Shown: one piece after another, positions 1 through 64,000 of the stretch
How the letters are laid out: every line of letters starts with the position of its first letter
Position numbering within the stretch: position 1 is the stretch's first letter
Virus record (IMG/VR): IMGVR_UViG_3300034117_002447
Coordinates: 1-64,000 of that record
DNA: 64,000 nt
Reading direction: 5' to 3' (one strand)
Notes under the pieces: model-generated
What the model saw: the letters and a program-made list of their open reading frames with translations, nothing else
What the model was told of the DNA's origin: nothing
Database searches by the model: none
Translations under genes and position numbers: made by a program

Positions 1-308
1 CCTTTCCTGATGGAATCGAAAAGGAGAGAGAGATTGCGAGCCGACTTGCTGAGCTTGACCTACAGGAAAGGCTTGATCAAGGCTTAATTTCTCAAGCTCA
101 ATTCAAAGCAATTTTATTAGATGTTGTTAATCCAGATAAAATGATGAATATTAATTCGCATGCAATCCTATTAGGATACGGCTCAGTTTATAGACGCTCA
201 GATTCTCCCAATATAAACTGGTCCTATGACTCTACCTCAAAACTGTATAAATTCTATGCAGTACAAGACATTATGCCCAACCAAGAACTTACATACTTTT
301 CAAACTAA
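1..308 (+). CDS. SET-domain-like protein, C-terminal part (truncated by window; not in ORF track)
   Basis: Frame from nt 3 reads ...LLGYGSVYRRSDSPNINWSYDSTSKLYKFYAVQDIMPNQELTYFSN*, matching the SET pattern LGYGSxxNHSxxPN...A.rDI..geELT.dY. The stop TAA (306-308) overlaps the ATG of the next gene. Confidence 0.6.
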   Translation, partial: FPDGIEKEREIASRLAELDLQERLDQGLISQAQFKAILLDVVNPDKMMNINSHAILLGYGSVYRRSDSPNINWSYDSTSKLYKFYAVQDIMPNQELTYFSN

Positions 309-1969
309 TGAAGATACAAGAATTCTCATTCCGAAACATTTGTTCATACGGAAATAAATTACAGACGTTTAAATTTACTGACGAGCCTCGACTTGTTCTA
401 GTTCAAGGTAAAAACGGCTCAGGTAAATCTTCAATTTCTGATGCCTTAACTGTTTCTATCTATGGAAAATCGGCAATCCGAAAAACCAAGGAGATTCCTA
501 ATCGTATTAACAAGAATGCCTATACTCAAATTAAATTCTTAACCGATGGTGGTAAATTAATTGATATTGAACGTGGGCTTGAACCAAACTTTTCAAAAGT
601 ATCAGTAGACGGCGCTGAATATAACTTACCGGATAAACGCAGAGTTGATGAGTTCATAGAAGATGAATTAGCCAGAATCCCATTTAACGTATTCTCAAAT
701 ACAATCAGTCTATCAGTAAATGATTTTAAGAGCTTCGTTAAATTAAGTCCAGCAGATAAACGTCAAATTATCGATAAGATCTTTGGACTAGATATAGTTA
801 ATGACATGTCTAAAATCGTGAAAGAAGAATCCAAGAAAATTAAAGGGGATGTTTCTGCCCATGAAACGGCTATTTCAAGTAATCAGAGACTTCTTGAGTC
901 GTCTCTTCTTCAGCTTGAAAATCTAAAAGTTGAAATTGAAACTTCAAATGAGACTCGAATTTCTGAAATTACTGCTCAAATATCTCAATTAGAAATAGAC
1001 AAACAGGCTAAGAGAACTGAAGCAGCTTCTTTTAATACTAAAATAGAGGAAATCCGAACCTCAATCCGAACTAGTCAAGATAGCCAGTCTTCTACTCGTT
1101 TAAATATCTCAGAAATCCAAAAGAAGCTAGATATCTATGCAAAAAATAAATGCCCTCACTGTTTATCTGACTTAACTGACGAATTACACAGCCAAATTAA
1201 AGATAAGTTACAGGCAAAGAAGATTCAACAAGAGTCCCTAATTCCATCGATTACTGAATCGCTTGCAAGTCAGGCGACAGGTCTTAAAAAGATTGAGGAG
1301 TCTCAAAATACAGCAAAGGCCGATTACTATTCAATCGATGCAAATATTACATCTCTTAAGAGAGAACTCTCTGGATTAAAAACGCAAACAGTTAAAACAA
1401 CTGATCATCATTTAGCTGAAGTAATTAAAAACATACAGTCTGAAATTGATGATTCTAGTAAGACCTTAAAAGTTGAGCAAGAAAAGTTAAAAGTTTCGCA
1501 AGAAATGGAAATGATCTTATCGGATAACGGAATGAAACGTATGCTAATGAGTCAAATTATTCCACTATTAAATAAGAAGATCCTAAAAACCGCTAAAGTA
1601 TTAGAATTTAAGTTTTCGTTCGAGTTTGACCTAGAGTTCAATCCGATCATTACTCATTTAGGAATGCAAGTTTCACCAGACTCATTATCTGCTGGAGAAC
1701 AAAAGAAAATGAACTTAATCGTTCTGCTTTGTATACTTGAACTTATTAAACTTAAACATAATAAAGTAAACGTGTTATTCTTAGACGAAGTATTTTCTTC
1801 TCTTGACGTAGACTCTATTTTTAGAGTAGTTGACCTCTTAAAAACTTTCTCAAAGAAGTATAATATGACCGTGTTTGTTATCTCGCATGATCCATTACCT
1901 GAAGAATACTTCGATACTAAGATCCAGGTTGAAAATACTGACCATTTTTCAGATTTAGCTATTGTATAG
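308..1969 (+). CDS. gp46: SbcC/Rad50-like recombination ATPase (T4 gp46-like)
   Basis: Walker A GKNGSGKS, coiled coil with CPHC zinc hook, LSAGE signature, Walker B FLDE, VISHD. Confidence 0.93.
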   Translation: MKIQEFSFRNICSYGNKLQTFKFTDEPRLVLVQGKNGSGKSSISDALTVSIYGKSAIRKTKEIPNRINKNAYTQIKFLTDGGKLIDIERGLEPNFSKVSVDGAEYNLPDKRRVDEFIEDELARIPFNVFSNTISLSVNDFKSFVKLSPADKRQIIDKIFGLDIVNDMSKIVKEESKKIKGDVSAHETAISSNQRLLESSLLQLENLKVEIETSNETRISEITAQISQLEIDKQAKRTEAASFNTKIEEIRTSIRTSQDSQSSTRLNISEIQKKLDIYAKNKCPHCLSDLTDELHSQIKDKLQAKKIQQESLIPSITESLASQATGLKKIEESQNTAKADYYSIDANITSLKRELSGLKTQTVKTTDHHLAEVIKNIQSEIDDSSKTLKVEQEKLKVSQEMEMILSDNGMKRMLMSQIIPLLNKKILKTAKVLEFKFSFEFDLEFNPIITHLGMQVSPDSLSAGEQKKMNLIVLLCILELIKLKHNKVNVLFLDEVFSSLDVDSIFRVVDLLKTFSKKYNMTVFVISHDPLPEEYFDTKIQVENTDHFSDLAIV

Positions 1970-2022
1970 TTAACCTTTTTCCTTTTTTTGAGTATTATAG
2001 TTACTAGTTTAACACAATTAAT

Positions 2023-2913
2023 ATGATTACATTTAAAGGAAAGACTTTCGCTTCATGCTATGAAGACTCCATTAAGTATTTAATGGCTAACGGTCTTGTG
2101 AATAACGCTAGAGGAACTACCAGTAAAGAATTACTAGATGTTGCACTCGAAGTCGAAGATCCAACTCAATGCCTATACCTAAATCAGGCTAGAAGTTCGC
2201 AAATGAAATACATTGCAGCTGAATTCCTATGGTATTACATGGGTCGTAATGATGTAGCGTTTATTTCAAAATGGGCTAAATTCTGGGAAACAATTCAGAA
2301 CACAGACGGCACCGCAAACTCTGCTTACGGTAATCTAATCTTTAAAGAGACAAACTCTCATGATTTGACTCAGTATCAATGGGCAATTCAAAGCCTAATG
2401 AACGATTCGAACACTCGCCAAGCAGTTCTGCACTTCAATAAACCAGTTCACCAGCATTTTTCAAATAAAGATTTTGTTTGTACTATGTACGCAAATCTTC
2501 ATATTCGAAATAATAAACTTTACATGAGTGTTTTCATGAGAAGTAACGATGCAGTATGGGGTACACCAACTGATGTTGCTTTCTTCTGTTCTCTACAAAT
2601 GCAAATCCATTCTCATCTTAAGCAATTCTATCCAGAATTGGAATTAGGATCGTATACTCATGTCGCTAATTCATATCATGTTTACGATAGACACTACGAT
2701 CTAGCTGGCTACATGTTACAAAATGAATTTTCACCAGTAACTTTACCAGCTATCGTATCTGATTTAATCGAAATAGACGGAACTCCTAGTAAAGATTTTG
2801 AAATACTATTTGATTCTATTAATAAACATACAGACGATGTCCTAATTTTTCAAAATGGCGAAGACCTTTTGAAATGGATATTTGAAAAATCTCAAGGAAA
2901 TGTCAACTACTAA
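2023..2913 (+). CDS. Thymidylate synthase superfamily enzyme, dCMP hydroxymethylase-like
   Basis: TRQAV, DFVCT...IR and MRSNDAVWGTPTD motifs. Asp sits at the position of ThyA Asn177. Confidence 0.85.
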   Translation: MITFKGKTFASCYEDSIKYLMANGLVNNARGTTSKELLDVALEVEDPTQCLYLNQARSSQMKYIAAEFLWYYMGRNDVAFISKWAKFWETIQNTDGTANSAYGNLIFKETNSHDLTQYQWAIQSLMNDSNTRQAVLHFNKPVHQHFSNKDFVCTMYANLHIRNNKLYMSVFMRSNDAVWGTPTDVAFFCSLQMQIHSHLKQFYPELELGSYTHVANSYHVYDRHYDLAGYMLQNEFSPVTLPAIVSDLIEIDGTPSKDFEILFDSINKHTDDVLIFQNGEDLLKWIFEKSQGNVNY

Positions 2914-3376
2914 CTCACTATCCGTACAGAGGCAACATAAGGTTGATGTCGCCTACATCAAAATGGCCCAAGTTTGGGCAGAATTATCTCATGCAACTCG
3001 TAAAAAAGTTGGAGCATTAATTGTTAAGAATAACACGATTATTGCAGATGGATTCAATGGTACTCCTTCTGGATTTGAAAATGAATGCGAAGAGGCCGTA
3101 ATGAACGAAGACGGTTCATTTAGAGAATACAAAACAAAATGGTACGTTCTACACGCAGAGTCTAATGCTTTAGCTAAAGTTGCTAAATCTACTCAAAGTT
3201 GCGATGGATCGACCTTATACATAACTTACTCCCCATGTACAGATTGCAGTAAATTAATACTTCAAGCTGGAATAAAAAAAGTTGTTTATCTAGAGGAATA
3301 TCGAGATATTGCTGGACTTGATTTTTTAAGAAGAGCCGGGGTAGACGTTAAAAAAATCAGCCTAGATTCAATATGA
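2900..3376 (+). CDS. cd: dCMP deaminase
   Basis: KVGALIV, GFNGTPSG, HAESNA and PCxxC zinc motifs. ATG at 2900 preferred over TTG at 2882. Confidence 0.92.
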   Translation: MSTTNSLSVQRQHKVDVAYIKMAQVWAELSHATRKKVGALIVKNNTIIADGFNGTPSGFENECEEAVMNEDGSFREYKTKWYVLHAESNALAKVAKSTQSCDGSTLYITYSPCTDCSKLILQAGIKKVVYLEEYRDIAGLDFLRRAGVDVKKISLDSI

Positions 3377-3774
3377 TTGATACAGATGACAGAAGACTTG
3401 AAATCGTTTTCGTAAAAGACCAAAAACAATTTATTCAAACCTTTAGTAAGAAGCAGAAATGCGATTATTTACTAAACGTAAATAAAATAATCAAGGAGAA
3501 ATTTGAACAGGAAATTCTTGTGCCAAATAAGATCCAATCGTTCCTAATTAATTATGAGATTAAGAAATTAATCGATAAAGCAATTAACGTTAGAAACCGT
3601 AAATACAATAGAATCATTTACGTTAATTCTGGACTTAGTGCAAGTAGCGTAAATAATGCTATAAAATTCCTAAATACTGCGTATCAGTCAGTAGAGTTTA
3701 TCCCTCAATTAATAGATGGGGATCTTGAAATTGGAGAATTAACTGGAGTTGAAACAATAAAAAAGGGACTATAA
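3373..3774 (+). CDS. hypothetical protein
   Basis: 133-aa ORF overlapping the upstream stop (ATGA), ending at a terminator. Confidence 0.7.
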   Translation: MIDTDDRRLEIVFVKDQKQFIQTFSKKQKCDYLLNVNKIIKEKFEQEILVPNKIQSFLINYEIKKLIDKAINVRNRKYNRIIYVNSGLSASSVNNAIKFLNTAYQSVEFIPQLIDGDLEIGELTGVETIKKGL

Positions 3775-3790
3775 AGTCCCTTTTCTTTTT
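3759..3790. terminator. bidirectional intrinsic terminator
   Basis: AAAAAAGGGACT-ATAA-AGTCCCTTTT hairpin between convergent genes. Confidence 0.85.
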
Positions 3791-3808
3791 TATTAAGTTT
3801 CTAAAGAA

Positions 3809-4462
3809 TTACATCATTTCGTCTTCTTCTTCGTTCTCTTCTTCTTCGTTCTCGTCTTCTTCACCTTCTTCAGATTCTTCTTCTAAACAAAGTTTTTTAA
3901 CAGCTGCACAAAGTAGATTGCAAACTTCTTCTTTTTCAATTTCCATCTTTTCAGCGATATCTTCGATCATAGCTTCAAGATCTTCTCCGAAATCAGCCAT
4001 TAGATTTTCTAATTGCTCTTCGTCTACTTCAATTTCTTCTACTTCTGCTCCTTCTTCTGGAGTCTCTTCCATTTCTGGAGCTTCCTCTTCAGCTTCTGCG
4101 AACATGTTATAGCCTTCATTTTCGTTTACGAATTGTTCGAAACGTTTAATTTTTCCTTCTTCAACAGCGTCAACTGTTGCGATTGTTGGTTTTGCGTACA
4201 TAGGGTCAAATGGTTTTTTCTTAGCAGTTCTTGAGATTAAGTCACGAGTTACTGCTTTCCACGTCGTGTCATAATTATGATTGAATTTTCCACCTTCAAA
4301 ATCGGCATTTCTGTCGACTACTCGTTGGTATCCATCAAGTGATTTTCTTTTTGATTTATCAAAGTCTTCCTTCTCTTTGGGACCTCCGAATGCAGGCTTC
4401 TTCAAGTCACTGTATCGATCCATAGAAGGATTATCTCTGCGTTTTACGTTAAACATGTCCAT
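3809..4462 (-). CDS. acidic hypothetical protein, possible internal head protein
   Basis: Glu-rich C-terminus; internal KRFEQFVNE motif. Confidence 0.75.
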   Translation of the reverse strand: MDMFNVKRRDNPSMDRYSDLKKPAFGGPKEKEDFDKSKRKSLDGYQRVVDRNADFEGGKFNHNYDTTWKAVTRDLISRTAKKKPFDPMYAKPTIATVDAVEEGKIKRFEQFVNENEGYNMFAEAEEEAPEMEETPEEGAEVEEIEVDEEQLENLMADFGEDLEAMIEDIAEKMEIEKEEVCNLLCAAVKKLCLEEESEEGEEDENEEEENEEEDEMM

Positions 4463-4483
4463 AGTCAGTTAGCGATGATTTTT

Positions 4484-5068
4484 TTATTGTCCGATTCTAG
4501 ATTCAGTGTACATATCCGCTGTGAATTGTGCGGTTAGTTTATAAATACCGTCTCCTGCGTAATCTAGTGCAGTTTCAGTTAATTTATTTGGTCCAATGAA
4601 TACTGGTGAGAACATAAAGTCTCTGTAAATTACACCAGCTCTATTAAATTGCGTTACTTGAATGCTGGCATCCGCGTAGTCAACTTTTAAACCTTGACGA
4701 CCAGTTAATGGATCGTAAATTAAATCTGCCCATGCTCTTAGTGCATTGTAGATGTACATATCATTATTATTGTTTAAGTTAACCTCAAAATCAATATTAA
4801 ACTGATGATACGTCTGAGCTGGTTTAGCTGGAGCATAAGTTCTTTGAGCGAATTTATAGTTCTGCGTAATTACTGCTGAACCTGAACCTGCAAGCTCTGG
4901 TAAACTAGTTACCTTAAGAACGTGTTCAAGCATTAAGTTGTTACCGAAACCTATTTTACCAGCAACTGCTGGTGGAGGAGTAATAATTACCTCAAATTGA
5001 TTAAGGTACAACGGCTCGTACTTTCCAGGACCGGCTGTTGAGTTTTTAAAATGTGGTAGACCTGCCAT
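4484..5068 (-). CDS. gp19: tail tube protein (gp19-like)
   Basis: EP-Y-NQFEV, W.DLIYDP.TG and F.ADMY patterns typical of T4-like tube proteins; 194 aa; late promoter upstream. Confidence 0.85.
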   Translation of the reverse strand: MAGLPHFKNSTAGPGKYEPLYLNQFEVIITPPPAVAGKIGFGNNLMLEHVLKVTSLPELAGSGSAVITQNYKFAQRTYAPAKPAQTYHQFNIDFEVNLNNNNDMYIYNALRAWADLIYDPLTGRQGLKVDYADASIQVTQFNRAGVIYRDFMFSPVFIGPNKLTETALDYAGDGIYKLTAQFTADMYTESRIGQ

Positions 5069-5087
5069 CTTGTCTCTTATTTTTTAG

Positions 5088-6113
5088 TTATTTATTCTTG
5101 TCCGAAGCAACTTGTTTATCGGATGATCCTTCTGATTGAGAAGGTTCCCTTGCTTCAATTTCTTTTTGTATTTGCTTTTGTAAAGCCTTAATTTCAGAAG
5201 TAGTTTTACTTCCCAGTGTAATATTTGTTGCTTTAATAACGTCTGCTATATCTAATTCAGGTTTCTCTTTTGAATATACTGAATTTTGATCAGGCGTAAA
5301 GCTTAATTCGATCGATGGTAATATTTGAGCTAACAAATTTCCACCAAACTTAAATTCCTTTTCGTCAAACTCTGGAAATTCCATTCTAAATGTTCTGCCT
5401 AATAGACCTGACATTGAAATTTCTGCATAAATTTTAGTTTTATTATCAATCGTTTCTCCCGATACTACTTTTGATAGATTATTTGATACTTGATATAGAA
5501 ACTTAACCCCTGCAGAGTAAGCTCCTCTTTCTTGCTGACCTTCTAAAAATCTAAGACGATCTCCTTTAACTACTACTGTGTATGCATAGTCGCTAACTGC
5601 AGCAGTTTCGTCAGGCGTCACATCTGGTACATCAATTTCCTCAGGCTTAGTATCAATAATCGCAGGTAATCCAGGTTCTTCTACCTTAACCAGGTCACCA
5701 CCAGGCGAGTATCCTGCTAATTGTTTAGGAGCGTCTGGCCCAGGAGGTAAAGCTTTTTGAGTTTCTTCATCCTCTTCCTCCTCTTCTCCAGACCCTAACT
5801 GTTTGGGTGCATTTGGCCCAGGAGGTAAAGCTTCAGTAGCCTCATTCTTTTTACTAGATTCACTTGCAATTCGTGCATCAATTATCTTATTGATTTCAGA
5901 TATTAGATCATTGAGTAGAGCCCCTGATGTGTACTTAACATACAATGGAGCTGCATAGGCAGACGTATATTGTAAATCAGGATACACGTCAGTCTCGTGA
6001 ATTTCGATTCCTTGCTTTGTTTGATCCCACTTAGACTGTTGACCTTTCCCTGGATTACTCCAAGTTATGTTAAAGCTAATTAGTGATTCTGATATAACTC
6101 CTTGTGCGCTCAA
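5088..6113 (-). CDS. hypothetical protein with duplicated ALPPGP(N/D)APKQL motif
   Basis: 341-aa ORF (TTG start uncertain) with a 36-nt internal repeat at 5718-5753 and 5796-5831. Confidence 0.7.
   Translation of the reverse strand: MSAQGVISESLISFNITWSNPGKGQQSKWDQTKQGIEIHETDVYPDLQYTSAYAAPLYVKYTSGALLNDLISEINKIIDARIASESSKKNEATEALPPGPNAPKQLGSGEEEEEDEETQKALPPGPDAPKQLAGYSPGGDLVKVEEPGLPAIIDTKPEEIDVPDVTPDETAAVSDYAYTVVVKGDRLRFLEGQQERGAYSAGVKFLYQVSNNLSKVVSGETIDNKTKIYAEISMSGLLGRTFRMEFPEFDEKEFKFGGNLLAQILPSIELSFTPDQNSVYSKEKPELDIADVIKATNITLGSKTTSEIKALQKQIQKEIEAREPSQSEGSSDKQVASDKNK
5089..5095 (-). promoter_or_regulatory. T4-type late promoter ATAAATA upstream of the tail tube gene
   Basis: ATAAATA about 20 nt upstream of the ATG; the motif recurs before about 15 late genes. 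Confidence 0.7.
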
Positions 6114-6116
6114 TTA

Positions 6117-6422
6117 TTATCCTATTTCTTTTTCGCCTTGGAATTCTTTTCCGCGGTTGGATTTTTTCTTAGTTGGATCAACTGGCTTGTAATTTGCCCA
6201 AATCTCATTATAGATTCGGCATGAAGCTCCCATGAAATTGACAATCCCTACGAATTTCTTACGATCTTCGCCCTTCATACGTGAAATTTTCTTTCCGATG
6301 CTACGTGCATCATCTAAATCCAATTCCTCGTCGTCTGATTTTCCAACTAAATCCTTTATAGAATTCTCTTGAATTACGAACTGTTTAAATGGAGTTAGTC
6401 TGTTTTTATTTTTATCTGACAT
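6117..6422 (-). CDS. hypothetical protein, capsid-targeting-like N-terminus
   Basis: RLTPFKQFVIQE motif; operon context. Confidence 0.75.
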   Translation of the reverse strand: MSDKNKNRLTPFKQFVIQENSIKDLVGKSDDEELDLDDARSIGKKISRMKGEDRKKFVGIVNFMGASCRIYNEIWANYKPVDPTKKKSNRGKEFQGEKEIG

Positions 6423-6442
6423 GGTCGAGATTGATTTTTTAA

Positions 6443-6808
6443 TTACTTAGGCATTTTAGCCATGCTAGGCTCAACTTTCTTATTAATAGCATTTCCTTTA
6501 ATAACGATCTTCGCCATTTTAGAATCTACTACTTTATTAGAAGCCGTACCTTTGCTAGTAGGCAATTTAGAAGTTTTAGTATCAACTGTTTTTGTACTAG
6601 TTGTACCTTTACCTTTAGGAAGACTTGCCATTTCAGGTTTAACAGTTTTATTTGAGTTAGAACCTTTACCTTTAGGAAGTTCTTTCATCTCAGCATTAAC
6701 TGACTTGTTAGATTTAGAACCTTTACCCTTAGGAAGATCTGCCATTTCCTGGTTGATCGCTTTTTTCTCTAAAAGAAATTGTGCGTAATTTAAAACGGTG
6801 TTGCTCAT
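6443..6808 (-). CDS. Lys-rich repeat protein, putative DNA-binding internal head protein
   Basis: VLNYAQFLLE N-terminus, then about five 19-aa repeats (MxxLPKGKGS...); own late promoter at 6845. Confidence 0.75.
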   Translation of the reverse strand: MSNTVLNYAQFLLEKKAINQEMADLPKGKGSKSNKSVNAEMKELPKGKGSNSNKTVKPEMASLPKGKGTTSTKTVDTKTSKLPTSKGTASNKVVDSKMAKIVIKGNAINKKVEPSMAKMPK

Positions 6809-6844
6809 TGTGCTTTATTATTTTGTTTATTGTTTTTAGATAGT

Positions 6845-6851
6845 TATTTAT
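6845..6851 (-). promoter_or_regulatory. late promoter ATAAATA
   Basis: Lies between the major capsid terminator and the next gene. Confidence 0.7.
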
Positions 6852-6865
6852 TAGCGATTCTCCTA

Positions 6866-6901
6866 TAAAAAAAGAAAAGGCTCCCTTTTGAGGAGCCTTT
6901 T
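6866..6901 (-). terminator. intrinsic terminator after major capsid gene
   Basis: AAAAGGCTCC/GGAGCCTTTT hairpin followed by a T-run on the minus strand. Confidence 0.88.
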
Positions 6902-6927
6902 GCTTATGTATTTCCGTTTGCTTACGA

Positions 6928-8595
6928 TTAGTAAGATGCAGAAGGACGAGTAGAACCAGTCAATACACCTAGACCTGTTACGTTCAAGGTAATGTATTGA
7001 GTTTCTGGGTGCCATCCAGCTTCTGTAATAGCATAACGAGACTTCATACCAATTTTCGGAGAGAAAGTTCCCTCTGCGATTGTTTGAAGAGACTCTGCCA
7101 TGATATATGGAAGGAATTTAACACCTGGCTCTTCATCAGCGCCTTTACGACCGATATGGATACGATCGTCGCTGAATTTCAAGTTAGGATCTACGTACAC
7201 AGTTAAACCGTGAACTTTACCTGCAGGGTACAATTGACCAGCAGCAGATGGAAGATCGTTATTGAAAGGAGCGAACGAGTAACCAGCTACGTCTGCTAAA
7301 GCAGAAGCAACACGACCGTTAGTAACGATGTAAGTACCTGCACCGAAACGACCTCTATGATAAATCAAGTTAGCCATTTCAAGGATTTTAGTTACAACAC
7401 GACGTTGTAAAGTTGAGATGTTCTCGAAACCAGTTGAACCTACAGTTAAGTCCAAAGTAGTGATTCCTGCACCTTCAACTGCTGCGATAGCAGTGTTGTG
7501 AACAGAACCTAATTTGAATACACGGTCAACTAATTTTTTGTTGATTGATTGAGCAAGCTCGTTAACTGCTACGTTCTCTAACATAGAGATTACGTCGAAA
7601 TTCCAAACTCGGTTAAGATCTTGGATTTGCTCAACAGTTGCAGAGATAGCAACTTGGTCACCTTTAGCCTCAATGAATTTCGTAAACATACGAAGACCCA
7701 TTTGACGGAATTTAGAAACCTCAGCAACTTCTCTCTTCATTCCTTCGAATGGTAATTGAGAACCTGTGTCGCCTAAGAAAGGACCATCAAATGCAGTTGT
7801 TGCATAATCATCATCACTTACTGAAGTAAATCCAGAGATGTGGTTTTCTAAAGCAGATACCAAAGTAACTGTGTTAGCTGCGAATGCAGTTGTACCTAAA
7901 CCATCGTAAGGATCGCCTGTAGCACCAGTTCCAGAACCGATTGCTGTAGCACTAATTGATGCAAGGAAGTCAGCAACAGTAGTAGCACCATCAGTACCAG
8001 TTACTACTTTAAGGATTGGTTGACCATCAACACGTGATTTTCCAACCAATTGGAATTTCCAATCTGCGTTAGTACCGTCGATGAATTTACCAACTGCGAT
8101 AGATGCGCTGATTGAAGGAACTTTAACCATGAATGGCTCGTATGCTTTATCAGTGTTACCACCTTGGTATACGTAATCCAAATAAGGTAAGAAACCTACT
8201 GGAGAATCCATAGGAACTACACCAACTAGGTCGAAACCGATAGTTTTAGCAGCTACTTGGATAGCTACCGGTAAAAGGCTTGGGAATTTATCACCAGAAC
8301 CTGATGCAGAAGCACCGTAACCGTTTTTTACACCAGCAGATGAGAATGGAGTCATTGAGCTAGTTGGAGCAGAGATTGCACCGATTGAAGAGATAGAACC
8401 TGGTTGTTGTAAGAACAATCCTGGAGCTACCGCTGATTCATTGATTGAACCTGCGTTATCGAAAATTGCGTGGTTGTGAGCGTAGTCTACTAACCAAGGG
8501 CGAGCTTTTACGTCTGCACCGTAACCTTCTAAAACTGGAGTCCAAGTTTCGTTAATTGAAGCGTCGTTCAATTTTTTGAAAATTTTAGTTGCCAT
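6928..8595 (-). CDS. gp23: major capsid protein (gp23-like)
   Basis: W.PVLE N-terminus, DLVGVVPM..P.G motif, YxPY and KSRY motifs, INE processing-type site. Confidence 0.95.
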   Translation of the reverse strand: MATKIFKKLNDASINETWTPVLEGYGADVKARPWLVDYAHNHAIFDNAGSINESAVAPGLFLQQPGSISSIGAISAPTSSMTPFSSAGVKNGYGASASGSGDKFPSLLPVAIQVAAKTIGFDLVGVVPMDSPVGFLPYLDYVYQGGNTDKAYEPFMVKVPSISASIAVGKFIDGTNADWKFQLVGKSRVDGQPILKVVTGTDGATTVADFLASISATAIGSGTGATGDPYDGLGTTAFAANTVTLVSALENHISGFTSVSDDDYATTAFDGPFLGDTGSQLPFEGMKREVAEVSKFRQMGLRMFTKFIEAKGDQVAISATVEQIQDLNRVWNFDVISMLENVAVNELAQSINKKLVDRVFKLGSVHNTAIAAVEGAGITTLDLTVGSTGFENISTLQRRVVTKILEMANLIYHRGRFGAGTYIVTNGRVASALADVAGYSFAPFNNDLPSAAGQLYPAGKVHGLTVYVDPNLKFSDDRIHIGRKGADEEPGVKFLPYIMAESLQTIAEGTFSPKIGMKSRYAITEAGWHPETQYITLNVTGLGVLTGSTRPSASY

Positions 8596-8612
8596 TTTTT
8601 AAAAATGTTTTT

Positions 8613-10634
8613 TTAGTTTTGTGCTTTTCTTTTAAGCATGTCTATGTAAGTATTTGAATAGCCTCTTAAGCTTTCGTGTACTTGATTTAACGACACATAA
8701 CCTTCTTTACCTTGGCTTTCGTTAATAGTGTTATTATTTATAATAGTCTCTGTTGCAATTCTTTCATTAATTCCTCTGAAGTCACGAGAATCCCAGAAAG
8801 ATTTAACTTGATATGCTGAATTAAGAACTAGTGTGTTTGCTTGAGCAGCAACCCAATTTCTTTCTCCTTCAGTCATACTTTCAAATACATTTTTGTAAGC
8901 AGCTGGCATAAATTTAATATAGTTAGGAGTGTTTTCAACCTGTTTGTTAAGAACTGCCTCCATGATATTAACTACCTCTTCTTCATTAAAGTAGATTGCT
9001 CCTCTAAGAGTTTCAACGATTGCGGTTTTAGTAGGTTGATCTAACTTGTAAAATGCTTGTTTACGGCCTTCGCTTAACAATTTTAAGAAAGGATATTTAC
9101 CTTCTAGAACTGCGTTTGCTGAATTAGATTTAATATGTGTTAAGATACCGTCTACTGCACCAACTAGGTCATCTACTGTAGAAGTTTCACTGATTTCAAA
9201 TTCAACACCTTCGTTTAATTTCTTAACTTCTCCAAGTAGAGAACGAGTCTTAGCTGTTGCTCCTGGAAGAACTTTTTCATTAAGTGATTCTGCGATATAC
9301 TCAGAGTATTTAATACCTTTATTTAAGTTTTCACCTAAGTAATCAGAATATTTAATAGCGGCTTCTAAGTTTTCAGCGATATAGTTAGAATAGTGGATTC
9401 CTTTTTCTGCATTTTCTCCAACGTATTCAGCGTATTGAATTCCTCTATCAACGTTCTCAGCTAAGTAATTAGTGTATTCGATAGTTTTTTCAACGTTTTC
9501 TGCAACGTATTCAGAGTAGTTAATGTTTTGGTTAACTTTTTCTCCTAAGTATTCAGAATACTGGATATTCTTTTCAACTTTTTCTCCTAAGTAGTCAGAA
9601 TAGTCAATAACATTATTAACTTTTTCTGCAACGTGCTCAGTGTAGTTGATACCTTTTCCTAACATTGCTGATAGGTAGTTAGAATATTCAACTAACTGCT
9701 CCATTTCACCTGCTAGGTAATTAACGTATTCTACCATTTTAGCAACTACTGGAGATTCACCAGCTGTGCTTTCGCTGATCTGCTTAAGACCTTTATTGTT
9801 TTTTGAAATACTCTCTTGTAAAGTTGAGAATTTCTTCTTAACCAATTCAGAGTATTGGTTCATTTCATCTTTTGTTACAAACTCATTAGCCATTTGCTGT
9901 GTATTATTTTGTTGGGTTGGAATTTCAGAATTATTTATTTTATAAATCTTTACAGAATCTGCAAAGTTGAAATTTTCAGAAATATCTGTTAGTTTGCTAG
10001 TTATAGCAGTTGTCTTTAGTGTATCCAATGATTCAAAGATAGAAGCAAAGTTACCTTGTAAACTTTCAGACACTTGACTTAATGATGCTTGAGAGAAACC
10101 AGGTTCTGCTACTAAATCATAAGTAAAGATTTTATGCAACTTAACTTTTCCGTTTTCAGAAACGTTACCTGCTGCTCTTGATGAAACTGCTGTTGTGCAA
10201 CCAGCTTCAACTAAGGTCTTAGCGATCTTTCCACAAGGAGTATCAAGAAGACGAAGTCTAATCTTTACGCTATTTGAACCTTCATCGTAAGTAAGTCCTT
10301 CTACTACGTGAGATACGTTAGCTAAAGAAACATCAAATTTTTGTGGGTGATCAAGTTCACCAAAGAGTCTGCGCTCTTCGATCTTCTTTTTTAGGTATTC
10401 TAGATGAGGTAAATACTCCTGTTTTTCGTAAACTCGATTATTCTCGTTCATTACTCCAAAAACAGCGGCAGTACCTTCAAGGATAATGTCGTTATCTTCT
10501 CTAGTTACAGTGACAGCTTCGTTGATTTTCTCAATAATGAATACTGAGTTGTCAGGAACAGATGTCTTGTTCAAACTTTGTATTTTAGGATTAGCCAATT
10601 GTATCAGACTTTTTTGATTATTTATACGCGCCAC
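8613..10634 (-). CDS. gp21: prohead protease fused to scaffold/core domain (gp21+gp22-like); true start probably TTG at 10598 or 10574
   Basis: N.NNRVY, GELDHP, VSH, VSSRAAG and TYDLVAEPGF protease motifs, followed by about eleven 14-aa helical repeats. TATAAATA at 10619-10626 lies inside the ORF-track 5' end. Confidence 0.9.
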   Translation of the reverse strand: MARINNQKSLIQLANPKIQSLNKTSVPDNSVFIIEKINEAVTVTREDNDIILEGTAAVFGVMNENNRVYEKQEYLPHLEYLKKKIEERRLFGELDHPQKFDVSLANVSHVVEGLTYDEGSNSVKIRLRLLDTPCGKIAKTLVEAGCTTAVSSRAAGNVSENGKVKLHKIFTYDLVAEPGFSQASLSQVSESLQGNFASIFESLDTLKTTAITSKLTDISENFNFADSVKIYKINNSEIPTQQNNTQQMANEFVTKDEMNQYSELVKKKFSTLQESISKNNKGLKQISESTAGESPVVAKMVEYVNYLAGEMEQLVEYSNYLSAMLGKGINYTEHVAEKVNNVIDYSDYLGEKVEKNIQYSEYLGEKVNQNINYSEYVAENVEKTIEYTNYLAENVDRGIQYAEYVGENAEKGIHYSNYIAENLEAAIKYSDYLGENLNKGIKYSEYIAESLNEKVLPGATAKTRSLLGEVKKLNEGVEFEISETSTVDDLVGAVDGILTHIKSNSANAVLEGKYPFLKLLSEGRKQAFYKLDQPTKTAIVETLRGAIYFNEEEVVNIMEAVLNKQVENTPNYIKFMPAAYKNVFESMTEGERNWVAAQANTLVLNSAYQVKSFWDSRDFRGINERIATETIINNNTINESQGKEGYVSLNQVHESLRGYSNTYIDMLKRKAQN
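10619..10626 (-). promoter_or_regulatory. late promoter TATAAATA for the head operon
   Basis: Exact T4 gp55 consensus. Confidence 0.75.
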
Positions 10635-10662
10635 CTGTCATACATGGTGAGCCGTACTAACA

Positions 10663-11568
10663 TTATTTATTAATGCTAATCAGTAAGTCTTTGAATTCCT
10701 TTAACTTTTCTTCACTTAATTTCGAAAAGTCCGGACGGTTCACAATTATTTTAAAGAGATGGCTTCCTCTTTTACCAAATGCGGATACGAGTCCTTGGTT
10801 GGGTATCTTAACTACTAAGTCACTAAGTGAATCCCGGTTAAATGATTTTATTCTGTACTTTTTACCCAATGGGCTCTCTAAAATGACTTCTTCATTAAAC
10901 AAAATATCATATAGGCTGATCTCAATCTCTTGAACTAGATCACTATCTTCAAGTTCAAGGCCCAGCATATCAACATTTATGCGAATAATTAAATCGCCAA
11001 CCACATTGCCTGCCCGCTTTCTGTTAAAGTAATCGACTTCCTCAGTTTCCTGACTGGACCCTCCTCCTCTGACTTTTAGGACTAAAAAATATTTACCGTT
11101 TTCAAAAGAAATTGGATAAGGGTTAATTGCTAAATTAACTTCTGCTCTAATTTGCTTGTCTTCGAACTTTAATGCACCGTCTTTTGACTTTTTTGATATC
11201 GGGTATCCAATATCAAATACCGAACCGTCCATTAATTCTTTGATGGTTGCCCATTTGTCAACAGTAACCGTTAAGTGCCTAAAGTCTTGAGTTCTTGCTC
11301 CAGAGAAAGAGAAATCATGAAACGACCCAAAGAATTCCGAATTAAATGAAGAATTTTTAGGTGCCCGGGCAGAATCGTATACTCGTTTCTTATCTTCTGA
11401 TCCAATATGTTCATACGCCTCAGCTACTTCTTTGAATTTTTCTTCAAATTCTTTACTTCCACCATTTTTGTCAGGGTGGTATTTAGAAGCAAGCTTTCTG
11501 TAAGCTTTCTTTATTTCAGCAGAGTCCGCTGTTTCGGGAACTTCGAGAATTTTATAATAATTTTTCAA
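10663..11568 (-). CDS. dnaJ: DnaJ-family co-chaperone (J domain plus C-terminal domain, no Zn finger)
   Basis: YYKILEV...[17 protein letters not shown] (HPD motif); GDLII and IPNQGL C-terminal motifs. Confidence 0.9.
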
Positions 11569-11591
11569 ACGGTAAACCTGTCTTTTTGTTT

Positions 11592-11606
11592 CTAGTATAA
11601 TACTAG
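11592..11606. promoter_or_regulatory. palindromic divergent promoter/operator CTAGTAT-A-ATACTAG
   Basis: Contains the phage early-type motif TAGTATAATA on plus and TAGTATTATA on minus, between divergent dnaJ and the glycan operon. Confidence 0.55.
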
Positions 11607-11660
11607 AAATCGTTAGTTAGTTTACTTTCGATTAAATAACCTTATAAAAAATCAATTTAT

Positions 11661-14225
11661 GTGAAGCCCATTGCTTTTACCTATTACTCAAATGCAGTCT
11701 CCGATATTTTCTTAAAAAATGTGGAAACATTCCTCTACTATTCAGGAAAATACGACAGCCTAGTCATTTGCTCCGATATACCTTTGCCTAAAACCATAAT
11801 ATCGGCATTATGCGAAATTATTCAAGTGATTAAGATCTCCCCAAACGAGCAATCTATCTCGTTGAAGAAGAAATTTTCAAGTAATTCTAACCCAACTATA
11901 GTTAACCCTTTCATATTAACAGCACTTTCTTATTCAGAAGCATCGGATATTACTGTATTCGACCCCCATGTGTTTTTAATAAAGGATATAGACTTAACCA
12001 ATAATTCCAATCAATTTTTCTTTTCCCAGAACTCATTAATATCTACGAGCTTTTTTAAATTTAAGCCTTCTTCTGAGATTAGTCGGCTTGCTAATCAAAT
12101 TCTAATAAACCAGGATTATACTAACATATCAATAATCCAGGCCTTTAATTTCTTTATAACGAACTCACTAGCCTTTTCTGAAAAGTCGATACGGTCTGAT
12201 CTTTTTATCTTTACCAGACCTAGTGATGAAGTTGAATTAAAGGAAGATAAGATACTCGGCTTTGATTTTTTAAATTTAAGTAGGACTTCACATTTCAAGG
12301 AAATTTCCGGAATTAGAGATAATCATGTTGCCAAAAAGAAAAAGCAGCTACTTGCCTTTATCAAGAAAAAATACCAATACCTAGATCAGTCACTAGTTAC
12401 TGCTACTCAAAATAATGCAGCAGTTCCAATATCTTACGAAAACTTTAAAAAGTATTCAGACAAACTCACCAATACGGTACAGATCAATCTGATCTACACA
12501 AAACAGGTAGCTAATCACGCTAAGAATTTAGAAAAGACCCTAACCGAATTAGGGTTTATTGTAAAGTCTTCAATTAAATCTCCAGGTAGTGCTCTAAACC
12601 CAAATGACCCTAACTTGCATATCGTCATGTGCCCAAATGTATTCACGGATTTCCCAAAGAATTACATAGCCTACCAATTTGAACAAGCCCATTCAAGCTG
12701 GTTCACTAAAGATTACATACACAGGCTAAATTGTGCGATTGAAATATGGGATTATTCAGAATACAATATCAATTATTTCAAAGGAAAATTTGGAAGACCT
12801 CATATATTTGTACCAATCGGTCGAGTTGAACATGATGTTGATATAGTTAACCAAGCTAGAGATATAGATGTCCTGTTTTATGGAGAATACTCAGGCAGCA
12901 GTCGAAGAACTGAATTTCTAGATAGTATGAGAGAGCTTAGGTCCATCAAAGTAGTAGACGGATTTAGCGTACATAAGTTTGGATCAGATATCGTAGATAT
13001 TCTCAAGAGAACTAAAGTTGTACTAAATCACCACTACTACGATAATGGAAATCTTGAAGTAGTTAGAGTATATGAAGCCTTAAGCTACGGGTGTAAAGTC
13101 GTTTCCGAAGTTTCAGTTGATGATAATTACCACGATTTACCGATTTTAAGATATTCCAGTGTTACTGAAGCAGATCGGCTTCTAAAATTGGCACTAGCTG
13201 ATAATCAGGTTCGTGAATTTAACAAAAGTAATAAAGCTGTTATTAAATCAGCGATGAGTCGACTTGGTTTTAATATGCACAATCGAATTGCAGTATTTGC
13301 TCATTATGATGTCCTTAACCAGATCGACGATTATGTAGTTGACTATTTAACTAAACTTAGTAAATTTTGTGACAAAATAATATTTGTGTCTGACGGTAAC
13401 GTAAATCCTTCTGAGCTGGAAAAAATCTCTCATTTAATATCTGATAGTATATGTGGAAGGCACGGTGAATCAAACGATTTAGGTAGTTACAAGAGAGGTT
13501 TCAATTTAATAATTGAAAAGTACAAGTCTGACATTTCTAAAATTGATCAATTTCTTTTTGTTAATGATTCAGGTTATTGTGTGGGCGATCTAACTCCAGT
13601 CTTTGACACTATGACTGGTGCATCCGTTGATGCATGGGCACTATGTGATCATGCGCCCGACCCAAAACTAATAGAGGGCAAGTGCTATTTACAAAGTAAT
13701 TTTTTCTCAGTTAACCGAGCAGTATTTACGGCAAAACCGTTCTCTCAGTTTATGAACAGTATAACAGTTTCTCATAATAAATCAGAAATAGTTGACAAGT
13801 ATGAGCTAGGTTTATCTGAGATGTTAATTAAGAATGGTTATAGGACCGGTTGTTACATAAGCACAGTCAGTCTAGATGAGTACATTAGATCGAATGATAC
13901 TCAATTAACAACTGAGGTCCTTTCGCTACTTTCCGGAAATTATTCAGGCATAACTAGCGATATAATGTCAAGAATATTTCATTCAAAAATAGGAGGAGAC
14001 TATGTCTATTCTGATCATTTTTATACTCTACTAAAAATAGGATTTCCGTTAATTAAATGCTTAGCACTAGTTCCAAATCAGGAAACTGGCCCATATAATA
14101 AACTAATTGACTATTGGAAGCCGATCCTCATTTCTAAATTGGGATCAGCTCAAGTTAATCAAATGCTAACTCATATTTCTAGAATCGGTAAGACTCCGAA
14201 ATCACCTAACAAAAATATACGATAA
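11661..14225 (+). CDS. multidomain glycosyltransferase with C-terminal rhamnan synthesis F (RgpF)-like domain
   Basis: Middle DIDVLFYG...VVLNHHYY..GNLEVVRVYEALSYG (GT-B-like). C-terminal AVFAHYD...DDYVVDYL...NDLGSYKRG...FVNDS...LQSNFF (RgpF-like). Confidence 0.75.
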   Translation: MKPIAFTYYSNAVSDIFLKNVETFLYYSGKYDSLVICSDIPLPKTIISALCEIIQVIKISPNEQSISLKKKFSSNSNPTIVNPFILTALSYSEASDITVFDPHVFLIKDIDLTNNSNQFFFSQNSLISTSFFKFKPSSEISRLANQILINQDYTNISIIQAFNFFITNSLAFSEKSIRSDLFIFTRPSDEVELKEDKILGFDFLNLSRTSHFKEISGIRDNHVAKKKKQLLAFIKKKYQYLDQSLVTATQNNAAVPISYENFKKYSDKLTNTVQINLIYTKQVANHAKNLEKTLTELGFIVKSSIKSPGSALNPNDPNLHIVMCPNVFTDFPKNYIAYQFEQAHSSWFTKDYIHRLNCAIEIWDYSEYNINYFKGKFGRPHIFVPIGRVEHDVDIVNQARDIDVLFYGEYSGSSRRTEFLDSMRELRSIKVVDGFSVHKFGSDIVDILKRTKVVLNHHYYDNGNLEVVRVYEALSYGCKVVSEVSVDDNYHDLPILRYSSVTEADRLLKLALADNQVREFNKSNKAVIKSAMSRLGFNMHNRIAVFAHYDVLNQIDDYVVDYLTKLSKFCDKIIFVSDGNVNPSELEKISHLISDSICGRHGESNDLGSYKRGFNLIIEKYKSDISKIDQFLFVNDSGYCVGDLTPVFDTMTGASVDAWALCDHAPDPKLIEGKCYLQSNFFSVNRAVFTAKPFSQFMNSITVSHNKSEIVDKYELGLSEMLIKNGYRTGCYISTVSLDEYIRSNDTQLTTEVLSLLSGNYSGITSDIMSRIFHSKIGGDYVYSDHFYTLLKIGFPLIKCLALVPNQETGPYNKLIDYWKPILISKLGSAQVNQMLTHISRIGKTPKSPNKNIR

Positions 14226-14228
14226 TAA

Positions 14229-14978
14229 ATGAAACTTGCCATTTTTGCAATAGCATTAGACGAGGAGAGGTATTTAGCTGAATGGCTAGACTACCACAAG
14301 AGATTAGGAGTTACTGACTTTGTCATTTACGATAATTCAGCAAATAACAAACTACGAGACTTTGCCTCAGACTCAGTTAAGATCATCTATTTTCCTGGAA
14401 AAGGGATGCAAATTCCAGCATATAATAATTTTCTAGAAAATTTTGCTAGCGACTTTGACTATGCAATGGCACTCGATATTGATGAGTTTTTAGTAATTCA
14501 TAATGATTTATCAATTAACGAATTCATTCAAACCTACTTAACTTCAGCTGGTGTAGTAATCCATTGGCGATTCTTTGGGTCAAACGGTCATATTCGTTAC
14601 TCAGATCGACCAGTCTTGGAGAGATTCATTAAATGCCAAGACGATTGCTCTGACCATTTCAAAACAATCATCGACTGTAAAAAAGTAGTTAGGTATACAA
14701 ATCCTCACATGCCTGATTTGACAGTCGACGGTGAAATATTCGAGTTAACTGGTGAATTAGTAACAGGTCATGCGAGTCAAATAAATACAACTAGTATTGC
14801 ACAAATCAACCATTATTTTTGTAAATCATGGGAAGAATTCAACTGGAAGATCAATCGAGGCCGCATAACTCTCAATGTTGAACCTAGATCAACTGACGAT
14901 TTCTTTTGGGCGAATAGAAATGACGGTGTAGACAAGTCGGCTCTAAACTTAATAACTAATAAAAAAACTACAAAATAA
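14229..14978 (+). CDS. glycosyltransferase (GT2/GT92-like)
   Basis: DEERYLAEWLDYHKRLGV..FVIYDNS, DIDEF, W..FGSNG, K.I and INHY motifs. Confidence 0.85.
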   Translation: MKLAIFAIALDEERYLAEWLDYHKRLGVTDFVIYDNSANNKLRDFASDSVKIIYFPGKGMQIPAYNNFLENFASDFDYAMALDIDEFLVIHNDLSINEFIQTYLTSAGVVIHWRFFGSNGHIRYSDRPVLERFIKCQDDCSDHFKTIIDCKKVVRYTNPHMPDLTVDGEIFELTGELVTGHASQINTTSIAQINHYFCKSWEEFNWKINRGRITLNVEPRSTDDFFWANRNDGVDKSALNLITNKKTTK

Positions 14979-14980
14979 TA

Positions 14981-15619
14981 ATGTATTTACCAGTACCTTA
15001 CAAAGTTCAGTATGACACACAAAAATTTCCATTTAAGGAAATCGTCGAGTCAATTCTAGAAGTTGATAATCTATCTGAACTGCACAAATTAAAAGACTAC
15101 CTTTTCTTTTCTAGAGAAATGGATCAATCTACTGATTGGCACAAAGCTTATTACTCAAAATTCAGTGAGTTGTTTTACCCAACGTACGTTGAATTAGTTA
15201 AAGAATTAGCGAACTCATTCGAGTATGAATCAATCATTTATCAAAAAATCCCAACGTTTAGAACCCAACTCGTTAATAATTTAGCAGTCGGCGAATGGCA
15301 CAGGGACCGAGCATACAATCACGGAACTTCTGAAGTTAACTTTTGGATGCCATTTACTGATACTAACGAGACCAATACTATTTGGATGGAAAGTTCTGAA
15401 GGAAAGGAAGATTTCATGCCGTATACTGTAAAATACGGAGAAATTTTAGTATTTAATGGAGCTAATCTACTTCATGGAAATAAAACAAACACCTCTGACT
15501 CTACTCGAGTATCAGTTGACTTTAGATTAGTTGATCCAGCTAAATTTATTCCAACTAAAGCAGGCTCAATTAACATGAATTCGTCTTTTGAAGTAGGCGG
15601 ATATTTTGAAAAACTTTAA
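14981..15619 (+). CDS. StrG/PhyH-like 2OG-Fe(II) oxygenase
   Basis: YQ..PTFR, WHRD (HxD), NFWMPFT, LHGN..N.S..TRVS.DFR. Confidence 0.75.
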   Translation: MYLPVPYKVQYDTQKFPFKEIVESILEVDNLSELHKLKDYLFFSREMDQSTDWHKAYYSKFSELFYPTYVELVKELANSFEYESIIYQKIPTFRTQLVNNLAVGEWHRDRAYNHGTSEVNFWMPFTDTNETNTIWMESSEGKEDFMPYTVKYGEILVFNGANLLHGNKTNTSDSTRVSVDFRLVDPAKFIPTKAGSINMNSSFEVGGYFEKL

Positions 15620-15621
15620 TT

Positions 15622-16458
15622 ATGAAATTATCAGCAGGATACGTTGTCTTTGACGGACTAGAGACACTAGAGCAATCAATACGCTCAATCCGAGAATCAG
15701 TTGACCTTGTTCTCGTGTCATATCAAACTGTTTCTTGGGGAAACACTGAGTGTTCTCCTAACCTAGTTCCAATGTTAGAGAGACTCAAGAAGAAAGGATT
15801 AATTGACGCCATAATAGTATTCACAGACTTTGTACCATCATCCCTAACCACTGCTGAAGATGTGCTGAGAGCTAAGGTTTATGAGTGCAATAAACGTCAA
15901 AGCCTATTGGAAAAATCTCTTGAATTAGGAGCAACCCATTATCTTTCAATGGACGCGGATGAATTCTATGTTAAAGACGAATTTGACGAAGCTAAGCGAC
16001 AAATCATTGATAATAATTTACATGCGACTGCGGTTAAGTACATAAATTACGTAACGCCAACTCTACACCAAGGGTACTCCAAGTTTAAGGTCCCATTTAT
16101 CTACAAGATAGGATCGGCCAGTAGGCATCATTCAGTGCAATTCATGTTTTCTGATATAGACCCTACTCGCGGAATAGCGGATGACTCATACGAAAGATCG
16201 CGAGTATTTGACCCAGGAGTTATAACGATGCATCACATGGAAATGGTCAGAGAAGACTTGCTTGGAAAATACCAAGCGTCAAGTCGATATTTTAGAAATA
16301 GACAACAGTTACCTACTTTATCAGAAGATATTGACCGTGCTAAGAGCACCGGTAAACTTACCTATAATGCAATCCATTTCGGAGATGCAATTAGTCACTT
16401 AAATACTGAGCTTGAATTAGTTAAATGTGAAGATCAATTTGGATTAACGCCCAATTGA
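15622..16458 (+). CDS. GT-A fold glycosyltransferase-like protein
   Basis: Y.VFDGLE.LE.SIRSIR N-terminus, MDADEFY DxD motif, MHHM. Confidence 0.7.
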   Translation: MKLSAGYVVFDGLETLEQSIRSIRESVDLVLVSYQTVSWGNTECSPNLVPMLERLKKKGLIDAIIVFTDFVPSSLTTAEDVLRAKVYECNKRQSLLEKSLELGATHYLSMDADEFYVKDEFDEAKRQIIDNNLHATAVKYINYVTPTLHQGYSKFKVPFIYKIGSASRHHSVQFMFSDIDPTRGIADDSYERSRVFDPGVITMHHMEMVREDLLGKYQASSRYFRNRQQLPTLSEDIDRAKSTGKLTYNAIHFGDAISHLNTELELVKCEDQFGLTPN

Positions 16459-17244
16459 TACGGTTTCAGATAGGATCTGATCTTTCATGTTATTAATTAG
16501 AGATTGAGCTGCCGCTCCAGTAGAAGGCATTTTAGCATCAACCATTGCAGCTAATCCCATAAGAGCTGCAAACATTGAATCACCCATCACTGCACTTTCA
16601 ACAACATTTGACGAACCCAATCGGGTAGTCTTTCCATCTACGTGAACTGTTTGTGCGCTTGTTTTAATTGAATTGGAAATAACGTTAACTTGAGACTGGC
16701 TCATTACTGTGATTACGTTTCCATCTAATTCAACTGAGGAAAGGCCGTCTTTGTGATACAATTCAATTTTTGAATTTTGATCAATATTTAGGTAAGAGTC
16801 TTTCATTTCAAGAGTTAACCCTCGACCTTTATTAAACCAGAATTTTATCTGCTCATCTCCATCAAATAGGATATAGTGAGCTCCTTCGTACTCGTATTCT
16901 GTACTCTTCTTAAGCTCTTCCTTAATATCGTCGCCTATTTCCTGAACCTGTTCGTACTCTGGCGAATATAAGTCACCATTATTAAATCTCACATTAACAA
17001 TCGCTCCCTTTTTAGGAATTGATATTGATCCAGCCTTTGCGTCCTGCCCGAAAAATGCGGGCTTTTGAGATTGAACTGCCCATGGAATATCTTCAACTGG
17101 CAACGTATCAAATAGGCTAAATACTTTAACTTTACAGCGACCTTCTCTTAGAGGATCAGTCACATCAACGACTTCTCCTAAATACTTAGTAGTTAGGCGA
17201 TCCGACCCAGTAGGATCCTTCATTATATCGTGATTTGGATTCAT
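16444..17244 (-). CDS. gp5: baseplate hub/spike protein (gp5/VgrG-like OB fold)
   Basis: YLGEVVDVTDPLREGRCKVKV...DIPWA...IP..GA.V.V.F..GD...P; beta-helix-like C-terminus. Confidence 0.85.
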   Translation of the reverse strand: MNPNHDIMKDPTGSDRLTTKYLGEVVDVTDPLREGRCKVKVFSLFDTLPVEDIPWAVQSQKPAFFGQDAKAGSISIPKKGAIVNVRFNNGDLYSPEYEQVQEIGDDIKEELKKSTEYEYEGAHYILFDGDEQIKFWFNKGRGLTLEMKDSYLNIDQNSKIELYHKDGLSSVELDGNVITVMSQSQVNVISNSIKTSAQTVHVDGKTTRLGSSNVVESAVMGDSMFAALMGLAAMVDAKMPSTGAAAQSLINNMKDQILSETVSIGR

Positions 17245-17259
17245 TCGCTATTCTATATT

Positions 17260-18339
17260 TTATGGATAAACATCCCCCAATGAACCATCTGATACATTTG
17301 GTTTTACATCTGATCCTGGGTAAGTGTCATCTCCTACAGTCTGTCCTCCAACCGGCCCAACTGGCGATCTTCGCCCGAATACCTGATTAGTTGAAAGTAC
17401 TTCATTTGTTCTATTATACACATTTTGCGATAATGCGGTTTCAAGTCTAGTCTGTAATTGGTTAGTTAAGTCGCCTATTAATCTTGCAGGTAGACTTGCT
17501 GCACTTGATAAAAAGCGCTGAGCTCTTCCTTCTAGGCTATTTGCTAAACCTGAGAAAATACCAAGAGACTGATAATCAGATTGAGCTGAAGATTCTGATT
17601 CTTCGGTTACCCATCCAGCTTTAATCTTAAATGAAGTGTTAAATGGCTGATCTTGAGTGAACGCCTTCATTTCAAGCGAGGTTGGGCCGCTCATAAATCC
17701 ATCAAAATCAAACTCACAACGACTTAGTCTGTACTTTAACTGCTGTACTCCACTTTCTAAGCGGCCGTTATCATCCCTAATATCTCTTATTTCAAATAGA
17801 GTAATTGTCATGTCAAATGTTCTTAAGTTATCCGGAAGAGTATACGCTAATTTATCCTGATCGTATATAGCTCGTCTATAATTTTCTGCAAACTTAAGTA
17901 ATGGTTGCTGTATAGAATCAATGCAGTTAATTGTGATTTCAGCCTTTTTATTACCCTCCTTTATTCTACTTGCTGCTTTCCATAATGAATCTATTCCTGC
18001 TATTGACTGAAAATACCATGGAGAATTCTGTAGTAGTTGTAAATTAGCCTGCGCCGAGGTTAAGTGATGAGCGTATGCCCTTGTCCACGGCGAATCGTAT
18101 GCAGTTAAGAAGTCAATTGCTGACCATTCTACTACATTGTATGTATTTATTGTTTTATCAGTATTAGGATTTGCAAATAACTGGTCCCAATACAGAGCCA
18201 TTTCTCCATCATTTGAATATTTAGGTGGAAAAAAATCAATATCAAAAGTCAAGAATACTGGATCCTGAATATCGTATATGGAACTCTTTACGAACTGTTT
18301 CCATCTTCTTGGGCCGTTTGTTTTAAATTCTACTGCCAT
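17260..18339 (-). CDS. putative baseplate/tail tube-like protein
   Basis: Baseplate operon context; PWYFQSI.G motif and tube-like beta pattern. Confidence 0.5.
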   Translation of the reverse strand: MAVEFKTNGPRRWKQFVKSSIYDIQDPVFLTFDIDFFPPKYSNDGEMALYWDQLFANPNTDKTINTYNVVEWSAIDFLTAYDSPWTRAYAHHLTSAQANLQLLQNSPWYFQSIAGIDSLWKAASRIKEGNKKAEITINCIDSIQQPLLKFAENYRRAIYDQDKLAYTLPDNLRTFDMTITLFEIRDIRDDNGRLESGVQQLKYRLSRCEFDFDGFMSGPTSLEMKAFTQDQPFNTSFKIKAGWVTEESESSAQSDYQSLGIFSGLANSLEGRAQRFLSSAASLPARLIGDLTNQLQTRLETALSQNVYNRTNEVLSTNQVFGRRSPVGPVGGQTVGDDTYPGSDVKPNVSDGSLGDVYP

Positions 18340-18341
18340 AA

Positions 18342-19832
18342 TTAAACTTTATTTTCCATTTTTTGTGCAGGAATCCAATTTCTTCTACTTAATAAAATTT
18401 CAGTAGTGAACGATGTAGATTCGTTTAGCGGGTTGTATCGGTACACGATATCTTTAACATAATACGTATCAGTTAAATTTGTATCAAGTACTAAGTCAGT
18501 TGATCTAGCTTTATCTGCAATCTCTGGCTTTTGCGAATTAGTTTGAGTTTTATCGTCATTTAAACTATCGTCATACGCTTTTTTTGCACGACTTGAGTAA
18601 ATGTTAACCTTTATTCTACTTCCTCTTAGTATATTTTGATTGAATCCTGGAAGTTTTACCTTCAATACATTCTTTTCAGCTTCAATTTTATTATGTGTGT
18701 TTAATAATTTTGAGAATTTATAATTAGTGTGAGAGTTAAGGTAATCTGTCCCAGCCCATTTAACAATATCATTTTCCAAATAATCAGTTAATTCAGGGGC
18801 CTGATACACGCTTAATCCATCAGGTGAAGGCTCAGATAAAGGCTCAGAATACCAGTCTTTTACTGGAGATTCTTCTCCGTGGCGGTATAGAACAACCCTC
18901 TTTCGAAATCCTTCAGTTTTTAGGATATCACCATTGTCACCTATCATTGAGTACTCAAGAATCTTTAGATCTGACATAGTTGTTCCAACTTCAGCGTTTG
19001 ATAGAACTAATGAAATAGTCGATTCAGTCGAATCTAACTTTCCACCTTTTTCTGCACGGCTTACGTCTAAGTAATCAGTCGCGTACGATGGATAACTTTG
19101 AGGTATTTCAGCGTCATCTTTAAATTGTTTAAATTGCTTCTCTACGTTAATAAAATTTAAGACATAATACCTGTCAATAAAGCAGTCAAAAAACGTCTTT
19201 TCGTTCTTGTATGAATGATCTGTTACCTGTTTAATAAACGATTTATAATTTAGATTAGGATTAATCCAAGTCATTGCATCATTAGTTGAATCTTCATTAC
19301 TGGCAAAACCAAGGCCAAGTTCCTCTGCTATCTTTTTTAAAGCTTGAGCAGACGTCATATTTGAATAGGACTTTATAAAATTCCCATTTAACTTAGGGAC
19401 ATATAACTCTCCAAAGAATTCATATCTAACTGAAAAACCTCCGACTGGAATTGACTGAACTCCAGTAATCAGGAAAGTTTGAGAAAATGATTTAAGCTTA
19501 GGATGGCCAGTTGCAACGTACGCTGTTAATAGGGGCTTGGTTTTTGGGTACCCTACTGAGGTTAGCGAGCCAGTCGAATCTAACACACTGACATGAATGG
19601 TTGGAATTAATGAGTTTGTAAAAACCGTCATTCCTAAAATACTATCAGCTGGCATTCTAGAATTCCCAATCATTATTAATGGAGATTTTCTACCCAAATT
19701 CTGAGCAAAACCTGAAGCGTCCGGATTACGAATCTGTCTAGTAGAGTCTGGTGTTTCTAGGTCCAGTACATCAATACTTGGCGGAGTTATCTTTGGCTCA
19801 AGCGATAATAGTATTTGGTCGGACAATGCCAT
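18342..19832 (-). CDS. putative baseplate hub protein (gp27-like)
   Basis: Located between gp53-like and gp5-like genes; L..IAEELGLGFASN and FIDRYY.LNF.NV motifs. Confidence 0.55.
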   Translation of the reverse strand: MALSDQILLSLEPKITPPSIDVLDLETPDSTRQIRNPDASGFAQNLGRKSPLIMIGNSRMPADSILGMTVFTNSLIPTIHVSVLDSTGSLTSVGYPKTKPLLTAYVATGHPKLKSFSQTFLITGVQSIPVGGFSVRYEFFGELYVPKLNGNFIKSYSNMTSAQALKKIAEELGLGFASNEDSTNDAMTWINPNLNYKSFIKQVTDHSYKNEKTFFDCFIDRYYVLNFINVEKQFKQFKDDAEIPQSYPSYATDYLDVSRAEKGGKLDSTESTISLVLSNAEVGTTMSDLKILEYSMIGDNGDILKTEGFRKRVVLYRHGEESPVKDWYSEPLSEPSPDGLSVYQAPELTDYLENDIVKWAGTDYLNSHTNYKFSKLLNTHNKIEAEKNVLKVKLPGFNQNILRGSRIKVNIYSSRAKKAYDDSLNDDKTQTNSQKPEIADKARSTDLVLDTNLTDTYYVKDIVYRYNPLNESTSFTTEILLSRRNWIPAQKMENKV

Positions 19833-20431
19833 TATGAAAATATCTTATTTTTTACTAACGCTGCCTGTAGCTTGGTTCTAGAAATTGGATCAGGACAATC
19901 TTCTTTCTTAACTGACGTTACGTCGGTTCCAAATACAATTTTACCATTAACAACCTTCACTGAATTATCTTTAGCGATATTAGGCGGAGCCACCGTTGCT
20001 GCTGAATTAGCCTGTAGATAGTCAAGGCGATTCTTATCCTGTTTAGTTTTAGGAGAAATAAACGCAGTCTTTTTCTTCTTTCTAGTAGAAGTCTGCCAAT
20101 TCTCATTATTTCCATTAATATCAACCGGTTTGACCAACATCCCAGATAGAGCAGAGCCGTCTGGTACTTTTATTAAGTCATTAACGTCTAGCGAAAATGG
20201 ATTAGAGATTCCGTTGTATTTAAAAAGAACACATACGAAACTGGCAGTCTGATAAAATATTTTGGAAATCAAATCCCCTCGCATCTGAATTCCTTCTTCG
20301 ACTGCATACGTTCTTCCTTGGTTAACTAGAACTCCTCTAAACGAAACACTTCGCCGAGTTAAGTCGTTAACTACATCGCCGTTTGTTTTTGTAAAGTCGC
20401 CTTTTTGTTGTAAAACTTTTAAATCTAGCAT
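19832..20431 (-). CDS. baseplate wedge protein (gp53/LysM-like)
   Basis: RGDLISKIFY.....VLFKYNGISNPFSL....I.VP pattern. Confidence 0.6.
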   Translation of the reverse strand: MLDLKVLQQKGDFTKTNGDVVNDLTRRSVSFRGVLVNQGRTYAVEEGIQMRGDLISKIFYQTASFVCVLFKYNGISNPFSLDVNDLIKVPDGSALSGMLVKPVDINGNNENWQTSTRKKKKTAFISPKTKQDKNRLDYLQANSAATVAPPNIAKDNSVKVVNGKIVFGTDVTSVKKEDCPDPISRTKLQAALVKNKIFS

Positions 20432-20442
20432 ACTTAATCTTA

Positions 20443-22443
20443 TTAATTTTGTCCGTATTCTCTTTGGTAATAGTATAGAAGTAAACTATCATCAAGGCCT
20501 CCACTCTTATCTGCATCATTGAATTTAGCCTCATTTTGCTCAAATCCATATCCTCCGAGAAATCTATTTCTAAAGTTATGATAGCGACCTTTTGATCCCG
20601 CGCTTAGACTATTGTAATACTCAGTTAATTTTTCAGTAGACGCATCTCCACTTGTTCCAGCAATAGCATTCCATGTAGTATTATTCTGTTCGCCAAAGGT
20701 GTCTTCTAAAGTTGACGATTTTAGCATACCTGCCGTTAACTTAGTCTCACCAGCGTTAAGCATTCTCTCAATTGCCGTTTTATCTCTCGGCTTTCCTTGT
20801 TTTAAAGTAACCGTAAATGTTACGCCAGTAGGAAAATCGTCAGGGCCAATTTCTTGATCCCACTCCATTGCAGTATTCGTACAAATTAAATCCCCCATTA
20901 CGAAAATAGGGTTCATTGGATTTCCAACGACTAGATGCCACTCTCCAACCGGTCGGTCCGATAGTGCTGCCTTAATTGAAATTAGGTCAGGCACTGCTGA
21001 TCCAAGCTTAGTCATCAGCGCAGACTGTATTCCATCACTTAATAATTTAGCCGGGTCATTCATAAATTTACTACCGGCTAGGTCAACTGCTGACAACATA
21101 CTGCTTACGATCTTAGAAAATTCTTCTGAATTATTGCCTGAATAAGTCGACCCCCAGCTAGTCAGCATCTTTCCCAACGCCTCAGTCATTGTAGGGCTAA
21201 ACTTTAAACCTACTTTAGGGTAATATCTAGCAAGCTGCCCTAAAAATTGTGCATCATTGTAAGTTAAATTCATAAAATTAGAAATTAGGTCTAGTGCTGC
21301 TATTTTTGGACTTAATCCATTAAAAGACCTAAATGAATATGCGAATTTAATCGTCATTCCAGTTTGACTATTAGTTTCTTGCATACCGCGTTTTCTTCTA
21401 GAAGTCTTATCAATTACGTTAACTGGCCCGTATATTCTATTCCAATATGGACCAGTTGTATATAAGTTCTTTTGATACTGTTGCATTTTTGCATCGTATC
21501 CACTAAGCTCCTGGATGTTTTGATCCGACCCACTAAATGTTGCGTATGCTGCCTCAAGTGTAGTTTTTAATGCAGCTCCTCCAGGAAGACCCTGTATAGT
21601 TGATAATAATTCACTAAACGTAACCTCATTACCTGTGATTTCTTGTTCAGAAACAGTCAATGATTCCCATGGAATGTCCCAAGCAAATATTCCTAATTTA
21701 TTTAAGTCGTTAAGAGTGTCTGACCCAAACCAAGTAACTGCCTGTGCAATAGGTATTGCATTTTTACGCTGATCCGCTTGACCGAGTCTCAAGCTATCTG
21801 CAATTGGGAATGGGTATCTACGTAGGGTTACTAATCTATTATTCGGAACCTTTCCATAGTCTTTACAATACATAAAATCAGTTAATGCATAAGGCTGGAA
21901 ACCAACTGAGGTCCCCGCCGATATGTTTGCTCCCCACTGCTTTAATTTAGTAGCAGACGGATTCGATAAAATTCCTTCTTGATTAGTCTTAAAATTTCTA
22001 GCCTTCTGCCTAAGAGGGCCAGCCACTTTTTCCCATTGTGCAAGCTTTGCAAGTAGAGCTTTAGTCCTTTCTGCCGGGTCAGTTATTCCACTGGCATTAA
22101 TTCCAATAATCGCCAATTGTATGTCACTTGCTGCTTTATCTTCTGCTTCGTATTGGCTTGAATCTTTTAAATTACTTGAAAATCCAATAAAGTGACCTTC
22201 TGCTCGATATTTACTTCCTGCATTTAAAGGAGAGTACTGAAAAACTGTAAATTTATTAAATATCGAACTTACATTATGTTGGATTATTCCGTTATTCTCA
22301 GTTCCGATTAGAGATCCAAGTTCTCCAAAATCGCCTTTTAGAGTTCCAGTACCTCCAACTTTAGCTAAGGCCTCCATGTAATTAACTCCAGCGAATGCCG
22401 TATCGGTTACTAGATTAGTATGCGTTGTTATTTCGTCTGCCAT
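20443..22443 (-). CDS. baseplate/tail-tube junction protein (putative)
   Basis: First gene of the baseplate operon after a late promoter; C-terminal GEWHL.VGNP.NP...MG.LIC...GPDDFP..V.F.VTL..G.PRD tube-like domain. Confidence 0.55.
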   Translation of the reverse strand: MADEITTHTNLVTDTAFAGVNYMEALAKVGGTGTLKGDFGELGSLIGTENNGIIQHNVSSIFNKFTVFQYSPLNAGSKYRAEGHFIGFSSNLKDSSQYEAEDKAASDIQLAIIGINASGITDPAERTKALLAKLAQWEKVAGPLRQKARNFKTNQEGILSNPSATKLKQWGANISAGTSVGFQPYALTDFMYCKDYGKVPNNRLVTLRRYPFPIADSLRLGQADQRKNAIPIAQAVTWFGSDTLNDLNKLGIFAWDIPWESLTVSEQEITGNEVTFSELLSTIQGLPGGAALKTTLEAAYATFSGSDQNIQELSGYDAKMQQYQKNLYTTGPYWNRIYGPVNVIDKTSRRKRGMQETNSQTGMTIKFAYSFRSFNGLSPKIAALDLISNFMNLTYNDAQFLGQLARYYPKVGLKFSPTMTEALGKMLTSWGSTYSGNNSEEFSKIVSSMLSAVDLAGSKFMNDPAKLLSDGIQSALMTKLGSAVPDLISIKAALSDRPVGEWHLVVGNPMNPIFVMGDLICTNTAMEWDQEIGPDDFPTGVTFTVTLKQGKPRDKTAIERMLNAGETKLTAGMLKSSTLEDTFGEQNNTTWNAIAGTSGDASTEKLTEYYNSLSAGSKGRYHNFRNRFLGGYGFEQNEAKFNDADKSGGLDDSLLLYYYQREYGQN

Positions 22444-22468
22444 TTCTTTTGATTTGTTTCGTTATAGT

Positions 22469-22475
22469 TATTTAT
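22469..22475 (-). promoter_or_regulatory. late promoter ATAAATA
   Basis: Upstream of the baseplate operon, just after a terminator. Confidence 0.7.
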
Positions 22476-22485
22476 CGACCTAAAT

Positions 22486-22514
22486 AAAAAAAGGAAGATC
22501 GACAGACCTTCCTT
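22486..22514 (-). terminator. intrinsic terminator
   Basis: AAGGAAG..CTTCCTT stem with a T-run on the minus strand. Confidence 0.75.
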
Positions 22515-22536
22515 TCCAGTATTTCAGAGTAACTGA

Positions 22537-23034
22537 TTAGCTTCCGATCTGCACCGTGTATGTAAATTTACTTACGTCAAATCCACCGTGCATGTCTATT
22601 TCAATACCATGTGGATAAAAAGGCAAGCCTTCTATCTTAGCTTCAACTCTTCCTGAGAAATCTCCGCCGTCTTCTAATTCAATCTCGTGCCAAATTTCTT
22701 CATCGGTAGCCTCGTCCCAAATTGAATATTCTATCATAAGATAGAAGCCCTTAAGTTCAAAATCAATATCCTCAATTCCATGTCGTGAGTGAACTGCATC
22801 GATTTTATACAGTATCTTGCATGTTCCGTGAGAATGGTCGTTTATTTCCGCCATTGAGTCAAAACCTAAATCTTTCAGCTGGTCCTTATCTTCAGGAGAA
22901 ATACCAGCAGCCTTGTTTTCAATCTGTCTAGGAAAATTAGTTAAGTCAACGTCATATCTTTCCACTTCCATGGTCAATACATCATCTGCCCATGGATTTT
23001 TGTATTCTTCGTATAGAGCTACGTGTTTCTGCAT
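22537..23034 (-). CDS. acidic hypothetical protein
   Basis: VALYEEY N-terminus; LKDLGF motif. Confidence 0.75.
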   Translation of the reverse strand: MQKHVALYEEYKNPWADDVLTMEVERYDVDLTNFPRQIENKAAGISPEDKDQLKDLGFDSMAEINDHSHGTCKILYKIDAVHSRHGIEDIDFELKGFYLMIEYSIWDEATDEEIWHEIELEDGGDFSGRVEAKIEGLPFYPHGIEIDMHGGFDVSKFTYTVQIGS

Positions 23035-23420
23035 TATTTAGCGAATTTTAATTTTTTCTTCTCTGAAACTGCTTCGGATTTAGCAATTACTGCTAATCTA
23101 TATTCCAGCTCCTTAAACGAAGACACTCGACGTTCATTAACTAATTTACTCTTAGCTAAATTACGTTTTTTAGACTCATCAACCTTCTTAACAAGGTCGA
23201 TATTATCTTGGTAAAGTCCTGGGACTACCACAATTTCTTCTCCGTTAAACTCAATTGGTCTAACTAATTCTACTTCAAAACGATCCACATCTGGTTCGTA
23301 ACTGTTTTGATAAATCTCGGTGATTACTGCTTCAAGGCCATCTACTAATTCCAACAGACCGTTTTGCATCTCCTCAACGTCCGTCTTGATTACCACCTTG
23401 TCTCCGACTGAAAATTTCAT
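23034..23420 (-). CDS. hypothetical protein (KOW/SH3-like N-terminus)
   Basis: MKFSVGDKVVI pattern. Confidence 0.7.
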   Translation of the reverse strand: MKFSVGDKVVIKTDVEEMQNGLLELVDGLEAVITEIYQNSYEPDVDRFEVELVRPIEFNGEEIVVVPGLYQDNIDLVKKVDESKKRNLAKSKLVNERRVSSFKELEYRLAVIAKSEAVSEKKKLKFAK

Positions 23421-23686
23421 ACTTTCTCTTTTTTAATTTTTAGGGTTAAGTCTTCGGTTCCTTTAATAAGGCGGTGCCAGTCATGTTTAGGAATCGTTAC
23501 TATATTATTTAACGACGTCGGCAGTGCATTATCCATTTGAATCATCCAGTCCGTGTCATTTTCTGAAATTAAATGTCGAGTTTCGTCGTCTCTATGCCAT
23601 TTTAACTCAATTGGATCTATGTCTTGTGAGAAGGTTCTAACAAGTTCAGTACCAACCTCATTAATATCAACATAAGGCTTTATCAT
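23417..23686 (-). CDS. small cupin-like phage protein
   Basis: WHRD....I...DW..QMDNALP......IPK..WHRLIKG. Confidence 0.7.
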   Translation of the reverse strand: MIKPYVDINEVGTELVRTFSQDIDPIELKWHRDDETRHLISENDTDWMIQMDNALPTSLNNIVTIPKHDWHRLIKGTEDLTLKIKKEKV

Positions 23687-24180
23687 TTCTTTCTTACCTT
23701 TTGAGCTAAGTCCTTATCCGCCTTTCCCCAAGTTCCACTTGATTTTGTAACAAAAGAGTTTACTCTAGCATGGGCCCATGCTTCTTGACTTTGACCTGGT
23801 CGGTGACCTGTCTTCCAAGCAGCCATTCCTCTATTAAATACTTGCTTAAGAATACCAAATGGCATCTTATATTTTTCAGCTTTCTTCTTTAGTGATTTGT
23901 CTGCTGGGCTAGACTCATTAATTTCTACCCATTCGGAAAATTTATAGACGAGAGTCTCATCCATTTCACGATTCACCTTTTTGGTAAATGAGCTTTTAAC
24001 TTTAGAGCCTTTAAATTTTCCTGATTTATCTAGGTCTCCGGGCATTGGTTTATATGCATTATCGTCCGAATCGCTCATTTTTGATTGACGATTCATTTGA
24101 TTCAGCTTTTTATTCTTTTGATCCTTAGCCAGTCCTTTAAAATACGGACCTGATTTTCCAGTTACCTTGCCTTCGTTCAT
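23683..24180 (-). CDS. conserved large-phage protein (basic)
   Basis: GILKQVFNRGMAAWKTGHRPG...WAHARVNSF motif seen in large phages and giant viruses; late promoter at 24188. Confidence 0.7.
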   Translation of the reverse strand: MNEGKVTGKSGPYFKGLAKDQKNKKLNQMNRQSKMSDSDDNAYKPMPGDLDKSGKFKGSKVKSSFTKKVNREMDETLVYKFSEWVEINESSPADKSLKKKAEKYKMPFGILKQVFNRGMAAWKTGHRPGQSQEAWAHARVNSFVTKSSGTWGKADKDLAQKVRKK

Positions 24181-24196
24181 TTGTACCTATTTTATT

Positions 24197-25144
24197 TTAC
24201 CAAAATCCTGGGTAAGTTTTACCTCCCCATAAGTTAGCATATCGATTTATTCTACATGCCCAATAACCGGCAGTAAGTCTATCATTTTTTAGATGACATT
24301 GGTGCCTAGCCGCGAAACTTTTTCTAGCTTTCGGATCACTAACCTTTGCAGTTAGTCCACCGTGAACGTCTCCAAATGAAATCTTCTTTACCCTTTTTGT
24401 TTTTGGATTCATTACGTAAACGTGGTATTTCTTGGCTCCACCTCGAGCAGGTTTTCCAAGTTCAACCGATCTTCCTTGATACTCTGCCTCAAATAGAAAA
24501 TCTAATGGAACTAGTTCTCCACCGTATTCTCCAAATAAACCTAAATCCGTTTCTTCAAACAGAATCTGATCTATTCCAGACAGTGCTAATTCGCCTGACT
24601 CAAATCGACTTCGGGCTTCAGCTAATAGGCTAAAGTGAGCATCACTGGCTGGTCTATAAATAGACTCGCATACTGATAAATTATTTGTGATATGGTATTC
24701 TAAACCTTCAGACATTGGATCAAGATCCGGATTAGGAATCATTCTCCATCGTTTCTCTAGATTTGCTCCTTGACCTCTAGCTAATTTAACTTCTATTGAA
24801 TTTGCTTTTACTACCTCTAATGCATTAATATAATCCCCTGAATCCAATAGATCCTGAACCATTTCTGCATCGTCTGCTGCAAGTTTTGCCATGTAAACTA
24901 CTGGGTGTCTTTGTTGATTGAAGTGGCATCTCATACTCATCATACTTAGTGTATGATTGAACGATTTAGCTTGACCTCCAGTAAATCCCATGTCTTCAAG
25001 CTCTCCTAGTTCTTCTACGTTTGGAGCAGGCATAAAAGATTCAAGACCCTTGCAATCAGCGATCCCATAGTACCATTCACCATCTACTTCTTCAACTGAT
25101 TCATTGAATGCTTTAAATGGTTTAATATGGTTTTGCATTTGCAT
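24197..25144 (-). CDS. conserved large-phage protein
   Basis: IKPFKAFNE N-terminus; C-terminal AEYQGR.V.LGKP...KKY.VYV.NP...KKISFGD...RKSF.ARH.C...AGYWAC domain. Confidence 0.75.
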   Translation of the reverse strand: MQMQNHIKPFKAFNESVEEVDGEWYYGIADCKGLESFMPAPNVEELGELEDMGFTGGQAKSFNHTLSMMSMRCHFNQQRHPVVYMAKLAADDAEMVQDLLDSGDYINALEVVKANSIEVKLARGQGANLEKRWRMIPNPDLDPMSEGLEYHITNNLSVCESIYRPASDAHFSLLAEARSRFESGELALSGIDQILFEETDLGLFGEYGGELVPLDFLFEAEYQGRSVELGKPARGGAKKYHVYVMNPKTKRVKKISFGDVHGGLTAKVSDPKARKSFAARHQCHLKNDRLTAGYWACRINRYANLWGGKTYPGFW

Positions 25145-25157
25145 AATTTAATATTAT

Positions 25158-25583
25158 TTAAGCCTCTTCGCAAAGGTGTTCTTCGTTAACTGAATACCCA
25201 ACTCCGCAGTTTTCGCAAACCATAGAGTTTTCTTCCGACTCGTCGTTCTCGCGAATAGAGTCTTCTGCCATTTCATTGATTAAGAAATTTGCAACTTCTT
25301 CGATATCGTCCTTTGATGTAGCTATATGATCTGCTGCCCAATCGTGTCCATTCGTTAGAACCGCATCCACTTTTGATGGATCCATTTCCAATAAAATATC
25401 AACAAGTCTCTTAATTGTCTCTAGATTTCCAAAGAACATATAATTCTCAGCTCTATGATCATCATGATCAGTTGTGTGAGCTACTCGTTGTTCCATATCG
25501 TGATGAGGCGCTCTATGCGGCATCATTTCATGGTGTTCTGGTCCTTCTAGGAAATTTTCAAATGTTTTAACAATTTTATTCAT
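25158..25583 (-). CDS. hypothetical protein with His-rich segment and C-terminal CxxC
   Basis: VKTFENFLE N-terminus; NYMFF.NL...GHDWA.DHI motif. Confidence 0.75.
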   Translation of the reverse strand: MNKIVKTFENFLEGPEHHEMMPHRAPHHDMEQRVAHTTDHDDHRAENYMFFGNLETIKRLVDILLEMDPSKVDAVLTNGHDWAADHIATSKDDIEEVANFLINEMAEDSIRENDESEENSMVCENCGVGYSVNEEHLCEEA

Positions 25584-25585
25584 TA

Positions 25586-27142
25586 TTATAGGTTATTTTG
25601 TTCTTTTATAAAATCAGCGAAGCCTAATACAACGCCATACTTTTTCTTTTTGCCTTTTTTCTGAATTCCGAAATTATCTCCAGAACCAAATGATGTTTCA
25701 GTCGGTGGTGTAATAGCTCCCATTCCGCCAATTGATCCAGGTACCTGTGGAGAAACTCCAGGAGCTACTCCATCTTCGCTAACCTGTTTAGCCTTAGGTT
25801 CGTCTACTACAGAAGTATCGAATATGAATAGTCGACTAAACGCATCAGCTTTCATTTCTCCTTCTCGGCCTTTTACCGCTTTTCCTATTACTTTAGCTGC
25901 GCCGTTTAGGGTTTTTGCATAAATCGCATGTGCCCATTTACCAGTTCTTTCAAAAGCTTGTGCAGTTACTCCGCCGGTTTTTTCTCCACCGAATATCAAC
26001 TCCATTAACGATTGAGCAGCTTTTCTAAATTTCATTAATTTAGTTTCGTCTGCTATTTGTTTTCCATTTACTGGAAGAGAAGTTCTTTCGTATAACGGTA
26101 GTTTCTTATTAAAATCGTAATGGATTCCTTTATATTTCTTGGTATCGAATTGCTTATTCTTAGCCTTTTCAATTAACGCTACTTGAATCTGGTCAATTAG
26201 TCGCAATAGGTATTCCTTTGCTTCAGTCGATACGTCCGGAAATCCATTAACGCTTGTTCTAAGCTTATTCGCTTCCGCTAAAATATCATTCTCGTTTGTC
26301 CAATTTGTGTATTGAAATTCAAATATTCGTCTAATTAAAGAGGCAACGTTCTTATTTACGTAAACTCCAGCCTTAATGTCAGAGGTTACGTCATTTCCAA
26401 GTTCTGATGATATTTGAGAAGTGTACGTTGCTGTAGCATCTTCAATTCCGGCTGAAACTTCCTCCGGCATTTCCGCTGCTAAGATTTCAGCTGCTTCTAA
26501 ATTTGAAAATACTTCCTGTGCAGCAGCTTCTTTTTCTTCTTGATTTTGAGCTCCTTGAAATTTAGAATAAGACTGTTTAGTTTTCTCTGCTGGTATAATT
26601 ACCATTAGTGAATACAAATTATAGAGTTCATCGTTTATTTCAGAAACCTTTTTATTAATTTCTTCACTAAAATCAGGCTCGTCACCAGCTTTCTTTTTAG
26701 AGGCTTTGTTTTGATAAATTAGCTCAATTACTCTAACTCTACAAACAAATTTTGTAATTTTATCTGTAATTTGACCAACTTTTGCTTCATTTACCGGAAC
26801 CTCATTTAGAGCTTTCATTAACTCTTCTCTAAAGACTTTGATTCTTTCCTGTAAATATGCAAAATACTCCTCAAGAGTTTGCTTCATTTTAGGATCCGAA
26901 AATATCTTTGACAGAGTCGGATCATCTAATTTTCCAGTAAGCTCATCTTCTCCTAAATTAAATAGCATATCAAGAAGACGATTTAGGTCCTCGTTATTAT
27001 CGCCAGTAGGCCCAGATCCAGTCGTATCATCTTCGGACTTTACTTTATTGAGAATATCGTTAGCCTCATCGCCGATCTGAATCAGGTCAGTTTCAAGAAT
27101 TAAATTCTCAATTGATTGTAATTTTCTTACTTTTAAAAACAT
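25586..27142 (-). CDS. hypothetical helical protein
   Basis: 518-aa ORF in a tightly packed operon; C-terminal VLGFADFIKE. Confidence 0.75.
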   Translation of the reverse strand: MFLKVRKLQSIENLILETDLIQIGDEANDILNKVKSEDDTTGSGPTGDNNEDLNRLLDMLFNLGEDELTGKLDDPTLSKIFSDPKMKQTLEEYFAYLQERIKVFREELMKALNEVPVNEAKVGQITDKITKFVCRVRVIELIYQNKASKKKAGDEPDFSEEINKKVSEINDELYNLYSLMVIIPAEKTKQSYSKFQGAQNQEEKEAAAQEVFSNLEAAEILAAEMPEEVSAGIEDATATYTSQISSELGNDVTSDIKAGVYVNKNVASLIRRIFEFQYTNWTNENDILAEANKLRTSVNGFPDVSTEAKEYLLRLIDQIQVALIEKAKNKQFDTKKYKGIHYDFNKKLPLYERTSLPVNGKQIADETKLMKFRKAAQSLMELIFGGEKTGGVTAQAFERTGKWAHAIYAKTLNGAAKVIGKAVKGREGEMKADAFSRLFIFDTSVVDEPKAKQVSEDGVAPGVSPQVPGSIGGMGAITPPTETSFGSGDNFGIQKKGKKKKYGVVLGFADFIKEQNNL

Positions 27143-27143
27143 A

Positions 27144-27563
27144 TTACTTTTGTTGTAGCAAATATTGCGTTTTGTTTTTAAGGACTAGTACCTCATCTAT
27201 TAAATTATACAGATCAGAATCTTCCTCTCTATCAAATATTTCTGCAAATGTTCCACGTAATGCTTCATCTACTAATTTAAAGAATTCCATGTAAGCCATA
27301 TCATAATCGTAAACCATAATAGCTGCTTCTCCGAACTTAAGATTTTGTGATCCGTATTTACCAGCAATCGCTTCAACTATTGTGTCCATGCTCTCAATAA
27401 AACCTTCGTAGAAAGCTCCAAAGTGACGGTGTTCAGTATCGTATCCAGTTTGCCAGTGAATTATTTTTGCCTGATCCGCGATCTGCATTAGAGATAGCAC
27501 GAAATAGGCGATTGTTTTGTCTTCACCCGTATGTGGTTCAGTAAGGTCTTCTAGTCCAAACAT
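27144..27563 (-). CDS. ferritin/Dps-like four-helix protein
   Basis: IHWQT....EH..F..FY......D.IVE...GKYG...DL.NLIDE......NK..YLL. Confidence 0.75.
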   Translation of the reverse strand: MFGLEDLTEPHTGEDKTIAYFVLSLMQIADQAKIIHWQTGYDTEHRHFGAFYEGFIESMDTIVEAIAGKYGSQNLKFGEAAIMVYDYDMAYMEFFKLVDEALRGTFAEIFDREEDSDLYNLIDEVLVLKNKTQYLLQQK

Positions 27564-27580
27564 TAGTTTTTAAAGTATTT

Positions 27581-27871
27581 TTATCTGTCATTATCTCCAC
27601 GGCCAAGCGGACCAAGATAGTCGTGATCCTGCATATAGTCATTCGCTTTATTATTATATTTTTGGATTTTCTGCCATTTCTTAAACGGTGTAACCCAAAA
27701 GTCGCGATTCACTTTTTTCTGTAAAAAATCGTATACTTCGTTCCCGGTTGGATGCTGCATCACAGCATTCTTTAAAGGTTCTTTACCCTTCCGGTAGTTA
27801 TCTACGTTTTTAGCGCTCTTTTCCATAGGGTTATTTATTAGGCAATCTTCCACTACTTTGGAAGTTCTCAA
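27581..27871 (-). CDS. hypothetical protein
   Basis: 96-aa ORF; start uncertain (ATG at MEKSAK possible). Confidence 0.55.
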   Translation of the reverse strand: MRTSKVVEDCLINNPMEKSAKNVDNYRKGKEPLKNAVMQHPTGNEVYDFLQKKVNRDFWVTPFKKWQKIQKYNNKANDYMQDHDYLGPLGRGDNDR

Positions 27872-27926
27872 GTAAAACTTTATCCAAGTATTAAATATAA
27901 TTAGTTAACAAAAACTGTATACATCA

Positions 27927-29495
27927 ATGAAGTTTAACGAATTAACCCCAGAAGATGTTTCCAACCTATCTAATCTCTATTGGAATAAGGATTTAAGTTG
28001 GGACACCAGAATGAAAGAATTAAGCTCATTTCTAAATAAGTCCGAGAGAACTGTTCAGAAATGGTTAGCCAAATTAGGAATAACTGAAAGTTCAATACAA
28101 GAATCACCGCAATTAATTAAAGCCCGAGAGCGAAAATTCAATAAAAAGAAGAAACGTTTCATTATCACCTGGGCCCAAAACGATACGCCAGTTCATGAAG
28201 ACTTTGTATCCAATATCGAAAAGTACGCAGATCACATTAATGCAGATATCCACGTAATCGCAGGTCGCTATAAAAACCCAACCTCCGTTTTCTCTGATAA
28301 AAATTACGAAACGTGGTCTAGTCGAATTGAAACATATTTAGATGCAAATAGACATGAGGTTCACAAACACATGTGGATCATGTCAGATATTAAAATTCAG
28401 CCAACCGCAGTTGATCCAATGACTGGTCTTCAGGGAATGACTGGTATTAACTCATGTGTCTTTGGCTCTCCGAAAGTTCATTTAGAAACAGTTCCTGTAC
28501 TTGAAGGAAATCTTCCAAAAATGATGATGACTACTGGAGCATGCACCGTTTCTAACTATACTGATTCTAAATCAGGTAAGAAGGGAGAATTCCACCATAC
28601 TCTTGGTTTTGTAGTCGTTGAAATAAAAGACTCTAATACATTCTTCGCTAGACAAGTAACCGCAACCGACGATGGTAATTTCACTGACCTATACAATCGA
28701 GTTGAATACAATGACGATACTGAATCAAGCGAAATCTCTGAAGTAACTTCAGTAGCTGCCGCGATCCTAGGCGATCTTCACTATGGTCAACACGATCAAC
28801 GTGTAATTAATAAAACCCTAGACCTATTTAAGAAACTTCATCCTGAAAATGTTATTCTACATGACGTATTTGATGGACTTTCAATTAATCATCATGAAAT
28901 AAACGACCCATTCATTCAATATCACAGAGAGCAGGACGGGTCTAACTCATTGAGAAAAGAGGTCGATGCAATGCTAGTCGGGCTTGAGGATTTTAGAGAC
29001 TATAATGTAGCTATCGTTAGAAGTAATCATGACGATTTTCTAGACCGTTGGTTAAAAACCACTGACTGGAGAAAAGCTGCAACCATAAAGAACTCTCTTG
29101 AGTACATGGAATACAGTTCTCTACTGCTTAGGGGAGTTGCACCAAATGGAGTTATTCCGTACCTAATCAACGAGAGATTTCCAAGTTTCAAAACATTAGG
29201 CCGAAGTGATAGCCTTGTCGTAAATGGCTGGGAGCTTGCTCAACACGGAGATGTAGGTTCAAACGGATCACGCGGATCTCTGCTTCAATTTAGAAAATTA
29301 AATACAAAAATTGTAGTTGGACATTACCATTCTCCTGGAAGAAAGGACGGCGCGTTAGCTGTAGGGACTTCAACTAAATTAAGAGTTAACTATAATGTCG
29401 GACCTAGTGGATGGCTCCAGTCACACGTAATCATCCACCATGATGGTAAAGCGCAACATATCAATTTTATAAAAGGAGAATTTACAACTCTGTAG
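27927..29495 (+). CDS. N-terminal HTH plus calcineurin-like metallophosphoesterase
   Basis: GDLH, HDVFDG..INHH, SNHD, QHGD and GHYH metal motifs; N-terminal LSSFLNKSERTVQKWL HTH. Confidence 0.8.
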   Translation: MKFNELTPEDVSNLSNLYWNKDLSWDTRMKELSSFLNKSERTVQKWLAKLGITESSIQESPQLIKARERKFNKKKKRFIITWAQNDTPVHEDFVSNIEKYADHINADIHVIAGRYKNPTSVFSDKNYETWSSRIETYLDANRHEVHKHMWIMSDIKIQPTAVDPMTGLQGMTGINSCVFGSPKVHLETVPVLEGNLPKMMMTTGACTVSNYTDSKSGKKGEFHHTLGFVVVEIKDSNTFFARQVTATDDGNFTDLYNRVEYNDDTESSEISEVTSVAAAILGDLHYGQHDQRVINKTLDLFKKLHPENVILHDVFDGLSINHHEINDPFIQYHREQDGSNSLRKEVDAMLVGLEDFRDYNVAIVRSNHDDFLDRWLKTTDWRKAATIKNSLEYMEYSSLLLRGVAPNGVIPYLINERFPSFKTLGRSDSLVVNGWELAQHGDVGSNGSRGSLLQFRKLNTKIVVGHYHSPGRKDGALAVGTSTKLRVNYNVGPSGWLQSHVIIHHDGKAQHINFIKGEFTTL

Positions 29496-29514
29496 ATTCC
29501 TAACCTAATCACAT

Positions 29515-29541
29515 AAAAAAAGCTCCTTATGGAGCTTTTTT
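29515..29541. terminator. bidirectional intrinsic terminator
   Basis: AAAAAAAGCTCC-TTAT-GGAGCTTTTTT between convergent genes. Confidence 0.9.
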
Positions 29542-29548
29542 AGTTTAG

Positions 29549-31417
29549 TTAGTCTTCTATTTGAATTATAGGAGTTGGGTTAGGTTTCTTAATTTCATCT
29601 TCGATCACATTCTCATGACTAATAGATTCAGTTAATGATTCCATTAGATCTTTATTTAAGTTATAGAATTCTGAATGTATGGTGATCGGGGTAGCTTCTT
29701 TAAATGAAGCAAAATCTCTGTTTTTAATTGAGGTCATAATTGATTCTCCAATACTTGTAGTAGGTACTTCAATTAACGAAGTCTCTCTCTTAATATTTAG
29801 GTTTCTTGATCTCTTTTTTGCTAAGTCTAATTGTAGTGCGATATCTTTAATTCGGCTAGGTTCTGCTGCGATGCTAACTGGCTCAAAACCAGGTTTTATT
29901 GCTTTAAGTATAGATTCAATATTTCCATCTCCAACCATTACGTGACCTGCTATATTAGGTTTCTCGTTTGCCGTTAATTTAGATAGGGCGTTATTAATAG
30001 TTTCTTTCTTAAACGGGAAGATTTTTCCTGATTTTCCAGGATGTACGCATATTAATAGAGTAGGAAGTCCGTTTTTCTCAGTAAGGATTTTTGCATTCTT
30101 TAGGTGTCCTTTATGGATCGGTTGAAATTCTGAAATCAGTAAATTAACTTTCTTTACTTTACGCTCTTCATTTTGCGCGATATCGTATGTTTCAAAATAG
30201 CCAGGATTCTTATCGTCTCCTACAAATTCATTGAATGAAGGAAAATAGTTTTCAAATAATTGATCTCCCATTGCAACCTGTCCAAGTTTATCGATTTGTG
30301 CTAATAAATTAGTCTTCATTGCATCAGTGAATAGATTTGAATTTACTTTAACTTTCTTTTTTCTAAAAATATTAATGAATATTCGGTAAATTTCTTTATA
30401 ATTAGGATTCTTTGCAATTATAGTAGTTACGAATGGATCATTAATTAGGTCTAAATTAATATCAAACTCAGGTTTTTGTAGAAACGCTGGGACCTGAATA
30501 TCTAGATCTCCGTATTTGTCGCCGTACTCTTTAATAAACTCAGCAAACAGTCGATTTATCAGAGAAACGTATCTCTCCTCTGGAGTTTCTCCAGCCTCAA
30601 CGAATTCCCTAAGCTCTGATATTCTGTAGCCTTCAATAAAATTCATTAAATCAATAACAATAATCCAAATATAATCATCACTCTTCCTTTGAACTTTCTC
30701 AGGCGATAGCTGTTTTGCATTATCGTAAAAAACGGGATCAACTAATTTCGCTAGTACTGAAGCTTCATTCGCTGTTTTATTATCATCAAAGAATCTAAAT
30801 ACAATTTCGTCAATTGATCTCTCATACTCTTTAGTTTGAGCCGTTTCGTCAACAGTTGGATCCAATACTGCCATAATGTGTTTAGTGAATGAGATCGTTT
30901 TGAACTTTTCAATCAATGAAGCTGCTGGAGTAAACAGGAATTCCTGTATCTTTACCTTTTGTTCGTCATTAAGTTTACCTTGAAATAGAATCGCTGGAGG
31001 ATTTACTCCAAGCTTACCAGCCCATTCGTTTAATTTACCGAAATCATGAATAATCTCAGATAATTGGTAATTTTCATCCAATACCTTAATGTGACTTAGG
31101 GTTAGAGGAGTTTCACGATTCGGAGTATAATCCATTCCAAACACGTAATTTTCAGGAATTGCTGAAATTACATCAGTCCCAAGACTCTCAAAATGTCCAA
31201 TGCCCGGCTCGTAGTAGCGACTAAGAACTCGGTCGATGTAACCAATTTTGCTGTCTTTTTTAAAGAAGTTAAAGTTATTCTGTTGTGCATCTTTCTTGGC
31301 ACCAAAATAGGCACCGTCAATTTTTTCGTTGATGATAACTGTCTTATTTAAAAGACTGTCAAGGAAGTCCTTTCCACGCTTTTCATAAACGTCTCGTAAG
31401 TGTGATAATCCTGCCAT
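29549..31417 (-). CDS. RNA-ligase-like nucleotidyltransferase fused to HxGH cytidylyl/NMN-adenylyltransferase-like domain
   Basis: N-terminal EKIDG (KxDG motif I), later EIVFRF/AKLVDP (motif IV/V-like); C-terminal FQPIHKGH. Confidence 0.7.
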   Translation of the reverse strand: MAGLSHLRDVYEKRGKDFLDSLLNKTVIINEKIDGAYFGAKKDAQQNNFNFFKKDSKIGYIDRVLSRYYEPGIGHFESLGTDVISAIPENYVFGMDYTPNRETPLTLSHIKVLDENYQLSEIIHDFGKLNEWAGKLGVNPPAILFQGKLNDEQKVKIQEFLFTPAASLIEKFKTISFTKHIMAVLDPTVDETAQTKEYERSIDEIVFRFFDDNKTANEASVLAKLVDPVFYDNAKQLSPEKVQRKSDDYIWIIVIDLMNFIEGYRISELREFVEAGETPEERYVSLINRLFAEFIKEYGDKYGDLDIQVPAFLQKPEFDINLDLINDPFVTTIIAKNPNYKEIYRIFINIFRKKKVKVNSNLFTDAMKTNLLAQIDKLGQVAMGDQLFENYFPSFNEFVGDDKNPGYFETYDIAQNEERKVKKVNLLISEFQPIHKGHLKNAKILTEKNGLPTLLICVHPGKSGKIFPFKKETINNALSKLTANEKPNIAGHVMVGDGNIESILKAIKPGFEPVSIAAEPSRIKDIALQLDLAKKRSRNLNIKRETSLIEVPTTSIGESIMTSIKNRDFASFKEATPITIHSEFYNLNKDLMESLTESISHENVIEDEIKKPNPTPIIQIED

Positions 31418-31422
31418 ATCTG

Positions 31423-32031
31423 TTATTTATTAGGCTCTATTCCTAATAATGTATAACACTCGGCATTAAATGAATTAACCGAATCTTCATCAAACTTATT
31501 AAAAACGATGCTTAGTTTGTTATTTTTTTCTGAATTTACAAGATCTTTTACACCAAGCTCAATTAGATGAGCCATTAGTTGCTGTTCTTCTAGTGTAGAA
31601 TGTGCTCCATCCCAAGTATCTTTAACTCTGCTAGAATCACCAGTTTGACCTGCAACTGAAACTACTAACGTTTTTGAATTTGCATATAAATTAGTTTTCA
31701 ATAGAGTTAAGAATTCAAGCTCAGCTTTAGTTCGAGTTAATCTTTTTCTTAAGATTGCCCAAGTGTATGCAGATATGATAGCTCGATCAAATATCCAAAT
31801 TTTATCTGAATATTCAGGTCTAAGATTCATTTCCATAATGGTCATGATATTTCCCAAGCTAAAATAATGAAGACTTGGATCAGTGTCTAATCCAACTAAT
31901 CCTAACGTTTTAATATGATCTGCGAAATAGAATTTGTAGTACTCAATTCTTGGATCATTTGCCTTCTCGATAAATTGATTAATTAAAAATGTTTTGCCAC
32001 AGTGCCTGGCGCCTTCTACGAATAATATCAT
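31423..32031 (-). CDS. P-loop nucleoside monophosphate kinase-like protein
   Basis: FVEGARHCGKT Walker A; IFDRAIIS motif as in dTMP kinases. Confidence 0.75.
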   Translation of the reverse strand: MILFVEGARHCGKTFLINQFIEKANDPRIEYYKFYFADHIKTLGLVGLDTDPSLHYFSLGNIMTIMEMNLRPEYSDKIWIFDRAIISAYTWAILRKRLTRTKAELEFLTLLKTNLYANSKTLVVSVAGQTGDSSRVKDTWDGAHSTLEEQQLMAHLIELGVKDLVNSEKNNKLSIVFNKFDEDSVNSFNAECYTLLGIEPNK

Positions 32032-32567
32032 TGTATGCTTAATTTTTCAATTTGAGATAGTTCAGCAATGGACCTAGCGGTTTCCCATGCGATTGTAATT
32101 ACTCGACTCTTATCAACAAAGATGAATTCAATATCAATCATTAAGCCTGCATCCAAGAATGCTTCTGTGTACTTAATGATTTCCCATAGTGAATCTTCAA
32201 ATATTGTGATTGAATTAGCTTCGTGAGTTCTAATCAATTTAAGGGCAACCTCAGCCTTAGCAGATTCTCTTCCAAGAAAGAACGTTTTATCGAATAAGAT
32301 TCCGCCATTATCTCTAAGTATTTCAAGAACTCTTTCTTGACAGGCTTTAACTCGGTGAGTTATTAAAAAACTAAGAACGTCTGGTTGCGCTTGAGTTTGC
32401 TCGCAAGTATTTAAGATTGCTCGAATGTTGAACTCCGGTGATAAAGACTCAGGCGAGTCAAACCAGTCGTAGGGCGTAATTCCCTTTGCTTCTTTGCATG
32501 TGTAACCTGGCACTCTAAAGAGAGTTTCGTCAAAGTCGAATATGTTAATATGAATATGATTTTCCAT
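32028..32567 (-). CDS. HAD phosphatase (Swiss-Army-Knife RNA repair-like)
   Basis: IFDFDETLF..P, WFDSPESL, LITHR and IFEDS motifs. Confidence 0.75.
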   Translation of the reverse strand: MENHIHINIFDFDETLFRVPGYTCKEAKGITPYDWFDSPESLSPEFNIRAILNTCEQTQAQPDVLSFLITHRVKACQERVLEILRDNGGILFDKTFFLGRESAKAEVALKLIRTHEANSITIFEDSLWEIIKYTEAFLDAGLMIDIEFIFVDKSRVITIAWETARSIAELSQIEKLSIQ

Positions 32568-32581
32568 AGAGTATTTTACTG

Positions 32582-32614
32582 ATAAATAACCTAGTAGTTT
32601 TATCTAATATACTA
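32582..32614. promoter_or_regulatory. divergent promoters: late ATAAATA (+, 32582-32588) and early-type TAGTATATTA (-, 32605-32614)
   Basis: Both recurring motifs lie in a 51-nt divergent intergenic region. Confidence 0.6.
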
Positions 32615-32618
32615 AATT

Positions 32619-33089
32619 ATGAACAGATCGCTAAGAAAAACAAGAGAATACGATGGAAACCATTATCAATTGGTTAGAGACTGTGTGCAGGCGCAAAAAC
32701 CTTTCGTAATTTATAACTTTACTAATTCAAAACAGTACAATCAAGTCCTAAAAGACCTAGATGACTATGGCAAGCTGCCTTATGTGCTACAAATACTAAA
32801 TTCAATAGAAAATAGCGGCCACCGGATCAAGAGATCATTTCCTAGTATCTTTGTTACTAATGAGGGTTCTGACGTATCTCATGAGCAATTCAAGGAGATG
32901 GTTAGAGGGTCAATTCAGCACTATAAATTAGACTCAGTTGTATGCCTTTACGATGGAGGCGTCTCTGTCTTCTACACAAACGGTGATCATCATGAACTTG
33001 GGGATTCAATTTACTCAAGTAATATAATTCAAGAGTTCAATAGTGACTTCTATCAAATCGAAAGTCTATATTATTGCTTTATCAGTTAA
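32619..33089 (+). CDS. hypothetical protein
   Basis: 156-aa ORF after a late promoter. Confidence 0.7.
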   Translation: MNRSLRKTREYDGNHYQLVRDCVQAQKPFVIYNFTNSKQYNQVLKDLDDYGKLPYVLQILNSIENSGHRIKRSFPSIFVTNEGSDVSHEQFKEMVRGSIQHYKLDSVVCLYDGGVSVFYTNGDHHELGDSIYSSNIIQEFNSDFYQIESLYYCFIS

Positions 33090-33121
33090 AACTTACTGCA
33101 AGTTTTTGATAAAATATAGGT

Positions 33122-33562
33122 ATGGAAGAAACTACCCCAAAAAGAACTATTGCTGAAGTTTTTAGAGAGAAACGAGAATCGTTCTCTGGCGAAATCTATG
33201 TAGGAATCAAACTTCTCGAGCACATTCGTAAGATTCCTGAGGCTCAAGTGACATTTCTTAGCTTAAGGCAGAGAATGCTTGAGGAGAATCACACTCTTAT
33301 TGAGCACTTTACTCAACTTAAGAAGACTTTCCGTGAAAAGAAGGGTGAAGAGTGGATCGATGCATCAAAGAATCATCAAATGAGGTATGGCGCTAATGAA
33401 AAGAATACAATAGTTGATGGAAAGACCGCCTCGCTTAAAGAAAAGATCGAACAGGTTGAAAATCAGATAACTTTTTACTCAGATTCCATTAAAACAATTG
33501 ACGCAGTTCTATTTGGTATTAAAACCAGATTAGACGTACAAAAGCTCCTAGACGGGCATTAA
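33122..33562 (+). CDS. uvsY: recombination mediator UvsY-like
   Basis: Helical 146-aa protein with a C-terminal F...SIKTID..LFGIK.R pattern, directly upstream of uvsW. Confidence 0.6.
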   Translation: MEETTPKRTIAEVFREKRESFSGEIYVGIKLLEHIRKIPEAQVTFLSLRQRMLEENHTLIEHFTQLKKTFREKKGEEWIDASKNHQMRYGANEKNTIVDGKTASLKEKIEQVENQITFYSDSIKTIDAVLFGIKTRLDVQKLLDGH

Positions 33563-33577
33563 AAATATTTTAAATGC

Positions 33578-35128
33578 TTGTTAACCTTTAAATTATCAAA
33601 CGATCGACAATTTCTTGTACTTGTAAGCCATGACACAAAGGGCGAACTCAAAGATCTTCAATTCTATTTTAAAAAGAGGCAAAAAGGCTATCTTTTTAAT
33701 CGTCTATATAAACGAAAGTTATGGGACGGATACGACCATTTTGTTGTAGTCGATAAAGAAACCGGCGCTCACAAAATCGGAGTCGGCCTTTGGAAAGAAC
33801 TATTTAATTTCAGTAAGAAATTTGAGTATGAGGTTCATATCGAAGATTATGAGAAATTATTTAACTTAAATTTCACAAAGGATCAACTTGCAAAGTTTAC
33901 GTCAGTTATGCTGGATGGTTCAAACATTGAGGCTAGAGACTATCAATTAGAGGCAGTATTTCGTGCCTTAAAATACAAGTTCTGTTCTCTTGAACTTGCA
34001 ACATCTGCTGGTAAAACAATTATTTTCTTTTTATATTTAGCCTTTCTTAAGAGAAAGGGTATTCTCGCCGGAAATGGCAAAAAAGCCCTAATCGTAGTTC
34101 CTAGAGCTGGACTAGTTAGTCAAACTGCTGAAAAATTCACAGACGATTACAATACCGGTCTGATGAGCTTTAACGTAATGACGATCGGCGGAAAGAGTAA
34201 GTACACAGACAAAGCATTTGCTGAATCTGAGATAGTTATTTCAACTTACCAAAGTCTAATTAACAGACCTCCTGAATTCTTCAAGGAATTTAGCATTGTT
34301 TGTATCGATGAGTGTCACACAAGTAGAGGAAACTCTGTTCGGGATATTTTAATACAGTCAGTTAATGTCGAATACAAACTTGGACTTTCCGGAACAATTA
34401 AAATAGAAGAAGACTATTCGGATTTCTTCAGAATTCAAGAATTTCTTGGTCCATTAAGTATGACTCTATCCGCAAGTCACTTAATTGAGAATAACTACTC
34501 ACCTGATGTCTATATTAAAATGGTTTACTTAGAATATCCTAAAACTGAACCTTTTGTTGAGAAATACATGGCTCTGCGAGAAGAAGGAAAGTCCGGTAAA
34601 GAGATGTACGACTCTGAAAAAGCGTTCATTGTCTCTTACGAACCTAGAATTGACTTCATTTCTGCATTCGTTAAGAAACTTGAAGGAAATACTTTGATTC
34701 TATACATAAACGTTAAGGATCAGTACGGCCAGCGTATTTGTGATAAGATTAAGGAATGGAGAGAGCACGTTTATTACATAGACGGTGGTGTTGATAGCTC
34801 AGATCGTGATGAATATCAAAGAATTATGGAAGCTGGTCCTGGCGTTACACTAGTCGCATCATACGGAACTTTCTCTACTGGAATTGACTTAAAAAACGTT
34901 AATCACATTATCTTGGCCGAGAGTTACAAATCTGAGGTAACAATACGTCAATCTATTGGTAGGGGAATGCGTGGATTAAAAGGGAAAGTTAAGGTAACGA
35001 TTTACGATCTAATAGACGATCTTAATGGCTACATCGTTAAGCACGGTCATGCTAGAGAGAAAATTTATAAGAGTCAGAAATTCATTGTGTCAAAACACAA
35101 ATTTGACTTAAATAGATTCGTTAATTAA
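33578..35128 (+). CDS. uvsW: UvsW-like SF2 DNA helicase
   Basis: ARDYQLEAV, ATSAGKT, IDECH, GLSGT, TFSTGIDL and RQSIGRGMR motifs. Confidence 0.93.
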   Translation: MLTFKLSNDRQFLVLVSHDTKGELKDLQFYFKKRQKGYLFNRLYKRKLWDGYDHFVVVDKETGAHKIGVGLWKELFNFSKKFEYEVHIEDYEKLFNLNFTKDQLAKFTSVMLDGSNIEARDYQLEAVFRALKYKFCSLELATSAGKTIIFFLYLAFLKRKGILAGNGKKALIVVPRAGLVSQTAEKFTDDYNTGLMSFNVMTIGGKSKYTDKAFAESEIVISTYQSLINRPPEFFKEFSIVCIDECHTSRGNSVRDILIQSVNVEYKLGLSGTIKIEEDYSDFFRIQEFLGPLSMTLSASHLIENNYSPDVYIKMVYLEYPKTEPFVEKYMALREEGKSGKEMYDSEKAFIVSYEPRIDFISAFVKKLEGNTLILYINVKDQYGQRICDKIKEWREHVYYIDGGVDSSDRDEYQRIMEAGPGVTLVASYGTFSTGIDLKNVNHIILAESYKSEVTIRQSIGRGMRGLKGKVKVTIYDLIDDLNGYIVKHGHAREKIYKSQKFIVSKHKFDLNRFVN

Positions 35129-35925
35129 TAGTCTTCTGAATCAGAGGTCCATACGTAAAAATCAGCTAATGCAGTCTGTCTAAATCTATTAATATCATCT
35201 TTAATTGCATCAAGATCCCTTTCTATTTGATACAATTCATTCAGTTTTTCACGTAACCAGTTTTCAACTTCATCTCGAGCTTCAATAATCTCCTCTGCTT
35301 TAGCAGCAGTCTCTTCATCAATTATTCCAAACTCAATGAGCTCAGCAGTCTCTTCTGGATTTTCAATGATTTGTTTTAGTAACTGAATTGATCCAGCATT
35401 TGCGTCTGCTACTTCTTCTAAGTACATATCGAATTTATCTTCTAGAATTCTTTCCAAGTCAGAATGACTGTCCTCCATTGCTAGTAATAGCCAGCCTCCG
35501 CTTTGGCCCCCTACTCCAACTTTAGTTAACCAGTCATACGTATTCATATAGTCTTCTGAATTAACTTCGTAAGTCTCTTCCATGAATCTACCCCACTGAT
35601 CCCACATTGCTGATTCTAATGACGACTCATCTTCTTCAATTTCCTCAGCTGAATATCCTTTTAGTGCTGCCCATTTCTGTACATCTGGGTATGAGTGGAT
35701 TTTCATGTCTAGTGCATAATGGTCGTTTCTAAAATTTCGACTTTCTCTATTATACCAGTAAGTATCCTCCAATTCATTAACCTGTTTATCAAAGTCTTTA
35801 AGTAGATCCAATATAACAGAATCTTCTGTGAACTTATTTAGGTATTGAGCATAGTGATTTGCGTAATTCCAATCACCTCTTTCTAGAATAAATTGTGAAA
35901 ATGTATGGAGTCTTTTACCTAGCAT
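35125..35925 (-). CDS. acidic hypothetical protein
   Basis: LHTFSQFILE N-terminus; GGQSGGWL motif. Confidence 0.75.
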   Translation of the reverse strand: MLGKRLHTFSQFILERGDWNYANHYAQYLNKFTEDSVILDLLKDFDKQVNELEDTYWYNRESRNFRNDHYALDMKIHSYPDVQKWAALKGYSAEEIEEDESSLESAMWDQWGRFMEETYEVNSEDYMNTYDWLTKVGVGGQSGGWLLLAMEDSHSDLERILEDKFDMYLEEVADANAGSIQLLKQIIENPEETAELIEFGIIDEETAAKAEEIIEARDEVENWLREKLNELYQIERDLDAIKDDINRFRQTALADFYVWTSDSEDY

Positions 35926-36187
35926 TCTTTGCTTTAGTTGTTTCTTTTAACTCCATGTAGTTTGAGAAGCTTTGAACCTTATTTTCAGCTAACTGTAATT
36001 CCATTGATCGTACTTGAACTTGGGGTTGGCTTTGAGGCTGGGCCGGTTGAGGCGTTTGAATTTTATTAACTAATTCACTTACTTTAGTTTGAATTGACTG
36101 TAGCTTTTTTACTTGATCTGTCGTTAGTTGAGTTAAGTTCTCTTCTACCGTATACAGATACTCAATGAATGAATCCAATTGTTCCAT
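35915..36187 (-). CDS. hypothetical coiled-coil protein
   Basis: Gln/Pro linker; VQSFSNYMELKE near the C-terminus. Confidence 0.7.
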   Translation of the reverse strand: MEQLDSFIEYLYTVEENLTQLTTDQVKKLQSIQTKVSELVNKIQTPQPAQPQSQPQVQVRSMELQLAENKVQSFSNYMELKETTKAKNAR

Positions 36188-36790
36188 TTAGATTGATATT
36201 TTTGAGGCAATTACAATGCCAAGTATTAGCTTTGCATAAATCAGTCTAAAATGAAGAAACGTGAAAATCACGTCACATTCTGCCTTTGATAATTTAACCA
36301 GACCAGTTTTAGTGTAAAGCTTATTCAAATTATTTATTAGTGTCACAGTTTGGTTAACTGACCTATTTCCTACTAGACCTGCCAGCACTTCGTTAAACGT
36401 TTCCTGGCTAAGAGAGCTCTTGCGATCTGAAACAAGAGTCATCCATTCATCCGCTTCTAAAGACATGTCGCGTTTTACTAAAAGATCCTTGGTTTTAATA
36501 CCTCGGTCAATTCGCTTAGCTATCCTGTCAAGTTTTGTGATGGATTCAGCAATTTCACCGATCCAAATAAGTTCATCCTTTACAATTGAGATACTTGCGT
36601 TGATTGGAGATCCGGTGTGTCTAAAATTGATAACATACGGAGTTGATGATCTGCTTGTTTCAAAATCGTCATCGAACATCACAGCAGCGACTGGAGAAGT
36701 TGATATTTGAATATCAAAGTCTTTATCAAATGGAAAATTGCTTAAAAATGGATAAGCTCTATTAATTACAGAGCGATCAGTGTTTACCAT
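36188..36790 (-). CDS. hypothetical protein
   Basis: 200-aa ORF after a late promoter at 36808-36814. Confidence 0.7.
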   Translation of the reverse strand: MVNTDRSVINRAYPFLSNFPFDKDFDIQISTSPVAAVMFDDDFETSRSSTPYVINFRHTGSPINASISIVKDELIWIGEIAESITKLDRIAKRIDRGIKTKDLLVKRDMSLEADEWMTLVSDRKSSLSQETFNEVLAGLVGNRSVNQTVTLINNLNKLYTKTGLVKLSKAECDVIFTFLHFRLIYAKLILGIVIASKISI

Positions 36791-36861
36791 GTTTTCAACT
36801 TTTTAGTTATTTATTTGGTAAATTAAACCCAAATGAATATTCACAAGTACAATACTCGTAT

Positions 36862-38487
36862 ATGTCAAAACAGTTAGAACAGCAAATTAAATCACTAGAT
36901 TTAAAGCAGAATGCAATTAAAATCTTAATTAACTCATTCTATGGTGCCTTCGGTAACCGATATTTCTATTTTCATAATAACGAAATAGCTAAATCTATTA
37001 CTCTACAAGGTCAAGATTTAATTAAATTCTCAATCCGGGCAGTAAATCACTACTTTCAGCACAAGTGGCACCTAGATACTGAACTTCATGAAATTTTAGG
37101 AATTTCAGACAAAAAAGTTTCTCAAATTGAAAAAGAAGCTGCAATTTACACAGATACTGACTCTGTGTATGTCTGTTTTGATTATGCAATTCAGTCAGTA
37201 GAAGGATTAGACTTAGATAATAAAGAGTCTCTTGAGTTCTGTTTGGCAATTAACCGAAACCGATTAAAGGATTATTTTGAACAAGCTTTTGAGAAATACG
37301 CAGTTCATTTCAACACAGACAATCGCCAAAATTTTGAGCTTGAAAATCTTTCTAGTTCAGGAATCTGGCTCGCTAAGAAGAAATACATCTTAAGCGTATC
37401 ATATAAAGATAATAAGCACGAACGACTACTTGATAAAGAATCATTAATCATTAAGGGTCTTGAAGCAATTCAAGCTTCCTATCCAATTTGGGCAAGACAG
37501 CACTTACAAAAGCTGTATTCATATCTTTTAGGAATCGGGTATAACTTGGATCTTGAAGAAGACTTGATTCCGAAATTACAGGCTCTAAAAGACGAGTGTA
37601 ATTCGCTAACGGTCGATGAGATTGCTTTTAACTTCTCAGTTCGAGTTTACGAAGATTACCTAAAGAGCCTAAATCCATTAGTAATGGAGAAAGGAATGCC
37701 GATTTACGGTAGAGCTGCTGCATATCACAATCACGTGATAAAGAAAACCAAAAATCAAAAGTATGCATTGATACGAAGCGGTTCAAAGATTAAATTTTAC
37801 TATGCTTCGCCGAATGAGTATGAATTTGATATTTTTGCGTACGCTCCAGGCTCTTATCCAGAAGAATTCGCAGTGCCTATGGATAGAGATCAACAGTTCT
37901 TCCGATTAATCATTGAGCCAATTAATAAATTATTAGTTGCAATGGGTTATCCGGAATTAACTTCAGCCCTTGTTCGTAAAGTTGAACTTGTTAAATCAAG
38001 AAGCCGTAGCAAAGAATTCACAAACGAAGAAACTTTCCCACTGTATGCAGTTGACTCAAAAACTCTAGCCTATTCTGAAATTCCGGAAAGCTGCCAAGAA
38101 TACATTGGTAATCCAGACAAGCCGGTACCTGCGAATTTATTCCCAGTTTACATTTCAGCAATTTCTAAATTTGGCCTAAATACAGTAATCGTTCCAAAAC
38201 ACGAACTTACTAAGTATCGCGATCGAGTAGCAAAGAAATTAGGAATTGAAGTAGAAGATCCATTTGCAATTCCAGTTGAAGTGATGCAAGAATACTTAAG
38301 ATCGAATGGCTGGAGCGAAATAATCAATACTCCGTCTGGTGGTTCATGGTTGCAAACTGACAAGTACGAAAAAGCTGTTAAAACCGGAAAGGATTACTAC
38401 AAAATGGGATACGATCTTGACAAAGCTTACAAAAACGCAACTAAACCAAAACCTGTAAAGAAGGTAACTATAACTGATGAGAATTGA
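36862..38487 (+). CDS. polB: family B DNA polymerase, C-terminal subunit of a split enzyme
   Basis: Starts with motif B KILINSFYGAFG, then motif C YTDTDSVY, KKKY and IKGLE. No exonuclease domain or motif A. Confidence 0.9.
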   Translation: MSKQLEQQIKSLDLKQNAIKILINSFYGAFGNRYFYFHNNEIAKSITLQGQDLIKFSIRAVNHYFQHKWHLDTELHEILGISDKKVSQIEKEAAIYTDTDSVYVCFDYAIQSVEGLDLDNKESLEFCLAINRNRLKDYFEQAFEKYAVHFNTDNRQNFELENLSSSGIWLAKKKYILSVSYKDNKHERLLDKESLIIKGLEAIQASYPIWARQHLQKLYSYLLGIGYNLDLEEDLIPKLQALKDECNSLTVDEIAFNFSVRVYEDYLKSLNPLVMEKGMPIYGRAAAYHNHVIKKTKNQKYALIRSGSKIKFYYASPNEYEFDIFAYAPGSYPEEFAVPMDRDQQFFRLIIEPINKLLVAMGYPELTSALVRKVELVKSRSRSKEFTNEETFPLYAVDSKTLAYSEIPESCQEYIGNPDKPVPANLFPVYISAISKFGLNTVIVPKHELTKYRDRVAKKLGIEVEDPFAIPVEVMQEYLRSNGWSEIINTPSGGSWLQTDKYEKAVKTGKDYYKMGYDLDKAYKNATKPKPVKKVTITDEN

Positions 38488-39601
38488 GGAAATAACCGCA
38501 TTCATTGAAACCTTATTACGTAAGAGATTCCACGATGTTCCTGAGAAACAAAAAATTGATGGAGAGACTGGCCGTAAGCTAAATTTCGCGTGTCCAATTT
38601 GCGGAGACTCGGACAAGAAGGTTTCAAAGAAGCGTGGTAACCTCTATTTAGATACTGGGGCTTATAAATGTTTTAATGATGGTTGTATGGCATATATGAC
38701 CATGGGAGAATTTGTTGCCAGAATGAGTAAGGAACATGGAATCATGCTTCCAAGCTTTATCCTAGATACAGAATACTCACCAGTTGCAAAACCCAAAAAG
38801 ACAGAGAATCAATTAATTAGATTCTTAACATCCGATACATCAAGTCTTGTTACAATAACTGAAGTAATCAATAGGTTCTCGTTAAAGAGACTTGATATGG
38901 TTTCAGAAGAATCTAGAGCGTATCAGTACATAAAGGGCCGAGCGATCAACTTAATTGAAGATTTCGGAGATTGTCTCTATACTGATTCATCCGATAATAA
39001 AGTCTATATTTTTAATTTCGATAGAAGATCCGGTAAAATACTAGGATTCTCAATTAGAAGTCTCGATCCAAATTCCGAACGTAAGTACATAATCAAGTCA
39101 TATTCCGATATTATTCATATCTTCTCTCAGATAGGACTCTCGAAGGATCTGGTGGAAGATGCGAACTTTCTTAATAACTACTTCAATATCTTGAACGTTG
39201 ACTTCAGCAAGCCAATCAGAATGACTGAGGGTCAATTCGATTCAATGTTCATAACTAACGCGATTGCAACCTCTGGTGCATCTAAAGCCAGAAGTATTTT
39301 CTCTAATCTAGGGTCAAAGGGTGCTACTCAAGTTATATTTGACCGAGATAAGGCAGGCAAGACTCAAATGATGAATTTTATCCAGCAAGGATACTCTGTG
39401 TTTTTGTGGAATAAAGCAATCGGTGACCTAAAGAGAAAATTTAGTTCTACTGAAGATATGATGGCTCTACAAAAAGTCAAAGATATTAATGACCTTTTCT
39501 GTTACATGCATGACAGAAATTCAAATACTTCAATTGAAAGCTTTAATGAATGGATCAATAGTTATTTTAGCGATTCCGTGTTTGACATGGCGTACCTATA
39601 A
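38477..39601 (+). CDS. gp61: DNA primase (gp61-like)
   Basis: CPICGDS...RG...YKCFNDGC zinc finger; TEGQFDSMF and IFDRDKAG TOPRIM motifs. Confidence 0.85.
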   Translation: MRIEEITAFIETLLRKRFHDVPEKQKIDGETGRKLNFACPICGDSDKKVSKKRGNLYLDTGAYKCFNDGCMAYMTMGEFVARMSKEHGIMLPSFILDTEYSPVAKPKKTENQLIRFLTSDTSSLVTITEVINRFSLKRLDMVSEESRAYQYIKGRAINLIEDFGDCLYTDSSDNKVYIFNFDRRSGKILGFSIRSLDPNSERKYIIKSYSDIIHIFSQIGLSKDLVEDANFLNNYFNILNVDFSKPIRMTEGQFDSMFITNAIATSGASKARSIFSNLGSKGATQVIFDRDKAGKTQMMNFIQQGYSVFLWNKAIGDLKRKFSSTEDMMALQKVKDINDLFCYMHDRNSNTSIESFNEWINSYFSDSVFDMAYL

Positions 39602-39604
39602 ATA
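39597..39604 (+). promoter_or_regulatory. late promoter TATAAATA
   Basis: Exact T4 late consensus, 5 nt upstream of the gp4-like ATG. Confidence 0.7.
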
Positions 39605-39609
39605 ACTAT

Positions 39610-40116
39610 ATGAAACCGAAAGAGCAGAAGAGCATCAAGACTTTCTTAAAACCGCGAGCTGGAACAATCCGTCAGGGATACTTTAAACCAGCGTTCCCTG
39701 AGAAGTACGTTGGCGATACTTCGCAAATAATATTCAGATCAAGCTGGGAATTCAAATTCCTAAAATGGTGTGATCACAGCCCGACTGTTATTAAATACTC
39801 AAGCGAACCAGTAGGAATTCCTTACTATTCTCCTCTTGATAAACGCGGACACACATATTATGTTGATTTTTATATCGTAACCAAAGATAGCTCAGGAAAG
39901 GAGCAGTCTTGGTTAATTGAGGTAAAGCCTGACAAGTATACCAAACCACCTACTGCCCCAGCAAGAATGACTGACAAGCAAACTGCAAGTTATGTATATG
40001 CAGCCAAGCAATACATTGTAAATCAGGCAAAATTTGAAGCAGCTAAAGAGTTCGCTTCAGTAAGAGGTTTAAAATTTGGGATAATAACCGAAAACTTTCT
40101 GTTCAAATCAATATAA
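39610..40116 (+). CDS. gp4: head completion nuclease (gp4-like, TnsA-fold PD-(D/E)xK)
   Basis: FRSSWE..F..WCD.....YSSEP..IPY, YYVDF, IEVKP, NQAKFEAA and F.IITE motifs. Confidence 0.88.
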   Translation: MKPKEQKSIKTFLKPRAGTIRQGYFKPAFPEKYVGDTSQIIFRSSWEFKFLKWCDHSPTVIKYSSEPVGIPYYSPLDKRGHTYYVDFYIVTKDSSGKEQSWLIEVKPDKYTKPPTAPARMTDKQTASYVYAAKQYIVNQAKFEAAKEFASVRGLKFGIITENFLFKSI

Positions 40117-40125
40117 AAGATATAA

Positions 40126-40791
40126 ATGACGCAATTAGAAACTATACAAGACTTTTATCAAAACGGAACAGACCCGGACTTTAGTCCAAACCCAAATCAC
40201 GTATTCATAAATATGACTCGTGGTGGAGACCGTACTATTCTGATTCCTGGTCATTTTTATACTCATACTGAACTTGAACCAATTGGGCCAGATCAGGTTC
40301 CAACTTGGGACGAATACGAATTACTTAAATATCCTTCCGTAAAAGATGTGGCCCTTGCTGCAAAATATCGAGTAAAGAAGCCGTATTATGATAACCGCCC
40401 CATATTTCTAGCATTAAGCCCTGATGGATTGGGCCTAAATGTTAAATTAATGTCCCAACCTCTAAGAAAACGGTTTATTCGGACATACTTAAATAAAATG
40501 AGTACTCCATTAGCTAACTGTTTTGAAGACGGCAACCTAATGGAATTTAATAAACGAATCAGGGAACGAGCAGTTGCTCCATTTTTTACGGTCGATACGA
40601 CATTTATAAAGACCCTACTTGGAATGCCGGACATTAAATTCAATCTTCTGGTGAATAAATACAATAGAGAAAAGATGCGAAACTTAACCCTTATCGACTG
40701 GGATACTGTTCCTAACTTACACTTAGCGAACTATTCAACTGACAGGACAATATCGGCTAGATCAAGTTTCTCTCTATTTGAAATAAAATAA
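40126..40791 (+). CDS. putative DNA end protector (gp2-like)
   Basis: YYD.RPI......LGLN...M...LR..F pattern; position between gp4 and portal. Confidence 0.45.
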   Translation: MTQLETIQDFYQNGTDPDFSPNPNHVFINMTRGGDRTILIPGHFYTHTELEPIGPDQVPTWDEYELLKYPSVKDVALAAKYRVKKPYYDNRPIFLALSPDGLGLNVKLMSQPLRKRFIRTYLNKMSTPLANCFEDGNLMEFNKRIRERAVAPFFTVDTTFIKTLLGMPDIKFNLLVNKYNREKMRNLTLIDWDTVPNLHLANYSTDRTISARSSFSLFEIK

Positions 40792-40799
40792 ACAATTAA

Positions 40800-42482
40800 A
40801 TGGCAGGATTTTTAGACAGTAACCCAATGAAAGGGCTTAGATCAAGCTTAACCGCACTAAGTCGATTTGGTATGAAATACGATGACCTTCTTGTGAAGAA
40901 CTCACAAGCGATAGGTTACATTGAAGGTCAGTTAACGGGTTTCAACAACGCAATGGGAGATGATCTGATGAAGGCTACTCTTGCTCTATCCGATACGACA
41001 TCCTCATTAAAGAACAAGTCAATCGCGTTCTTTCAATTAGACTATGTTCAGAAAAGAGAGAGACTTAGGGATCTTGCATCAAATGGCGAAATTGAATTCG
41101 TTATTGAAACTATTGCAGATGATGCAATTGTATACGATGAAGATAATCGATTCTGTTATCCAAATGACCTAGTTGGAGAAATTAATTACCGAGGAAAGAA
41201 TAAAGACCAACGTCTTAACTATCAAGAAAAAGTAATTGAGAAGTACCAAGAAAATTTTGCAAAGATCTATAGTGCATGGAGTTTCGACAGAGGAATTTCA
41301 GCATGGCAGTACTTTTACCAATGGTTAATTGAAGGTCACTTGGCATTTGAAATCATTTACGACAATATCTCAAATCCAAAAGATATTATTGGATTTAAGG
41401 AATTAGATCCATCTACTCTTTATCCTGAAGTAAAAAAAGATTCAGGCGGAAAAATTTATCTGCAATGGTCTCAACGTGATCCCATTAATAAGATGAATCG
41501 TACCTTAACTGATTCACAAATTATCTACATTTCATATTCAAATGAATTTAGAACCAAGCGAGTTAGTTTCGTAGAGAGACTACTTCGTTCATTTAACCTA
41601 CTTCGTTTAATTGAACACTCTAAGATTATTTGGCATACAATGAATGCGCCAATTCGTTTAAAAACAAGCGTACCAGTTGGAACAAAATCAATGCAAAAAG
41701 CCAAAGAAGATGTTCGTGAGTTTACCAATACCTTAAAAGAAGATATAACATTCGATGGTAGCTCTGGAGAATTAATGGTTGATGGAAAACCTAATATTCT
41801 TTTCTATAAAAACTACGTTCTTCCAGTAAACGATAGAGGCGAGAAAATCGATATTGAAGCACTTGAATATCCAGGCCCAAATTTATCAGGCTCTGAATTA
41901 TTAAAATACTTTCAAGATAAACTAAAGCTTGACTCTAAACTTCCATATTCACGTTGGTCAGAAGGTCAAGGTGCATACACTATGAATGCGGAAGGTATTT
42001 CAAGAGAGGAGATTCGCTACAATAAATTCATCAAGAGATTAAGATCAGCCTTCAAAGAGTTAATCACCAAACCTCTGTATTTGCAAATGTGCTTAGATAT
42101 TAAGGATTTAAAAACGGATCACCGTTTCTCAAATGCAGTAGGTATGCTATGGCACAATGATAATGTATTCGAGGAGATTAAAACTCAGGAATTACTTAAT
42201 AAACGTCTTGCTACCCTTAATGCAATGAAAGCGGTAGTGAATGATGATGCTAAACCTTACTTCTCAACCGAATACTTAATTAAAGAATACTTGAAATTAA
42301 GTGACGAGGATATTGCTAAAAACCGAAGCTACCAAGCAACTCAAGACAATGATGCTAAAGCTGACGGTGGCGCCGCTGCTGGTGGAGCCGCTGCTGCTGG
42401 TGGAGCGCCTGCTGCCCCAGCTGGAGAAGAACCGGCTGGTGGAGAAACCTCATCTGAAGTAGGAACACCAGGACAACTTTAA
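40800..42482 (+). CDS. gp20: portal protein (gp20-like)
   Basis: IETIADDAIV, W.I.G.L.F, LRLIE.S.II.....AP.R, L.YFQ.KL...S.LP.SR and I.REE..YNKFI.RL...F motifs. Confidence 0.93.
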   Translation: MAGFLDSNPMKGLRSSLTALSRFGMKYDDLLVKNSQAIGYIEGQLTGFNNAMGDDLMKATLALSDTTSSLKNKSIAFFQLDYVQKRERLRDLASNGEIEFVIETIADDAIVYDEDNRFCYPNDLVGEINYRGKNKDQRLNYQEKVIEKYQENFAKIYSAWSFDRGISAWQYFYQWLIEGHLAFEIIYDNISNPKDIIGFKELDPSTLYPEVKKDSGGKIYLQWSQRDPINKMNRTLTDSQIIYISYSNEFRTKRVSFVERLLRSFNLLRLIEHSKIIWHTMNAPIRLKTSVPVGTKSMQKAKEDVREFTNTLKEDITFDGSSGELMVDGKPNILFYKNYVLPVNDRGEKIDIEALEYPGPNLSGSELLKYFQDKLKLDSKLPYSRWSEGQGAYTMNAEGISREEIRYNKFIKRLRSAFKELITKPLYLQMCLDIKDLKTDHRFSNAVGMLWHNDNVFEEIKTQELLNKRLATLNAMKAVVNDDAKPYFSTEYLIKEYLKLSDEDIAKNRSYQATQDNDAKADGGAAAGGAAAAGGAPAAPAGEEPAGGETSSEVGTPGQL

Positions 42483-42494
42483 TTTTAGGTATAC

Positions 42495-43418
42495 ATGAAT
42501 CGTAAAGTAACAGTAATAGGTGGGGCCGGATTTATCGGATCTCACCTTGTTAAATCACTCGTAGAGCAAGGGTTCCGAGTAACCGTAATCGATAATCTAT
42601 CGACCGGTAAGAAAAGCAACATTAAAAACTTAGCGATTGACCTAAGAGTCTACGATATTACAGGGGATCCCAAGAAGATCGCCGCCATCATTAAAGGTTC
42701 AGAATGCGTATTCCATTTAGCCGCATTAACTTCTGTCCAGGAGTCATTAGAATCACCTACTCTATATAATTTAGTAAATGTAATAGGAACCTCAAACGTG
42801 CTTGAAGCGTGTCGAATCGCTGGTGTATCGGAATTAGTGTTTAGCTCAACTAGTGCAGTATACGGAAACACTGAGTTATTTCCAACTAATGAATCTGTAC
42901 CGCTTGATCCAATTTCAACCTATGCGTTAACTAAACAGATTGGGGAAAATTATTGCAAATTATATTCTTCAATTTACAGAATAAAAACGACGTGCCTTAG
43001 ATATTTCAATGTTTACGGTCCAAATTCAAATCCTGACAGTTCATACCGCTCAGTCATTCCAATATTTTTAGAAAAAGCTAAGGCTGGCAAACCTTTACCA
43101 ATCACAAATGACGGAGAACAGCGAAGAGATTTTATTCACGTATCAGATGTAGTTAGAGCAAATATTGCTGCATTACACTCACCAGCATACAATGCGCTCG
43201 CTAACGCTTCAGATAAGTATCACCGAATTATTAATATAGGAAGTGGAGAAAATATCAGCGTAAATCAAATCGCTGAAATGGTTGGCGGAAAAACGGTAAA
43301 TGTAGGTTTTAGATTAGAGCCGAAGATTAGTTTAGCTGACGTCACTGCCGCTAAATCGTATCTTGATTGGAACCCGTTAATTAAATTAGAAGATTGGCTT
43401 AAAGGTCAAACATTGTAG
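42495..43418 (+). CDS. NAD-dependent nucleotide-sugar epimerase/dehydratase (GalE-like SDR)
   Basis: GGAGFIGS, HLAA, SSTSAVYG, YALTK, LRYFNVYG and RDFIHV motifs. Confidence 0.92.
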   Translation: MNRKVTVIGGAGFIGSHLVKSLVEQGFRVTVIDNLSTGKKSNIKNLAIDLRVYDITGDPKKIAAIIKGSECVFHLAALTSVQESLESPTLYNLVNVIGTSNVLEACRIAGVSELVFSSTSAVYGNTELFPTNESVPLDPISTYALTKQIGENYCKLYSSIYRIKTTCLRYFNVYGPNSNPDSSYRSVIPIFLEKAKAGKPLPITNDGEQRRDFIHVSDVVRANIAALHSPAYNALANASDKYHRIINIGSGENISVNQIAEMVGGKTVNVGFRLEPKISLADVTAAKSYLDWNPLIKLEDWLKGQTL

Positions 43419-43788
43419 CAAACGCAGACTGTCCGTCTATCTTAATGTCCAAGCCTAATCCTACTTTATATGGATCAGATATATCGTCCATTTTAAATGC
43501 ATTAGCTGCAATTGAGTAAGGTCGACTGAATAAAACATATTCATTAATTTGATCGTTTGCCTCCTTTTCCATAGCGCTAATGTCTGATTGCTCAAATTCA
43601 AAAAGATACTTTTCGGCATTGAATCCAATATCTTCCCCAAGAACTTCACCTGCTCTAGTAAGTAGCGTCATTCTAATTTGTTGAAGAGCATTTTCAATTG
43701 AGTCATTTGATTCATAAATACCTTCTTGGTAGTTTGGATCGCCTGGTGCTCGTAAGTATAGGTCTTTTCCTACTGGTTGTGTTGCCAT
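43399..43788 (-). CDS. gp25: baseplate wedge gp25-like protein
   Basis: ENALQQIRMTLLT..GEVLG...IG.....YLFE pattern. Confidence 0.65.
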   Translation of the reverse strand: MATQPVGKDLYLRAPGDPNYQEGIYESNDSIENALQQIRMTLLTRAGEVLGEDIGFNAEKYLFEFEQSDISAMEKEANDQINEYVLFSRPYSIAANAFKMDDISDPYKVGLGLDIKIDGQSAFATMFDL

Positions 43789-43795
43789 GTCTTAA

Positions 43796-44536
43796 TTACC
43801 ATCTTGCAAAGTACAAGAAGTCTGGAGTATTTTCGCCTTTCATCATTTCAAGTACTTGAGTAAGCTCATTTTCAGCTTTAGTGACTAGATTTGTGTAGTT
43901 AGGTTTGATTCCGCCTGGAAGATTATAATCGAATGTCGTTAACAGATCACCAAGTCTCAATTTAGCCTTTGCTCTTACGTATCTTTGAAACAATTCATCA
44001 TTATACAGATCATCAGCTGGGATTTTCTTAGCGATCGTTAGAACAATACCGTTTTGTCTAGGGGTTCTTCCGAGTATTGTTAGTTTTCGAGTATTCTTAT
44101 TGTAGTCGTATGCAAAAGTGTCAATGGTAAAGCCTTTAACTAGGTCAAGAAACGAGAAGATAATCGTTCTGTACATAATAGATTCCCCAATGAATGGTGT
44201 TAAAAATACCTCTGACCCAATGAACTTATTATCCGCAAAATCCGCATCCATTGTTCCAAACATTGAGCCTGAAGAATTGGGCTGCTTAACATCATGAACG
44301 AAACCTACGCACTCAGGTAACTGAATCGTTCTGTGCTGCTTAAATCCAGTAGACGTAAAAACTTCTTGAGGAATCAGTAAATATCGCGGTTCAACTGCAT
44401 GTTTCCAGTTATCATAAAAATATCTCTCAGAATTAGTGATGATACGTTTAATCTCTGGTTCTGGAATAGAATAAGGTAGCGCTTTTGCAAACGTTAATTC
44501 ATCCTGGATGTCTAATATTAACTCGTCTAACGTCAT
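43796..44536 (-). CDS. gp13: neck protein (gp13-like)
   Basis: C-terminal FQRYV.AK.K...G..L..F...LPGGI..N pattern. Confidence 0.75.
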   Translation of the reverse strand: MTLDELILDIQDELTFAKALPYSIPEPEIKRIITNSERYFYDNWKHAVEPRYLLIPQEVFTSTGFKQHRTIQLPECVGFVHDVKQPNSSGSMFGTMDADFADNKFIGSEVFLTPFIGESIMYRTIIFSFLDLVKGFTIDTFAYDYNKNTRKLTILGRTPRQNGIVLTIAKKIPADDLYNDELFQRYVRAKAKLRLGDLLTTFDYNLPGGIKPNYTNLVTKAENELTQVLEMMKGENTPDFLYFARW

Positions 44537-44550
44537 TTCGTTAAGTAATT

Positions 44551-44916
44551 TTATGCAGTCTTAGTAGCCTTTGCTTTCTGCTCAGCTTGTTGTTCAATCT
44601 GCTTGATTTTAGTCAATAGCTGAATCTTTTCTGCATCAGTTGCAGCAGCTGCGACTTGGTCCCTAAGTGCTTTGGTCTGATTAATTATATCGATCTGTGC
44701 TTGAGTATCAGCTGAGCTCTCTTGAATAGGAGTTTTAGATACTTTCGTGTAATCAGGCTCAGTTACCTTAACTTGAGATAGATCAGCACTCTTAACTTGA
44801 TCAATTGTTTTTTCTTTCTTAACTTGATCAGGTTTTGAGGCCGTTGCATGTTTCTTGGGATCGCTTAAGTTAGACCCTTTATGAAAATCGTCGAAGTTTA
44901 AAATTTTGTTACTCAT
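44551..44916 (-). CDS. hypothetical protein
   Basis: KILNFDDF N-terminus; coiled-coil C-terminus. Confidence 0.7.
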   Translation of the reverse strand: MSNKILNFDDFHKGSNLSDPKKHATASKPDQVKKEKTIDQVKSADLSQVKVTEPDYTKVSKTPIQESSADTQAQIDIINQTKALRDQVAAAATDAEKIQLLTKIKQIEQQAEQKAKATKTA

Positions 44917-44931
44917 AGTAGTTACTTTTTA

Positions 44932-45189
44932 TTATTTATTAGATTCCATATACTCGTTAAATCGTAGGACTTTATAAACTCTAGGATTTGAGCCGATTCT
45001 GGATGGAGTCGAATTAGTTGTCATATCTCGCTTAGAATACGGCGCTGTATTCAACCAGTGCTGAGGAAGCCCACCCACAGCCACATTTACTGGAGTAGGT
45101 TGAATATTCATATCAGTTCTTTGTTGAAATGAACTGGCTGGTACAGTAATTTCACCAGATGACATTTTATTATTATGTGGATTGTCCAT
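44932..45189 (-). CDS. hypothetical protein
   Basis: C-terminal KVLRFNEYME; late promoter at 45196-45202. Confidence 0.7.
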   Translation of the reverse strand: MDNPHNNKMSSGEITVPASSFQQRTDMNIQPTPVNVAVGGLPQHWLNTAPYSKRDMTTNSTPSRIGSNPRVYKVLRFNEYMESNK

Positions 45190-45220
45190 ATTGATTATTT
45201 ATTCACGGCCTAACCTAAAT

Positions 45221-45247
45221 AAAAAAGCTCGGAATGTTCCGAGCTTT
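45221..45247 (-). terminator. intrinsic terminator
   Basis: AAAGCTCGGAA-TG-TTCCGAGCTTT hairpin with a T-run on the minus strand. Confidence 0.85.
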
Positions 45248-45269
45248 AGTTTTATATTTAATTATGAAT

Positions 45270-46238
45270 TTAAGCTTTAGTAAAAATAGCTTTGCCTAAT
45301 GCTCCGCCTAGTTCAATAACATTACTTCCTTCTTTTTTAACAAGTGCAGCAATTTCGCTTTCATCAAAGTCTTTAGTTTGTCCTTTACTATCAGTTACCG
45401 TATAGTAATTTCCCATCCAACCTTCTTTTGGACCGTCTATGTGTTGAATAATGATAGGGCCGCTGTAGATCGGAGACTTCACCGTTACTTTATATGGGGT
45501 TTTTCCTACATATACTACGTATTTACTCGCATCTGGTGTTACCCATTTTCCTCCAGCCTTTGGATATTGAATAGCTCTTTCGTTAATCGGCTCTTCCACA
45601 TCAACCTCAGCCGCTGCTTCCATCATACACTTACTCATGTACGAGCCAACTTCATTTAAGTAATTCTCGTATGTATGGTTAGGATCTGCGTCTTCATCGC
45701 ACATTTGAGCCTCTTTAATTAGAATTTCTTCGCATACTGATTTAACTGCATTCTGTGCTTCTTCTGACATTGCTGGGCTGTAGCCTTCGGTCATTGGTGA
45801 CCAACACTCATTAACGAAATTTTCAAATGTGTTAGAAGCTTTACCTTCAGTATCCTCTTTCGACTTATTAAGTAATTTAAAATCGCCTGAATCAATTTTT
45901 CCATTTCGATTCTTATCTAAGTTCTTTTGTTTACCTTTAAGTTTTTCGTCAATTTCATCAGATACAACTTCAAGTTCTACTGGAATAGAGTACTCATGAT
46001 CTCCGTGCATTGCCGTTAGCATGCCGTTACCGTCATAGTCGAATCTAAGCTCAAGCTCTTCACCTGATTTACTTCTAATAACGATCATTGCATGGTCGTC
46101 TCCATGATCTCCCAATGAAACTATTTCTACTGGATGCATTTCATCCAAATTTTCATCAGCTACTCTTGGATTAGCGCCAATTGCATCTTCTTTACCTTTC
46201 ATGAAATTAGGCACTCTGTTTTTACCAAATCTTCCCAT
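45270..46238 (-). CDS. multidomain hypothetical protein with EF-hand-like loop
   Basis: LDKNRNGKIDSGDF; internal TFENFVNE; late promoter at 46259-46265. Confidence 0.7.
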   Translation of the reverse strand: MGRFGKNRVPNFMKGKEDAIGANPRVADENLDEMHPVEIVSLGDHGDDHAMIVIRSKSGEELELRFDYDGNGMLTAMHGDHEYSIPVELEVVSDEIDEKLKGKQKNLDKNRNGKIDSGDFKLLNKSKEDTEGKASNTFENFVNECWSPMTEGYSPAMSEEAQNAVKSVCEEILIKEAQMCDEDADPNHTYENYLNEVGSYMSKCMMEAAAEVDVEEPINERAIQYPKAGGKWVTPDASKYVVYVGKTPYKVTVKSPIYSGPIIIQHIDGPKEGWMGNYYTVTDSKGQTKDFDESEIAALVKKEGSNVIELGGALGKAIFTKA

Positions 46239-46275
46239 TATGTATGGTTATTTTTGATTATTTATCTGCAGACGT

Positions 46276-48258
46276 TTACTTAAATGATAAGTTTTCTTCT
46301 TTGGCTTTATGAGTAATCACCAATTTATCACCATCTTTAATCTTTCCGTCGATAAAGGCCTCTGCTATAAGATCTTCTACGTGATTTTGAATAACTCTCT
46401 TTAGTGGACGAGCTCCAAATTTAGGGTCATAGCCATTTTCAATTAAGAATTCTTTTGCCTGTTTAGTCAACTCAACAGTGTATCCATTTTCCTTAACTCT
46501 AGCATACAGGTCTAAAAGTTCAATTTCAACGATCTTAGTAATATCTTCTTTCTTAAGAGTCTCGAAGATAATAATATCATCTAGTCGATTGATAAACTCT
46601 GGTGCAAACTGCTTACTAACAGCCTTCTTTAGAACGCTTGCTGCGATCTCTTTCTGCTTTTCAAATTGATCAACAGCTGACGAGAATCCAATACCTCCTC
46701 CAAAATCTTGCAATTCCTTAACTCCCAAATTAGAAGTCATAATAATCACAGTATTTTTAAAATCTATTTTACGACCAAGCCCATCAGTTAAATGGCCTTC
46801 ATCCAATACTTGAAGTAGAGTGTGAAAAATATCAGGATGAGCTTTTTCGACCTCGTCCAATAGAACTACTGAATAGGGTTTACGCTTAACTCTCTCAGTA
46901 AGCTGACCACCTTCATCGTATCCAACGTATCCTGGAGGAGCTCCTATTAATTTAGTCGACGTAAATTTTTCTCCAAACTCAGTCATGTCTATTCTGATTA
47001 ACGAGTCCTCTGAGTCGAACATGAATTTTGCAAGCTGCTTTGCCAATTCGGTTTTACCAACACCAGTTGGGCCGAGGAACATGAAAGTCCCAATTGGTCT
47101 ATTTTTAGACTTAAGCCCTGCTCTTGATCGCTGGATTGCTTTTGTTAATTTGACCACTGCTTCAGGCTGACCGATTACTCGATCCTTTAACCAGCTTGCC
47201 ATATTAGCAAGTCTTTCAAGCTCAGAACCTTTGAGTCTAGTAATTGGAATTCCAGTAATTGCGGCAACTACTGATGCGATATCTTCTTCTGAAACATTTA
47301 GGCGATTCACCTTTAATGATTCTTCCCATTTTGATTTTTCTTCGTCAATTTCTGACATTACCTTAAGTGCTTCGTCTCTCAATTTAGCAGCCGCTTCGTA
47401 CTGTTGTCCATCTACTGCCTTTTGTTTGCGTTCGCTTACCTCAACTAATTTTACCTCAAGTGACTTAATTTCTTCAGGTACAACTACTCCGTTTATGTGA
47501 ACTGCTGAGCCAGCTTCGTCCATTAAGTCAATCGCTTTATCCGGTAGAAATCTGTCCTGTAAGTATCGATCACTGTAGGTAACGCAAGCATCAAGTGCTT
47601 CGTCAGTGTATCTTACTGAGTGATGGTCTTCGTACTTCTGGCGTATATTCTGGATGATCTGGCGAGCTTGTTCTGGCGTAGATGGATCTACCATCACTTG
47701 CTGAAATCTACGATTCAGGGCACCATCTTTTTCAATAGATCCTCTAAATTCGTCAAGCGTTGTTGCACCAATACACTGAATCTGTCCACGAGAAAGTGCA
47801 GGTTTCAGGATATTCGCCGCATCCAATGATCCGCTAGCTGAGCCAGCTCCAATTAGGGTATGAATCTCATCTATGAATAGGATAACATGCGGATTTTGTT
47901 GAACTTCGTCAATTATTTGTTCCATTCGCTCTTCGAATTGACCTCTGTACTTTGTACCTGCTACTAAATTCGCAAGCTCAAGAGTAACGATCTTTTTATC
48001 GAATAGAACTCGTGGACAAGTTTTGTCAATGATCATTTTTGCAAGACCTTCGACGATGGCAGTTTTACCAACTCCAGGCTCTCCAATCAAGAGAGGATTG
48101 TTCTTTTTTCTACGTGCGAGTATTTGACTGCAACGCTTTATTTCTTTTTCCCTACCAACGACTGGATCTAACTTTCCCTCAATAGCTAATTGAGTAAGAT
48201 CTTTCCCGAACGAATCGAGCATTGGAGTTTTTCCGGTTTTGTTGTTTTGTTTTGCCAT
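46276..48258 (-). CDS. clpC: ClpC-like AAA+ ATPase lacking the N-terminal domain
   Basis: GEPGVGKT, GTKYRGQFEERM, IDEIH, UVR-type M-domain (QQYEAAAKLRD), GPTGVGKT, LDEVEKAH and GARPL motifs. Confidence 0.9.
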   Translation of the reverse strand: MAKQNNKTGKTPMLDSFGKDLTQLAIEGKLDPVVGREKEIKRCSQILARRKKNNPLLIGEPGVGKTAIVEGLAKMIIDKTCPRVLFDKKIVTLELANLVAGTKYRGQFEERMEQIIDEVQQNPHVILFIDEIHTLIGAGSASGSLDAANILKPALSRGQIQCIGATTLDEFRGSIEKDGALNRRFQQVMVDPSTPEQARQIIQNIRQKYEDHHSVRYTDEALDACVTYSDRYLQDRFLPDKAIDLMDEAGSAVHINGVVVPEEIKSLEVKLVEVSERKQKAVDGQQYEAAAKLRDEALKVMSEIDEEKSKWEESLKVNRLNVSEEDIASVVAAITGIPITRLKGSELERLANMASWLKDRVIGQPEAVVKLTKAIQRSRAGLKSKNRPIGTFMFLGPTGVGKTELAKQLAKFMFDSEDSLIRIDMTEFGEKFTSTKLIGAPPGYVGYDEGGQLTERVKRKPYSVVLLDEVEKAHPDIFHTLLQVLDEGHLTDGLGRKIDFKNTVIIMTSNLGVKELQDFGGGIGFSSAVDQFEKQKEIAASVLKKAVSKQFAPEFINRLDDIIIFETLKKEDITKIVEIELLDLYARVKENGYTVELTKQAKEFLIENGYDPKFGARPLKRVIQNHVEDLIAEAFIDGKIKDGDKLVITHKAKEENLSFK

Positions 48259-48285
48259 ATACAGTTATTATACTCTTTTTAAGTG

Positions 48286-48909
48286 TTAATCCCACCAACC
48301 TTTCATACCTGATCCATCAAACCAATTGTCCCAAGCTGAATCTTTGTCAGTTGACTTGTCTGCAAACATGGTAAATTGAGTTCGGTTTTGCCCTTGTAAG
48401 ATGGCCCATAGTTCAGACCATTCAGTATCTTCGATTTCACGTGCTCTATTGAAAACTTTACGATTGTGCTCTTTTTCCTCTGGAGTATCGTTGTCGACTA
48501 ATTGAGAATATCCAGGTTTGTCTGGAACCGCTTCGAACTCCCATTCATGATGAATAATTTCGCCCAGTTCAGCCTCAGCCATTTCAATATAATTATCTTG
48601 ATTGTAATTCTTAATAAGTTCAACTGCTCTACGCATCTTAGCAACCTTCTTTAGCCTAGGCCCGTCTACTTCAAGACCTCGCTTCTCAAGATTGTCAGCT
48701 ATGTGAGTTAACGCAATCTCCATGAACTGTAGAGAGCCATGATGGTCCCACCAGTAATGACCGTTTAGTGCCTTTTTAAAACGCCAAACGTTTTTAACGA
48801 AACGCCCGATATCGTACCGAAAAAACGAGTAGAATTTATAAATTTTACTTTCATGCCACCTGAGACGCTTTAAGCTATCTCCGAATGTATCTGCGAATTT
48901 TACTTCCAT
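48286..48909 (-). CDS. hypothetical protein
   Basis: 207-aa ORF, WWD C-terminus. Confidence 0.75.
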   Translation of the reverse strand: MEVKFADTFGDSLKRLRWHESKIYKFYSFFRYDIGRFVKNVWRFKKALNGHYWWDHHGSLQFMEIALTHIADNLEKRGLEVDGPRLKKVAKMRRAVELIKNYNQDNYIEMAEAELGEIIHHEWEFEAVPDKPGYSQLVDNDTPEEKEHNRKVFNRAREIEDTEWSELWAILQGQNRTQFTMFADKSTDKDSAWDNWFDGSGMKGWWD

Positions 48910-49175
48910 TATTGTATTGAGTCTATTTTTGGGGGTTTAACTGATTCTGTATCGCAATGTGATTTTTTACAAGGTTTAATAAAATATACGGTGTCAGGCT
49001 TTACTTCAACCTCAACTCGCTTTTCAACGTAAACTGTGTCAATTTTAGAAGAGCTCGCGAATGGAACTTCTTTAGAGTTTCTTGATCTAGCTAATACAGT
49101 TCCAATAGCAACCATTAGTATGATCGTAATAACTGGAGATAGTCCAAGTAGTGATAGTTTTGTGTATTTAGTCAT
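48909..49175 (-). CDS. predicted membrane protein
   Basis: N-terminal hydrophobic helix; DTVY repeats. Confidence 0.65.
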   Translation of the reverse strand: MTKYTKLSLLGLSPVITIILMVAIGTVLARSRNSKEVPFASSSKIDTVYVEKRVEVEVKPDTVYFIKPCKKSHCDTESVKPPKIDSIQ

Positions 49176-49611
49176 CTAATCTTTGAATTAACGTTTGTAA
49201 TGAGTGCTTTACATTTTTACTAAAAGTTCTTTCCATCTGCTTTCTACGGTCCTCCACTTCATTTACGAAAGCTGTGTATAATTGACGGTAAGCCTTTTGT
49301 GAAAGTTTAATGTTGTATCCAAATACATGATTAATAATAACTAATTCGTATTCTTCTAAGATTAATAGGATGTTATTTGCATCATTTTTTACAAAGTATC
49401 GGTTGCTAATTGGACTTATTAGTAATTCGCTGTCCTTTTGTAAAATCATCTTTCTAAAAAGAATTGAGGCATCTCGATCCGATGAATTTTCTTCAGCTCT
49501 TATTACATCAAGTGGATTAAATAATCGGGTCATTTTAATACCGACTCTTTGAAAAATGCGCTTAGCTCTATGTTTAATAGCACCGACTCTATCTGAATTG
49601 TGTGTTTTCAT
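49168..49611 (-). CDS. hypothetical protein
   Basis: 147-aa ORF after the TAGTATAATA motif (49617-49626). Confidence 0.7.
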   Translation of the reverse strand: MKTHNSDRVGAIKHRAKRIFQRVGIKMTRLFNPLDVIRAEENSSDRDASILFRKMILQKDSELLISPISNRYFVKNDANNILLILEEYELVIINHVFGYNIKLSQKAYRQLYTAFVNEVEDRRKQMERTFSKNVKHSLQTLIQRLDD

Positions 49612-49634
49612 AAGATTATTATACTACTAATTTA

Positions 49635-50018
49635 TTAACCTAGTCCGTTTACTATATGATTTAACAAATCATCAGCGGTCGCTCTTGATTTAGGAAGCTC
49701 ATATTCAACAAAATCAGTTGAACATCGACTCTCCTCAACACATTTCCATAAACTTGGAATATCGTAACAAATAGGTGTTCCATCTTTGTCCCATGCTTGA
49801 TTAGGATCGGCTCCTACTGAACTGTCTCTTTCATAAAGAAACCACGAAATCCAGTCTTCGCCTTCTTCTCCATAATAGGCTCTAAGCAGTAGAGACCGTA
49901 ATGACGAATATGAATCGCTAAACTCGATTAAATCAACTCCCATTTTGTACAGGGCACTGATTTTTTCGTCTTGTTCTTTAATTTGGTTTATTACCTTCTC
50001 GAATACTTCCAGCTTCAT
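49635..50018 (-). CDS. hypothetical protein
   Basis: DWISWFLYE motif; operon context. Confidence 0.7.
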   Translation of the reverse strand: MKLEVFEKVINQIKEQDEKISALYKMGVDLIEFSDSYSSLRSLLLRAYYGEEGEDWISWFLYERDSSVGADPNQAWDKDGTPICYDIPSLWKCVEESRCSTDFVEYELPKSRATADDLLNHIVNGLG

Positions 50019-50226
50019 TTAGGATAATTTTAGATTGGTTTTCTATTTGTTGAACGTATTCTTCAAGGATCGTCTCCATTCCTGCTGCAATTAATTCAGT
50101 TAATTCTTCTTGTGAATTGACCATTCCCATTTGTTGAGCAAGTGCTAGGGCTTGAACTGTTTCGATTGCACCAGTTCTAGCTATTGTTTGGATTAATCCA
50201 AGTTCGGCATTTGTGTTTTCTGACAT
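49978..50226 (-). CDS. hypothetical protein
   Basis: 82-aa ORF after the AGTACAATAT motif. Confidence 0.6.
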   Translation of the reverse strand: MSENTNAELGLIQTIARTGAIETVQALALAQQMGMVNSQEELTELIAAGMETILEEYVQQIENQSKIILNEAGSIREGNKPN

Positions 50227-50251
50227 AGTATTTGTTTTTTATATTGTACTC

Positions 50252-50824
50252 TTAATCCTTTAAAAATTTTAAGATTTTATCCTTTATTCCAGACTGCTTA
50301 ATGCCTTCCATTCGCTTTGGTGTAAGTACGAAATTATCTAAGGCCCACACATCTTTCCAACTCTCGCCGCTTTTACCCATGTTTAAGTCGTCAATTGCAA
50401 CCCAATGAGTTATTTCAGGATGATCGTGTAAGTACTGCTTAATTTCAATAGATCTTACTTGTTCAAGATCCCAATCCGGTGACCAGATAAAAATACTTCC
50501 ATGCACAGTACAGTCCTTTAGGTCTGGGGTAAATGCGATCGGCTTTTTACAGATGCCCTTTGATTCATAATACTCGCCCATTTCTTCAACGGTCGCCCAA
50601 CGTGTCCAATCTGAACTTACTACAATTTCAGCATCAGTCTGCTTTATAATATCGTTAAGTATTGAAACTGCTTTCTGATTAAAGTTGTCAAATCTAAACT
50701 CAACTGGATTGTCTTTAGTATTAATTTGCATCGCAGTCTTAGACCTTTTAGTCTTCTTAAATCGACTTCCCCATTCAGTAGCTAGGCAAATAACTCCATC
50801 ATGGTCTAAAAAAATTACCTTCAT
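50252..50824 (-). CDS. HAD-superfamily protein (SAK-2-like)
   Basis: VIFLDHDGVI, IVVSSDW, GI...P...TP and WVAIDD motifs. Confidence 0.85.
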   Translation of the reverse strand: MKVIFLDHDGVICLATEWGSRFKKTKRSKTAMQINTKDNPVEFRFDNFNQKAVSILNDIIKQTDAEIVVSSDWTRWATVEEMGEYYESKGICKKPIAFTPDLKDCTVHGSIFIWSPDWDLEQVRSIEIKQYLHDHPEITHWVAIDDLNMGKSGESWKDVWALDNFVLTPKRMEGIKQSGIKDKILKFLKD

Positions 50825-51081
50825 TAGTTACCTTGATTTGCATCATTTTTGACGTACTCCAGCATTTGAGGAGTCGCTGCGATTAATTCAAATTCCTGAT
50901 CAGTTAATCCAAATTCAGGATCCTCTTCTAATTCTTTTCGTAGGTGGTCGTAGTCTGCAGCGCTAGGCTCTTCAAAGAACCCACAAAAATGCAGAACGTA
51001 CATTTCATTCTTTTTATCGTCTCGTCTTACTGCAACTATTCCGTGAGTAATGTCCTGGACGGTTTTATCCTCTGAGCTCAT
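50824..51081 (-). CDS. hypothetical protein
   Basis: Tightly packed operon ORF. Confidence 0.65.
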   Translation of the reverse strand: MSSEDKTVQDITHGIVAVRRDDKKNEMYVLHFCGFFEEPSAADYDHLRKELEEDPEFGLTDQEFELIAATPQMLEYVKNDANQGN

Positions 51082-51361
51082 ATACTGAATTTTCTGTTTT
51101 AAATTTTACAAACTCAAACCTGCCGTCCGAGTCTTTGCGCTCTTCTAGAATTTCAGTTACTACAGTAGTCAACCAATAGTCTTGAGCTGAATAGGATCTG
51201 GCAGTAACTGATCCAACTAGGAGAGAGCATCCAACTACTGGAATTGAGTCAACTACCTCTTTGTAGGTACGATCTTCGTTCCATGCGATTGCTTCAACTC
51301 GAGCTCCTCGTTCTTTGAACTCTTCTCGTCCGTCTGGGTGTATTTTAATTAAAGTCGGCAT
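51065..51361 (-). CDS. hypothetical protein
   Basis: W.TT.VTEI...F.T.NSVYEL pattern of small phage proteins. Confidence 0.7.
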   Translation of the reverse strand: MPTLIKIHPDGREEFKERGARVEAIAWNEDRTYKEVVDSIPVVGCSLLVGSVTARSYSAQDYWLTTVVTEILEERKDSDGRFEFVKFKTENSVYELRG

Positions 51362-51593
51362 TGTTTTCTAGATTTTTTTGTATTCGGTCGTACATTTTAT
51401 CGTCAATCTTATCTCTAAGGTTACGGTAAATAAGTATTCTTAAACTGGTTGGATACTTTGTTCTTTCGAGCTTTTTGTCAAATAGATCAATTAACTTTCT
51501 AGCAACACTTTCCTGCATGGGATGCGTGCATGATGCAATAATATTTTCTATCCAGACAATAATATCCCCAGGTTGGTTACTTCTTGCGGCCAT
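51345..51593 (-). CDS. hypothetical protein
   Basis: Operon ORF. Confidence 0.65.
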   Translation of the reverse strand: MAARSNQPGDIIVWIENIIASCTHPMQESVARKLIDLFDKKLERTKYPTSLRILIYRNLRDKIDDKMYDRIQKNLENNADFN

Positions 51594-51611
51594 AATTAAT
51601 GGATTTTTTTT

Positions 51612-51953
51612 TTAATTAACTGAGGTCGTTAAACCGTCAGCCTTCTTTGAAGCGATAGGTTTTCTTGAGTGGCGAAATTTAACACCTTCGTCAGTAATCG
51701 TTACGTAGCACTGTTGACCTTCCAAGTTTTCAACAACCCAGCCAAAACAGCCTTGATCTGCGCACTCTACCAATATTTTGCGAGCATCCGCTGATTCAGG
51801 TAATTCTACAATTTCTCCAGTTTGATAGATTAACCATTTTCCAGGTTTATCAACAAATACGGTCTTTGAATTTTCTGCCGTTATTATCGGCATTTGTGCA
51901 CTTGCTGAGATGGTGATAATTGCACATACCATCGATAAAAATAAATTTTTCAT
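51612..51953 (-). CDS. predicted secreted protein
   Basis: Signal peptide MKNLFLSMVCAIITISASA-Q. Confidence 0.65.
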   Translation of the reverse strand: MKNLFLSMVCAIITISASAQMPIITAENSKTVFVDKPGKWLIYQTGEIVELPESADARKILVECADQGCFGWVVENLEGQQCYVTITDEGVKFRHSRKPIASKKADGLTTSVN

Positions 51954-51955
51954 GT

Positions 51956-52177
51956 TTACGAGTTTAAATTGTTAATTGTGTCTACTAAGTCGTTGATAAC
52001 GCTCTTTGCTCCATTTAATCTTACCATTTCCTGGAAAATTGGGCCGTTGCAATTCTCTTCAAAAAAGACTATTATATTTTCTTTGCCTGAACTCATGAAG
52101 TCGTATGCTTGCTTAATAAGCACTGCCTCATACAAGTCTTCTTTGTAGTCTATTTTATCTAGTCCCATAATATTCAA
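51956..52177 (-). CDS. hypothetical protein
   Basis: Operon ORF. Confidence 0.55.
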   Translation of the reverse strand: MNIMGLDKIDYKEDLYEAVLIKQAYDFMSSGKENIIVFFEENCNGPIFQEMVRLNGAKSVINDLVDTINNLNS

Positions 52178-52400
52178 ATGTTATTGTGTCTCCAGCCTTG
52201 CAGTGTTCTCTGCATGCAACCGTATCTCCATTCGTCAATACTGCTCTATATCGTGGAGACATTTCATCGTGAATTGATATTGGGGTCTTTTTAAAGGTAC
52301 GTACCACCTTGTACTTTTCAATTCGAATTGGTTCCGGTTTGTTATAACCGCAGCTTGTTACCAACAAAGCCACGATTAAGAGACTAGTGTAGTATTTCAT
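52155..52400 (-). CDS. predicted lipoprotein
   Basis: Lipobox-like LLVTSC after a hydrophobic stretch. Confidence 0.65.
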   Translation of the reverse strand: MKYYTSLLIVALLVTSCGYNKPEPIRIEKYKVVRTFKKTPISIHDEMSPRYRAVLTNGDTVACREHCKAGDTITFEYYGTR

Positions 52401-52669
52401 TGCTCAACGAAGTTTTCTTTTGTGATTGCTAGGATTCGGTTTCTTTGAGAGGTCGTCAGCATATTGCGGTATTCCCACATCCAAGCCAAAGCCTTTCCAA
52501 TTTCCTGTTCCATGTAGGAGGTGCCGCTGTTAAATAGATCCTCAGGATTTTTTGAAACATCGTCCTCTTCAAGTTCTTCTTTTAAATCTTCGTACATTTC
52601 TCGCTTTTCACGAGATGATAATTCCGATAAGATATCAGAAACGTCTACGTCTACTTCGAATGTTGCCAT
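52397..52669 (-). CDS. hypothetical protein
   Basis: First gene after the TAGTATATTA motif (52695-52704). Confidence 0.7.
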   Translation of the reverse strand: MATFEVDVDVSDILSELSSREKREMYEDLKEELEEDDVSKNPEDLFNSGTSYMEQEIGKALAWMWEYRNMLTTSQRNRILAITKENFVEQ

Positions 52670-52715
52670 AAGTATATTTTTTGTTTATTACTTATAATAT
52701 ACTAATAAAAACAAA

Positions 52716-52741
52716 AAAAGTCCCACAAAAGTGAGACTTCA
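52716..52741 (-). terminator. intrinsic terminator
   Basis: AAGTCTCAC-TTTT-GTGGGACTT stem followed by a T-run on the minus strand. Confidence 0.8.
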
Positions 52742-52762
52742 AAAAAAAAAAATGATGAATCG

Positions 52763-53155
52763 TTAATTTGACTTAAAAATCATACCCACTGCAATTCCGA
52801 CAACTGCCGTTACTATAATCCATAGTATTTTAGTTACAGTAGATTTCCATGACATAAGCTCCTTATGTTCATCCAATATTACTTGATAAATTCTAGCCTC
52901 CTCTTCCTTCCTTTTACGAAATTCAGTGTTCTTATTTACTCTAACGACAATACCGTCTTCAGGATCAAGCAGCTGCTTTTTGATCTGTCTCAGATCTTCG
53001 TGCATGTCCTCTTGGGAAGATTCTAAACCTTCCATTCTCTCTTGAATTATCTTAAGTTCGCCATTTGGCAATTTGGCCTTGATTACGTCGAGCGCATCAA
53101 GTATGTCGTTCATCATAGTATCGACATCTTGGTTATTTCTAGTTCTACCGCTCAT
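52763..53155 (-). CDS. coiled-coil protein with C-terminal transmembrane helix (XhlA/holin-like)
   Basis: Heptad region, then KILWIIVTAVVGIAVGMIF. Confidence 0.6.
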   Translation of the reverse strand: MSGRTRNNQDVDTMMNDILDALDVIKAKLPNGELKIIQERMEGLESSQEDMHEDLRQIKKQLLDPEDGIVVRVNKNTEFRKRKEEEARIYQVILDEHKELMSWKSTVTKILWIIVTAVVGIAVGMIFKSN

Positions 53156-53176
53156 TTGATTAGCAAGAAAAGTTTT

Positions 53177-53473
53177 TTAGAATCCGCCGTTTTCGTCGGT
53201 GTGTGCTTCAATATCGTTAGCTGATGTTTCAACTTCAATATTAGGTTCATTGTCAGAAGTTCCTTCTTCTGAATCATCTTGCATGTGGTTTGGAACGTTG
53301 TGTTCAGTTTCTCCGCCTTCTACTTCTTCAGCTGGTGCTGGTAATAGTGCTTGATCTTCTCCGCCCTGTGGCATTTCAGCAGTATGGTCCATTTCGTGGC
53401 CCATTTCCTGACCCATTTCGCCTGTTCCTTGTTGAACGAATTCTTCGAAACTTAAAATTTTATTATTATGCAT
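53177..53473 (-). CDS. acidic low-complexity protein, capsid-targeting-like N-terminus
   Basis: KILSFEEFVQQ; late promoter at 53494-53500. Confidence 0.7.
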   Translation of the reverse strand: MHNNKILSFEEFVQQGTGEMGQEMGHEMDHTAEMPQGGEDQALLPAPAEEVEGGETEHNVPNHMQDDSEEGTSDNEPNIEVETSANDIEAHTDENGGF

Positions 53474-53507
53474 TTGTTTGAATAATTTGAGTTTATTTAT
53501 CTGTATA

Positions 53508-53531
53508 ACTGGAACATTTAGAGCCCCGCTC
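53508..53531. repeat. downstream arm of inverted repeat enclosing ORF 53542-54348
   Basis: ACTGGAACATTTAGAGCCCCGCTC is the near-reverse complement of 54426-54447. Confidence 0.85.
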
Positions 53532-53541
53532 AGGACTAATG

Positions 53542-54348
53542 TTACTCAGTTATGGAGGTTCCGCAATTAGGGCAGAATTTCCAACTTGATTTTTTGTGGC
53601 GAGTACCGCAACCTGTGCAATAAGAGCGAATTTCTCCCATTTCAACAGGTTTTTTACTTTCCGGTAGAATCTGCCACCTGACGGTTGTACAGCTCCATGA
53701 ATTGTATTGGCCGTCTGCATATTCGAAGTTTTGACTAGAGCTTTCGCCCTTTTCAATTCGACCCGTTTCCATCGACCCCGGTATTCCGGCTGGACCTTGA
53801 GGGCCGTTTGAACCTTGTGGACCTAGCGAACTTGCGCAGTAAAATGCATTAGCTGAACCTCCAATATTAGAAGTTAGCGTATGACCTGGCCACTGGTGAG
53901 TCGTGTACGTAAATGGCTGTTGCCAAATATTCGTACCTGAATTGCCGTTTAGCTGATAAGACGATTCATCATAGAACTGTACTTCGACCTTGCCGTTATC
54001 GGCGATTGCTCGAACAGTTCCAGTTGACGTATCAACGTCGTAAGTTTCAAACTTGAATTTTTTAGCAACATCCATAAATCTTTCAAGATAGACTCTCTGG
54101 CCTGGTTTCACGATAATTCCTGCATTCGATAACAGTTTCCCATTTATCCAGATTTTTGCAAGAACTGGTGTTGTTTTTGGATTGTGCAGTTCAATTTCAA
54201 AATGTGAACTGTCTTTTAGATAGACTGACTGACCGTAGGTCTTTAGTCTTCCCCTGCCCTTTGTTATGTGGGCAGTAGGTTGGGGTTGGCTGCTGAAAGT
54301 ATTAAATACTGCAGTTGAACCACCAGTTGTGATTGTTTGTTGGTACAT
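53542..54348 (-). CDS. hypothetical protein with beta-rich N-domain, short Gly-X-Y stretch and C-terminal zinc ribbon
   Basis: FEIELHNP...LAKIWING...V.PGQRVYLERF; GPQGSNGPQGPAG; CTGCG...FCPNCG. Confidence 0.85.
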   Translation of the reverse strand: MYQQTITTGGSTAVFNTFSSQPQPTAHITKGRGRLKTYGQSVYLKDSSHFEIELHNPKTTPVLAKIWINGKLLSNAGIIVKPGQRVYLERFMDVAKKFKFETYDVDTSTGTVRAIADNGKVEVQFYDESSYQLNGNSGTNIWQQPFTYTTHQWPGHTLTSNIGGSANAFYCASSLGPQGSNGPQGPAGIPGSMETGRIEKGESSSQNFEYADGQYNSWSCTTVRWQILPESKKPVEMGEIRSYCTGCGTRHKKSSWKFCPNCGTSITE

Positions 54349-54363
54349 AGTAGTTATGTTATT

Positions 54364-54447
54364 TTTTGCTCATCTATTTGTAACCTTTCGCGATTACTCA
54401 AGGGCTCGTAAACCCTAGACGAACAGAGCGAGGCTCTATGTTCCAGT
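54364..54447 (-). other. structured 5' leader with upstream inverted-repeat arm (54426-54447) and two hairpins
   Basis: Minus strand: ACTGGAACATAGAGCCTCGCTC, then AGGGTT-TACG-AGCCCT and GTAATC-GCGAAA-GGTTAC. Confidence 0.65.
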
Positions 54448-54487
54448 AATATTTAACTCAGAAAATTTAGAAAGTTTCTCGAGAAGA

Positions 54488-55384
54488 TTAAGCGATTGCT
54501 TTAAGTGAAATAGGTTCAGCAGTTCTCTTATCGTATACGTAAAGTGAATCTGCGATTTTTGTCTTTACCCAGTCCCCATTTTCTCCAATTGGGAGCTCGA
54601 CTGTATCTCCAGGATTTAGAGTTTTGGCAATCTTTCTGCCATCCGGTAAAATAATTCCCAATTTCAAGAATCGGTCTTCTCTAAAAGAATCACGGTTTAG
54701 GACACCATCAATTGTGCATTCAGTGAACTCTTTTAGGAATGGAATAAACACCTTAATTTTTCTACCAGCTGCGACTGAGTATTGTTGTTCTCCGCTAATA
54801 ACTGCTGGAGTATAGGCAGCTCTTCTTTCTGGGATTACTTGACCGTCTTCTGTAAGTTCAAATACGCTATTTACTGTCTCTTCTGGTAATTCATATACGG
54901 TAACTGATCCAGTTTTACCCTTTCTAGAAAGATGATTTTCCAAATCCATTTGAATATCTTTATGAGACATTCTGTGAGGGAGCACCTTGATTGTTGTAAG
55001 AACATCATCTGAAATATAGGCGAAAACTCGCTCGCCGATGTGAATTTTTTCAATCTCTCCACTAAATGATTTTACAGACATTGTTACTGGATAAGAGGTA
55101 CCCTCTATCTTTAAGAATGGTGCAACTACTGGTAGGGCTTTATGGCCTGATGGAAATTGAGTTCTCTCAATATGGTCTTGGCTCTTTTTAAATTCAGATT
55201 TAATAGCATCAATGAGTTGAGAGTAGACTTCGTTTATTTCAAATCCAGCTTCTCGAATAAATTGTCTCGCTGGCTTAGGTAAGTTAATTGACTCTAGATT
55301 ATAGATTCGTTGATCTATACGACCCTCTCCGTGAGAAGAGATTCGGGCTTCAGTTATGAATTGTGTAAATTTAAGTAACTTCAA
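54488..55384 (-). CDS. hypothetical protein, capsid-targeting-like N-terminus
   Basis: LLKFTQFITE; TATAAATA at 55408-55415. Confidence 0.75.
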   Translation of the reverse strand: MKLLKFTQFITEARISSHGEGRIDQRIYNLESINLPKPARQFIREAGFEINEVYSQLIDAIKSEFKKSQDHIERTQFPSGHKALPVVAPFLKIEGTSYPVTMSVKSFSGEIEKIHIGERVFAYISDDVLTTIKVLPHRMSHKDIQMDLENHLSRKGKTGSVTVYELPEETVNSVFELTEDGQVIPERRAAYTPAVISGEQQYSVAAGRKIKVFIPFLKEFTECTIDGVLNRDSFREDRFLKLGIILPDGRKIAKTLNPGDTVELPIGENGDWVKTKIADSLYVYDKRTAEPISLKAIA

Positions 55385-55423
55385 AATTAATCATTCTATT
55401 TGAAGTTTATTTATACGACTCGA

Positions 55424-55678
55424 CTACTTCCCTACGTATTCTGAAGGCAGATCTGCAGGTTTAAATACTCTACAGAAACCAAAATGGACCCATCGATTAA
55501 GGAAATCTACTGAGTATTCCTGCTTGTCGGTAGTGACCATTCCATTAATTGGATCGCTTGAGCCCTTAATTATAGTTTCATTAGGTTTGTCCTTTCTAGA
55601 AAAGACTATGATATTACCCTTTTTTAAATTTGCCATGTTGATTAAGTTAAGTACCCCAGGAGGGATTCGAACCCCCAT
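55424..55678 (-). CDS. hypothetical protein; true start likely ATG (MANLKKG) at 55636
   Basis: The ORF-track 5' end overlaps tRNA-Arg(ACG). Confidence 0.55.
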   Translation of the reverse strand: MGVRIPPGVLNLINMANLKKGNIIVFSRKDKPNETIIKGSSDPINGMVTTDKQEYSVDFLNRWVHFGFCRVFKPADLPSEYVGK

Positions 55679-55724
55679 CTCACGGTCCGTAGCCGTGTGT
55701 TCTGATCCATTGAACTACCGGGGC
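55652..55724 (-). tRNA. trnR-ACG: tRNA-Arg(ACG)
   Basis: GCCCCGG/CTGGGGT acceptor; CACGG-CT-ACG-GA-CCGTG anticodon arm; TTCGAAT T-loop; no encoded CCA. Confidence 0.93.
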
Positions 55725-55733
55725 AGGTACTAA

Positions 55734-55964
55734 TTAGTTTCGGTTATGTGCAGCTTTCCAGCGCTCTTGCAGACCTTCCCAGTAGCCACTTTCGTTTTGA
55801 AAACGTTGAACCACTTGAACATCTTCGGGAAAACCTAGTGCAAGCTTAGCCTGATTACGAATATCAGCCTTCATAATTGTCTGAATCAAGGCTGTGTGAA
55901 ACGATCCAGCTGTTCCAATCTTATAGAACATGAATTCTCTTTCTGCGTTTGTTATTTCTTCCAT
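55734..55964 (-). CDS. small conserved phage protein within the tRNA array
   Basis: GSFHTALI.....AD..N..KL..GFPE pattern; TAGTACAATA upstream. Confidence 0.7.
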   Translation of the reverse strand: MEEITNAEREFMFYKIGTAGSFHTALIQTIMKADIRNQAKLALGFPEDVQVVQRFQNESGYWEGLQERWKAAHNRN

Positions 55965-55988
55965 AGCTATATTGTACTAAATAATTTG

Positions 55989-56062
55989 TAATCCAGGCAG
56001 GACTCGAACCTGCGACCTACCGCTTAGAAGGCGGTTGCTCTATTCCACTGAGCTACTGGACT
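55989..56062 (-). tRNA. trnR-TCT: tRNA-Arg(TCT)
   Basis: AGTCCAG/CTGGATT acceptor; ACCGC-CT-TCT-AA-GCGGT. Confidence 0.93.
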
Positions 56063-56063
56063 A

Positions 56064-56151
56064 TGGCGGAGAGTGGAGGTCTCGATCCCCATTCCCTTTC
56101 GGGAACCGCTCGCTTAGCAGGCGGCGACAACACCTTGTTGCTTCACTCTCC
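56064..56151 (-). tRNA. trnS-GCT: tRNA-Ser(GCT), non-canonical (8/4) fold
   Basis: GGAGAGTG/CACTCTCC 8-bp acceptor, 5-bp D stem, CT-GCT-AA loop, long variable arm, 4-bp T stem with ATCGAGA loop, G73, CCA encoded. Confidence 0.85.
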
Positions 56152-56156
56152 ATTAG

Positions 56157-56237
56157 TACTCCCGGTGGGACTCGAACCCACAAGCATTGCGCACTCGATC
56201 TTAAGCCGAGCGTGTTTACCAGTTTCACCACGGGAGC
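56157..56237 (-). tRNA. trnL-TAA: tRNA-Leu(TAA)
   Basis: GCTCCCG/CGGGAGT acceptor; CTCGG-CT-TAA-GA-TCGAG; variable arm; A73. Confidence 0.93.
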
Positions 56238-56244
56238 ATTTTTG

Positions 56245-56320
56245 TACCTCTGGTGGGATTCGAACCCACAAAATCTCTTGATCCTAAGTCAAGCGGCTTT
56301 ACCAGTTTACCCACAGAGGC
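56245..56320 (-). tRNA. trnL-TAG: tRNA-Leu(TAG) with very short variable region
   Basis: GCCTCTG/CAGAGGT acceptor; CTTGA-CT-TAG-GA-TCAAG; variable region only AGATTTT. Confidence 0.88.
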
Positions 56321-56323
56321 AGT

Positions 56324-56401
56324 TGGGGTAAACGATCGGGATCGAACCGACGACCTCCTGAACCACAATCAGGCGCTCTAACCAACTGAGCTACGTCTAC
56401 C
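56324..56401 (-). tRNA. trnH-GTG: tRNA-His(GTG)
   Basis: G-1 and C73; CCTGA-TT-GTG-GT-TCAGG; CCA encoded. Confidence 0.95.
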
Positions 56402-56416
56402 ATGTAAAAGAACGAG

Positions 56417-56500
56417 CGGAAGAGTGAGGTATCGATCCCCATACCCGAAGGTACCACTAGTTTTCAAGACTAGGTCCAGCGCCAGCTGAATTACTCTTCC
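56417..56500 (-). tRNA. trnS-TGA: tRNA-Ser(TGA), likely (8/4) fold
   Basis: GGAAGAGT/ACTCTTCC; CTAGT-CT-TGA-AA-ACTAG; GTACC-TTCG-GGTAT variable arm; GGGG-ATCGATA-CCTC T arm; G73. Confidence 0.9.
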
Positions 56501-56508
56501 AGTTTTTG

Positions 56509-56578
56509 AGGTCAATGTTGGAATCGAACCAACTCCTCAGATTTTGCAGACCTGACGGCCTCCACGACCAAACTGACC
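56509..56578 (-). tRNA. trnC-GCA: tRNA-Cys(GCA)
   Basis: GGTCAGT/ATTGACC acceptor; CAGGT-CT-GCA-AA-ATCTG; U73; compact D arm. Confidence 0.92.
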
Positions 56579-56580
56579 AA

Positions 56581-56616
56581 AAACAAAAAAGGCTTAAACG
56601 TTAGTCTAAGCCTTTT
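56581..56616 (-). terminator. attenuator-type intrinsic terminator immediately upstream of the tRNA array
   Basis: AAAAGGCTTAGAC-TAAC-GTTTAAGCCTTTTTTGTTT on the minus strand, ending a few nt before tRNA-Cys. Confidence 0.9.
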
Positions 56617-56640
56617 CAGTAGAAGTTTTCTTATCTTACA

Positions 56641-56712
56641 TCACGGCCTAGACACATCGAGACTTAATCTCAACGAACGTAAACAAAGTGAATGTAAGGA
56701 TAATGTTTTCAT
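56641..56712 (-). CDS. leader peptide MKTLSLHSLCLRSLRLSLDVSRP (putative tRNA-operon attenuator peptide)
   Basis: ATG...TGA, 23 aa; codons 4-18 are all Leu/Ser/His/Cys/Arg; the 3' end GTCTAGGCC is complementary to the terminator 5' arm GGCTTAGAC. Confidence 0.8.
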   Translation of the reverse strand: MKTLSLHSLCLRSLRLSLDVSRP

Positions 56713-56717
56713 GTTAA

Positions 56718-56727
56718 TAATATACTA
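56718..56727 (-). promoter_or_regulatory. early-type promoter motif TAGTATATTA driving leader and tRNA array
   Basis: Identical 10-mer at 32605, 52695 and 61987; variants at 11593, 36845, 48266, 49617 and 55970. A late-type ATAAATA is also present at 56747-56753. Confidence 0.7.
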
Positions 56728-56749
56728 CAATATTTCTAATTGGTTTTAT

Positions 56750-58081
56750 TTATTCTTTTCTTTTTGCTAATTTTCTTTTAACTGCTTCCCGAGTCGACTC
56801 CATTTTCTTGGCATAACTTGGATTTTTTCGCTTGTTAAAATTAATTTGTTGATTTAGCGATCCAGTAATCTTTTGCATGTTACCACCTCTTGTTCTGATT
56901 AACCAATCCGCTAATTTATTAACTCCAAGGTCTCTGAATTTTCCATTTGCATCAGGTGCATCAGAATCGTGCCATTTAAGTTTTTTCTTTTCTGAAATTT
57001 CATCTTCATCAGCTTCATCATCTTCTTCGTCATCCCATCTGTGATACTGTTCCTCAATTGCCTTATTTAAAAGATCTTGAATTTTGTCGTACATTCCAAG
57101 CGAGTCTTCGAAACCAGTTACGGCACTCATAAAGAGTTCAATATCTTCAGCTATCTCATTAGACTTCATTGAAACTGGATCTCCATTTTGGAATAGGTCA
57201 GACCATTCATAGTCTTCAAGTTCAGCATCTTCGTAAAGTCCGATATCTTTTTGTGCGACACTAACTGACGACTTAACAGTTTCATCGATAAAGTTTATTC
57301 TGACTTCAAAATCAGTCCATACGTCTCTTTCTATATCCGGATATTCGGATGAATCTATTCCGTAATCATCTATAGATTGATTGAACTGGCCTGAAACAAT
57401 AACGATTTGATCTTCTGCAGTTGCTCCATTGACTAGTTCTGCGATTGCATCAGTGTCAACTCCACCAAAACCCATTGCTCTTAGTTCTGCAGCTTCTTCA
57501 TCAGATAAGTTCTCAATTATGAATTTTCCTTTTGTGTTAGGCTCATCAGAATCATGCCATTTAAGTTTCTTCTTTTCTGATACTTCTCCAAGACGTCTAT
57601 CGATTATGTCATTTACTATATCGACTGCCATGTCTACAAACATGCCTTCGTATTCAATTCGCTGCAAAATCTGAGTTAACTCATCAGCGATTCCTTGAGA
57701 ATCGTGATTTTCTGAATCCAGTTTAAAATCAACTTCATACGCATTACCTGCACCGTCAAAATCAATCCCAGAATTTAAGACTGCCACTTGTACTTTAGAT
57801 TTCATTGTCTCAAAGTCGAAATCAACATAGTACTGAACAAGGAACACGCTATCTAATTCAGCAGCCTCTGCTCTTTCTGGATCAAGTCCTAAATCATCAG
57901 CTGTCATATCAAATCCCAAATCGAAACCTAATGTCGTGTCGGTCTTCTCCTCTGGGTTGTATTCGGCCATTAATCCTTGAATTTCATCCGTGTCAATCTT
58001 TGAATTAAAACCTAATGCTGCTAATTCTTCAGCATCATCAGTATTTTCATTAACGAATTGTGTAAATCGTTTAAGTCTCAT
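56750..58081 (-). CDS. very acidic modular protein, capsid-targeting-like N-terminus
   Basis: LKRFTQFVNE; two acidic domains each preceded by ELxA(L/M)GF and each followed by SEKKKLKWHDSD. Confidence 0.75.
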   Translation of the reverse strand: MRLKRFTQFVNENTDDAEELAALGFNSKIDTDEIQGLMAEYNPEEKTDTTLGFDLGFDMTADDLGLDPERAEAAELDSVFLVQYYVDFDFETMKSKVQVAVLNSGIDFDGAGNAYEVDFKLDSENHDSQGIADELTQILQRIEYEGMFVDMAVDIVNDIIDRRLGEVSEKKKLKWHDSDEPNTKGKFIIENLSDEEAAELRAMGFGGVDTDAIAELVNGATAEDQIVIVSGQFNQSIDDYGIDSSEYPDIERDVWTDFEVRINFIDETVKSSVSVAQKDIGLYEDAELEDYEWSDLFQNGDPVSMKSNEIAEDIELFMSAVTGFEDSLGMYDKIQDLLNKAIEEQYHRWDDEEDDEADEDEISEKKKLKWHDSDAPDANGKFRDLGVNKLADWLIRTRGGNMQKITGSLNQQINFNKRKNPSYAKKMESTREAVKRKLAKRKE

Positions 58082-58665
58082 TATCCTGGGAAATTGTCTA
58101 GTGCTGCATCAACTTCATCCATTAAGTCCGGTCTTGCTCTCTGAATTGCTCCAGCGATTGAGCCGACTAAATTAATCAGTTCGTGATATTCTGAATAGGT
58201 ATCGTATGCACTATCGTTATTTTTAATAGAGATAACATCGATCGTTGTATCTTGAATATATGCTAGTAGGGTATCGAAATTTACCTGACTTGCTGAGTAA
58301 ACTCCATCCTCTTCATCTTCGTTATCATAATCTTCAGTTGAGTCAAGGTAATCATTGTACTGTCTGGCCTGACTCACTAGCTCCGCAAGTTCAGCTTGAG
58401 AATCTCCGACCTTGGCTGAAGTTAGGTCTTCGTGAGATATTTTAGTTAGAGCAAAAACTGGAACTTTAACAATATTGCCTTTTGAGTTATGTAATTCAAC
58501 TTTTGCAAAATCGCTATCGATATCAAGCACTTGGCCTTTACCTCGGTATGAGTCAACGTAATTTCCTACATTGATCTCTGGTGAATTGTCATCAGCTAAT
58601 TCCTTTTCTGGATTGTCTAGGAATCTGTCAAGATCAAATTCTTCGTATAGTTTAAGGTGTTTCAT
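58081..58665 (-). CDS. acidic hypothetical protein with KOW/SH3-like segment
   Basis: MKHLKLYEEF; TATAAATA at 58671-58678. Confidence 0.75.
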   Translation of the reverse strand: MKHLKLYEEFDLDRFLDNPEKELADDNSPEINVGNYVDSYRGKGQVLDIDSDFAKVELHNSKGNIVKVPVFALTKISHEDLTSAKVGDSQAELAELVSQARQYNDYLDSTEDYDNEDEEDGVYSASQVNFDTLLAYIQDTTIDVISIKNNDSAYDTYSEYHELINLVGSIAGAIQRARPDLMDEVDAALDNFPG

Positions 58666-58669
58666 AGAG

Positions 58670-60406
58670 TTATTTATACTCTATTCGCAATCTCGCTTTG
58701 AAGTCAGGTGGGAATTGATCACCTGCGGATTTCATTAGGTCTGCGAAACATCCATCAAGTAGATGAGTCACCGCCCAATCCTCAGGTGTACGTATTGAGC
58801 GGCCTACTCCTTGCAGGACAGCGATTGAGGTCTTCCAATTGTACCATTGCTGGCTGTATTCCAATTTAGCAGCAACGTACTTGTCGCCGAGATGAGGGTA
58901 CGGAACCTTTAAGAAGATTTGGAATCTACTCTGGTCGTCAACCATGTTCAAGCCTTCAAGAATAGATGGACCCATCAGTACCATTGCCTTCTTCTTCTTC
59001 ATTATCTTTAGCGCGATCTCTTTCTCTTCAGATCCTTTATAGAGAACAATGCGTTTCTTAACATCTTTGGGAAGACCTGTCCAGATCTTAGTATTCAATT
59101 CATAAGAACCTGAATGAATGATTCCGGAGTGCTCAGAGTTCTCCCTGACTATTCTGGTTACTGAATCAATTGCCCATTGTAGATTCTCTTGTAGGAATCT
59201 GGTTGACATTTTTTTACCTGGATAGAAAATGATAGGTGACTTCTCCCAATTGAAATGACTTTCAATCTTAAAGTACTTAGCCTTCTTGATTCCGTGATTT
59301 CTCATGAAATCGCTGGGACTGCCCATTGTAGCAGTCATCAGTAACTTGAATCCAAATTTCGTAAAGAAGTGTTTCTGTAATAGGTAGTACTCATCGATAC
59401 AGTTGAATGTGATTGACTTTTCGCCAGGATTCTTTACGAGCTTCTCAAGACCTACTTGTTCAATGATTTTACAATAGTCTTCTAGTTTACAGTGAACGTC
59501 CTTACACCAGTCCGCCATGCCAAAGACAGCCAACCATTCGGATGGAATGCTGCCCTCTAAAAATTCAATTGATGCATTTTCTCTAAGCGAAGAGGTTGCC
59601 TGAACTGCAATGCTCAAGAGTCTAGTAACCTCCTTAAGTAATTTAAGCAAGTTGCCATGATCCTCCTGTTCGTAAATCATATCAATCACTTTTGCTAATC
59701 GTTCAGTGTCCACTTGTGGTATCTTTTGGCCAATATCGCCGGTGCTTTCAATTAAGCTCTCAGTCTTTTTAACAATTTCATGCGAAACGATTGGACTGAA
59801 ATGGCTCTGTACAATATCAAGTAGCTTATGGGCCTCATCGCATACTACAAAATCTCTTTGTGGAAATGGGGAGCCCTTACCGTTGCCTTGCTGATTTTGC
59901 TCAACGTAATTTCGTTGAATCAGGGCGTATGGATAGGTTAACAGAGAGACTGGCGACTTGATTGCCTTTTTTCTTGAGGTCAAGTAGCCACATTGTTTGA
60001 AACACGGAAGAGATTCAGCCTTTTCATAAGAGGTTCCTTTACTCTTGCACTCACCGACTGAAAATTTCTCGTCGTTCACAACGCATCGGTAGTTATCAAC
60101 ACCTTTTATATTACCCCAATTCCATACCTGCAACTTTTTAAAATCTTTGACGTATTGTTCATGAAGAGAGAGGTCAGATGCTAAGATATAGCCGCGATTT
60201 CCCTTAAATGCAAGAAAATCAGCAAATAACATTGCGATAACTGACTTGCCTGATCCAGTCGGCGCATCAAGTAGATAAATTCCATTATGGTCTTCTTCGT
60301 ATGCTGAAATAATATCGATTATCGCTTCTTTTTGCTGAGGTCTAAACTCAATGCTCGGATGTTTACCTTTTATGAACTCTTCAAAGTCCCGTGTGAGTTT
60401 ACTCAT
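58670..60406 (-). CDS. DinG/YoaA-like SF2 helicase
   Basis: FRPQQKE, APTGSGKS, Fe-S-type Cys cluster (RC..EC..C...CGY), DEAH, TATM, EGLN, KVPYP and QGVGR.IR motifs. Confidence 0.9.
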   Translation of the reverse strand: MSKLTRDFEEFIKGKHPSIEFRPQQKEAIIDIISAYEEDHNGIYLLDAPTGSGKSVIAMLFADFLAFKGNRGYILASDLSLHEQYVKDFKKLQVWNWGNIKGVDNYRCVVNDEKFSVGECKSKGTSYEKAESLPCFKQCGYLTSRKKAIKSPVSLLTYPYALIQRNYVEQNQQGNGKGSPFPQRDFVVCDEAHKLLDIVQSHFSPIVSHEIVKKTESLIESTGDIGQKIPQVDTERLAKVIDMIYEQEDHGNLLKLLKEVTRLLSIAVQATSSLRENASIEFLEGSIPSEWLAVFGMADWCKDVHCKLEDYCKIIEQVGLEKLVKNPGEKSITFNCIDEYYLLQKHFFTKFGFKLLMTATMGSPSDFMRNHGIKKAKYFKIESHFNWEKSPIIFYPGKKMSTRFLQENLQWAIDSVTRIVRENSEHSGIIHSGSYELNTKIWTGLPKDVKKRIVLYKGSEEKEIALKIMKKKKAMVLMGPSILEGLNMVDDQSRFQIFLKVPYPHLGDKYVAAKLEYSQQWYNWKTSIAVLQGVGRSIRTPEDWAVTHLLDGCFADLMKSAGDQFPPDFKARLRIEYK

Positions 60407-60783
60407 TTATCGTTGTTATTTTTAGAAGAAACTGCCTGTATCAACAAGCTTGCAGTCGAATAGTTCGTTGCAATAGGAATATTATACACATTACACAATC
60501 TAAGTAACATTTGAACGTCAACTTCATGCGGATGTGCAGTTAATGGATCAATAAAGAAGATAACTCCATCTATTTTACCGTTGACTAACTCTGCTGCGAT
60601 CTGAGCGTCTCCGCCTTGCGGTCCAGACTTCATTCGGTCGACCTCAAGACCTGCATGCTCAATGTGAGTACCGGTCGTACCAGTTGCAACAACCTCGTGC
60701 TGCTTAAAAAAATCAAGACGCTTCATGATGAATGCCACCATGTCCGCCTTTTTATTATCGTGTGCAATTACTGCTATTCTCAT
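60403..60783 (-). CDS. mgsA: methylglyoxal synthase
   Basis: IAHDNKK, ATGTTG, SGPQGGDAQI, DPL..HPHEVDV and PIATN motifs. Confidence 0.95.
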   Translation of the reverse strand: MRIAVIAHDNKKADMVAFIMKRLDFFKQHEVVATGTTGTHIEHAGLEVDRMKSGPQGGDAQIAAELVNGKIDGVIFFIDPLTAHPHEVDVQMLLRLCNVYNIPIATNYSTASLLIQAVSSKNNNDK

Positions 60784-60794
60784 ATTTCGTTTAA

Positions 60795-61103
60795 TTAATC
60801 TTCTGATCCTATTATGTAGTCGTACTCACAGCATGGATATTCTCTACCGCGCTCATCAATCCAGCACCAAACTTTATCAGCTTTAATCCACTTCCAGTCA
60901 ACTCCCTCTTCGCCTTCCGGTAAATTAGGTGAGTCTAGTGGTGGATGATACGAGTTTACACTAACGTAATTGTGATTACAATCACATCCACGAGAGACAC
61001 AATCATCACATGAATTTGGATTACCTCCATCTCTATAACCTGGCCCGTAACACCAAGTTGCGATCTTTCCGCAGTCGCAACGTTCCTTACCAGCTACCGA
61101 CAT
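60795..61103 (-). CDS. Cys-rich hypothetical protein
   Basis: CDCG...CDDCVSRGCDC...YPCCEY. Confidence 0.7.
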   Translation of the reverse strand: MSVAGKERCDCGKIATWCYGPGYRDGGNPNSCDDCVSRGCDCNHNYVSVNSYHPPLDSPNLPEGEEGVDWKWIKADKVWCWIDERGREYPCCEYDYIIGSED

Positions 61104-61293
61104 CAGTTAAGTCTAATGGATGTTTTGGTGCATTGCTGCTAGTGACAGTGATTGTGTCTCCGATTCCACATGATGATACTGTCCAGGTTAAGTTTCCCCA
61201 TTCGCCAAACAGGGCTTTTAGGTGCTTACCCCAAGCATCAAACTTTTTCTGCTGCTTGTCGTTTAGGGTTATTGATATTATCGTGTTTGCCAT
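61087..61293 (-). CDS. hypothetical protein
   Basis: C-terminal LDLTDVGSW pattern. Confidence 0.65.
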   Translation of the reverse strand: MANTIISITLNDKQQKKFDAWGKHLKALFGEWGNLTWTVSSCGIGDTITVTSSNAPKHPLDLTDVGSW

Positions 61294-61981
61294 ATTGTTT
61301 CTTGTATTTCTTAAATATCTTTTCGAATTTCTTAGCTGCCGTAACTGAGCCTCTGGTCTTTGCCATCGTTGCCGTTAATCCTGTCGCCATATAAGCCTGA
61401 ATCTCATCCGCGATTACGTGGCTTGTGTAGCCGATTTGAATCAAGTAGCTTTCAAGCTGTTCGTATAGATCTCGCTTTAAAGATAATACTAACTCCATCA
61501 TCTCGGTTTTATACGCCTTATTTGTATAGAATAGCCCGTGAGCAAATTCATGATCCATTACTCTTGATTCCAATGAATCGACTCCAAGTAGATAGAACTT
61601 ACCTTTTTTCTGGTACTGTCTAATAATAGACACAACCTCTGTCATTTCATGATCGTACGAAGTTATGTCAGTATGATACTGATAAACTCCTCGCATACAG
61701 GCTTCAAGAGATTCGCTAGGAACATTGTATCCGCTCCAGTCCGCTGTGTAACTAAAATAGTTAGCTGATCTCTCTTTTCGGTAACGATTCATGTAGACAA
61801 AAATATCAAAGTCCTGTCCTCTAAATTCAGGAAAAGGGGATTCATAATACTCTTGTGCTCTAAGAAAGAGCATCGCTCTCTCAAAAGAGTCCTTTGCCAA
61901 GACTGCATAAATCTTTGGAGCGATTTCATACAACTCATAATTAATAAGCTTTGAATTCTCCTGTTTGTGTAGTACTTTCAT
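61238..61981 (-). CDS. hypothetical protein with HExxH zinc-metalloprotease-like motif
   Basis: DHEFAHG...DEIQAY; TAGTATATTA directly upstream. Confidence 0.7.
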   Translation of the reverse strand: MKVLHKQENSKLINYELYEIAPKIYAVLAKDSFERAMLFLRAQEYYESPFPEFRGQDFDIFVYMNRYRKERSANYFSYTADWSGYNVPSESLEACMRGVYQYHTDITSYDHEMTEVVSIIRQYQKKGKFYLLGVDSLESRVMDHEFAHGLFYTNKAYKTEMMELVLSLKRDLYEQLESYLIQIGYTSHVIADEIQAYMATGLTATMAKTRGSVTAAKKFEKIFKKYKKQYGKHDNINNPKRQAAEKV

Positions 61982-61995
61982 AAGTCTAATATACT

Positions 61996-62026
61996 AAAAA
62001 AGGCGACCGTTAGATCGATCGCCTTA
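61996..62026 (-). terminator. intrinsic terminator ending the tRNA/ncRNA transcript
   Basis: AAGGCGATCG...CGGTCGCCTT stem followed by TTTT on the minus strand. Confidence 0.75.
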
Positions 62027-62188
62027 ATTCAATTTACCTTGCCAATTGTAAGTAGGTTTAGTTGTGGACTTTTACTTCTTATGCGTCCATAAGAATCCTT
62101 CCAGTCAGTGTTTCTTTTTCTACAGTCTTTAAACTATCGTTGCACGTTATCTGACAATTTCAACACGAAGCAAGCGTGTTAACAATCG

Positions 62189-62309
62189 TAGTCAGGACAG
62201 GATTCGAACCTGCATGGTCACATCTCTTACCTTTGTTTTCCCCGCTAAGGGAGTGGTGAACGAAGCGAGTTCCGCACCACATAGCGTCTACCAATTCCGC
62301 CACCTGACT
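62189..62309 (-). ncRNA. 121-nt tRNA-like RNA with Leu-type acceptor/D/T arms and a 70-nt insert in place of the anticodon and variable arms
   Basis: AGTCAGG/CCTGACT-A acceptor; GCG-GAATTGGTAGA-CGC D arm; GCAGG-TTCGAAT-CCTGT T arm; no canonical anticodon arm. Confidence 0.75.
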
Positions 62310-62357
62310 ATTTAAAACATACCACTCAAATGGGTATTTGTTACAGTGTCACAATTG

Positions 62358-62426
62358 TTGCCTATACTCCGGTTAATTACTCCTTCTGTACCCAACGGCT
62401 TTATGTTGGCTTATAATTGGCTATTT
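62358..62426 (-). ncRNA. candidate structured RNA, recalled as similar to the Bacteroidota Flavo-1 motif (unverified)
   Basis: Minus strand AGCC...AAAGCCGTTGGGTACAGAAGGA...CCGGAGTATAGGC in a non-coding gap between tRNA elements. Confidence 0.45.
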
Positions 62427-62461
62427 CAAAGTAACTCACATTTTTATTTGTGATATGTGTT

Positions 62462-62542
62462 TGGTACCCTCTGAGAGACTCGAACTCTCACCCTAAGACT
62501 AGATCCTAAGTCTAGCGCGTCTACCAATTCCGCCAAGAGGGC
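62462..62542 (-). tRNA. trnL-TAG: tRNA-Leu(TAG), second copy
   Basis: GCCCTCT/AGAGGGT acceptor; CTAGA-CT-TAG-GA-TCTAG; CCA encoded. Confidence 0.93.
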
Positions 62543-62634
62543 AACTTAAAGAACGTTTGTTTTGTTATAAAGTTATTATACCCAATAACTATTAATAATT
62601 TCCTGAGGTCATTTTTTATTTTCAGCAATTCTCG

Positions 62635-63177
62635 TTAGAATGGGCTGATTAACTCTTTAAACGGGGTTCCCAATTGATCTTTATCCGAAATGATAGGATT
62701 TTCAATTTCCCAATCAATCGCTAAGTCCGCATCATTCCATAATATACAGCCTTCATGTTCTTTTGAATAACCGTTTGTGCATTTATAGGAAAAAATAGTG
62801 TCGTCTTCTAGGCTAACGAAGCCATGCGCAAAGCCTGGTGGAATCCAAAGTTGATTGCGATCAGTCGTATTTAATACAACTTGAAAGGATTTACCGTAGC
62901 TTGGAGAGTCTCGACGAATATCTACCGCAACATCCAACACGCTTCCTGTAATTACCTGAACCAATTTTCCTTGATCAAACGGTGGAGCTTGAAAATGCAA
63001 TCCACGAAGGACTCCTTTTTTGGATCTAGATAAATTATCCTGAACAAATGAATGCTCATTAAGAAATTCAGAATATTTCAGCTGATTAAACGATTCTAGA
63101 AAAAATCCTCTTTCATCGCCAAACACGGATGGATAAACTGATATAAGCCCGTTAGGAAATTCTTGTACAACTTTCAT
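62635..63177 (-). CDS. rmlC: dTDP-4-dehydrorhamnose 3,5-epimerase
   Basis: FGDERGFF, VQDNLS.S..GVLRGLHFQ, DVAVDIR, WIPPGFAHGF and YKCT motifs. Confidence 0.95.
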   Translation of the reverse strand: MKVVQEFPNGLISVYPSVFGDERGFFLESFNQLKYSEFLNEHSFVQDNLSRSKKGVLRGLHFQAPPFDQGKLVQVITGSVLDVAVDIRRDSPSYGKSFQVVLNTTDRNQLWIPPGFAHGFVSLEDDTIFSYKCTNGYSKEHEGCILWNDADLAIDWEIENPIISDKDQLGTPFKELISPF

Positions 63178-63198
63178 TAGTTAATCTATTTTTAATAA

Positions 63199-63672
63199 TT
63201 ACATTACCGTGTGAGGTATCTGAACTCTCACGCAGTTTTGAGGTTCTCCCTCATTCATGAAGAAGTTATTAATGTAACCCATCATGTTCGCTGATCCAAT
63301 TGGATTCGCTGAGTGTACGTAGACTGCTGGAAACCGAATCGGCACATTACGCTTATCGAAACGACTCATCTCAATTCTCTTTGGATTCTCGTCGTAGAAC
63401 TGATTCACCAACCACTTAGTGCAATCCATTCCAGTTTTTTCAGTAATGTTCGTGTAGTCTAGCTTATAGTTAGGACTTACATTCGTGAAGTACTCTGACA
63501 TAGCTGAGTCACCCAAGTCGTGATCCAATGAGATCATGTGAATGTTCTTTAATCCAATTTCCATCACCTTGTCCTTGAACTCCTGGTATGATCTAACAAC
63601 TATCCAGTCCTGTTCAATTGGTGTTCGAACGTCATCTAAATAGATTCTGATCGGTAATTTTTCTTCTTCCAT
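63199..63672 (-). CDS. cyclic-phosphate-processing receiver-like domain protein
   Basis: IYLDDVRTP, WIVVRSY.EF, ISLDHDLG, TG.DC..WL and VHSANP.G..NM motifs. Confidence 0.8.
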   Translation of the reverse strand: MEEEKLPIRIYLDDVRTPIEQDWIVVRSYQEFKDKVMEIGLKNIHMISLDHDLGDSAMSEYFTNVSPNYKLDYTNITEKTGMDCTKWLVNQFYDENPKRIEMSRFDKRNVPIRFPAVYVHSANPIGSANMMGYINNFFMNEGEPQNCVRVQIPHTVM

Positions 63673-63686
63673 TTGTATTTGTTTTA

Positions 63687-64000
63687 TTAATGTGAGTCTC
63701 CAATATCGTGCTTTTCTCCGTAAATCAAATAGTCTGGATTAATTACCTTTGCTACTCGATTACGCTCACCGCTTATGTGCTTAATAACAATGCCTTCATG
63801 CGGCACCTTAGTTCCTTTGATCATATTACCAAAGACGAACTGGTCTTGTGTCTCTTGTGACCACGGTCCTGTGTATAGGACTCCAACGTGAGGTAACTCT
63901 AGCGCTTCTTTGAAAAGGAATTCAGTGTAAATAGTGGACTCGTATTTGCCGTTTACTGTGGCATCGAATCCAACGAATTCAATATCAGTCAGACCGTACT
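63687..64000 (-). CDS. RNA ligase (Rnl2/DRB0094-like), C-terminal part (truncated by window; not in ORF track)
   Basis: Frame from 63998 reads ...FVGFD...LPHVGVLYTG...HEGIVIK...RVAKVINPDYL...*, containing ligase motifs IIIa, IV and V. Confidence 0.75.
   Translation of the reverse strand, partial: YGLTDIEFVGFDATVNGKYESTIYTEFLFKEALELPHVGVLYTGPWSQETQDQFVFGNMIKGTKVPHEGIVIKHISGERNRVAKVINPDYLIYGEKHDIGDSH

What the first reader, a model, noticed from the sequence alone, without database searches (positions are those of the whole stretch)
53508..54447. Gene enclosed by a long-range RNA stem, with complementary 5' and 3' UTRs
On the sense (minus) transcript, 5' ACTGGAACA-TAGAGCCTCGCTC (54447-54426) can pair with 3' GAGCGGGGCTCTA-AA-TGTTCCAGT (53531-53508). 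This gives 22 bp with one G-U pair and a 2-nt bulge around an 807-nt ORF. The single mismatch is G-U on the sense strand and A-C on the antisense strand, favouring RNA-level pairing. The 5' UTR adds a UACG-capped hairpin and a GAAA-containing hairpin, and TGAGTAA occurs in both UTRs (seen). The gene lacks the late promoter its neighbours have. Inference: an excised or circularised mRNA (RNase III-type or self-processing), a structured RNA carrying an ORF in its loop, or a small mobile/invertible cassette.
Basis: partly seen in the sequence, partly recalled or inferred. Interest (0 to 1): 0.72.

Follow-up and report, generated by a model that had tools for sequence, protein, structure and literature searches.

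The report
Phage mRNA closed by end-to-end helix
The two untranslated ends of one giant-phage gene's transcript can pair with each other next to a small folded leader, and related phages keep both features through compensating mutations, so this is a real and apparently undescribed RNA structure that encloses a whole gene.

Summary
The inverted repeat is real: 54447-54426 pairs with 53531-53508 on the minus strand, giving 22 bp (25 with an AT-rich extension), one G-U pair and a 2-nt bulge. It encloses a single 268-aa ORF. Alone it is not significant, because shuffled genomes give about 3.5 repeats this good per 271 kb.

Comparison settles the matter. In 38 of 55 distinct homologous loci from uncultivated huge phages, the gene's own flanks pair better than any cross-clade combination. 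At least ten different arm sequences are used.

The 59 nt directly 3' of the 5' arm form a three-way junction. Of its 18 pairs, 17 show compensatory changes, and it has many sense-strand G-U pairs. It occurs once in this genome and once per homologous locus, always before this gene. Three lineages lack the 3' arm and have a local 5' hairpin at the same place.

I read the arms as the basal helix (P1) of a gene-specific leader RNA that ties the mRNA's 5' end to the region just after the stop codon. Its likely role is to stabilise or lock the transcript. RNase III excision stays possible. I found nothing to support DNA inversion, a mobile cassette or circularisation. The closest known cases are the hok and aapA toxin mRNAs and the hbs mRNA. 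The protein's function is unknown.

The parts
54450..54457 (-). AT-rich promoter-like box GTTAAATA, 2 nt upstream of the 5' arm. It is a near-match to the phage's late motif ATAAATAA. Whether it is a promoter is inferred, not shown.
   Evidence: A TAAATA / TATATA-type box sits 2-8 nt before the arm in most homologous loci. The late motif was defined.
54426..54447 (-). 5' arm of the long-range helix P1 (with the AT-rich extension, 54451-54426). Its inner half, AGAGC-CUC-GCUCU, can also fold into a local hairpin.
   Evidence: The arm is unique in the genome. It covaries with the 3' arm across clades.
54367..54425 (-). Conserved 59-nt leader forming a three-way junction. P2 is 54424-54416 with 54376-54368. 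P3 is 54415-54412 with 54405-54402. The junction UUGA is 54401-54398. P4 is 54397-54392 with 54385-54380. The junction AAA is 54379-54377.
   Evidence: RNAalifold finds 18 pairs, 17 of them with compensatory changes. 97.2% of cells are paired, against 72.8% in shuffles and 39-48% in slid controls. The covariance model hits once in the genome, E = 4e-15, and once per locus in 62 of 68 loci.
54349..54366 (-). A-rich linker between the leader and the start codon, with no Shine-Dalgarno-like sequence. A non-conserved 4-codon uORF (54373-54359) overlaps it.
53542..54348 (-). ORF of 268 aa. It has a beta-sandwich (residues 25-128 plus 192-229), a disordered insert that includes a short collagen-like stretch (131-189), and a C-terminal CxxC...CxxC zinc ribbon. 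Function unknown.
   Evidence: More than 1,258 homologous clusters exist, and every one that carries a source name is called hypothetical or zinc-ribbon domain. Homologues occur in Lak and other huge phages.
53532..53541 (-). 10-nt spacer between the stop codon and the 3' arm. In homologues the predicted duplex starts 1-15 nt after the stop.
53508..53531 (-). 3' arm of helix P1 (with the extension, 53531-53504). It carries the 2-nt bulge and the G of the U-G pair.
   Evidence: The arm is unique in the genome.
53493..53501 (-). Late-type promoter motif GATAAATAA of the next gene (ATG at 53473). It is not part of the element but marks its 3' boundary. No terminator follows the 3' arm in this phage.

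Best explanation
The two arms form an RNA helix, P1. P1 is the basal stem of a gene-specific structured leader on this gene's mRNA.

The order on the transcript is: 5' arm, a 59-nt three-way junction (P2, P3, P4), an open A-rich translation start region, the 268-codon ORF, a 10-nt spacer, and the 3' arm. Once the 3' arm has been transcribed it pairs with the 5' arm and closes the whole message into a loop. This buries the 5'-proximal RNA in a helix that abuts P2 and so could stack on it.

The most likely consequence is protection of the message from decay that starts at the 5' end or by cleavage within the leader, and tethering of the 3' UTR. In other words, P1 would stabilise or lock the complete transcript. 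The junction itself probably serves as a binding site for a factor, possibly the zinc-ribbon protein it precedes.

Shown here: the complementarity, its conservation with sequence turnover, the covarying strand-specific leader, its exclusive link to this gene, and the replacement of P1 by a local 5' hairpin in three lineages.

Inferred: that P1 forms in vivo, where the transcript starts and ends, and what the helix does.
For: 1. Conserved complementarity with turnover. In 38 of 55 distinct homologous loci, the gene's own upstream and downstream flanks pair better than every combination taken across clades. At least ten different arm sequences are used. Compensatory changes are visible within clades: ACTGG/CCAGT in L001 against ATTGG/CCAAT in L007; GTATTGAA/TTCAATAC in L050 against GTATTAAA/TTTAATAC in L043; and CACCC/GGGTG in L058 against CACCG/CGGTG in L078.
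2. The helix is present in all major branches of the protein tree and in a 462-kb phage whose protein is only 34% identical.
3. The 5' arm ends 0-5 nt before a leader whose 18 pairs show 17 compensatory pairs. 97.2% of cells are paired, against 72.8% in shuffles and 39-48% in slid controls, and 0 of 500 shuffles reach the observed covariation. Several pairs are mostly G-U or U-G, and all 62 covariance-model hits lie on the sense strand. The sense transcript is therefore the selected molecule.
4. The leader occurs once in the 271-kb genome and once per locus, always just before this ORF.
5. The MFE and centroid folds of the 958-nt transcript contain P1 and the leader, with z = -10.7, against -0.5 for the neighbouring gene. 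41 of 41 homologous transcripts keep 11-30 bp of P1 in the MFE.
6. The lineages without a 3' arm (clade K, L045, L053) have a local hairpin at the position of the 5' arm, and clade K also has an ordinary 3' terminator hairpin. This fits a requirement for a helix at the 5' end of the leader.
7. In L040 and L057 the 5' arm begins 1-3 nt after the 3' end of a tRNA-Ser gene. tRNA processing there would leave the arm at the very 5' end of the mRNA.
8. Among the 30 best inverted repeats in this genome, this is the only one with both arms intergenic that encloses exactly one gene.
9. Weak support: two metatranscriptome contigs from related strains end at 54424 and 54425, the inner base of P1.
Against: - No direct evidence shows that P1 forms in RNA. 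Transition mismatches within P1 show no strand bias (13 against 10), so P1 taken alone could equally be a DNA-level repeat.
- The transcript ends are unknown. The upstream box is only a near-match to the late promoter. With T4-like spacing, transcription would start a few nucleotides inside the arm.
- One low-depth RNA contig (54330-54480) crosses the arm and the box. Some RNA therefore starts further upstream, unless that contig derives from DNA.
- The stabilising role is an analogy with hbs and hok, not a result.
- In clades with a separate terminator after the 3' arm, P1 does not protect the 3' end itself.
- The contig ends at 54424/5 could also be assembly breaks at strain polymorphisms.
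- The host is unknown, so its RNases are unknown.
Confidence: 0.55

Rival explanations
1. P1 is an RNase III-type processing stem. The gene is transcribed as part of a longer precursor, and a double-strand-specific endonuclease cuts both arms. The mRNA is released with its ends still paired, as happens for rRNAs in their operons and at T7 intercistronic sites.
For: In this phage and in clades C, D, F, G, H and J the helix has 20-30 bp with a central bulge or internal loop, which is the size such enzymes need. No canonical late promoter precedes the gene. One RNA contig reads across the arm from upstream. No terminator follows the 3' arm here, so longer precursors are plausible.
Against: In clades B and E the helix has only 11-14 bp. 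In clade K, L045 and L053 it is replaced by a 5-6 bp local hairpin, too short for RNase III, yet the leader is fully conserved. The longest uninterrupted Watson-Crick run that I saw's output is about 14 bp or less in every clade. The phage encodes no RNase III. No read ends were seen inside the arms (weak data).
Confidence: 0.2
2. P1 is a hok/aapA-style folding lock. During transcription the 5' arm sits in a metastable local hairpin. When the 3' arm appears, the long-range helix forms and holds the full-length mRNA in a stable state with a different activity. Trimming of the 3' end, or a ribosome terminating 10 nt upstream of the 3' arm, reopens it.
For: In clades A-E and I, the inner half of the 5' arm is self-complementary or can pair with the bases that follow it. 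Examples are AGAGC-CUC-GCUCU here, UAGAG...CUCUA and AAGUG...CACUU, so two mutually exclusive folds exist. The 3' arm starts 1-15 nt after the stop codon, within reach of a terminating ribosome. The architecture matches the 5'-3' long-distance interaction and metastable hairpins described for type I toxin mRNAs (PMC6733600).
Against: P1 does not cover the translation start region, which is A-rich and open in the fold, so there is no obvious means of repressing translation. The product is a 268-aa soluble-looking protein, not a small membrane toxin. No antisense RNA gene is evident. Clades F-H show no local alternative hairpin.
Confidence: 0.12
3. The arms act in DNA. They would be the inverted repeats of an invertible segment, the terminal repeats of a small mobile cassette, or paired binding sites for a DNA-binding protein.
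For: Mismatches within P1 show no strand bias. The ORF with its flanks is found among unrelated neighbouring genes in distant clades. Both ends of a recombination or binding system would also co-evolve.
Against: The inverted-junction pattern has 0 matches in the viral and metagenome contig collections, against 4 + 1 for the native junction (low power). In none of 55 loci is the gene opposite in orientation to both neighbours. The only recombinase gene lies 64 kb away and there is no tyrosine recombinase. The arms carry bulges and internal loops in most clades. The element is single-copy. Synteny is stable within clade A. The arm abuts a strand-specific RNA structure, and three lineages replace it with a local RNA-type hairpin.
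Confidence: 0.04
4. The repeat is a chance match in an AT-rich genome.
For: Shuffled genomes give about 3.5 repeats of equal score per 271 kb.
Against: The complementarity recurs with different sequences in 38 of 55 homologous loci, and it lies beside a covarying leader.
Confidence: 0.01

Closest known systems
5'-3' long-distance interaction of type I toxin mRNAs (hok/Sok of plasmid R1; aapA/IsoA of Helicobacter pylori)
   Same: The extreme 5' region pairs with the 3' end and encloses the whole ORF. The pairing is kept by covariation across a family. Local 5' hairpins can form first and are later replaced by the long-range helix. The closed form is compact and stable (PMC6733600 and the work it cites).
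   Different: In those systems the ORF is a small toxic peptide, an antisense RNA controls it, and the fold hides the ribosome binding site until the 3' end is trimmed. Here the ORF has 268 codons with a beta-sandwich and a zinc ribbon, no antisense RNA is evident, the start region is open, and an extra conserved three-way junction sits beside the helix.
Bacillus subtilis hbs mRNA 5'/3'-UTR interaction
   Same: A 14-bp pairing between the UTRs of one mRNA protects a highly structured leader from endonuclease cleavage and so stabilises a highly expressed message (PMC5737220). This is the functional model I favour.
   Different: That is a cellular gene, and the abstract read here mentions no comparative evidence of this kind. 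The helix here is longer (22-25 bp), lies 5' of the leader rather than over a cleavage site, and is conserved across a large phage family.
Staphylococcus aureus icaR 5'-3' UTR pairing
   Same: [quoted passage not shown]
   Different: The icaR pairing covers the Shine-Dalgarno region and represses translation. Here the helix ends 77 nt upstream of the start codon.
RNase III processing stems that enclose 16S and 23S rRNA, and T7 intercistronic RNase III sites (my own knowledge, not tested here)
   Same: Sequences flanking a long functional RNA pair to form a helix of 20 bp or more, with internal irregularities.
   Different: Those enclose rRNA or are local hairpins. No cleavage is shown here, and several clades have helices too short for RNase III.
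Autoregulatory mRNA leaders bound by their own product (ribosomal-protein leaders; T4 gene 32 and gene 43 operators; my own knowledge)
   Same: A structured leader with conserved junction nucleotides is found only upstream of one protein family.
   Different: Binding is untested. The zinc ribbon's resemblance to ribosomal protein bL33 is below significance (E = 0.05-0.1). The complex prediction was not run by the tool.

Membership tests
Intramolecular 5'/3'-UTR interaction of a prokaryotic mRNA (hbs / icaR kind) | Complementary segments lie in the 5' and 3' untranslated regions of the same gene | tested here: met
   54447-54426 pairs with 53531-53508, both outside the ORF. The pairing is present in full-length folds.
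Intramolecular 5'/3'-UTR interaction of a prokaryotic mRNA (hbs / icaR kind) | The pairing is under selection (conserved through compensatory change) | tested here: met
   The gene's own flanks beat every cross-clade combination in 38 of 55 loci, with at least ten arm sequences.
Intramolecular 5'/3'-UTR interaction of a prokaryotic mRNA (hbs / icaR kind) | Both arms lie on one transcript, and the pairing changes stability or translation | not testable with these tools
   Only fragmentary metatranscriptome contigs were available.
icaR-type repression | The 3' UTR pairs with the ribosome binding site | tested here: not met
   The helix ends 77 nt before the ATG, and the A-rich start region is open in the fold.
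Type I toxin mRNA with a 5'-3' long-distance interaction (hok, aapA) | A helix between the 5' end and the 3' end encloses the ORF and covaries | tested here: met
Type I toxin mRNA with a 5'-3' long-distance interaction (hok, aapA) | An alternative (metastable) local 5' hairpin competes with the long-range helix | tested here: inconclusive
   A local hairpin is possible in clades A-E, I and K but not evident in F-H. No kinetic data exist.
Type I toxin mRNA with a 5'-3' long-distance interaction (hok, aapA) | The product is a small hydrophobic toxin peptide | tested here: not met
   The product is a 268-aa beta-sandwich plus zinc-ribbon protein.
Type I toxin mRNA with a 5'-3' long-distance interaction (hok, aapA) | An overlapping antisense RNA acts as antitoxin | not tested
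   I did not look for an antisense promoter or antisense RNA.
RNase III processing stem | About 20 bp or more of double-stranded RNA | tested here: inconclusive
   22-25 bp here and 20-30 bp in most clades, but 11-14 bp in clades B and E, and a 5-6 bp local hairpin in clade K, L045 and L053.
RNase III processing stem | Staggered cleavage of both strands | not testable with these tools
   No read ends were seen inside the arms, but the data are contigs at low depth. The phage has no RNase III gene.
Invertible DNA segment (Gin/Hin-type or Bacteroides-type inverton) | Both orientations are present in sequence data | tested here: not met
   The inverted junction has 0 matches, against 5 for the native one. 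No locus has the gene opposite to both neighbours. The power of this test is low.
Invertible DNA segment (Gin/Hin-type or Bacteroides-type inverton) | A site-specific recombinase gene lies nearby | tested here: not met
   The single resolvase-domain ORF is at 118445-118729, 64 kb away, and there is no tyrosine recombinase. The immediate neighbours have no Pfam match to a recombinase.
Transposable cassette with terminal inverted repeats | Several copies, or presence/absence polymorphism | tested here: not met
   The arms and the leader are single-copy in the genome. Synteny is stable within clade A. Empty sites were not searched for.
Any described RNA family (Rfam 15, including hammerhead and other ribozymes, riboswitches and phage motifs) | A covariance-model match | tested here: not met
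   No relevant match appeared even at E up to 10 over 53300-54700. The junction strands (UUGA; AAA) do not fit the hammerhead core.
Intrinsic terminator whose stem is the long-range helix | A U-tract directly after the 3' arm | tested here: not met
   On average 2.8 T in the next 9 nt, against 2.6 expected. Only 3 of 36 loci have 6 or more, and there is no U-tract in the window.

The most novel reading that the evidence does not exclude
The helix and the junction make a true closed-loop bacterial-virus mRNA. The stop codon lies 10 nt from the 3' arm, and the 3' arm holds the 5' leader. Terminating ribosomes would therefore be released beside the start region and re-used on the same message, a functional analogue of the eukaryotic closed loop. 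Alternatively, the paired ends are cut and then joined by the phage's own RNA ligase into a circular mRNA. Either would be a new way of expressing a gene in prokaryotic viruses.
Probability: 0.08. Interest if true: 0.9.

Novelty: new variant of a known kind. Interest (0 to 1): 0.68.

Why it matters
Few prokaryotic mRNAs are known to pair their 5' and 3' ends: hok-type and aapA-type toxins, hbs and icaR. Most were found one at a time by experiment.

This case is defined by comparative evidence alone. It spans dozens of lineages of uncultivated huge phages, and the protein family has more than 1,258 clusters. The helix encloses a full-size gene and is attached to a new, strongly covarying three-way-junction leader that occurs only before this gene.

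That gives four things:
- a new cis-acting RNA motif whose covariance model is ready for database searches;
- a natural series of variants (long helix, short helix, local hairpin) with which to test what end-to-end pairing does for a message;
- a marker for an unknown but widespread huge-phage protein;
- a reminder that inverted repeats flanking phage genes need not be recombination sites.

Tried and rejected
- Strand asymmetry of P1 as a test of RNA against DNA. Sense against antisense duplex energies favoured sense in 38 loci and antisense in 15, but many loci are close relatives. The alignment-symmetric transition count gave 13 against 10. Uninformative.
- P1 as the stem of an intrinsic terminator. 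There is no general U-tract. Rejected.
- A genome-wide habit of this phage. Among the 30 best inverted repeats, this is the only one with both arms intergenic that encloses exactly one gene. The other high-scoring repeats are long, gapped matches, mostly inside genes, or lie within a collagen-like gene. Rejected.
- Known RNA families and ribozymes. No Rfam match.
- Transcript ends from public metatranscriptomes. Only short contigs of related strains were found, covering the 5' half of the ORF. Two end at the base of P1, one crosses it, and there are no joints. Suggestive at most.
- Binding of the protein to its leader. The complex tool did not fold a protein-RNA pair, so there is no evidence either way.
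- Protein function. Pfam gives only sub-threshold zinc-ribbon matches and PHROGs nothing significant. There is no significant PDB fold match. Fold relatives are uncharacterised proteins. Function remains unknown.
- Inversion. Junction searches and neighbour orientation were negative, with low power.
- The uORF MSKK* in the leader is not conserved outside the close relatives.
- The repeated TGAGTAA is a common heptamer.
Full report
**What is in the sequence**

The window is the first 64 kb of a 271,290-bp, 38% G+C phage genome. It was assembled from freshwater lake metagenomes.

On the minus strand, the 22 nt at 54447-54426 are complementary to the 24 nt at 53531-53508. That gives 22 pairs, one of them U-G, with a 2-nt bulge in the 3' arm. 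Three further pairs follow across one mismatch in an AT-rich extension. The duplex energy is -39.9 kcal/mol.

Neither arm occurs anywhere else in the genome. Both are intergenic. Between them lies one ORF, 53542-54348, of 268 aa.

TGAGTAA does occur twice, but it is a common heptamer with 56 copies in the genome.

**Is it more than chance?**

Taken alone, no. I scored all inverted repeats with arms 100-2000 nt apart. This one scores 19. The genome holds 13 at that level or better, and dinucleotide shuffles give 3.5 +/- 1.5.

The other high scorers are long, gapped matches, mostly inside genes, or lie within a collagen-like gene. Among the 30 best, this is the only one with both arms intergenic that encloses exactly one gene.

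**Comparative evidence for the long-range helix**

The ORF has homologues at 39-100% identity in 80 IMG/VR contigs. These are mostly fragments of phage genomes, with contigs up to 373 kb. Homologues also occur in Lak megaphages and other 460-735-kb uncultivated phages.

In most of these loci the sequence about 80-105 nt upstream of the start codon is complementary to the sequence that begins 1-15 nt after the stop codon. The sequences themselves differ between clades. In short form, the 5' arms include:
- TAGAGCCTCGCTC
- TAGAGCCTGAC
- CATAGAGCCTCACTCT
- GTATTGAAGGGTGCCTTTCGTAC
- AAGTGGTGCCA
- TATAGCGCC..AATAAC..GTTAG
- GAAACACCCATAAC
- AAGCACCTTAAC
- AAGGGTGCCTTTCG
- TTAAGCGGTGCCTTTTACC

Each has its own complement downstream.

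I ran a control that needs no alignment. Every upstream flank was compared with the reverse complement of every downstream flank. The gene's own pair scored higher than all pairs taken from other clades in 38 of 55 distinct loci (own mean 27.1; cross-clade mean 17.0, 99th percentile 25).

Compensatory changes are visible between close relatives, for example ACTGG/CCAGT against ATTGG/CCAAT, and CACCC/GGGTG against CACCG/CGGTG. A 462-kb phage whose protein is only 34% identical still has a 12-bp version.

On a protein tree the helix is present in all major branches. The true absences are one clade of eight loci (K), L045 and L053.

**The leader**

The 59 nt that follow the 5' arm (54425-54367) align across 28 diverse loci. 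They fold into a three-way junction made of an outer helix P2 and two hairpins, P3 and P4.

RNAalifold predicts 18 pairs, and 17 of them show compensatory changes on both sides. 97.2% of cells are paired, against 72.8% when partners are shuffled and 39-48% when partners are slid by 1-3 columns. The covariation score is 0.734 against 0.267, and 0 of 500 shuffles reach it.

Several pairs are predominantly G-U or U-G, so the structure exists only on the sense strand. Four junction nucleotides are invariant: a U, a GA dinucleotide and an A, together with one G-C pair in P3.

A covariance model built from this alignment gave these results:
- one site in the whole phage genome, E = 4e-15;
- exactly one site per locus in 62 of 68 loci, always on the sense strand just upstream of the ORF;
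- no detection in the Lak loci, in two other distant loci, or in one 5'-truncated locus.

There is no Rfam match. The 5' arm ends 0-5 nt before the leader, so P1 and P2 are contiguous.

**Folding of the whole transcript**

The MFE and centroid structures of the 958-nt RNA contain both P1 and the covariation-supported leader. The fold has z = -10.7 relative to shuffles. The ORF alone gives z = -4.3, and an equally long transcript of the neighbouring gene gives -0.5. All 41 homologous transcripts with a repeat keep 11-30 bp of the terminal helix in their MFE.

**Variants that inform function**

Clade K, L045 and L053 have no 3' arm. At the place of the 5' arm they have a local hairpin, such as CTAGA-GGTT-TCTAG or TAGAGC-GCTT-GCTCT. 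Clade K also has an ordinary terminator hairpin after the stop codon. What is conserved is therefore a helix at the 5' edge of the junction. Its partner strand may be local or 900 nt away.

In clades A-E the inner part of the 5' arm can also form such a local hairpin (here AGAGC-CUC-GCUCU). Two mutually exclusive folds are thus possible.

In L040 and L057 the arm begins 1-3 nt after the 3' end of a tRNA-Ser gene. tRNA processing there would put the arm at the very 5' end of the mRNA.

Elsewhere an AT-rich TAAATA/TATATA-type box precedes the arm by 2-8 nt. In this phage the box is GTTAAATA. That is a near-match to the late motif (G/A)ATAAATAA(C/T), which precedes about 60 genes.

**RNA or DNA?**

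P1 on its own does not decide. Transition mismatches are G-U on the sense strand 13 times and A-C 10 times. The case for RNA rests on other evidence:
- the arm is contiguous with a strand-specific covarying RNA structure;
- a local hairpin substitutes for it in three lineages;
- the DNA-level tests were negative.

The DNA-level tests were these. The inverted-junction pattern has 0 matches in the viral and metagenome contig collections, against 4 + 1 for the native junction. No locus has the gene opposite to both neighbours. The element is single-copy. Synteny is stable within the close clade. The only recombinase gene lies 64 kb away. These tests have low power for rare variants.

**Transcript data**

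Four lake metatranscriptomes contain contigs of related strains (90-97% identical). They cover the 5' half of the ORF and the downstream genes. Two contigs end at 54424 and 54425, exactly at the inner base of P1. One low-depth contig spans 54330-54480. No joints were seen.

The shared contig end could be an RNA 5' end, a reverse-transcriptase stop at a stable helix, or an assembly break at a polymorphism. I treat it as weak support only.

**Mechanism**

I conclude that P1 is the basal helix of a gene-specific leader RNA and that it closes the mRNA into a loop.

The most economical function is the one shown for the B. subtilis hbs mRNA. [quoted passage not shown] The architecture is closest to the 5'-3' long-distance interaction of the hok and aapA toxin mRNAs, including their possible transient 5' hairpins (PMC6733600). 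Unlike those mRNAs, and unlike icaR (PMC3868564), the helix here does not cover the translation start region, which is A-rich and open.

RNase III excision from a longer precursor remains a serious alternative for phages with helices of 20-30 bp. It cannot explain the 11-14 bp helices or the local-hairpin variants. The phage has no RNase III or RtcB, but it does encode an RNA ligase.

The conserved junction nucleotides suggest a bound factor. Autoregulation by the zinc-ribbon product is a reasonable guess but is untested.

**The protein**

The model has pLDDT above 90 for residues 21-130 and about 86-95 for 191-230. It shows:
- a beta-sandwich built from residues 25-128 and 192-229;
- a disordered insert (131-189) that includes a short collagen-like stretch;
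- a C-terminal CxxC...CxxC zinc ribbon.

The family has more than 1,258 clusters, and every one that carries a source name is called hypothetical or zinc-ribbon domain. There is no significant PDB fold match. The fold resembles uncharacterised proteins of giant viruses, iridoviruses, nimaviruses and baculoviruses and DUF7918-containing proteins.

**Verdict**

The RNA-level reading is well supported, though indirectly. The specific function is inferred. Neither Rfam nor my literature searches turned up a description of this element. I class it as a new variant of the rare class of mRNAs whose two ends pair, joined to a new leader motif.

Noticed in passing
whole genome G000; in the window e.g. 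53501-53493(-), 46266(-), 22476(-): A T4-late-like motif, (G/A)ATAAATAA(C/T), precedes about 60 of 315 ORFs. In 14 of them it starts only 12 nt before the ATG, which implies nearly leaderless late mRNAs. The structured 100-nt leader of the studied gene is an exception in this genome.
   Followed up: partly
whole genome G000 (upstream regions): A second enriched upstream motif, TAGTATAAT, occurs before 27 ORFs. It may mark an early or host-type promoter class.
   Followed up: no
window 53540-54350 (-): The coding region alone folds much more stably than its dinucleotide shuffles (z = -4.3, 20 shuffles). The neighbouring gene does not (z = -0.5). There may be further selected structure inside the ORF.
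   Followed up: partly
window 54008-54025 and 53507-53524: The ORF contains a near copy of the 5' arm (15 of 18 nt) that could compete for the 3' arm. This is probably chance.
   Followed up: no
window 54359-54373 (-): A four-codon uORF (MSKK, then stop) overlaps the 3' strand of P2. In L045 the same ATG is in frame with the main ORF. It is not conserved in other clades.
   Followed up: partly
G000 63741-64334 (-), crossing the window's end (64000): An RNA ligase family ORF (PF09414, E = 8e-17). The phage has no RNase III or RtcB.
   Followed up: partly
window 55651-56578 and 62462-62542 (-); L040, L046, L047, L054, L057, L059: Seven tRNA genes lie upstream of the locus. In another clade of homologous loci a tRNA-Ser(UGA) gene lies upstream of the gene. 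In L040 and L057 it ends 1-3 nt before the 5' arm.
   Followed up: partly
window 53545-54348 (-), protein model: The beta-sandwich fold matches uncharacterised proteins of Pithovirus, Marseillevirus and mimivirids, iridovirus ICP-18, WSSV wsv390 and baculovirus P22.2 (Foldseek E = 1e-10 to 1e-4, TM about 0.35-0.48). Large DNA viruses of eukaryotes and huge phages may share this fold.
   Followed up: partly
window 52763-53155 (-): The XhlA/hemolysin-like 130-aa ORF two genes downstream is the best conserved neighbour, at 73-79% identity in most of clade A (56% in L045), where other neighbours are at 25-68%.
   Followed up: no
G000 118150-119294: A serine-recombinase ORF (118445-118729, +) and a convergent ORF are bracketed by an inverted repeat that includes two late-promoter motifs.
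   Followed up: no
L083-L085 (Lak phages): The Lak homologues are interrupted by in-frame TAG codons under the standard code, consistent with recoded stop codons. Their 5' region has a local hairpin and a TTTGAG motif, but the leader model does not detect them.
   Followed up: no

What the first reader, a model, noticed from the sequence alone, without database searches (positions are those of the whole stretch)
56064..56500. Both tRNA-Ser genes fold as non-canonical (8/4) cloverleaves with an A54 T-loop
Ser(GCT): GGAGAGTG/CACTCTCC 8-bp acceptor, AA linker, 5-bp D stem GCAAC/GTTGT, 6-bp variable stem abutting a 4-bp T stem GGGG/CCTC, loop ATCGAGA. A 7/5 fold would need a U-C mismatch. Ser(TGA) has the same architecture (GGAAGAGT/ACTCTTCC, TTCAG/CTGGA, GGGG-ATCGATA-CCTC) (seen). 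Canonical tRNAs are 7/5 with TTCRAAT; 8/4 tRNAs are a rare described class that includes some phage tRNA-Ser (established, from memory). Ser(GCT) also has two mismatches at the top of the anticodon stem. Inference: altered shape may evade host tRNA nucleases or modifications while remaining SerRS substrates.
Basis: partly seen in the sequence, partly recalled or inferred. Interest (0 to 1): 0.62.

Follow-up and report, generated by a model that had tools for sequence, protein, structure and literature searches.

The report
Phage 8/4-type serine tRNA genes
Two serine tRNA genes in a 271-kb lake-water phage have an 8-pair acceptor stem and a 4-pair T stem instead of the usual 7 and 5; this shape was already described for phage serine tRNAs in 2017, and standard tRNA finders miss it.

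Summary
Window 56067-56151 (-) is tRNA-Ser(GCU) and 56417-56500 (-) is tRNA-Ser(UGA). Both have an 8-bp acceptor stem, an AA linker, a long D stem with a short loop, a long variable arm, G73, and a 4-bp T stem GGGG/CCUC with loop AUCGANA (A54, A60).

In 63 related phage genes chosen without using pair 8, the eighth acceptor pair is formed in 62 and covaries (UA, AU, GC, CG). The pair that a 7/5 fold would need fails in 22 and never covaries.

These genes belong to a published class, the (8/4) tRNA-Ser / allo-tRNA of Mukai et al. 2017, which was reported in bacteriophages. So this is a new member, not a new kind.

What this work adds:
- The same T arm recurs in many uncultured phages and in cultured Cellulophaga, Stenotrophomonas, Xanthomonas and Phaeobacter phages, where the four genes I inspected are unannotated.
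- Default ARAGORN and Rfam miss most of them.
- Many large phage tRNA clusters show no other Ser tRNA, so the 8/4 genes most likely act as ordinary Ser isoacceptors.
- A54 is common but not required.
- The phage also has a canonical tRNA-Ser(UGA) outside the window.

The parts
56064..56151 (-). (8/4) tRNA-Ser(GCU) gene. Nt 1 is 56151, discriminator G73 is 56067, and the encoded CCA is 56066-56064. Acceptor 5' strand 56151-56144 and 3' strand 56075-56068. Anticodon GCU 56118-56116. T stem 56090-56087 with 56079-56076. T loop AUCGAGA 56086-56080.
   Evidence: Sequence. MFE fold is 8/4. ARAGORN -ps80 calls tRNA-Ser(gct) with an 8-bp acceptor and 4-bp T stem. Family model R1 scores it 67.3 bits. 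Family covariation.
56417..56500 (-). (8/4) tRNA-Ser(UGA) gene. Nt 1 is 56500 and discriminator G73 is 56417; no CCA is encoded. Anticodon UGA 56466-56464. 6-bp D stem with UGGC loop. T loop AUCGAUA 56436-56430.
   Evidence: Sequence. MFE fold is 8/4. Rfam tRNA-Sec 47.9 bits. ARAGORN -ps80 calls tRNA-Ser(tga). R1 scores it 89.9 bits. It is 92-95% identical to genes in huge phages LR745206 and LR756502. A metatranscriptome contig from a related strain covers 56338-56678.
55651..56578 (-). The surrounding tRNA cluster, all canonical 7/5: Arg(ACG) 55651-55724, Arg(UCU) 55988-56062, Leu(UAA) 56156-56237, Leu(UAG) 56244-56320, His(GUG) 56324-56400 (G-1 at 56401, C73), Cys(GCA) 56508-56578. A 76-aa ORF lies at 55734-55964.
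   Evidence: ARAGORN. Rfam tRNA 37-70 bits. The ORF matches phrog_15317, function unknown.
56586..56617 (-). Terminator-like hairpin followed by a T run, just upstream of the cluster on the minus strand. It probably ends the gene at 56750-58081.
   Evidence: Consensus scan only; 1 site found against 1.2 expected in shuffles, so the evidence is weak.

Best explanation
These are two working serine tRNA genes of the already described (8/4) tRNA-Ser / (8/4) allo-tRNA class. They are carried by a T4-like jumbo phage of lake water whose host is probably a Bacteroidota bacterium.

The acceptor stem has gained one pair and the T stem has lost one. The coaxial acceptor/T helix therefore still has 12 pairs, the length that EF-Tu and the ribosome expect.

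The long variable arm, G73 and the G1-C72 / G2-C71 / A3-U70 acceptor start are the usual SerRS recognition features. The phage encodes no SerRS, so the host enzyme should charge them. Ser(UGA) needs CCA added after transcription, and the phage has a CCA-adding-type enzyme. Ser(GCU) encodes its CCA.

In translation, Ser(UGA) reads the phage's commonest Ser codon, UCA (and probably UCU/UCG by wobble, which is inferred). Ser(GCU) is the only phage tRNA for AGU/AGC.

Shown here: the fold, family membership, covariation, the absence of a phage SerRS, and the codon usage. Inferred: charging by the host SerRS, use on the ribosome, and the reason for the shape. I take the shape to be mainly an inherited trait of a tRNA lineage that circulates among phages.
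For: Fold:
- MFE and ARAGORN -ps80 both give 8/4.
- On 63 relatives the eighth acceptor pair is formed in 62 with four pair types. The competing 7/5 pair fails in 22 of 63 and never covaries.
- All six D-stem pairs covary.

Class:
- Mukai et al. 2017 describe (8/4) tRNA-Ser in bacteriophages with a tRNA-Sec-like D arm.
- They showed that 8/4 and 9/3 allo-tRNAs are folded, processed, serylated and delivered by EF-Tu in E. coli (PMC5389517).

Ser identity:
- Every true family member found has a Ser anticodon: UGA 40, GGA 14, CGA 12, GCU 9.
- Nearly all have G73.

Decoding role:
- In several tRNA clusters with 21-31 tRNAs, no other Ser tRNA was detected in the stretch held.
- This phage has tRNAs for all 20 amino acids, and only the 8/4 gene serves AGY.
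- Phage Ser codon use per thousand: UCA 32, UCU 23, AGU 12, AGC 10, UCC 5, UCG 6.

Enzymes:
- No class-II synthetase core (PF00587) is found in the phage.
- A CCA-adding-type enzyme lies at G000 65763-66179.

Host and expression:
- The nearest portal relatives are huge phages, Lak phages of Prevotella, and Tenacibaculum and Chryseobacterium phages.
- A 598-nt metatranscriptome contig from a roughly 97% identical strain covers Ser(UGA) and tRNA-Cys, while the flanking genes have no RNA contigs in that run.
Against: - There is no direct evidence of a mature tRNA, of charging or of use in translation for these two genes.
- The RNA-library contig could derive from DNA. No substantial RNA contig covers Ser(GCU).
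- The Ser(GCU) anticodon stem has only three good pairs plus C.A and G.G, which might impair function, although the same arm is conserved in other phages.
- The phage keeps a canonical and an 8/4 tRNA-Ser(UGA) with the same anticodon loop. This redundancy is not explained by simple decoding.
- The very strong conservation of the T arm GGGG/AUCGANA/CCUC across distant phages hints at a constraint that the 'inherited lineage' view does not explain.
- The host is inferred only from distant protein similarity.
Confidence: 0.75

Rival explanations
1. Counter-defence by shape. The 8/4 geometry, the tRNA-Sec-like D arm and the A54/A60 T loop make these tRNAs poor substrates for a host or rival factor that recognises the elbow, T arm or acceptor end of canonical tRNA-Ser, such as a tRNA-directed abortive-infection toxin or a modification enzyme. 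They would still be charged by SerRS, so Ser decoding survives infection. This would add to the decoding role rather than replace it.
For: - The shape clearly differs from the canonical 7/5, U54 tRNA-Ser found in 151 sampled Bacteroidota genomes. The best R1 score there is 46 bits, against 67-90 bits for the phage genes.
- The phage keeps a canonical and an 8/4 Ser(UGA) together.
- In the capped motif scans, 74 tRNA genes came from about 120 viral stretches, against 3 genuine ones from 120 bacterial stretches.
- A54 cannot be methylated to m5U54 (chemistry).
- From memory, not checked here: phage tRNAs that rescue translation from tRNA-cleaving defences are known, and AbiE/MenT-type nucleotidyltransferase toxins prefer tRNA-Ser.
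Against: - Nothing here tests it.
- The anticodon loops are identical to canonical ones, so anticodon nucleases would not be evaded through the loop sequence.
- In many phages no other Ser tRNA was detected in the cluster, which simple decoding explains.
- 8/4 tRNA-Ser genes with ordinary U54 loops sit in the same clusters.
- Hosts of carrier phages span several phyla, which argues against one specific host factor.
Confidence: 0.15
2. They are canonical 7/5 tRNAs with a weak or mismatched 49:65 pair and a 3-nt linker, and the 8/4 drawing is an artefact of pairing by eye.
For: Ser(UGA) alone can form a 7/5 fold with a U:A pair at 49:65 (sequence). Across the family, 41 of 63 members allow this.
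Against: - The 49:65' pair is impossible in 22 of 63 members and shows no covariation, whereas 8:65' pairs in 62 of 63 with four pair types.
- Ser(GCU) would need a U.C pair.
- A 7/5 fold costs 2-3 kcal/mol.
- It would leave a 3-nt linker and would break the closing pair of the variable stem.
Confidence: 0.03
3. They are not used in translation. They could be decaying pseudogenes or tRNA-like RNAs with a regulatory or decoy role, as was suggested for some inactive allo-tRNAs next to toxin-antitoxin genes.
For: - Ser(GCU) has a weak anticodon stem.
- Some allo-tRNA(UAU) variants were inactive in E. coli (PMC5389517).
- Standard tools do not recognise the genes.
Against: - Compensatory changes in the acceptor, D and anticodon stems across dozens of phages show selection on the whole cloverleaf.
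- The anticodons are restricted to the Ser boxes.
- G73 and often CCA are kept.
- The genes sit inside tRNA operons and fill the Ser slot.
- The mismatched GCU arm is itself conserved.
Confidence: 0.05
4. They are selenocysteine tRNAs or recoding (missense or nonsense suppressor) allo-tRNAs.
For: Rfam's best hit for Ser(UGA) is the tRNA-Sec model, just above its cut-off. Both share an 8-bp acceptor and a 6-bp D stem.
Against: - The anticodons are UGA (reads UCA) and GCU (reads AGY), which are both Ser codon boxes. Neither is UCA.
- The acceptor/T helix has 12 pairs, not the 13 of bacterial tRNA-Sec.
- Inserting Ser at Ser codons is not recoding.
Confidence: 0.01

Closest known systems
(8/4) tRNA-Ser / (8/4) allo-tRNA (Mukai et al., Nucleic Acids Res 2017, PMC5389517)
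   Same: Both have an 8-bp acceptor plus 4-bp T stem (12 pairs), a long D stem with a tetraloop like tRNA-Sec, pyrimidine 20, a long variable arm, G73 and Ser anticodons. [quoted passage not shown]
   Different: Nothing essential differs. The published phage examples came from a marine macroalgal-surface metagenome and alpha-proteobacterial phages, often alongside an (8/4) tRNA-His. Here the carrier is a freshwater T4-like jumbo phage related to Bacteroidota-infecting huge phages, and its tRNA-His is canonical. The paper's main text does not mention the A54/A60 T loop. Its figures and supplements were not readable here, so I cannot tell whether the consensus shows it.
Bacterial selenocysteine tRNA (Rfam RF01852)
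   Same: Both have an 8-bp acceptor stem, a 6-bp D stem with a 4-nt loop, a long variable arm, and serylation by SerRS. This is why Rfam scores Ser(UGA) as tRNA-Sec.
   Different: Bacterial tRNA-Sec is 8/5 (13 pairs), has anticodon UCA and needs SelA/SelB. These genes are 8/4 (12 pairs) with Ser anticodons.
Canonical bacterial class II tRNA-Ser (7/5)
   Same: Both have a long variable arm, G73, the GGA... acceptor start and the anticodon loop CUUGAAA or CUGCUAA. The presumed charging enzyme and decoding role are the same.
   Different: The canonical type has a 7-bp acceptor, U8, a 3-4-bp D stem with a large loop, a 5-bp T stem and a UUCGA T loop. This is what the phage's own third tRNA-Ser and the Bacteroidota genomes show.
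Eukaryotic initiator tRNA-Met T loop (A54, A60)
   Same: The T loop reads A54-U55-C56-G57-A58-N59-A60. [quoted passage not shown]
   Different: This is a resemblance of the loop only. The phage genes are bacterial-type elongator Ser tRNAs with a 4-bp T stem, and nothing suggests an initiation role.

Membership tests
(8/4) tRNA-Ser / (8/4) allo-tRNA (Mukai 2017) | 8-bp acceptor stem plus 4-bp T stem, giving a 12-bp acceptor branch | tested here: met
   MFE folds and ARAGORN -ps80. Pair 8:65' is formed in 62 of 63 relatives with UA/AU/GC/CG, while the 7/5 alternative fails in 22 of 63.
(8/4) tRNA-Ser / (8/4) allo-tRNA (Mukai 2017) | tRNA-Sec-like D arm (long stem, tetraloop with G18 G19, pyrimidine at 20) | tested here: met
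   Ser(UGA) has UUCAGC-UGGC-GCUGGA. All six D-stem pairs covary in the family. Ser(GCU) has a D arm one nt shorter, read as 5 bp with loop AAGGU or 6 bp with loop AGG.
(8/4) tRNA-Ser / (8/4) allo-tRNA (Mukai 2017) | Serine identity set: long variable arm and G73 (or U73) | tested here: met
   Variable arms have 5-6-bp stems with tetraloops, and G73 is present in both genes. G73 is present in nearly all relatives.
(8/4) tRNA-Ser / (8/4) allo-tRNA (Mukai 2017) | Serine anticodon (this separates (8/4) tRNA-Ser from recoding allo-tRNAs) | tested here: met
   The anticodons are UGA and GCU. The family has only UGA, GGA, CGA and GCU.
(8/4) tRNA-Ser / (8/4) allo-tRNA (Mukai 2017) | Serylation by SerRS and use by EF-Tu and the ribosome | not testable with these tools
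   This was shown for other 8/4 and 9/3 allo-tRNAs in E. coli (PMC5389517) but not for these genes. The phage has no SerRS core domain.
Selenocysteine tRNA (RF01852) | Anticodon UCA reading UGA | tested here: not met
   The anticodon loop CUUGAAA gives anticodon UGA, which reads UCA (alignment).
Selenocysteine tRNA (RF01852) | 13-bp acceptor branch (8/5 in bacteria) | tested here: not met
   The T stem has 4 pairs, giving 12 in all.
Canonical 7/5 tRNA (RF00005) | 7-bp acceptor, 2-nt linker starting with U8, 5-bp T stem, T54 | tested here: not met
   Rfam gives no RF00005 match for Ser(GCU) even at E<=10 on the gene alone, and Ser(UGA) is won by tRNA-Sec. Default ARAGORN misses both. The 49:65' pair is not conserved. 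The linker is AA and position 54 is A.
(8/4) tRNA-His (Mukai 2017), reported to co-occur with (8/4) tRNA-Ser in some phages | 8/4 tRNA-His lacking G-1, with A73 or U73 | tested here: not met
   The tRNA-His at 56324-56400 is 7/5 with an encoded G-1 (56401) opposite C73, followed by CCA.

The most novel reading that the evidence does not exclude
The 8/4 geometry together with the near-invariant GGGG/AUCGANA/CCUC T arm (A54, A60) could mark a phage-borne, structurally orthogonal serine tRNA lineage. Its shape would be selected because it escapes a widespread host factor that recognises the elbow or acceptor end of canonical tRNA-Ser, such as a tRNA-Ser-directed abortive-infection toxin or a T-loop modification or quality-control enzyme. 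That would explain why this phage keeps a canonical and an 8/4 tRNA-Ser(UGA) side by side.
Probability: 0.15. Interest if true: 0.7.

Novelty: new member of a known kind. Interest (0 to 1): 0.35.

Why it matters
There are three reasons, none of them large.

1. Annotation. Default ARAGORN called only 12 of 70 such genes in 45 viral loci. Rfam's tRNA model does not see Ser(GCU) at all. The four cultured-phage records whose 8/4 genes I inspected leave them unannotated. Phage tRNA inventories and codon-supply analyses therefore undercount Ser tRNAs in a systematic way. This phage would look as if it lacked an AGY-Ser tRNA.

2. Distribution. The published class now extends to a freshwater T4-like jumbo phage related to the huge Bacteroidota phages. 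It also extends to cultured phages of four bacterial genera, which makes the biology testable at the bench.

3. An open question. The recurrent A54/A60 T arm, and the coexistence of canonical and 8/4 isoacceptors with the same anticodon, raise the question of why phages maintain this shape. 8/4 and 9/3 scaffolds are also used in genetic-code-expansion work, so natural variants have some practical value.

Tried and rejected
- tRNA-Sec: rejected, because the anticodons are Ser and the acceptor branch has 12 pairs.
- 7/5 fold: rejected by covariation.
- 6-bp anticodon stem with a bulged A for Ser(GCU): considered from the sequence. The family shows a 5-bp stem with unpaired 26 and 44, and recurrent mismatches at the top of the stem, so I did not adopt it.
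- Phage-encoded SerRS as a dedicated partner: no PF00587 match in the 271-kb genome.
- Host origin of the shape: 151 sampled Bacteroidota genomes gave only canonical tRNA-Ser, with a best score of 46 bits. A motif scan of bacterial genomes gave 3 genuine 8/4 tRNAs among 120 listed matches: one Elusimicrobiales MAG contig and two rumen Clostridiales MAGs.
- A54 as an obligatory partner of 8/4: rejected, because about 20 co-resident 8/4 tRNA-Ser genes have U54 loops. The sample was selected by the A54 motif, so the true proportion is unknown.
- Independent relatives L041 and L052: they are 100% identical to the window. They are the same phage and were not counted as support.
- Expression: only Logan contigs were available. 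One 598-nt RNA-library contig covers Ser(UGA), and none covers Ser(GCU). Most other short pieces were generic tRNA fragments from other organisms. This is weak evidence.
- Promoter scan: no convincing sigma-70-type promoter for the cluster, and Bacteroidota promoters are not modelled.
- Neighbouring ORFs gave no informative Pfam or PHROG hits.
- Mukai et al.'s supplements are not held, so their sequences could not be compared.
Full report
WHAT IS THERE

The window is the first 64 kb of a 271,290-bp IMG/VR virus record. On the minus strand between 55651 and 56578 lies a cluster of tRNA genes. ARAGORN at default settings finds Arg(ACG), Arg(UCU), Leu(UAA), Leu(UAG), His and Cys. It leaves two gaps, at about 56064-56155 and 56401-56507.

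Ser(GCU), 56067-56151, has these parts, and CCA follows in the DNA:
- Acceptor GGAGAGUG/CACUCUCC (8 pairs) and linker AA.
- D arm GCAAC-AAGGU-GUUGU.
- Anticodon loop CUGCUAA.
- Variable stem GUUCCC/GGGAAU with a GAAA loop.
- T stem GGGG/CCUC with loop AUCGAGA, then G73.

Ser(UGA), 56417-56500, has these parts, and no CCA is encoded:
- Acceptor GGAAGAGU/ACUCUUCC and linker AA.
- A 6-pair D stem UUCAGC/GCUGGA with loop UGGC.
- Anticodon loop CUUGAAA.
- A 5-pair variable stem with a UUCG loop.
- T arm GGGG-AUCGAUA-CCUC, then G73.

IS THE 8/4 FOLD REAL?

Unconstrained folding gives the 8/4 cloverleaf for both genes, with z-scores of -3.1 and -2.8 against shuffles. Forcing 7/5 costs 2-3 kcal/mol. 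ARAGORN at a lowered threshold calls both tRNA-Ser and draws an 8-pair acceptor and a 4-pair T stem. Rfam places Ser(UGA) with tRNA-Sec at 47.9 bits, against a cut-off of 47. Rfam does not match Ser(GCU) to any tRNA model even when given the gene alone at E<=10.

Taken alone, Ser(UGA) could also form a 7/5 fold, because the U before GGGG could pair with the A after CCUC. Comparative data were therefore needed.

Most of them are full tRNA-Ser-like genes. To avoid circularity I kept sequences that have the motif and seven perfect outer acceptor pairs. I then asked what happens at the eighth position. The 63 distinct sequences were aligned as A1.
- Pair 8:65' is UA 41, AU 11, GC 9, CG 1, and unpaired 1.
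- The pair that a 7/5 fold needs (49:65') is UA 41 and unpaired 22, with no second pair type.
- All six D-stem pairs covary, with 95% of cells paired.

The 8/4 fold, with a tRNA-Sec-like D arm, is therefore well supported for the family, and so for these two members.

WHAT IT IS

This is a published class. Mukai et al. 2017 (PMC5389517) describe tRNAs with 8/4 and 9/3 acceptor branches. [quoted passage not shown] They note that the D stem-loop resembles that of tRNA-Sec. They also showed that 8/4 and 9/3 allo-tRNAs are folded, processed, aminoacylated and delivered by EF-Tu in E. coli. A 2020 review repeats this (PMC7609411). The two window genes meet every sequence-level criterion of that class (see the membership test).

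They are not tRNA-Sec, because the anticodons are UGA and GCU and the branch has 12 pairs rather than 13. They are not recoding allo-tRNAs, because the anticodons are Ser. The tRNA-His next to them is canonical (G-1, C73). This differs from the (8/4) tRNA-His that Mukai et al. found beside (8/4) tRNA-Ser in alpha-proteobacterial phages.

CONTEXT

The phage has a T4-type portal. Its nearest relatives at 34-42% protein identity are the 460-735-kb 'huge phages' and the Lak phages of Prevotella. Tenacibaculum and Chryseobacterium phages come next. The host is therefore probably a Bacteroidota bacterium, which is an inference. At least 21 lake or freshwater metagenome runs from 2016-2024 hold the stretch almost completely.

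Across the whole genome ARAGORN finds 26 tRNAs and a tmRNA. With the two 8/4 genes, all 20 amino acids are covered. There is also a third, canonical 7/5 tRNA-Ser(UGA) at G000 82016-82103, with a UUCGAAU loop and an encoded CCA. A family covariance model (R1) finds only the two window genes in the genome, at 89.9 and 67.3 bits. It scores the canonical Ser at 28 bits.

The phage has no class-II synthetase core domain, so a host SerRS must charge these tRNAs. It has a CCA-adding-type nucleotidyltransferase at 65763-66179, which fits the missing CCA of Ser(UGA). Phage Ser codons are dominated by UCA (32 per thousand) and UCU (23), followed by AGU (12) and AGC (10). This matches a supply of two UGA tRNAs and one GCU tRNA.

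DISTRIBUTION AND WHAT IS NEW HERE

1. Huge phages. Ser(UGA) is 92-95% identical to genes in LR745206 and LR756502, although their portals share only about 34% identity with this phage's portal. The differences include a compensatory C-G to A-U change in the D stem.

2. Cultured phages. BLAST found the family in four cultured phages, and in each GenBank record no gene is annotated at that place:
- Cellulophaga phi10:1, Ser(UGA), loop AUCGUGA.
- Stenotrophomonas DLP_6, Ser(GGA).
- Xanthomonas BUDD, Ser(CGA). Phage X1 gave an equivalent BLAST match but was not inspected.
- Phaeobacter MD18, Ser(GGA).

3. Detection. In 45 viral loci with 70 such genes, default ARAGORN calls only 12.

4. Ser slot. 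In several clusters with 21-31 tRNAs, no other Ser tRNA was detected in the stretch held. One cluster (L043) carries four 8/4 genes covering GGA, UGA, CGA and GCU. This is the strongest indirect argument that they serve as the phage's ordinary Ser isoacceptors. 'Canonical' here means a gene called by ARAGORN that does not overlap a strict 8/4 hit, so the split is approximate.

5. Hosts. In 151 sampled Bacteroidota genomes the best R1 hits score 38-46 bits. The top hits inspected are canonical 7/5 tRNA-Ser(UGA) with UUCGA loops. The 8/4 type was not found in those searched. A capped motif scan of bacterial genomes gave only three genuine 8/4 tRNAs among 120 matches: one Elusimicrobiales MAG contig and two rumen Clostridiales MAGs with anticodon AGA.

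6. A54. A structure-only scan that ignores the T-arm sequence found about 20 further 8/4 tRNA-Ser genes in the same loci with ordinary U54 loops such as UUCGAUU and UUCAAUU. The neighbours of the Ser(UGA) homologues in the huge phages are among them. So A54 is frequent but is not a necessary companion of 8/4. My sample was selected by the A54 motif, so I give no proportion. An Acinetobacter T4-like phage has a 7/5 tRNA-Ser(UGA) with loop AUCGUUC. This suggests that A54 is also not confined to 8/4 tRNAs.

7. Ser(GCU) anticodon stem. The two non-pairs at the top of the stem are not decay. The same arm (GCCGC / CUGCUAA / GCGAG) occurs in Acinetobacter T4-like phages, and a C.A at the same place recurs in other GCU members. 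In the family, pair 27:43 is unpaired in 27 of 63 members and pair 28:42 in 10 of 63.

THE T LOOP

The loop A54-U55-C56-G57-A58-N59-A60 has the two 'signature' T-loop adenines of eukaryotic initiator tRNA. There, A54, A60 and m1A58 together with A20 rigidify the loop and its link to the D loop (PMC3950347). A similar stiffening of an elbow built on a 4-pair T stem and a 4-nt D loop is a reasonable structural guess, but it is only a guess. A54 cannot carry m5U54, which follows from chemistry. The main text of Mukai et al. does not mention A54, and their figures and supplements were not available.

EXPRESSION

Only assembled contigs were available.
- In one lake metatranscriptome (X24), a 598-nt contig about 97% identical to the window covers 56338-56678. 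That span holds the end of tRNA-His, Ser(UGA), tRNA-Cys and the upstream spacer. The flanking protein genes have no contigs in that run.
- A second run (X23) has contigs over tRNA-Cys, over tRNA-Arg(ACG) plus the small ORF, and over a gene at 53978-54413.
- No substantial RNA contig covers Ser(GCU).

This fits transcription of the cluster in a related strain but does not prove it, and it says nothing about maturation or charging.

HOW IT MOST LIKELY WORKS

- Shown: two 8/4 Ser-type cloverleaves under selection, placed in a tRNA operon of a phage that lacks its own SerRS.
- From published work on the class: such tRNAs are serylated and used by a bacterial translation system.
- Inferred: the host SerRS charges them through the variable arm, G73 and the acceptor start. 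EF-Tu accepts the 12-pair helix. They then decode UCN and AGY codons during infection.
- On the shape: I think it is mainly inherited within a tRNA lineage that moves among phages. The coexistence of a canonical and an 8/4 Ser(UGA), and the very conserved T arm, speak for it. The identical anticodon loops, the carrier phages in which no other Ser tRNA was detected, and the range of host phyla speak against a single target.

VERDICT

The structural interpretation is right, and the class is already known, so this is a new member of a known kind. The functional inference is untested. Interest is modest. Its value lies mainly in annotation and in pointing to cultured phage-host pairs where the biology of 8/4 tRNAs can be tested.

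Noticed in passing
window 62189-62309 (-) and G000 117560-117650 (-): Two tRNA-like elements share the same acceptor stem (AGUCAGG/CCUGACU) and T arm (CAGG-UUCGAAU-CCUG). In place of a normal anticodon arm they carry long, different insertions (121 nt and 91 nt overall). The first has a Leu-like D arm. Rfam tRNA scores are 34.5 and 30.9 bits. ARAGORN's intron calls (Ala, Thr) are not convincing.
   Followed up: partly
G000 82016-82103 (-), 76446-79404 (-), 186300-186666 (+), 65763-66179 (-): Outside the window the phage has a canonical 7/5 tRNA-Ser(UGA), a second cluster of 18 tRNAs, a tmRNA gene (tag ending ...EELLAA), and a CCA-adding-type nucleotidyltransferase.
   Followed up: partly
L243 (Cellulophaga phage phi10:1, KC821618), L244 (Stenotrophomonas phage DLP_6, KU682439), L245 (Xanthomonas phage BUDD, ON758385), L247 (Phaeobacter phage MD18, MT270409): Four cultured phages carry 8/4 tRNA-Ser genes of the same family that are not annotated in their GenBank records. 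These are candidates for re-annotation and for bench tests.
   Followed up: partly
L246 (Acinetobacter phage Maestro, MT949699) 423-517 and 602-690: Its tRNA-Ser(GCU) shares the 5' half and the mismatched anticodon arm with the window's Ser(GCU), but it ends in UGG-UUCGAUU-CCA. It can be drawn as 9/3, or as 7/4 with a U.U. Its tRNA-Ser(UGA) is 7/5 but has an A54 loop (AUCGUUC).
   Followed up: no
L107 and L115 (IMG/VR contigs): A 7/5 tRNA-Met(CAU) has A1:U72 and T loop AUCGAAA, the hallmarks of a eukaryotic initiator tRNA. It may come from a virus of eukaryotes.
   Followed up: no
L009 (IMG/VR contig), minus strand, oriented positions 474-554: A tRNA-Cys(GCA) with U73 fits an 8/4 descriptor (T arm GGAG-UUCGAAU-CUCC). 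It may be a selC*-like or 8/4 tRNA-Cys in a phage.
   Followed up: no
L164 and L167 (rumen Oscillospiraceae / Clostridiales MAGs): 8/4 tRNAs with the same T arm carry anticodon AGA (A34). One of them has C33 instead of U33. This matches Mukai's mention of rumen Clostridia.
   Followed up: no
window 55734-55964 (-): A 76-aa ORF sits inside the tRNA cluster, between tRNA-Arg(ACG) and tRNA-Arg(UCU). It matches phrog_15317, whose function is unknown. RNA-library contigs of a related strain cover it.
   Followed up: partly
window 62635-63177 (-) and 11661-14225 (+): The phage carries sugar-pathway genes: a dTDP-4-dehydrorhamnose 3,5-epimerase (phrog_8784, E 5e-63) and an 854-aa protein with an RgpF rhamnan-synthesis domain. 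A ClpB-like double AAA+ ATPase lies at 46276-48258.
   Followed up: no
window 56491 (run X24): In a related strain seen in an RNA library, the second linker A of Ser(UGA) (nt 10) is C. That contig also has two further substitutions and a 1-nt deletion in the spacers flanking the gene.
   Followed up: no

What the first reader, a model, noticed from the sequence alone, without database searches (positions are those of the whole stretch)
56581..56727. Leader-peptide attenuator controlling the phage tRNA operon, with codons matching all eight downstream tRNAs
Seen on the minus strand: promoter motif TAGTATATTA (56727-56718), then ATG AAA ACA TTA TCC TTA CAT TCA CTT TGT TTA CGT TCG TTG AGA TTA AGT CTC GAT GTG TCT AGG CCG TGA (56712-56641), then a terminator GGCTTAGAC-TAAC-GTTTAAGCC-TTTTTT, then tRNAs Cys(GCA), Ser(TGA), His(GTG), Leu(TAG), Leu(TAA), Ser(GCT), Arg(TCT) and Arg(ACG). 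Codons 4-18 use only these five amino acids, and every tRNA has a matching codon: TGT, TCA/TCG, CAT, CTT/CTC (by wobble), TTA/TTG, AGT, AGA and CGT. A crude chance estimate is (22/61)^15, about 2e-7, post hoc. The leader's 3' end GTCTAGGCC (56653-56645) forms 9 bp (one G-U) with the terminator 5' arm GGCTTAGAC, a mutually exclusive antiterminator. CTTACAT(T)CAC can also pair with GTGATGTAAG across the stop codon. Established: ribosome-stalling attenuators (trp/his/ilv type) control amino-acid biosynthesis operons, and phage tRNAs can offset host anticodon-nuclease defences. Inference: a ribosome reaching the stop masks the antiterminator and terminates, whereas stalling on any depleted Leu/Ser/His/Cys/Arg tRNA allows read-through. 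That would be a multi-input sensor supplying replacement tRNAs on demand. I know of no description of this for a phage tRNA array. Caveat: stalls at codons 16-18 may still mask the antiterminator.
Basis: partly seen in the sequence, partly recalled or inferred. Interest (0 to 1): 0.95.

Follow-up and report, generated by a model that had tools for sequence, protein, structure and literature searches.

The report
Leader-peptide attenuator gating phage tRNA genes
A 23-codon mini-gene plus a transcription stop signal sits directly before this giant phage's tRNA genes and is built from codons read by those tRNAs; relatives keep the design with mostly matching codon sets, so it probably switches tRNA production on when those tRNAs run short.

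Summary

About 30 distinct homologous leaders were found, all in uncultured huge phages. They fall into three classes, and each lies 61-70 nt before the first tRNA of an array. Five features recur:
- a short ORF;
- a long leader hairpin;
- a segment near the ORF's 3' end complementary to the terminator's 5' arm, although the stem sequence differs between classes;
- a strong terminator;
- a "sensing window" of codons whose amino-acid set matches the tRNA set: 5 types before the 5-amino-acid array, 13-14 before arrays of 13-14 types.

Two phages that lack tRNA-Ile have lost both Ile codons from the leader.

Exceptions: one subgroup keeps Ser codons although no Ser tRNA lies in its array; complementarity is weak in subclass 2b.

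Best reading (about 0.7): a ribosome-mediated transcription attenuator through which tRNA supply regulates tRNA genes. It matches no Rfam family, no GenBank phage and no paper searched. All evidence is computational.

The parts
56742..56753 (-). Conserved upstream motif ATAAATAAAACC. It may be a second, late-type (TATAAATA-like) promoter or an upstream promoter element.
   Evidence: Exact match. It is conserved in all six class 1 variants, including those with a different upstream gene. Related ATAAATAAC motifs lie just before many ATGs in the window. Its function is inferred.
56718..56727 (-). Promoter-like motif TAGTATATTA (-10-like TATATT). The ATG follows 5 nt later, so the transcript may be leaderless.
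   Evidence: There are 4 exact copies against 0.24 expected, all intergenic on the gene strand. The arrangement TAGTAyAwTA + 5 nt + ATG occurs four times, three of them before ORFs of 76-247 codons. L044 has TATAAT + 6 nt + ATG. The transcription start site has not been measured.
56641..56712 (-). Leader ORF of 23 codons plus TGA, encoding MKTLSLHSLCLRSLRLSLDVSRP.
   Evidence: The ORF has the same length in all six class 1 variants. The window and L006 differ by 7 synonymous and 2 non-synonymous codons. Homologous N-termini occur in classes 2 and 3.
56665..56706 (-). Predicted sensing window, codons 3-16. A ribosome stalled here leaves the antiterminator strand free. The run of L/S/H/C/R codons spans codons 4-18 (56703-56659).
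   Evidence: Folding with a ribosome mask (A-site -15 to +14) on the transcript truncated before the terminator's 3' arm. All 8-9 antiterminator pairs form at codons 3-16 in all six variants and are lost from codon 17/18 to the stop.
56636..56697 (-). Leader hairpin (anti-antiterminator, regions 1:2). Outer helix 56697-56688 with 56644-56636. Middle helix 56684-56680 with 56650-56646, which sequesters the antiterminator strand. Apical helix 56673-56667 with 56663-56657.
   Evidence: MFE and centroid structures, z = -5.58. RNAalifold consensus with 6 covarying pairs. 93% of cells are paired in alignment A3. The apical helix is rebuilt from a different sequence in group B.
56645..56653 (-). Antiterminator 5' strand (region 2), GTCTAGGCC, codons 20-23.
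   Evidence: It pairs with 56612-56604. 96% of cells are paired across six variants, and two pairs show compensatory double changes. Duplex energy is -15.0 kcal/mol against -5.9 +/- 1.8 for shuffles.
56585..56612 (-). Intrinsic terminator: 5' arm 56612-56604 (region 3), loop 56603-56600, 3' arm 56599-56591 (region 4), T run 56590-56585.
   Evidence: 100% paired. It ends 6 nt before tRNA-Cys, so tRNA-Cys has no room for a promoter of its own.
56508..56578 (-). tRNA-Cys(GCA)
   Evidence: ARAGORN; Rfam 37.3 bits.
56416..56500 (-). tRNA-Ser(TGA)
   Evidence: ARAGORN at a 90% threshold; Rfam 47.9 bits as tRNA-Sec; alignment to Ser tRNAs of L006/L008.
56324..56400 (-). tRNA-His(GTG)
56244..56320 (-). 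tRNA-Leu(TAG)
56156..56237 (-). tRNA-Leu(TAA)
56064..56151 (-). tRNA-Ser(GCT)
   Evidence: ARAGORN at a 90% threshold; alignment to Ser(GCT) of L006/L008.
55988..56062 (-). tRNA-Arg(TCT)
55651..55724 (-). tRNA-Arg(ACG). It lies downstream of a second promoter-like motif (55979-55970) and a 76-codon ORF (55964-55734), so it may be only partly under the attenuator.

Best explanation
This is a ribosome-mediated (leader-peptide) transcription attenuator, and the genes it gates are tRNA genes.

Proposed sequence of events:
1. Transcription starts at or just before the ATG of a 23-codon leader ORF.
2. If the ribosome moves quickly through the leader, it reaches codons 17 to the stop. There it covers the antiterminator strand (region 2). 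The terminator (regions 3:4) then forms 6 nt before tRNA-Cys, and transcription ends.
3. If the ribosome is slowed anywhere in codons 3-16, it breaks the leader hairpin (1:2) and leaves region 2 free. Region 2 pairs with region 3, the terminator cannot form, and RNA polymerase reads into the tRNA array.

Codons 3-16 consist almost entirely of codons decoded by the tRNAs encoded downstream. The tRNA pool therefore controls its own supply: a shortage of any one of these tRNAs induces the array, and sufficiency shuts it off. This is an OR gate with negative feedback. The shortage could come from a codon-usage mismatch with the host, host shut-off or a tRNA-cleaving defence.

Shown here: the sequence architecture, its conservation and covariation, and the match between leader codon set and tRNA set across three leader classes.
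Inferred: translation of the leader, the transcription start site, coupling of transcription and translation in the unknown (probably Bacteroidota) host, and the physiological trigger.
For: 1. Architecture. The order is promoter-like motif, short ORF, hairpin, antiterminator, terminator, then the first tRNA 6 nt later.

2. Conservation. Six class 1 variants keep a 23-codon ORF. The window and L006 differ by 7 synonymous and 2 non-synonymous codons. Groups A and B differ at 10-13 codons, yet codons 4-18 stay within L/S/H/C/R (one Thr in group B). Cys and Arg swap positions in L044.

3. Antiterminator. 96% of cells are paired, with two compensatory pairs. Classes 1, 2a and 3 have unrelated terminator stems (GGCTTAGAC, CCTCGAGA/CCTCGGGA, CCTCTGACT), and each leader carries the complement near its 3' end. 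Own-arm duplexes average -11.9 kcal/mol against -6.8 for arms of other classes. Between L023 and L033 the pair TCTCGAGGT/ACCTCGAGA becomes TCCCGAGGT/ACCTCGGGA, a compensatory change.

4. Position of the codons. Ribosome-mask folding allows the antiterminator only for A-site codons 3-16 in class 1, 2-20 in class 2 and 2-17 in class 3. These are the stretches holding the matched codons.

5. Codon set against tRNA set. Jaccard is 0.71-1.0 (class 1A), 0.87 (2a), 0.93 (2b) and 0.73-0.77 (class 3). P ranges from 1e-3 to below 2.5e-6. Each class best matches its own array. The L073 window contains all 13 amino-acid types of its proximal array, including W, C, H, M and F, plus one extra type.

6. Covariation events. 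L022 and L078 lack tRNA-Ile and have lost both ATT codons. L078 also lost its AGT codon together with tRNA-Ser(ACT). Subclass 2a has a Val codon and a proximal tRNA-Val; 2b mostly has neither.

7. Translation is plausible without a Shine-Dalgarno sequence. Only 2 of 66 genes in the window have an SD-like motif. Three ordinary ORFs share the same promoter-to-ATG spacing.

8. The phage tRNAs decode the phage's most used codons in these families: TTA, CTA, TCA, AGA.
Against: - There are no expression data. The start site, translation of the ORF and read-through are all inferred.
- Group B (L011, L051) keeps four Ser codons, yet no Ser tRNA lies in its array or within the fetched loci. Its leader matches the group A tRNA set better than its own.
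- Tracking of Thr and Val is imperfect in subclass 2b.
- Antiterminator complementarity in 2b is weak: -6.7 to -8.2 kcal/mol, not significant against shuffles.
- On the truncated transcript the antiterminator is also the equilibrium structure with no ribosome at all. Termination as the default state therefore rests on kinetic assumptions.
- In 2b and class 3 the antiterminator strand is exposed again when the ribosome sits at the stop codon.
- On the full-length window RNA the terminator is always the MFE structure.
- The limits of the sensing window depend on an assumed ribosome footprint, and the "proximal array" cut-offs for class 2 are ad hoc.
- The roughly 30 leaders represent only three deep lineages, so the events are not independent.
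- Three of the 15 window codons (TCC, CTT, CTC) need four-way wobble by a U34 tRNA.
- The order of amino acids in the class 2 core (THTMSFTICSKWA) is highly conserved, which also fits a functional peptide.
Confidence: 0.7

Rival explanations
1. The element is a general translation-capacity sensor, not a tRNA-specific one. The attenuator is real and driven by the ribosome, but it reports overall ribosome speed or availability (host shut-off, ribosome-targeting stress). Its codon make-up only sets the basal rate and was partly inherited.
For: Group B keeps Ser codons without Ser tRNAs in its array. Thr and Val tracking is imperfect in 2b. Any slowing in codons 3-16 would have the same structural effect.
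Against: The set-level match is very specific, including rare W, C, H and M in class 2, and common L, G, N, P and Y are absent from the 2b window. Ile codons and tRNA-Ile were lost together. A general sensor would not need one codon of each type.
Confidence: 0.12
2. The element is a structured non-coding leader or stand-alone small RNA, and the ORF is incidental. A protein or RNA factor, or plain leakiness, governs read-through of the terminator. Alternatively, the roughly 128-nt terminated RNA acts in trans.
For: The RNA structure is strong and conserved (z = -5.6). Many synonymous changes also preserve helices. A promoter followed by a terminator is the anatomy of an sRNA gene. Terminated attenuator RNAs can act in trans, as rnTrpL does (PMC6614838).
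Against: RNA structure alone does not explain several observations. Only one frame is open in about 30 variants from three classes. The amino-acid set of that frame matches the downstream tRNA set. Codon losses follow tRNA losses. The matched codons end where a stalled ribosome would begin to mask the antiterminator.
Confidence: 0.1
3. The ORF encodes a functional micropeptide, and the terminator is a leaky insulator. The tRNAs are expressed by constitutive partial read-through.
For: The N-terminus is conserved at the amino-acid level (MKTLSLH; THTMSFTICSKWA in class 2) while synonymous sites vary.
Against: Within class 1 the peptide sequence is rearranged while its composition is kept: a C/R swap, and 10-13 differences between groups A and B. 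The peptide has no hydrophobic or recognisable motif. This reading does not explain the complementarity to the terminator arm or the match to the tRNA set.
Confidence: 0.06

Closest known systems
Classical leader-peptide transcription attenuators of amino-acid operons (trpL, hisL, pheL, leuL, thrL, ilv; also pheM before pheST)
   Same: A short ORF lies between the promoter and the first gene. There are four pairing regions (1:2, 2:3, 3:4) ending in an intrinsic terminator. The regulatory codons lie where a stalled ribosome frees the antiterminator. Multivalent leaders are known: thr and ilv sense two or three amino acids.
   Different: The controlled genes are tRNAs, not biosynthetic enzymes or synthetases. 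The product that relieves stalling is the tRNA itself. The leader carries roughly one codon for each of 5 to 14 amino-acid types rather than runs of one. The possible leaderless, SD-less start is unusual. It is not a sequence member of any Rfam leader family (His_leader 21.8 against 49 bits; Phe_leader 16.1 against 55 bits).
Leaderless polycysteine short ORFs acting as Cys-responsive attenuators in mycobacteria (bioRxiv 10.1101/834739)
   Same: A short sensory ORF, possibly starting at the 5' end of the transcript. Ribosome pausing on particular codons remodels downstream RNA structure.
   Different: The mycobacterial elements control translation by unmasking a ribosome-binding site, sense one amino acid, and regulate Cys metabolism. 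This element has a transcription terminator, senses several inputs, and regulates tRNA genes.
Regulated tRNA arrays in bacteria: the Anabaena trn operon, induced by translational stress (PMC8421152, PMC10272220)
   Same: An accessory tRNA array is kept off by default and switched on when translation is impaired.
   Different: That operon is controlled by a protein repressor (TrcR). The 2021 paper does not mention a leader, attenuator or terminator.
T-box riboswitches
   Same: A terminator/antiterminator decision that depends on tRNA status.
   Different: A T-box binds uncharged tRNA directly through a specifier codon and the T-box sequence, has no ORF, and controls synthetase and amino-acid genes. 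No Rfam T-box match was found here.

Membership tests
Ribosome-mediated (leader-peptide) transcription attenuator | A short ORF lies in the transcript leader, between the promoter and the first controlled gene. | tested here: met
   A 23-codon ORF at 56712-56641 lies between the TAGTATATTA motif and tRNA-Cys. It is conserved in about 30 variants.
Ribosome-mediated (leader-peptide) transcription attenuator | An intrinsic terminator lies immediately upstream of the controlled genes. | tested here: met
   A 9-bp stem plus T run at 56612-56585, 6 nt before tRNA-Cys. The same arrangement occurs in all classes.
Ribosome-mediated (leader-peptide) transcription attenuator | An antiterminator helix is mutually exclusive with the terminator. 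| tested here: met
   56653-56645 pairs with 56612-56604. 96% of cells are paired, with 2 compensatory pairs. Complementarity is kept across unrelated stems in classes 1, 2a and 3, and is weak in 2b.
Ribosome-mediated (leader-peptide) transcription attenuator | An anti-antiterminator (1:2) pairing overlaps the ORF. | tested here: met
   The leader hairpin sequesters 56650-56646; z = -5.58. On the truncated RNA it is not the equilibrium winner over the antiterminator.
Ribosome-mediated (leader-peptide) transcription attenuator | The regulatory codons relate to the operon's product and lie where a stalled ribosome favours the antiterminator. | tested here: met
   Matched codons lie in codons 4-18, and the antiterminator is permitted at codons 3-16. 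The set match was tested in all classes. The footprint is assumed, not measured.
Ribosome-mediated (leader-peptide) transcription attenuator | The leader is translated, and read-through responds to the availability of charged tRNA. | not testable with these tools
   The phages are uncultured and no expression data are available.
Ribosome-mediated (leader-peptide) transcription attenuator | The controlled genes are amino-acid biosynthesis or aminoacyl-tRNA synthetase genes (true of all described members). | tested here: not met
   The downstream genes are tRNAs. For this reason the element is filed as a new variant, not an ordinary member.
Rfam leader families (His_leader RF00514, Phe_leader RF01859, others) | The covariance-model score reaches the gathering threshold. 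| tested here: not met
   The best scores are 21.8 against 49 bits and 16.1 against 55 bits. Nothing was found at gathering level.
T-box riboswitch | Specifier loop, T-box sequence and no ORF, as captured by the Rfam T-box model. | tested here: not met
   No T-box hit at E-value up to 10.
Leaderless mRNA | The transcript starts at, or within a few nt of, the start codon. | tested here: inconclusive
   The -10-like hexamer is followed by 6 nt and then ATG in the window, in L044 and at three other window genes. The start site has not been measured, and a conserved upstream motif (56753-56742) could give a 5' UTR of roughly 30-40 nt.

The most novel reading that the evidence does not exclude
Huge phages, probably of Bacteroidota hosts, carry a previously undescribed and widespread family of tRNA-array leader peptides. 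Each leader holds roughly one codon for each tRNA species encoded immediately downstream. It acts as a multi-input OR gate that induces the array when any one of those tRNAs becomes limiting and shuts it off once the phage's own tRNAs accumulate. This would be autogenous, demand-matched control of tRNA supply, and could also serve as an alarm for tRNA-cleaving host defences.
Probability: 0.55. Interest if true: 0.92.

Novelty: new variant of a known kind. Interest (0 to 1): 0.88.

Why it matters
How phages regulate their tRNA genes is largely unknown. These genes are usually treated as constitutively co-transcribed cargo.

A leader-peptide attenuator in which the regulated product is the tRNA itself would be:
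- a new use of a textbook mechanism;
- by far the most multivalent attenuator described, with up to about 14 amino-acid inputs;
- a direct, testable link between tRNA availability during infection and phage gene expression.

It also offers a bioinformatic handle. The leader's codon set predicts which tRNAs belong to one transcription unit, and possibly which host tRNAs are limiting or under attack. The compact element of roughly 130 nt could serve as a reporter of tRNA availability in synthetic biology.

Tried and rejected
- Near and distant BLAST of the window region and of a class 2 leader against 50,697 GenBank phages gave only tRNA hits or none. No cultured or annotated relative exists.
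- Rfam gave only sub-threshold hits driven by the terminator.
- PHROGs and Pfam gave no function for the upstream 443-aa protein or for the ORFs around the array.
- The metagenome scan with the class 1 core added only copies of known variants plus chance hits.
- A 36-codon ORF before tRNA-Gly(GCC) in L069 looked like a second leader. It has no terminator and was dropped.
- The promoter motif with one mismatch allowed is not enriched (31 against 35 expected). Only the exact motif is.
- The sigma-70 consensus scan finds no promoter at the leader.
- Seven literature searches found no description of an attenuator before tRNA genes. The library lacks most subscription journals, so this is not proof of absence.
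- Considered and rejected: a type I toxin (the peptide is not hydrophobic) and a degenerate tRNA (no tRNA model hit over the leader).
Full report
WHAT IS THERE. All coordinates are on the minus strand. The window reads as follows:
- TAGTATATTA at 56727-56718, then five bases;
- ATG at 56712, 23 sense codons, and TGA at 56643-56641, encoding MKTLSLHSLCLRSLRLSLDVSRP;
- a 28-nt spacer;
- a stem-loop GGCTTAGAC-TAAC-GTTTAAGCC followed by TTTTTTGTTTTT (56612-56579), also found by the terminator scan;
- tRNA-Cys starting at 56578.

ARAGORN at default settings finds six tRNAs. The two Ser tRNAs appear at a 90% score threshold and align with Ser tRNAs that are called at default settings in relatives. 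The order is Cys(GCA), Ser(TGA), His(GTG), Leu(TAG), Leu(TAA), Ser(GCT), Arg(TCT). Next come a second promoter-like motif (55979-55970) and a 76-codon ORF, and then Arg(ACG). The one qualification is that Arg(ACG) may have its own promoter.

IS IT MORE THAN CHANCE?
- The exact promoter motif occurs four times in the window against 0.24 expected. All four copies are on the gene strand in intergenic positions.
- The arrangement "motif + 5 nt + ATG" recurs before ORFs of 247, 147 and 76 codons.
- Only 2 of 66 long ORFs have an SD-like sequence, so the missing ribosome-binding site is normal for this genome.
- The 128-nt leader RNA folds at -40 kcal/mol against -21.9 +/- 3.2 for shuffles, z = -5.6.
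- A run of 15 or more L/S/H/C/R codons occurs twice in about 128,000 six-frame codons. About 0.014 is expected by my arithmetic from the 0.344 set frequency.

THE GENOME. The window is identical to IMG/VR contigs of about 271 kb. Its helicase is closest to an uncultured huge phage (42% identity) and to the Lak megaphages of Prevotella (about 31%). There is no DNA match to any GenBank phage outside the tRNAs. The lack of SD sequences, together with TAnnTTTG-type promoters in relatives, suggests a Bacteroidota host. That is an inference.

CLOSE RELATIVES (class 1). Protein- and DNA-pattern scans gave six distinct versions of the leader (alignment A3).
- Group A (window, L006, L008, L044) keeps all eight tRNAs.
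- Group B keeps only Cys, His, Leu(TAA) and Arg(TCT) in L011, plus Arg(ACG) in L051.

All six ORFs have 23 codons. The window and L006 differ by 7 synonymous and 2 non-synonymous codons. Groups A and B differ at 10-13 codons, yet codons 4-18 remain L/S/H/C/R, with one Thr in group B. In L044 the Cys and Arg codons have swapped places. Composition is therefore conserved more strongly than sequence, as expected if codon content is what matters.

Partial tracking is visible within class 1. Group B has 0-1 CTN codons in codons 4-18 against 2-4 in group A. L051, which has Arg(ACG), has CGC where L011, which lacks it, has CAC. However, group B keeps four Ser codons with no Ser tRNA in the array or in the fetched loci. 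That is a clear exception.

RNA STRUCTURE.
- The free leader folds into one long hairpin followed by the terminator.
- The middle helix of that hairpin (56684-56680 with 56650-56646) sequesters the antiterminator strand.
- The antiterminator (56653-56645 with 56612-56604) is paired in 96% of cells of A3. Two pairs change on both sides between groups A and B (U-A to C-G, and C-G to U-A). The terminator tolerates the same changes through G-U wobble.
- This is the classical four-region layout: 1:2, 2:3, 3:4.

I then folded the transcript truncated before region 4, with 30 nt masked by a ribosome. The full antiterminator forms when the A-site is at codons 3-16 in all six variants. It is lost from codon 17/18 to the stop.

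THE WIDER FAMILY (key result). Phages that share the same tRNA-Cys inside much larger arrays also carry a short ORF plus terminator directly before the first tRNA of the array. Further scans brought the total to about 30 distinct leaders on contigs of up to 334 kb.
- Class 2 leaders have 29-33 codons and a core THTMSFTICSKWA. They precede arrays of the form Ala-(Ile)-Phe-Lys-(Val/Glu)-Trp-Arg-Cys-His-(Ile)-Met-Thr-Asp-Ser-Glu.
- Class 3 leaders (MRTLTHTLCSQPNQIWIGNFVQLEDTDVG and variants) precede Asn-Gly-Gln-Pro-(Ile)-Trp-Arg-Cys-His-(Ser)-Leu-Glu-Thr-Asp-Arg-Met.
- The N-termini are homologous to the window's (M-x-x-x-S/T-(L)-H).
- Every member has a leader hairpin, a strong terminator, a first tRNA 61-70 nt after the stop codon, and a segment near the ORF's 3' end complementary to the terminator's 5' arm.
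- The terminator stems are unrelated between classes (GGCTTAGAC; CCTCGAGA or CCTCGGGA; CCTCTGACT), and each leader carries the matching complement. Own-arm duplexes average -11.9 kcal/mol against -6.8 for arms of other classes. They are significant against shuffles in classes 1, 2a and 3, but weak in 2b.
- Between L023 and L033 the pair TCTCGAGGT/ACCTCGAGA becomes TCCCGAGGT/ACCTCGGGA.
- The antiterminator-permissive windows are codons 2-20 in class 2 and 2-17 in class 3.

DO LEADER CODONS TRACK THE tRNA SET? Mostly yes. Jaccard similarity between the amino-acid set of the sensing window and that of the (proximal) array:

| Leader | Jaccard | Note |
|---|---|---|
| Class 1B | 0.57 | |
| Class 2a | 0.87 | |
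| Class 2b (L073) | 0.93 | all 13 tRNA amino-acid types present in 19 codons, plus one extra |
| Class 3 | 0.73-0.77 | |

- The probability of reaching these values with random peptides drawn from proteome or six-frame amino-acid frequencies is 1e-3 to below 2.5e-6.
- In the cross-matrix every class matches its own array best: 0.71-0.93 against 0.20-0.61 for other classes. Sub-variants 2b, L031 and L078 also match their own arrays best. Leader 1B is the exception.
- Specific events: L022 and L078 lack tRNA-Ile (Pro and Trp are contiguous), and both ATT codons of the leader have been replaced. L078 also lost the AGT codon together with tRNA-Ser(ACT). Subclass 2a has a Val codon at position 19 and a tRNA-Val between Lys and Trp; 2b mostly has neither.
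- Imperfect cases: Thr and Val in some 2b leaders, and Ser in L022 and in group B.

MECHANISM. The best-supported reading is a ribosome-mediated transcription attenuator controlling tRNA genes.
- A fast ribosome reaches the last third of the ORF, covers region 2, and the terminator forms.
- A ribosome slowed at any codon of the sensing window opens the 1:2 hairpin and leaves region 2 free to pair with region 3, so RNA polymerase reads into the array.
- Because the sensing codons are those decoded by the array's own tRNAs, the products feed back negatively.
- The phage tRNAs decode the phage's favourite codons in these families: TTA 36%, CTA 23%, TCA 35% and AGA 50% of their families. Shortage early in infection is therefore a plausible signal. 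Depletion of tRNAs by host nucleases is an alternative trigger and remains untested.

WEAK POINTS.
- There are no expression data, and the transcription start site is unknown. Two candidates exist: a leaderless start at the ATG, or a start near the conserved ATAAATAAAACC motif at 56753-56742.
- The equilibrium fold of the truncated RNA forms the antiterminator even without a ribosome, so default termination is a kinetic assumption.
- On the full-length window RNA the terminator always wins thermodynamically.
- In 2b and class 3 the antiterminator strand is re-exposed when the ribosome is at the stop codon.
- The ribosome footprint and the "proximal array" limits are my choices.
- Three deep lineages limit statistical independence.
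- Whether transcription and translation are coupled in the host is unknown.

COMPARISON WITH KNOWN SYSTEMS.
- In architecture the element works like the trp/his/pheL attenuators and meets all their testable structural criteria.
- It differs in what it controls (tRNA genes), in carrying about one codon of each of 5-14 amino-acid types, and in the possibly leaderless, SD-less start.
- It is not a member of any Rfam leader family or of the T-box family.
- Leaderless sensory short ORFs are known in mycobacteria, but they act on translation and sense Cys only (10.1101/834739).
- The Anabaena accessory tRNA operon is stress-induced through a protein repressor (PMC10272220), and the 2021 paper on it does not mention attenuation.
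- Seven full-text searches found no description of an attenuator before tRNA genes.

VERDICT. I classify the element as a new variant of a known kind, with high interest.

Noticed in passing
window 62189-62309 (-): A 121-nt tRNA-like element (Rfam tRNA, 34.5 bits) with a long insertion between an apparently normal acceptor/D region and T arm. It could be an intron-containing or otherwise atypical tRNA. ARAGORN does not call it.
   Followed up: no
window 62462-62542 (-): A second tRNA-Leu(TAG), about 5.7 kb upstream of the array. It has its own promoter-like GGGTATAATA and no leader ORF or terminator. The same extra tRNA is present at a similar distance in relatives L025 and L060.
   Followed up: partly
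whole window, for example 39598 (+), 58677, 31430 and 27838 (-): Almost no gene has a Shine-Dalgarno sequence (2 of 66). Many ATGs sit 4-6 nt after a TATAAATAAC-like motif resembling the T4 late promoter, which suggests widespread leaderless or near-leaderless mRNAs in this phage.
   Followed up: partly
window about 3820 (+): The only other long run of L/S/H/C/R codons in the window: 17 codons, RLLLRSLLLRSRLLHLL. It is probably an off-frame reading of a low-complexity coding region and is not next to any tRNA.
   Followed up: no
L008/L039, between tRNA-His and tRNA-Leu(TAG): An insertion of about 700 nt splits the array in this relative: His starts at +226 and Leu(TAG) at +1017, where L006 has them contiguous. 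It could be a mobile ORF such as a homing endonuclease.
   Followed up: no
L031, between tRNA-Gly and tRNA-Gln: A 75-80 nt insert that is not recognised as a tRNA and is absent from L078 and L022.
   Followed up: no
L044, about 1.1 kb downstream of its array: Two further tRNAs, Leu(GAG) and Arg(TCG), again for Leu and Arg. Every tRNA seen in class 1 phages is for L, S, R, H or C, an unusually narrow repertoire.
   Followed up: no
window 62635-63177 and 60403-60783 (-): Auxiliary metabolic-type genes near the array: a dTDP-4-dehydrorhamnose 3,5-epimerase (Pfam E-value 8e-66) and a protein with an MGS-like domain.
   Followed up: no
class 2 loci (for example L026, L069), first tRNA after the leader: The first tRNA, Ala(TGC), is atypical (71 nt) and ARAGORN misses it at the default threshold. 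The window's two Ser tRNAs are missed in the same way. Standard tRNA counts for these phages are therefore underestimates.
   Followed up: partly
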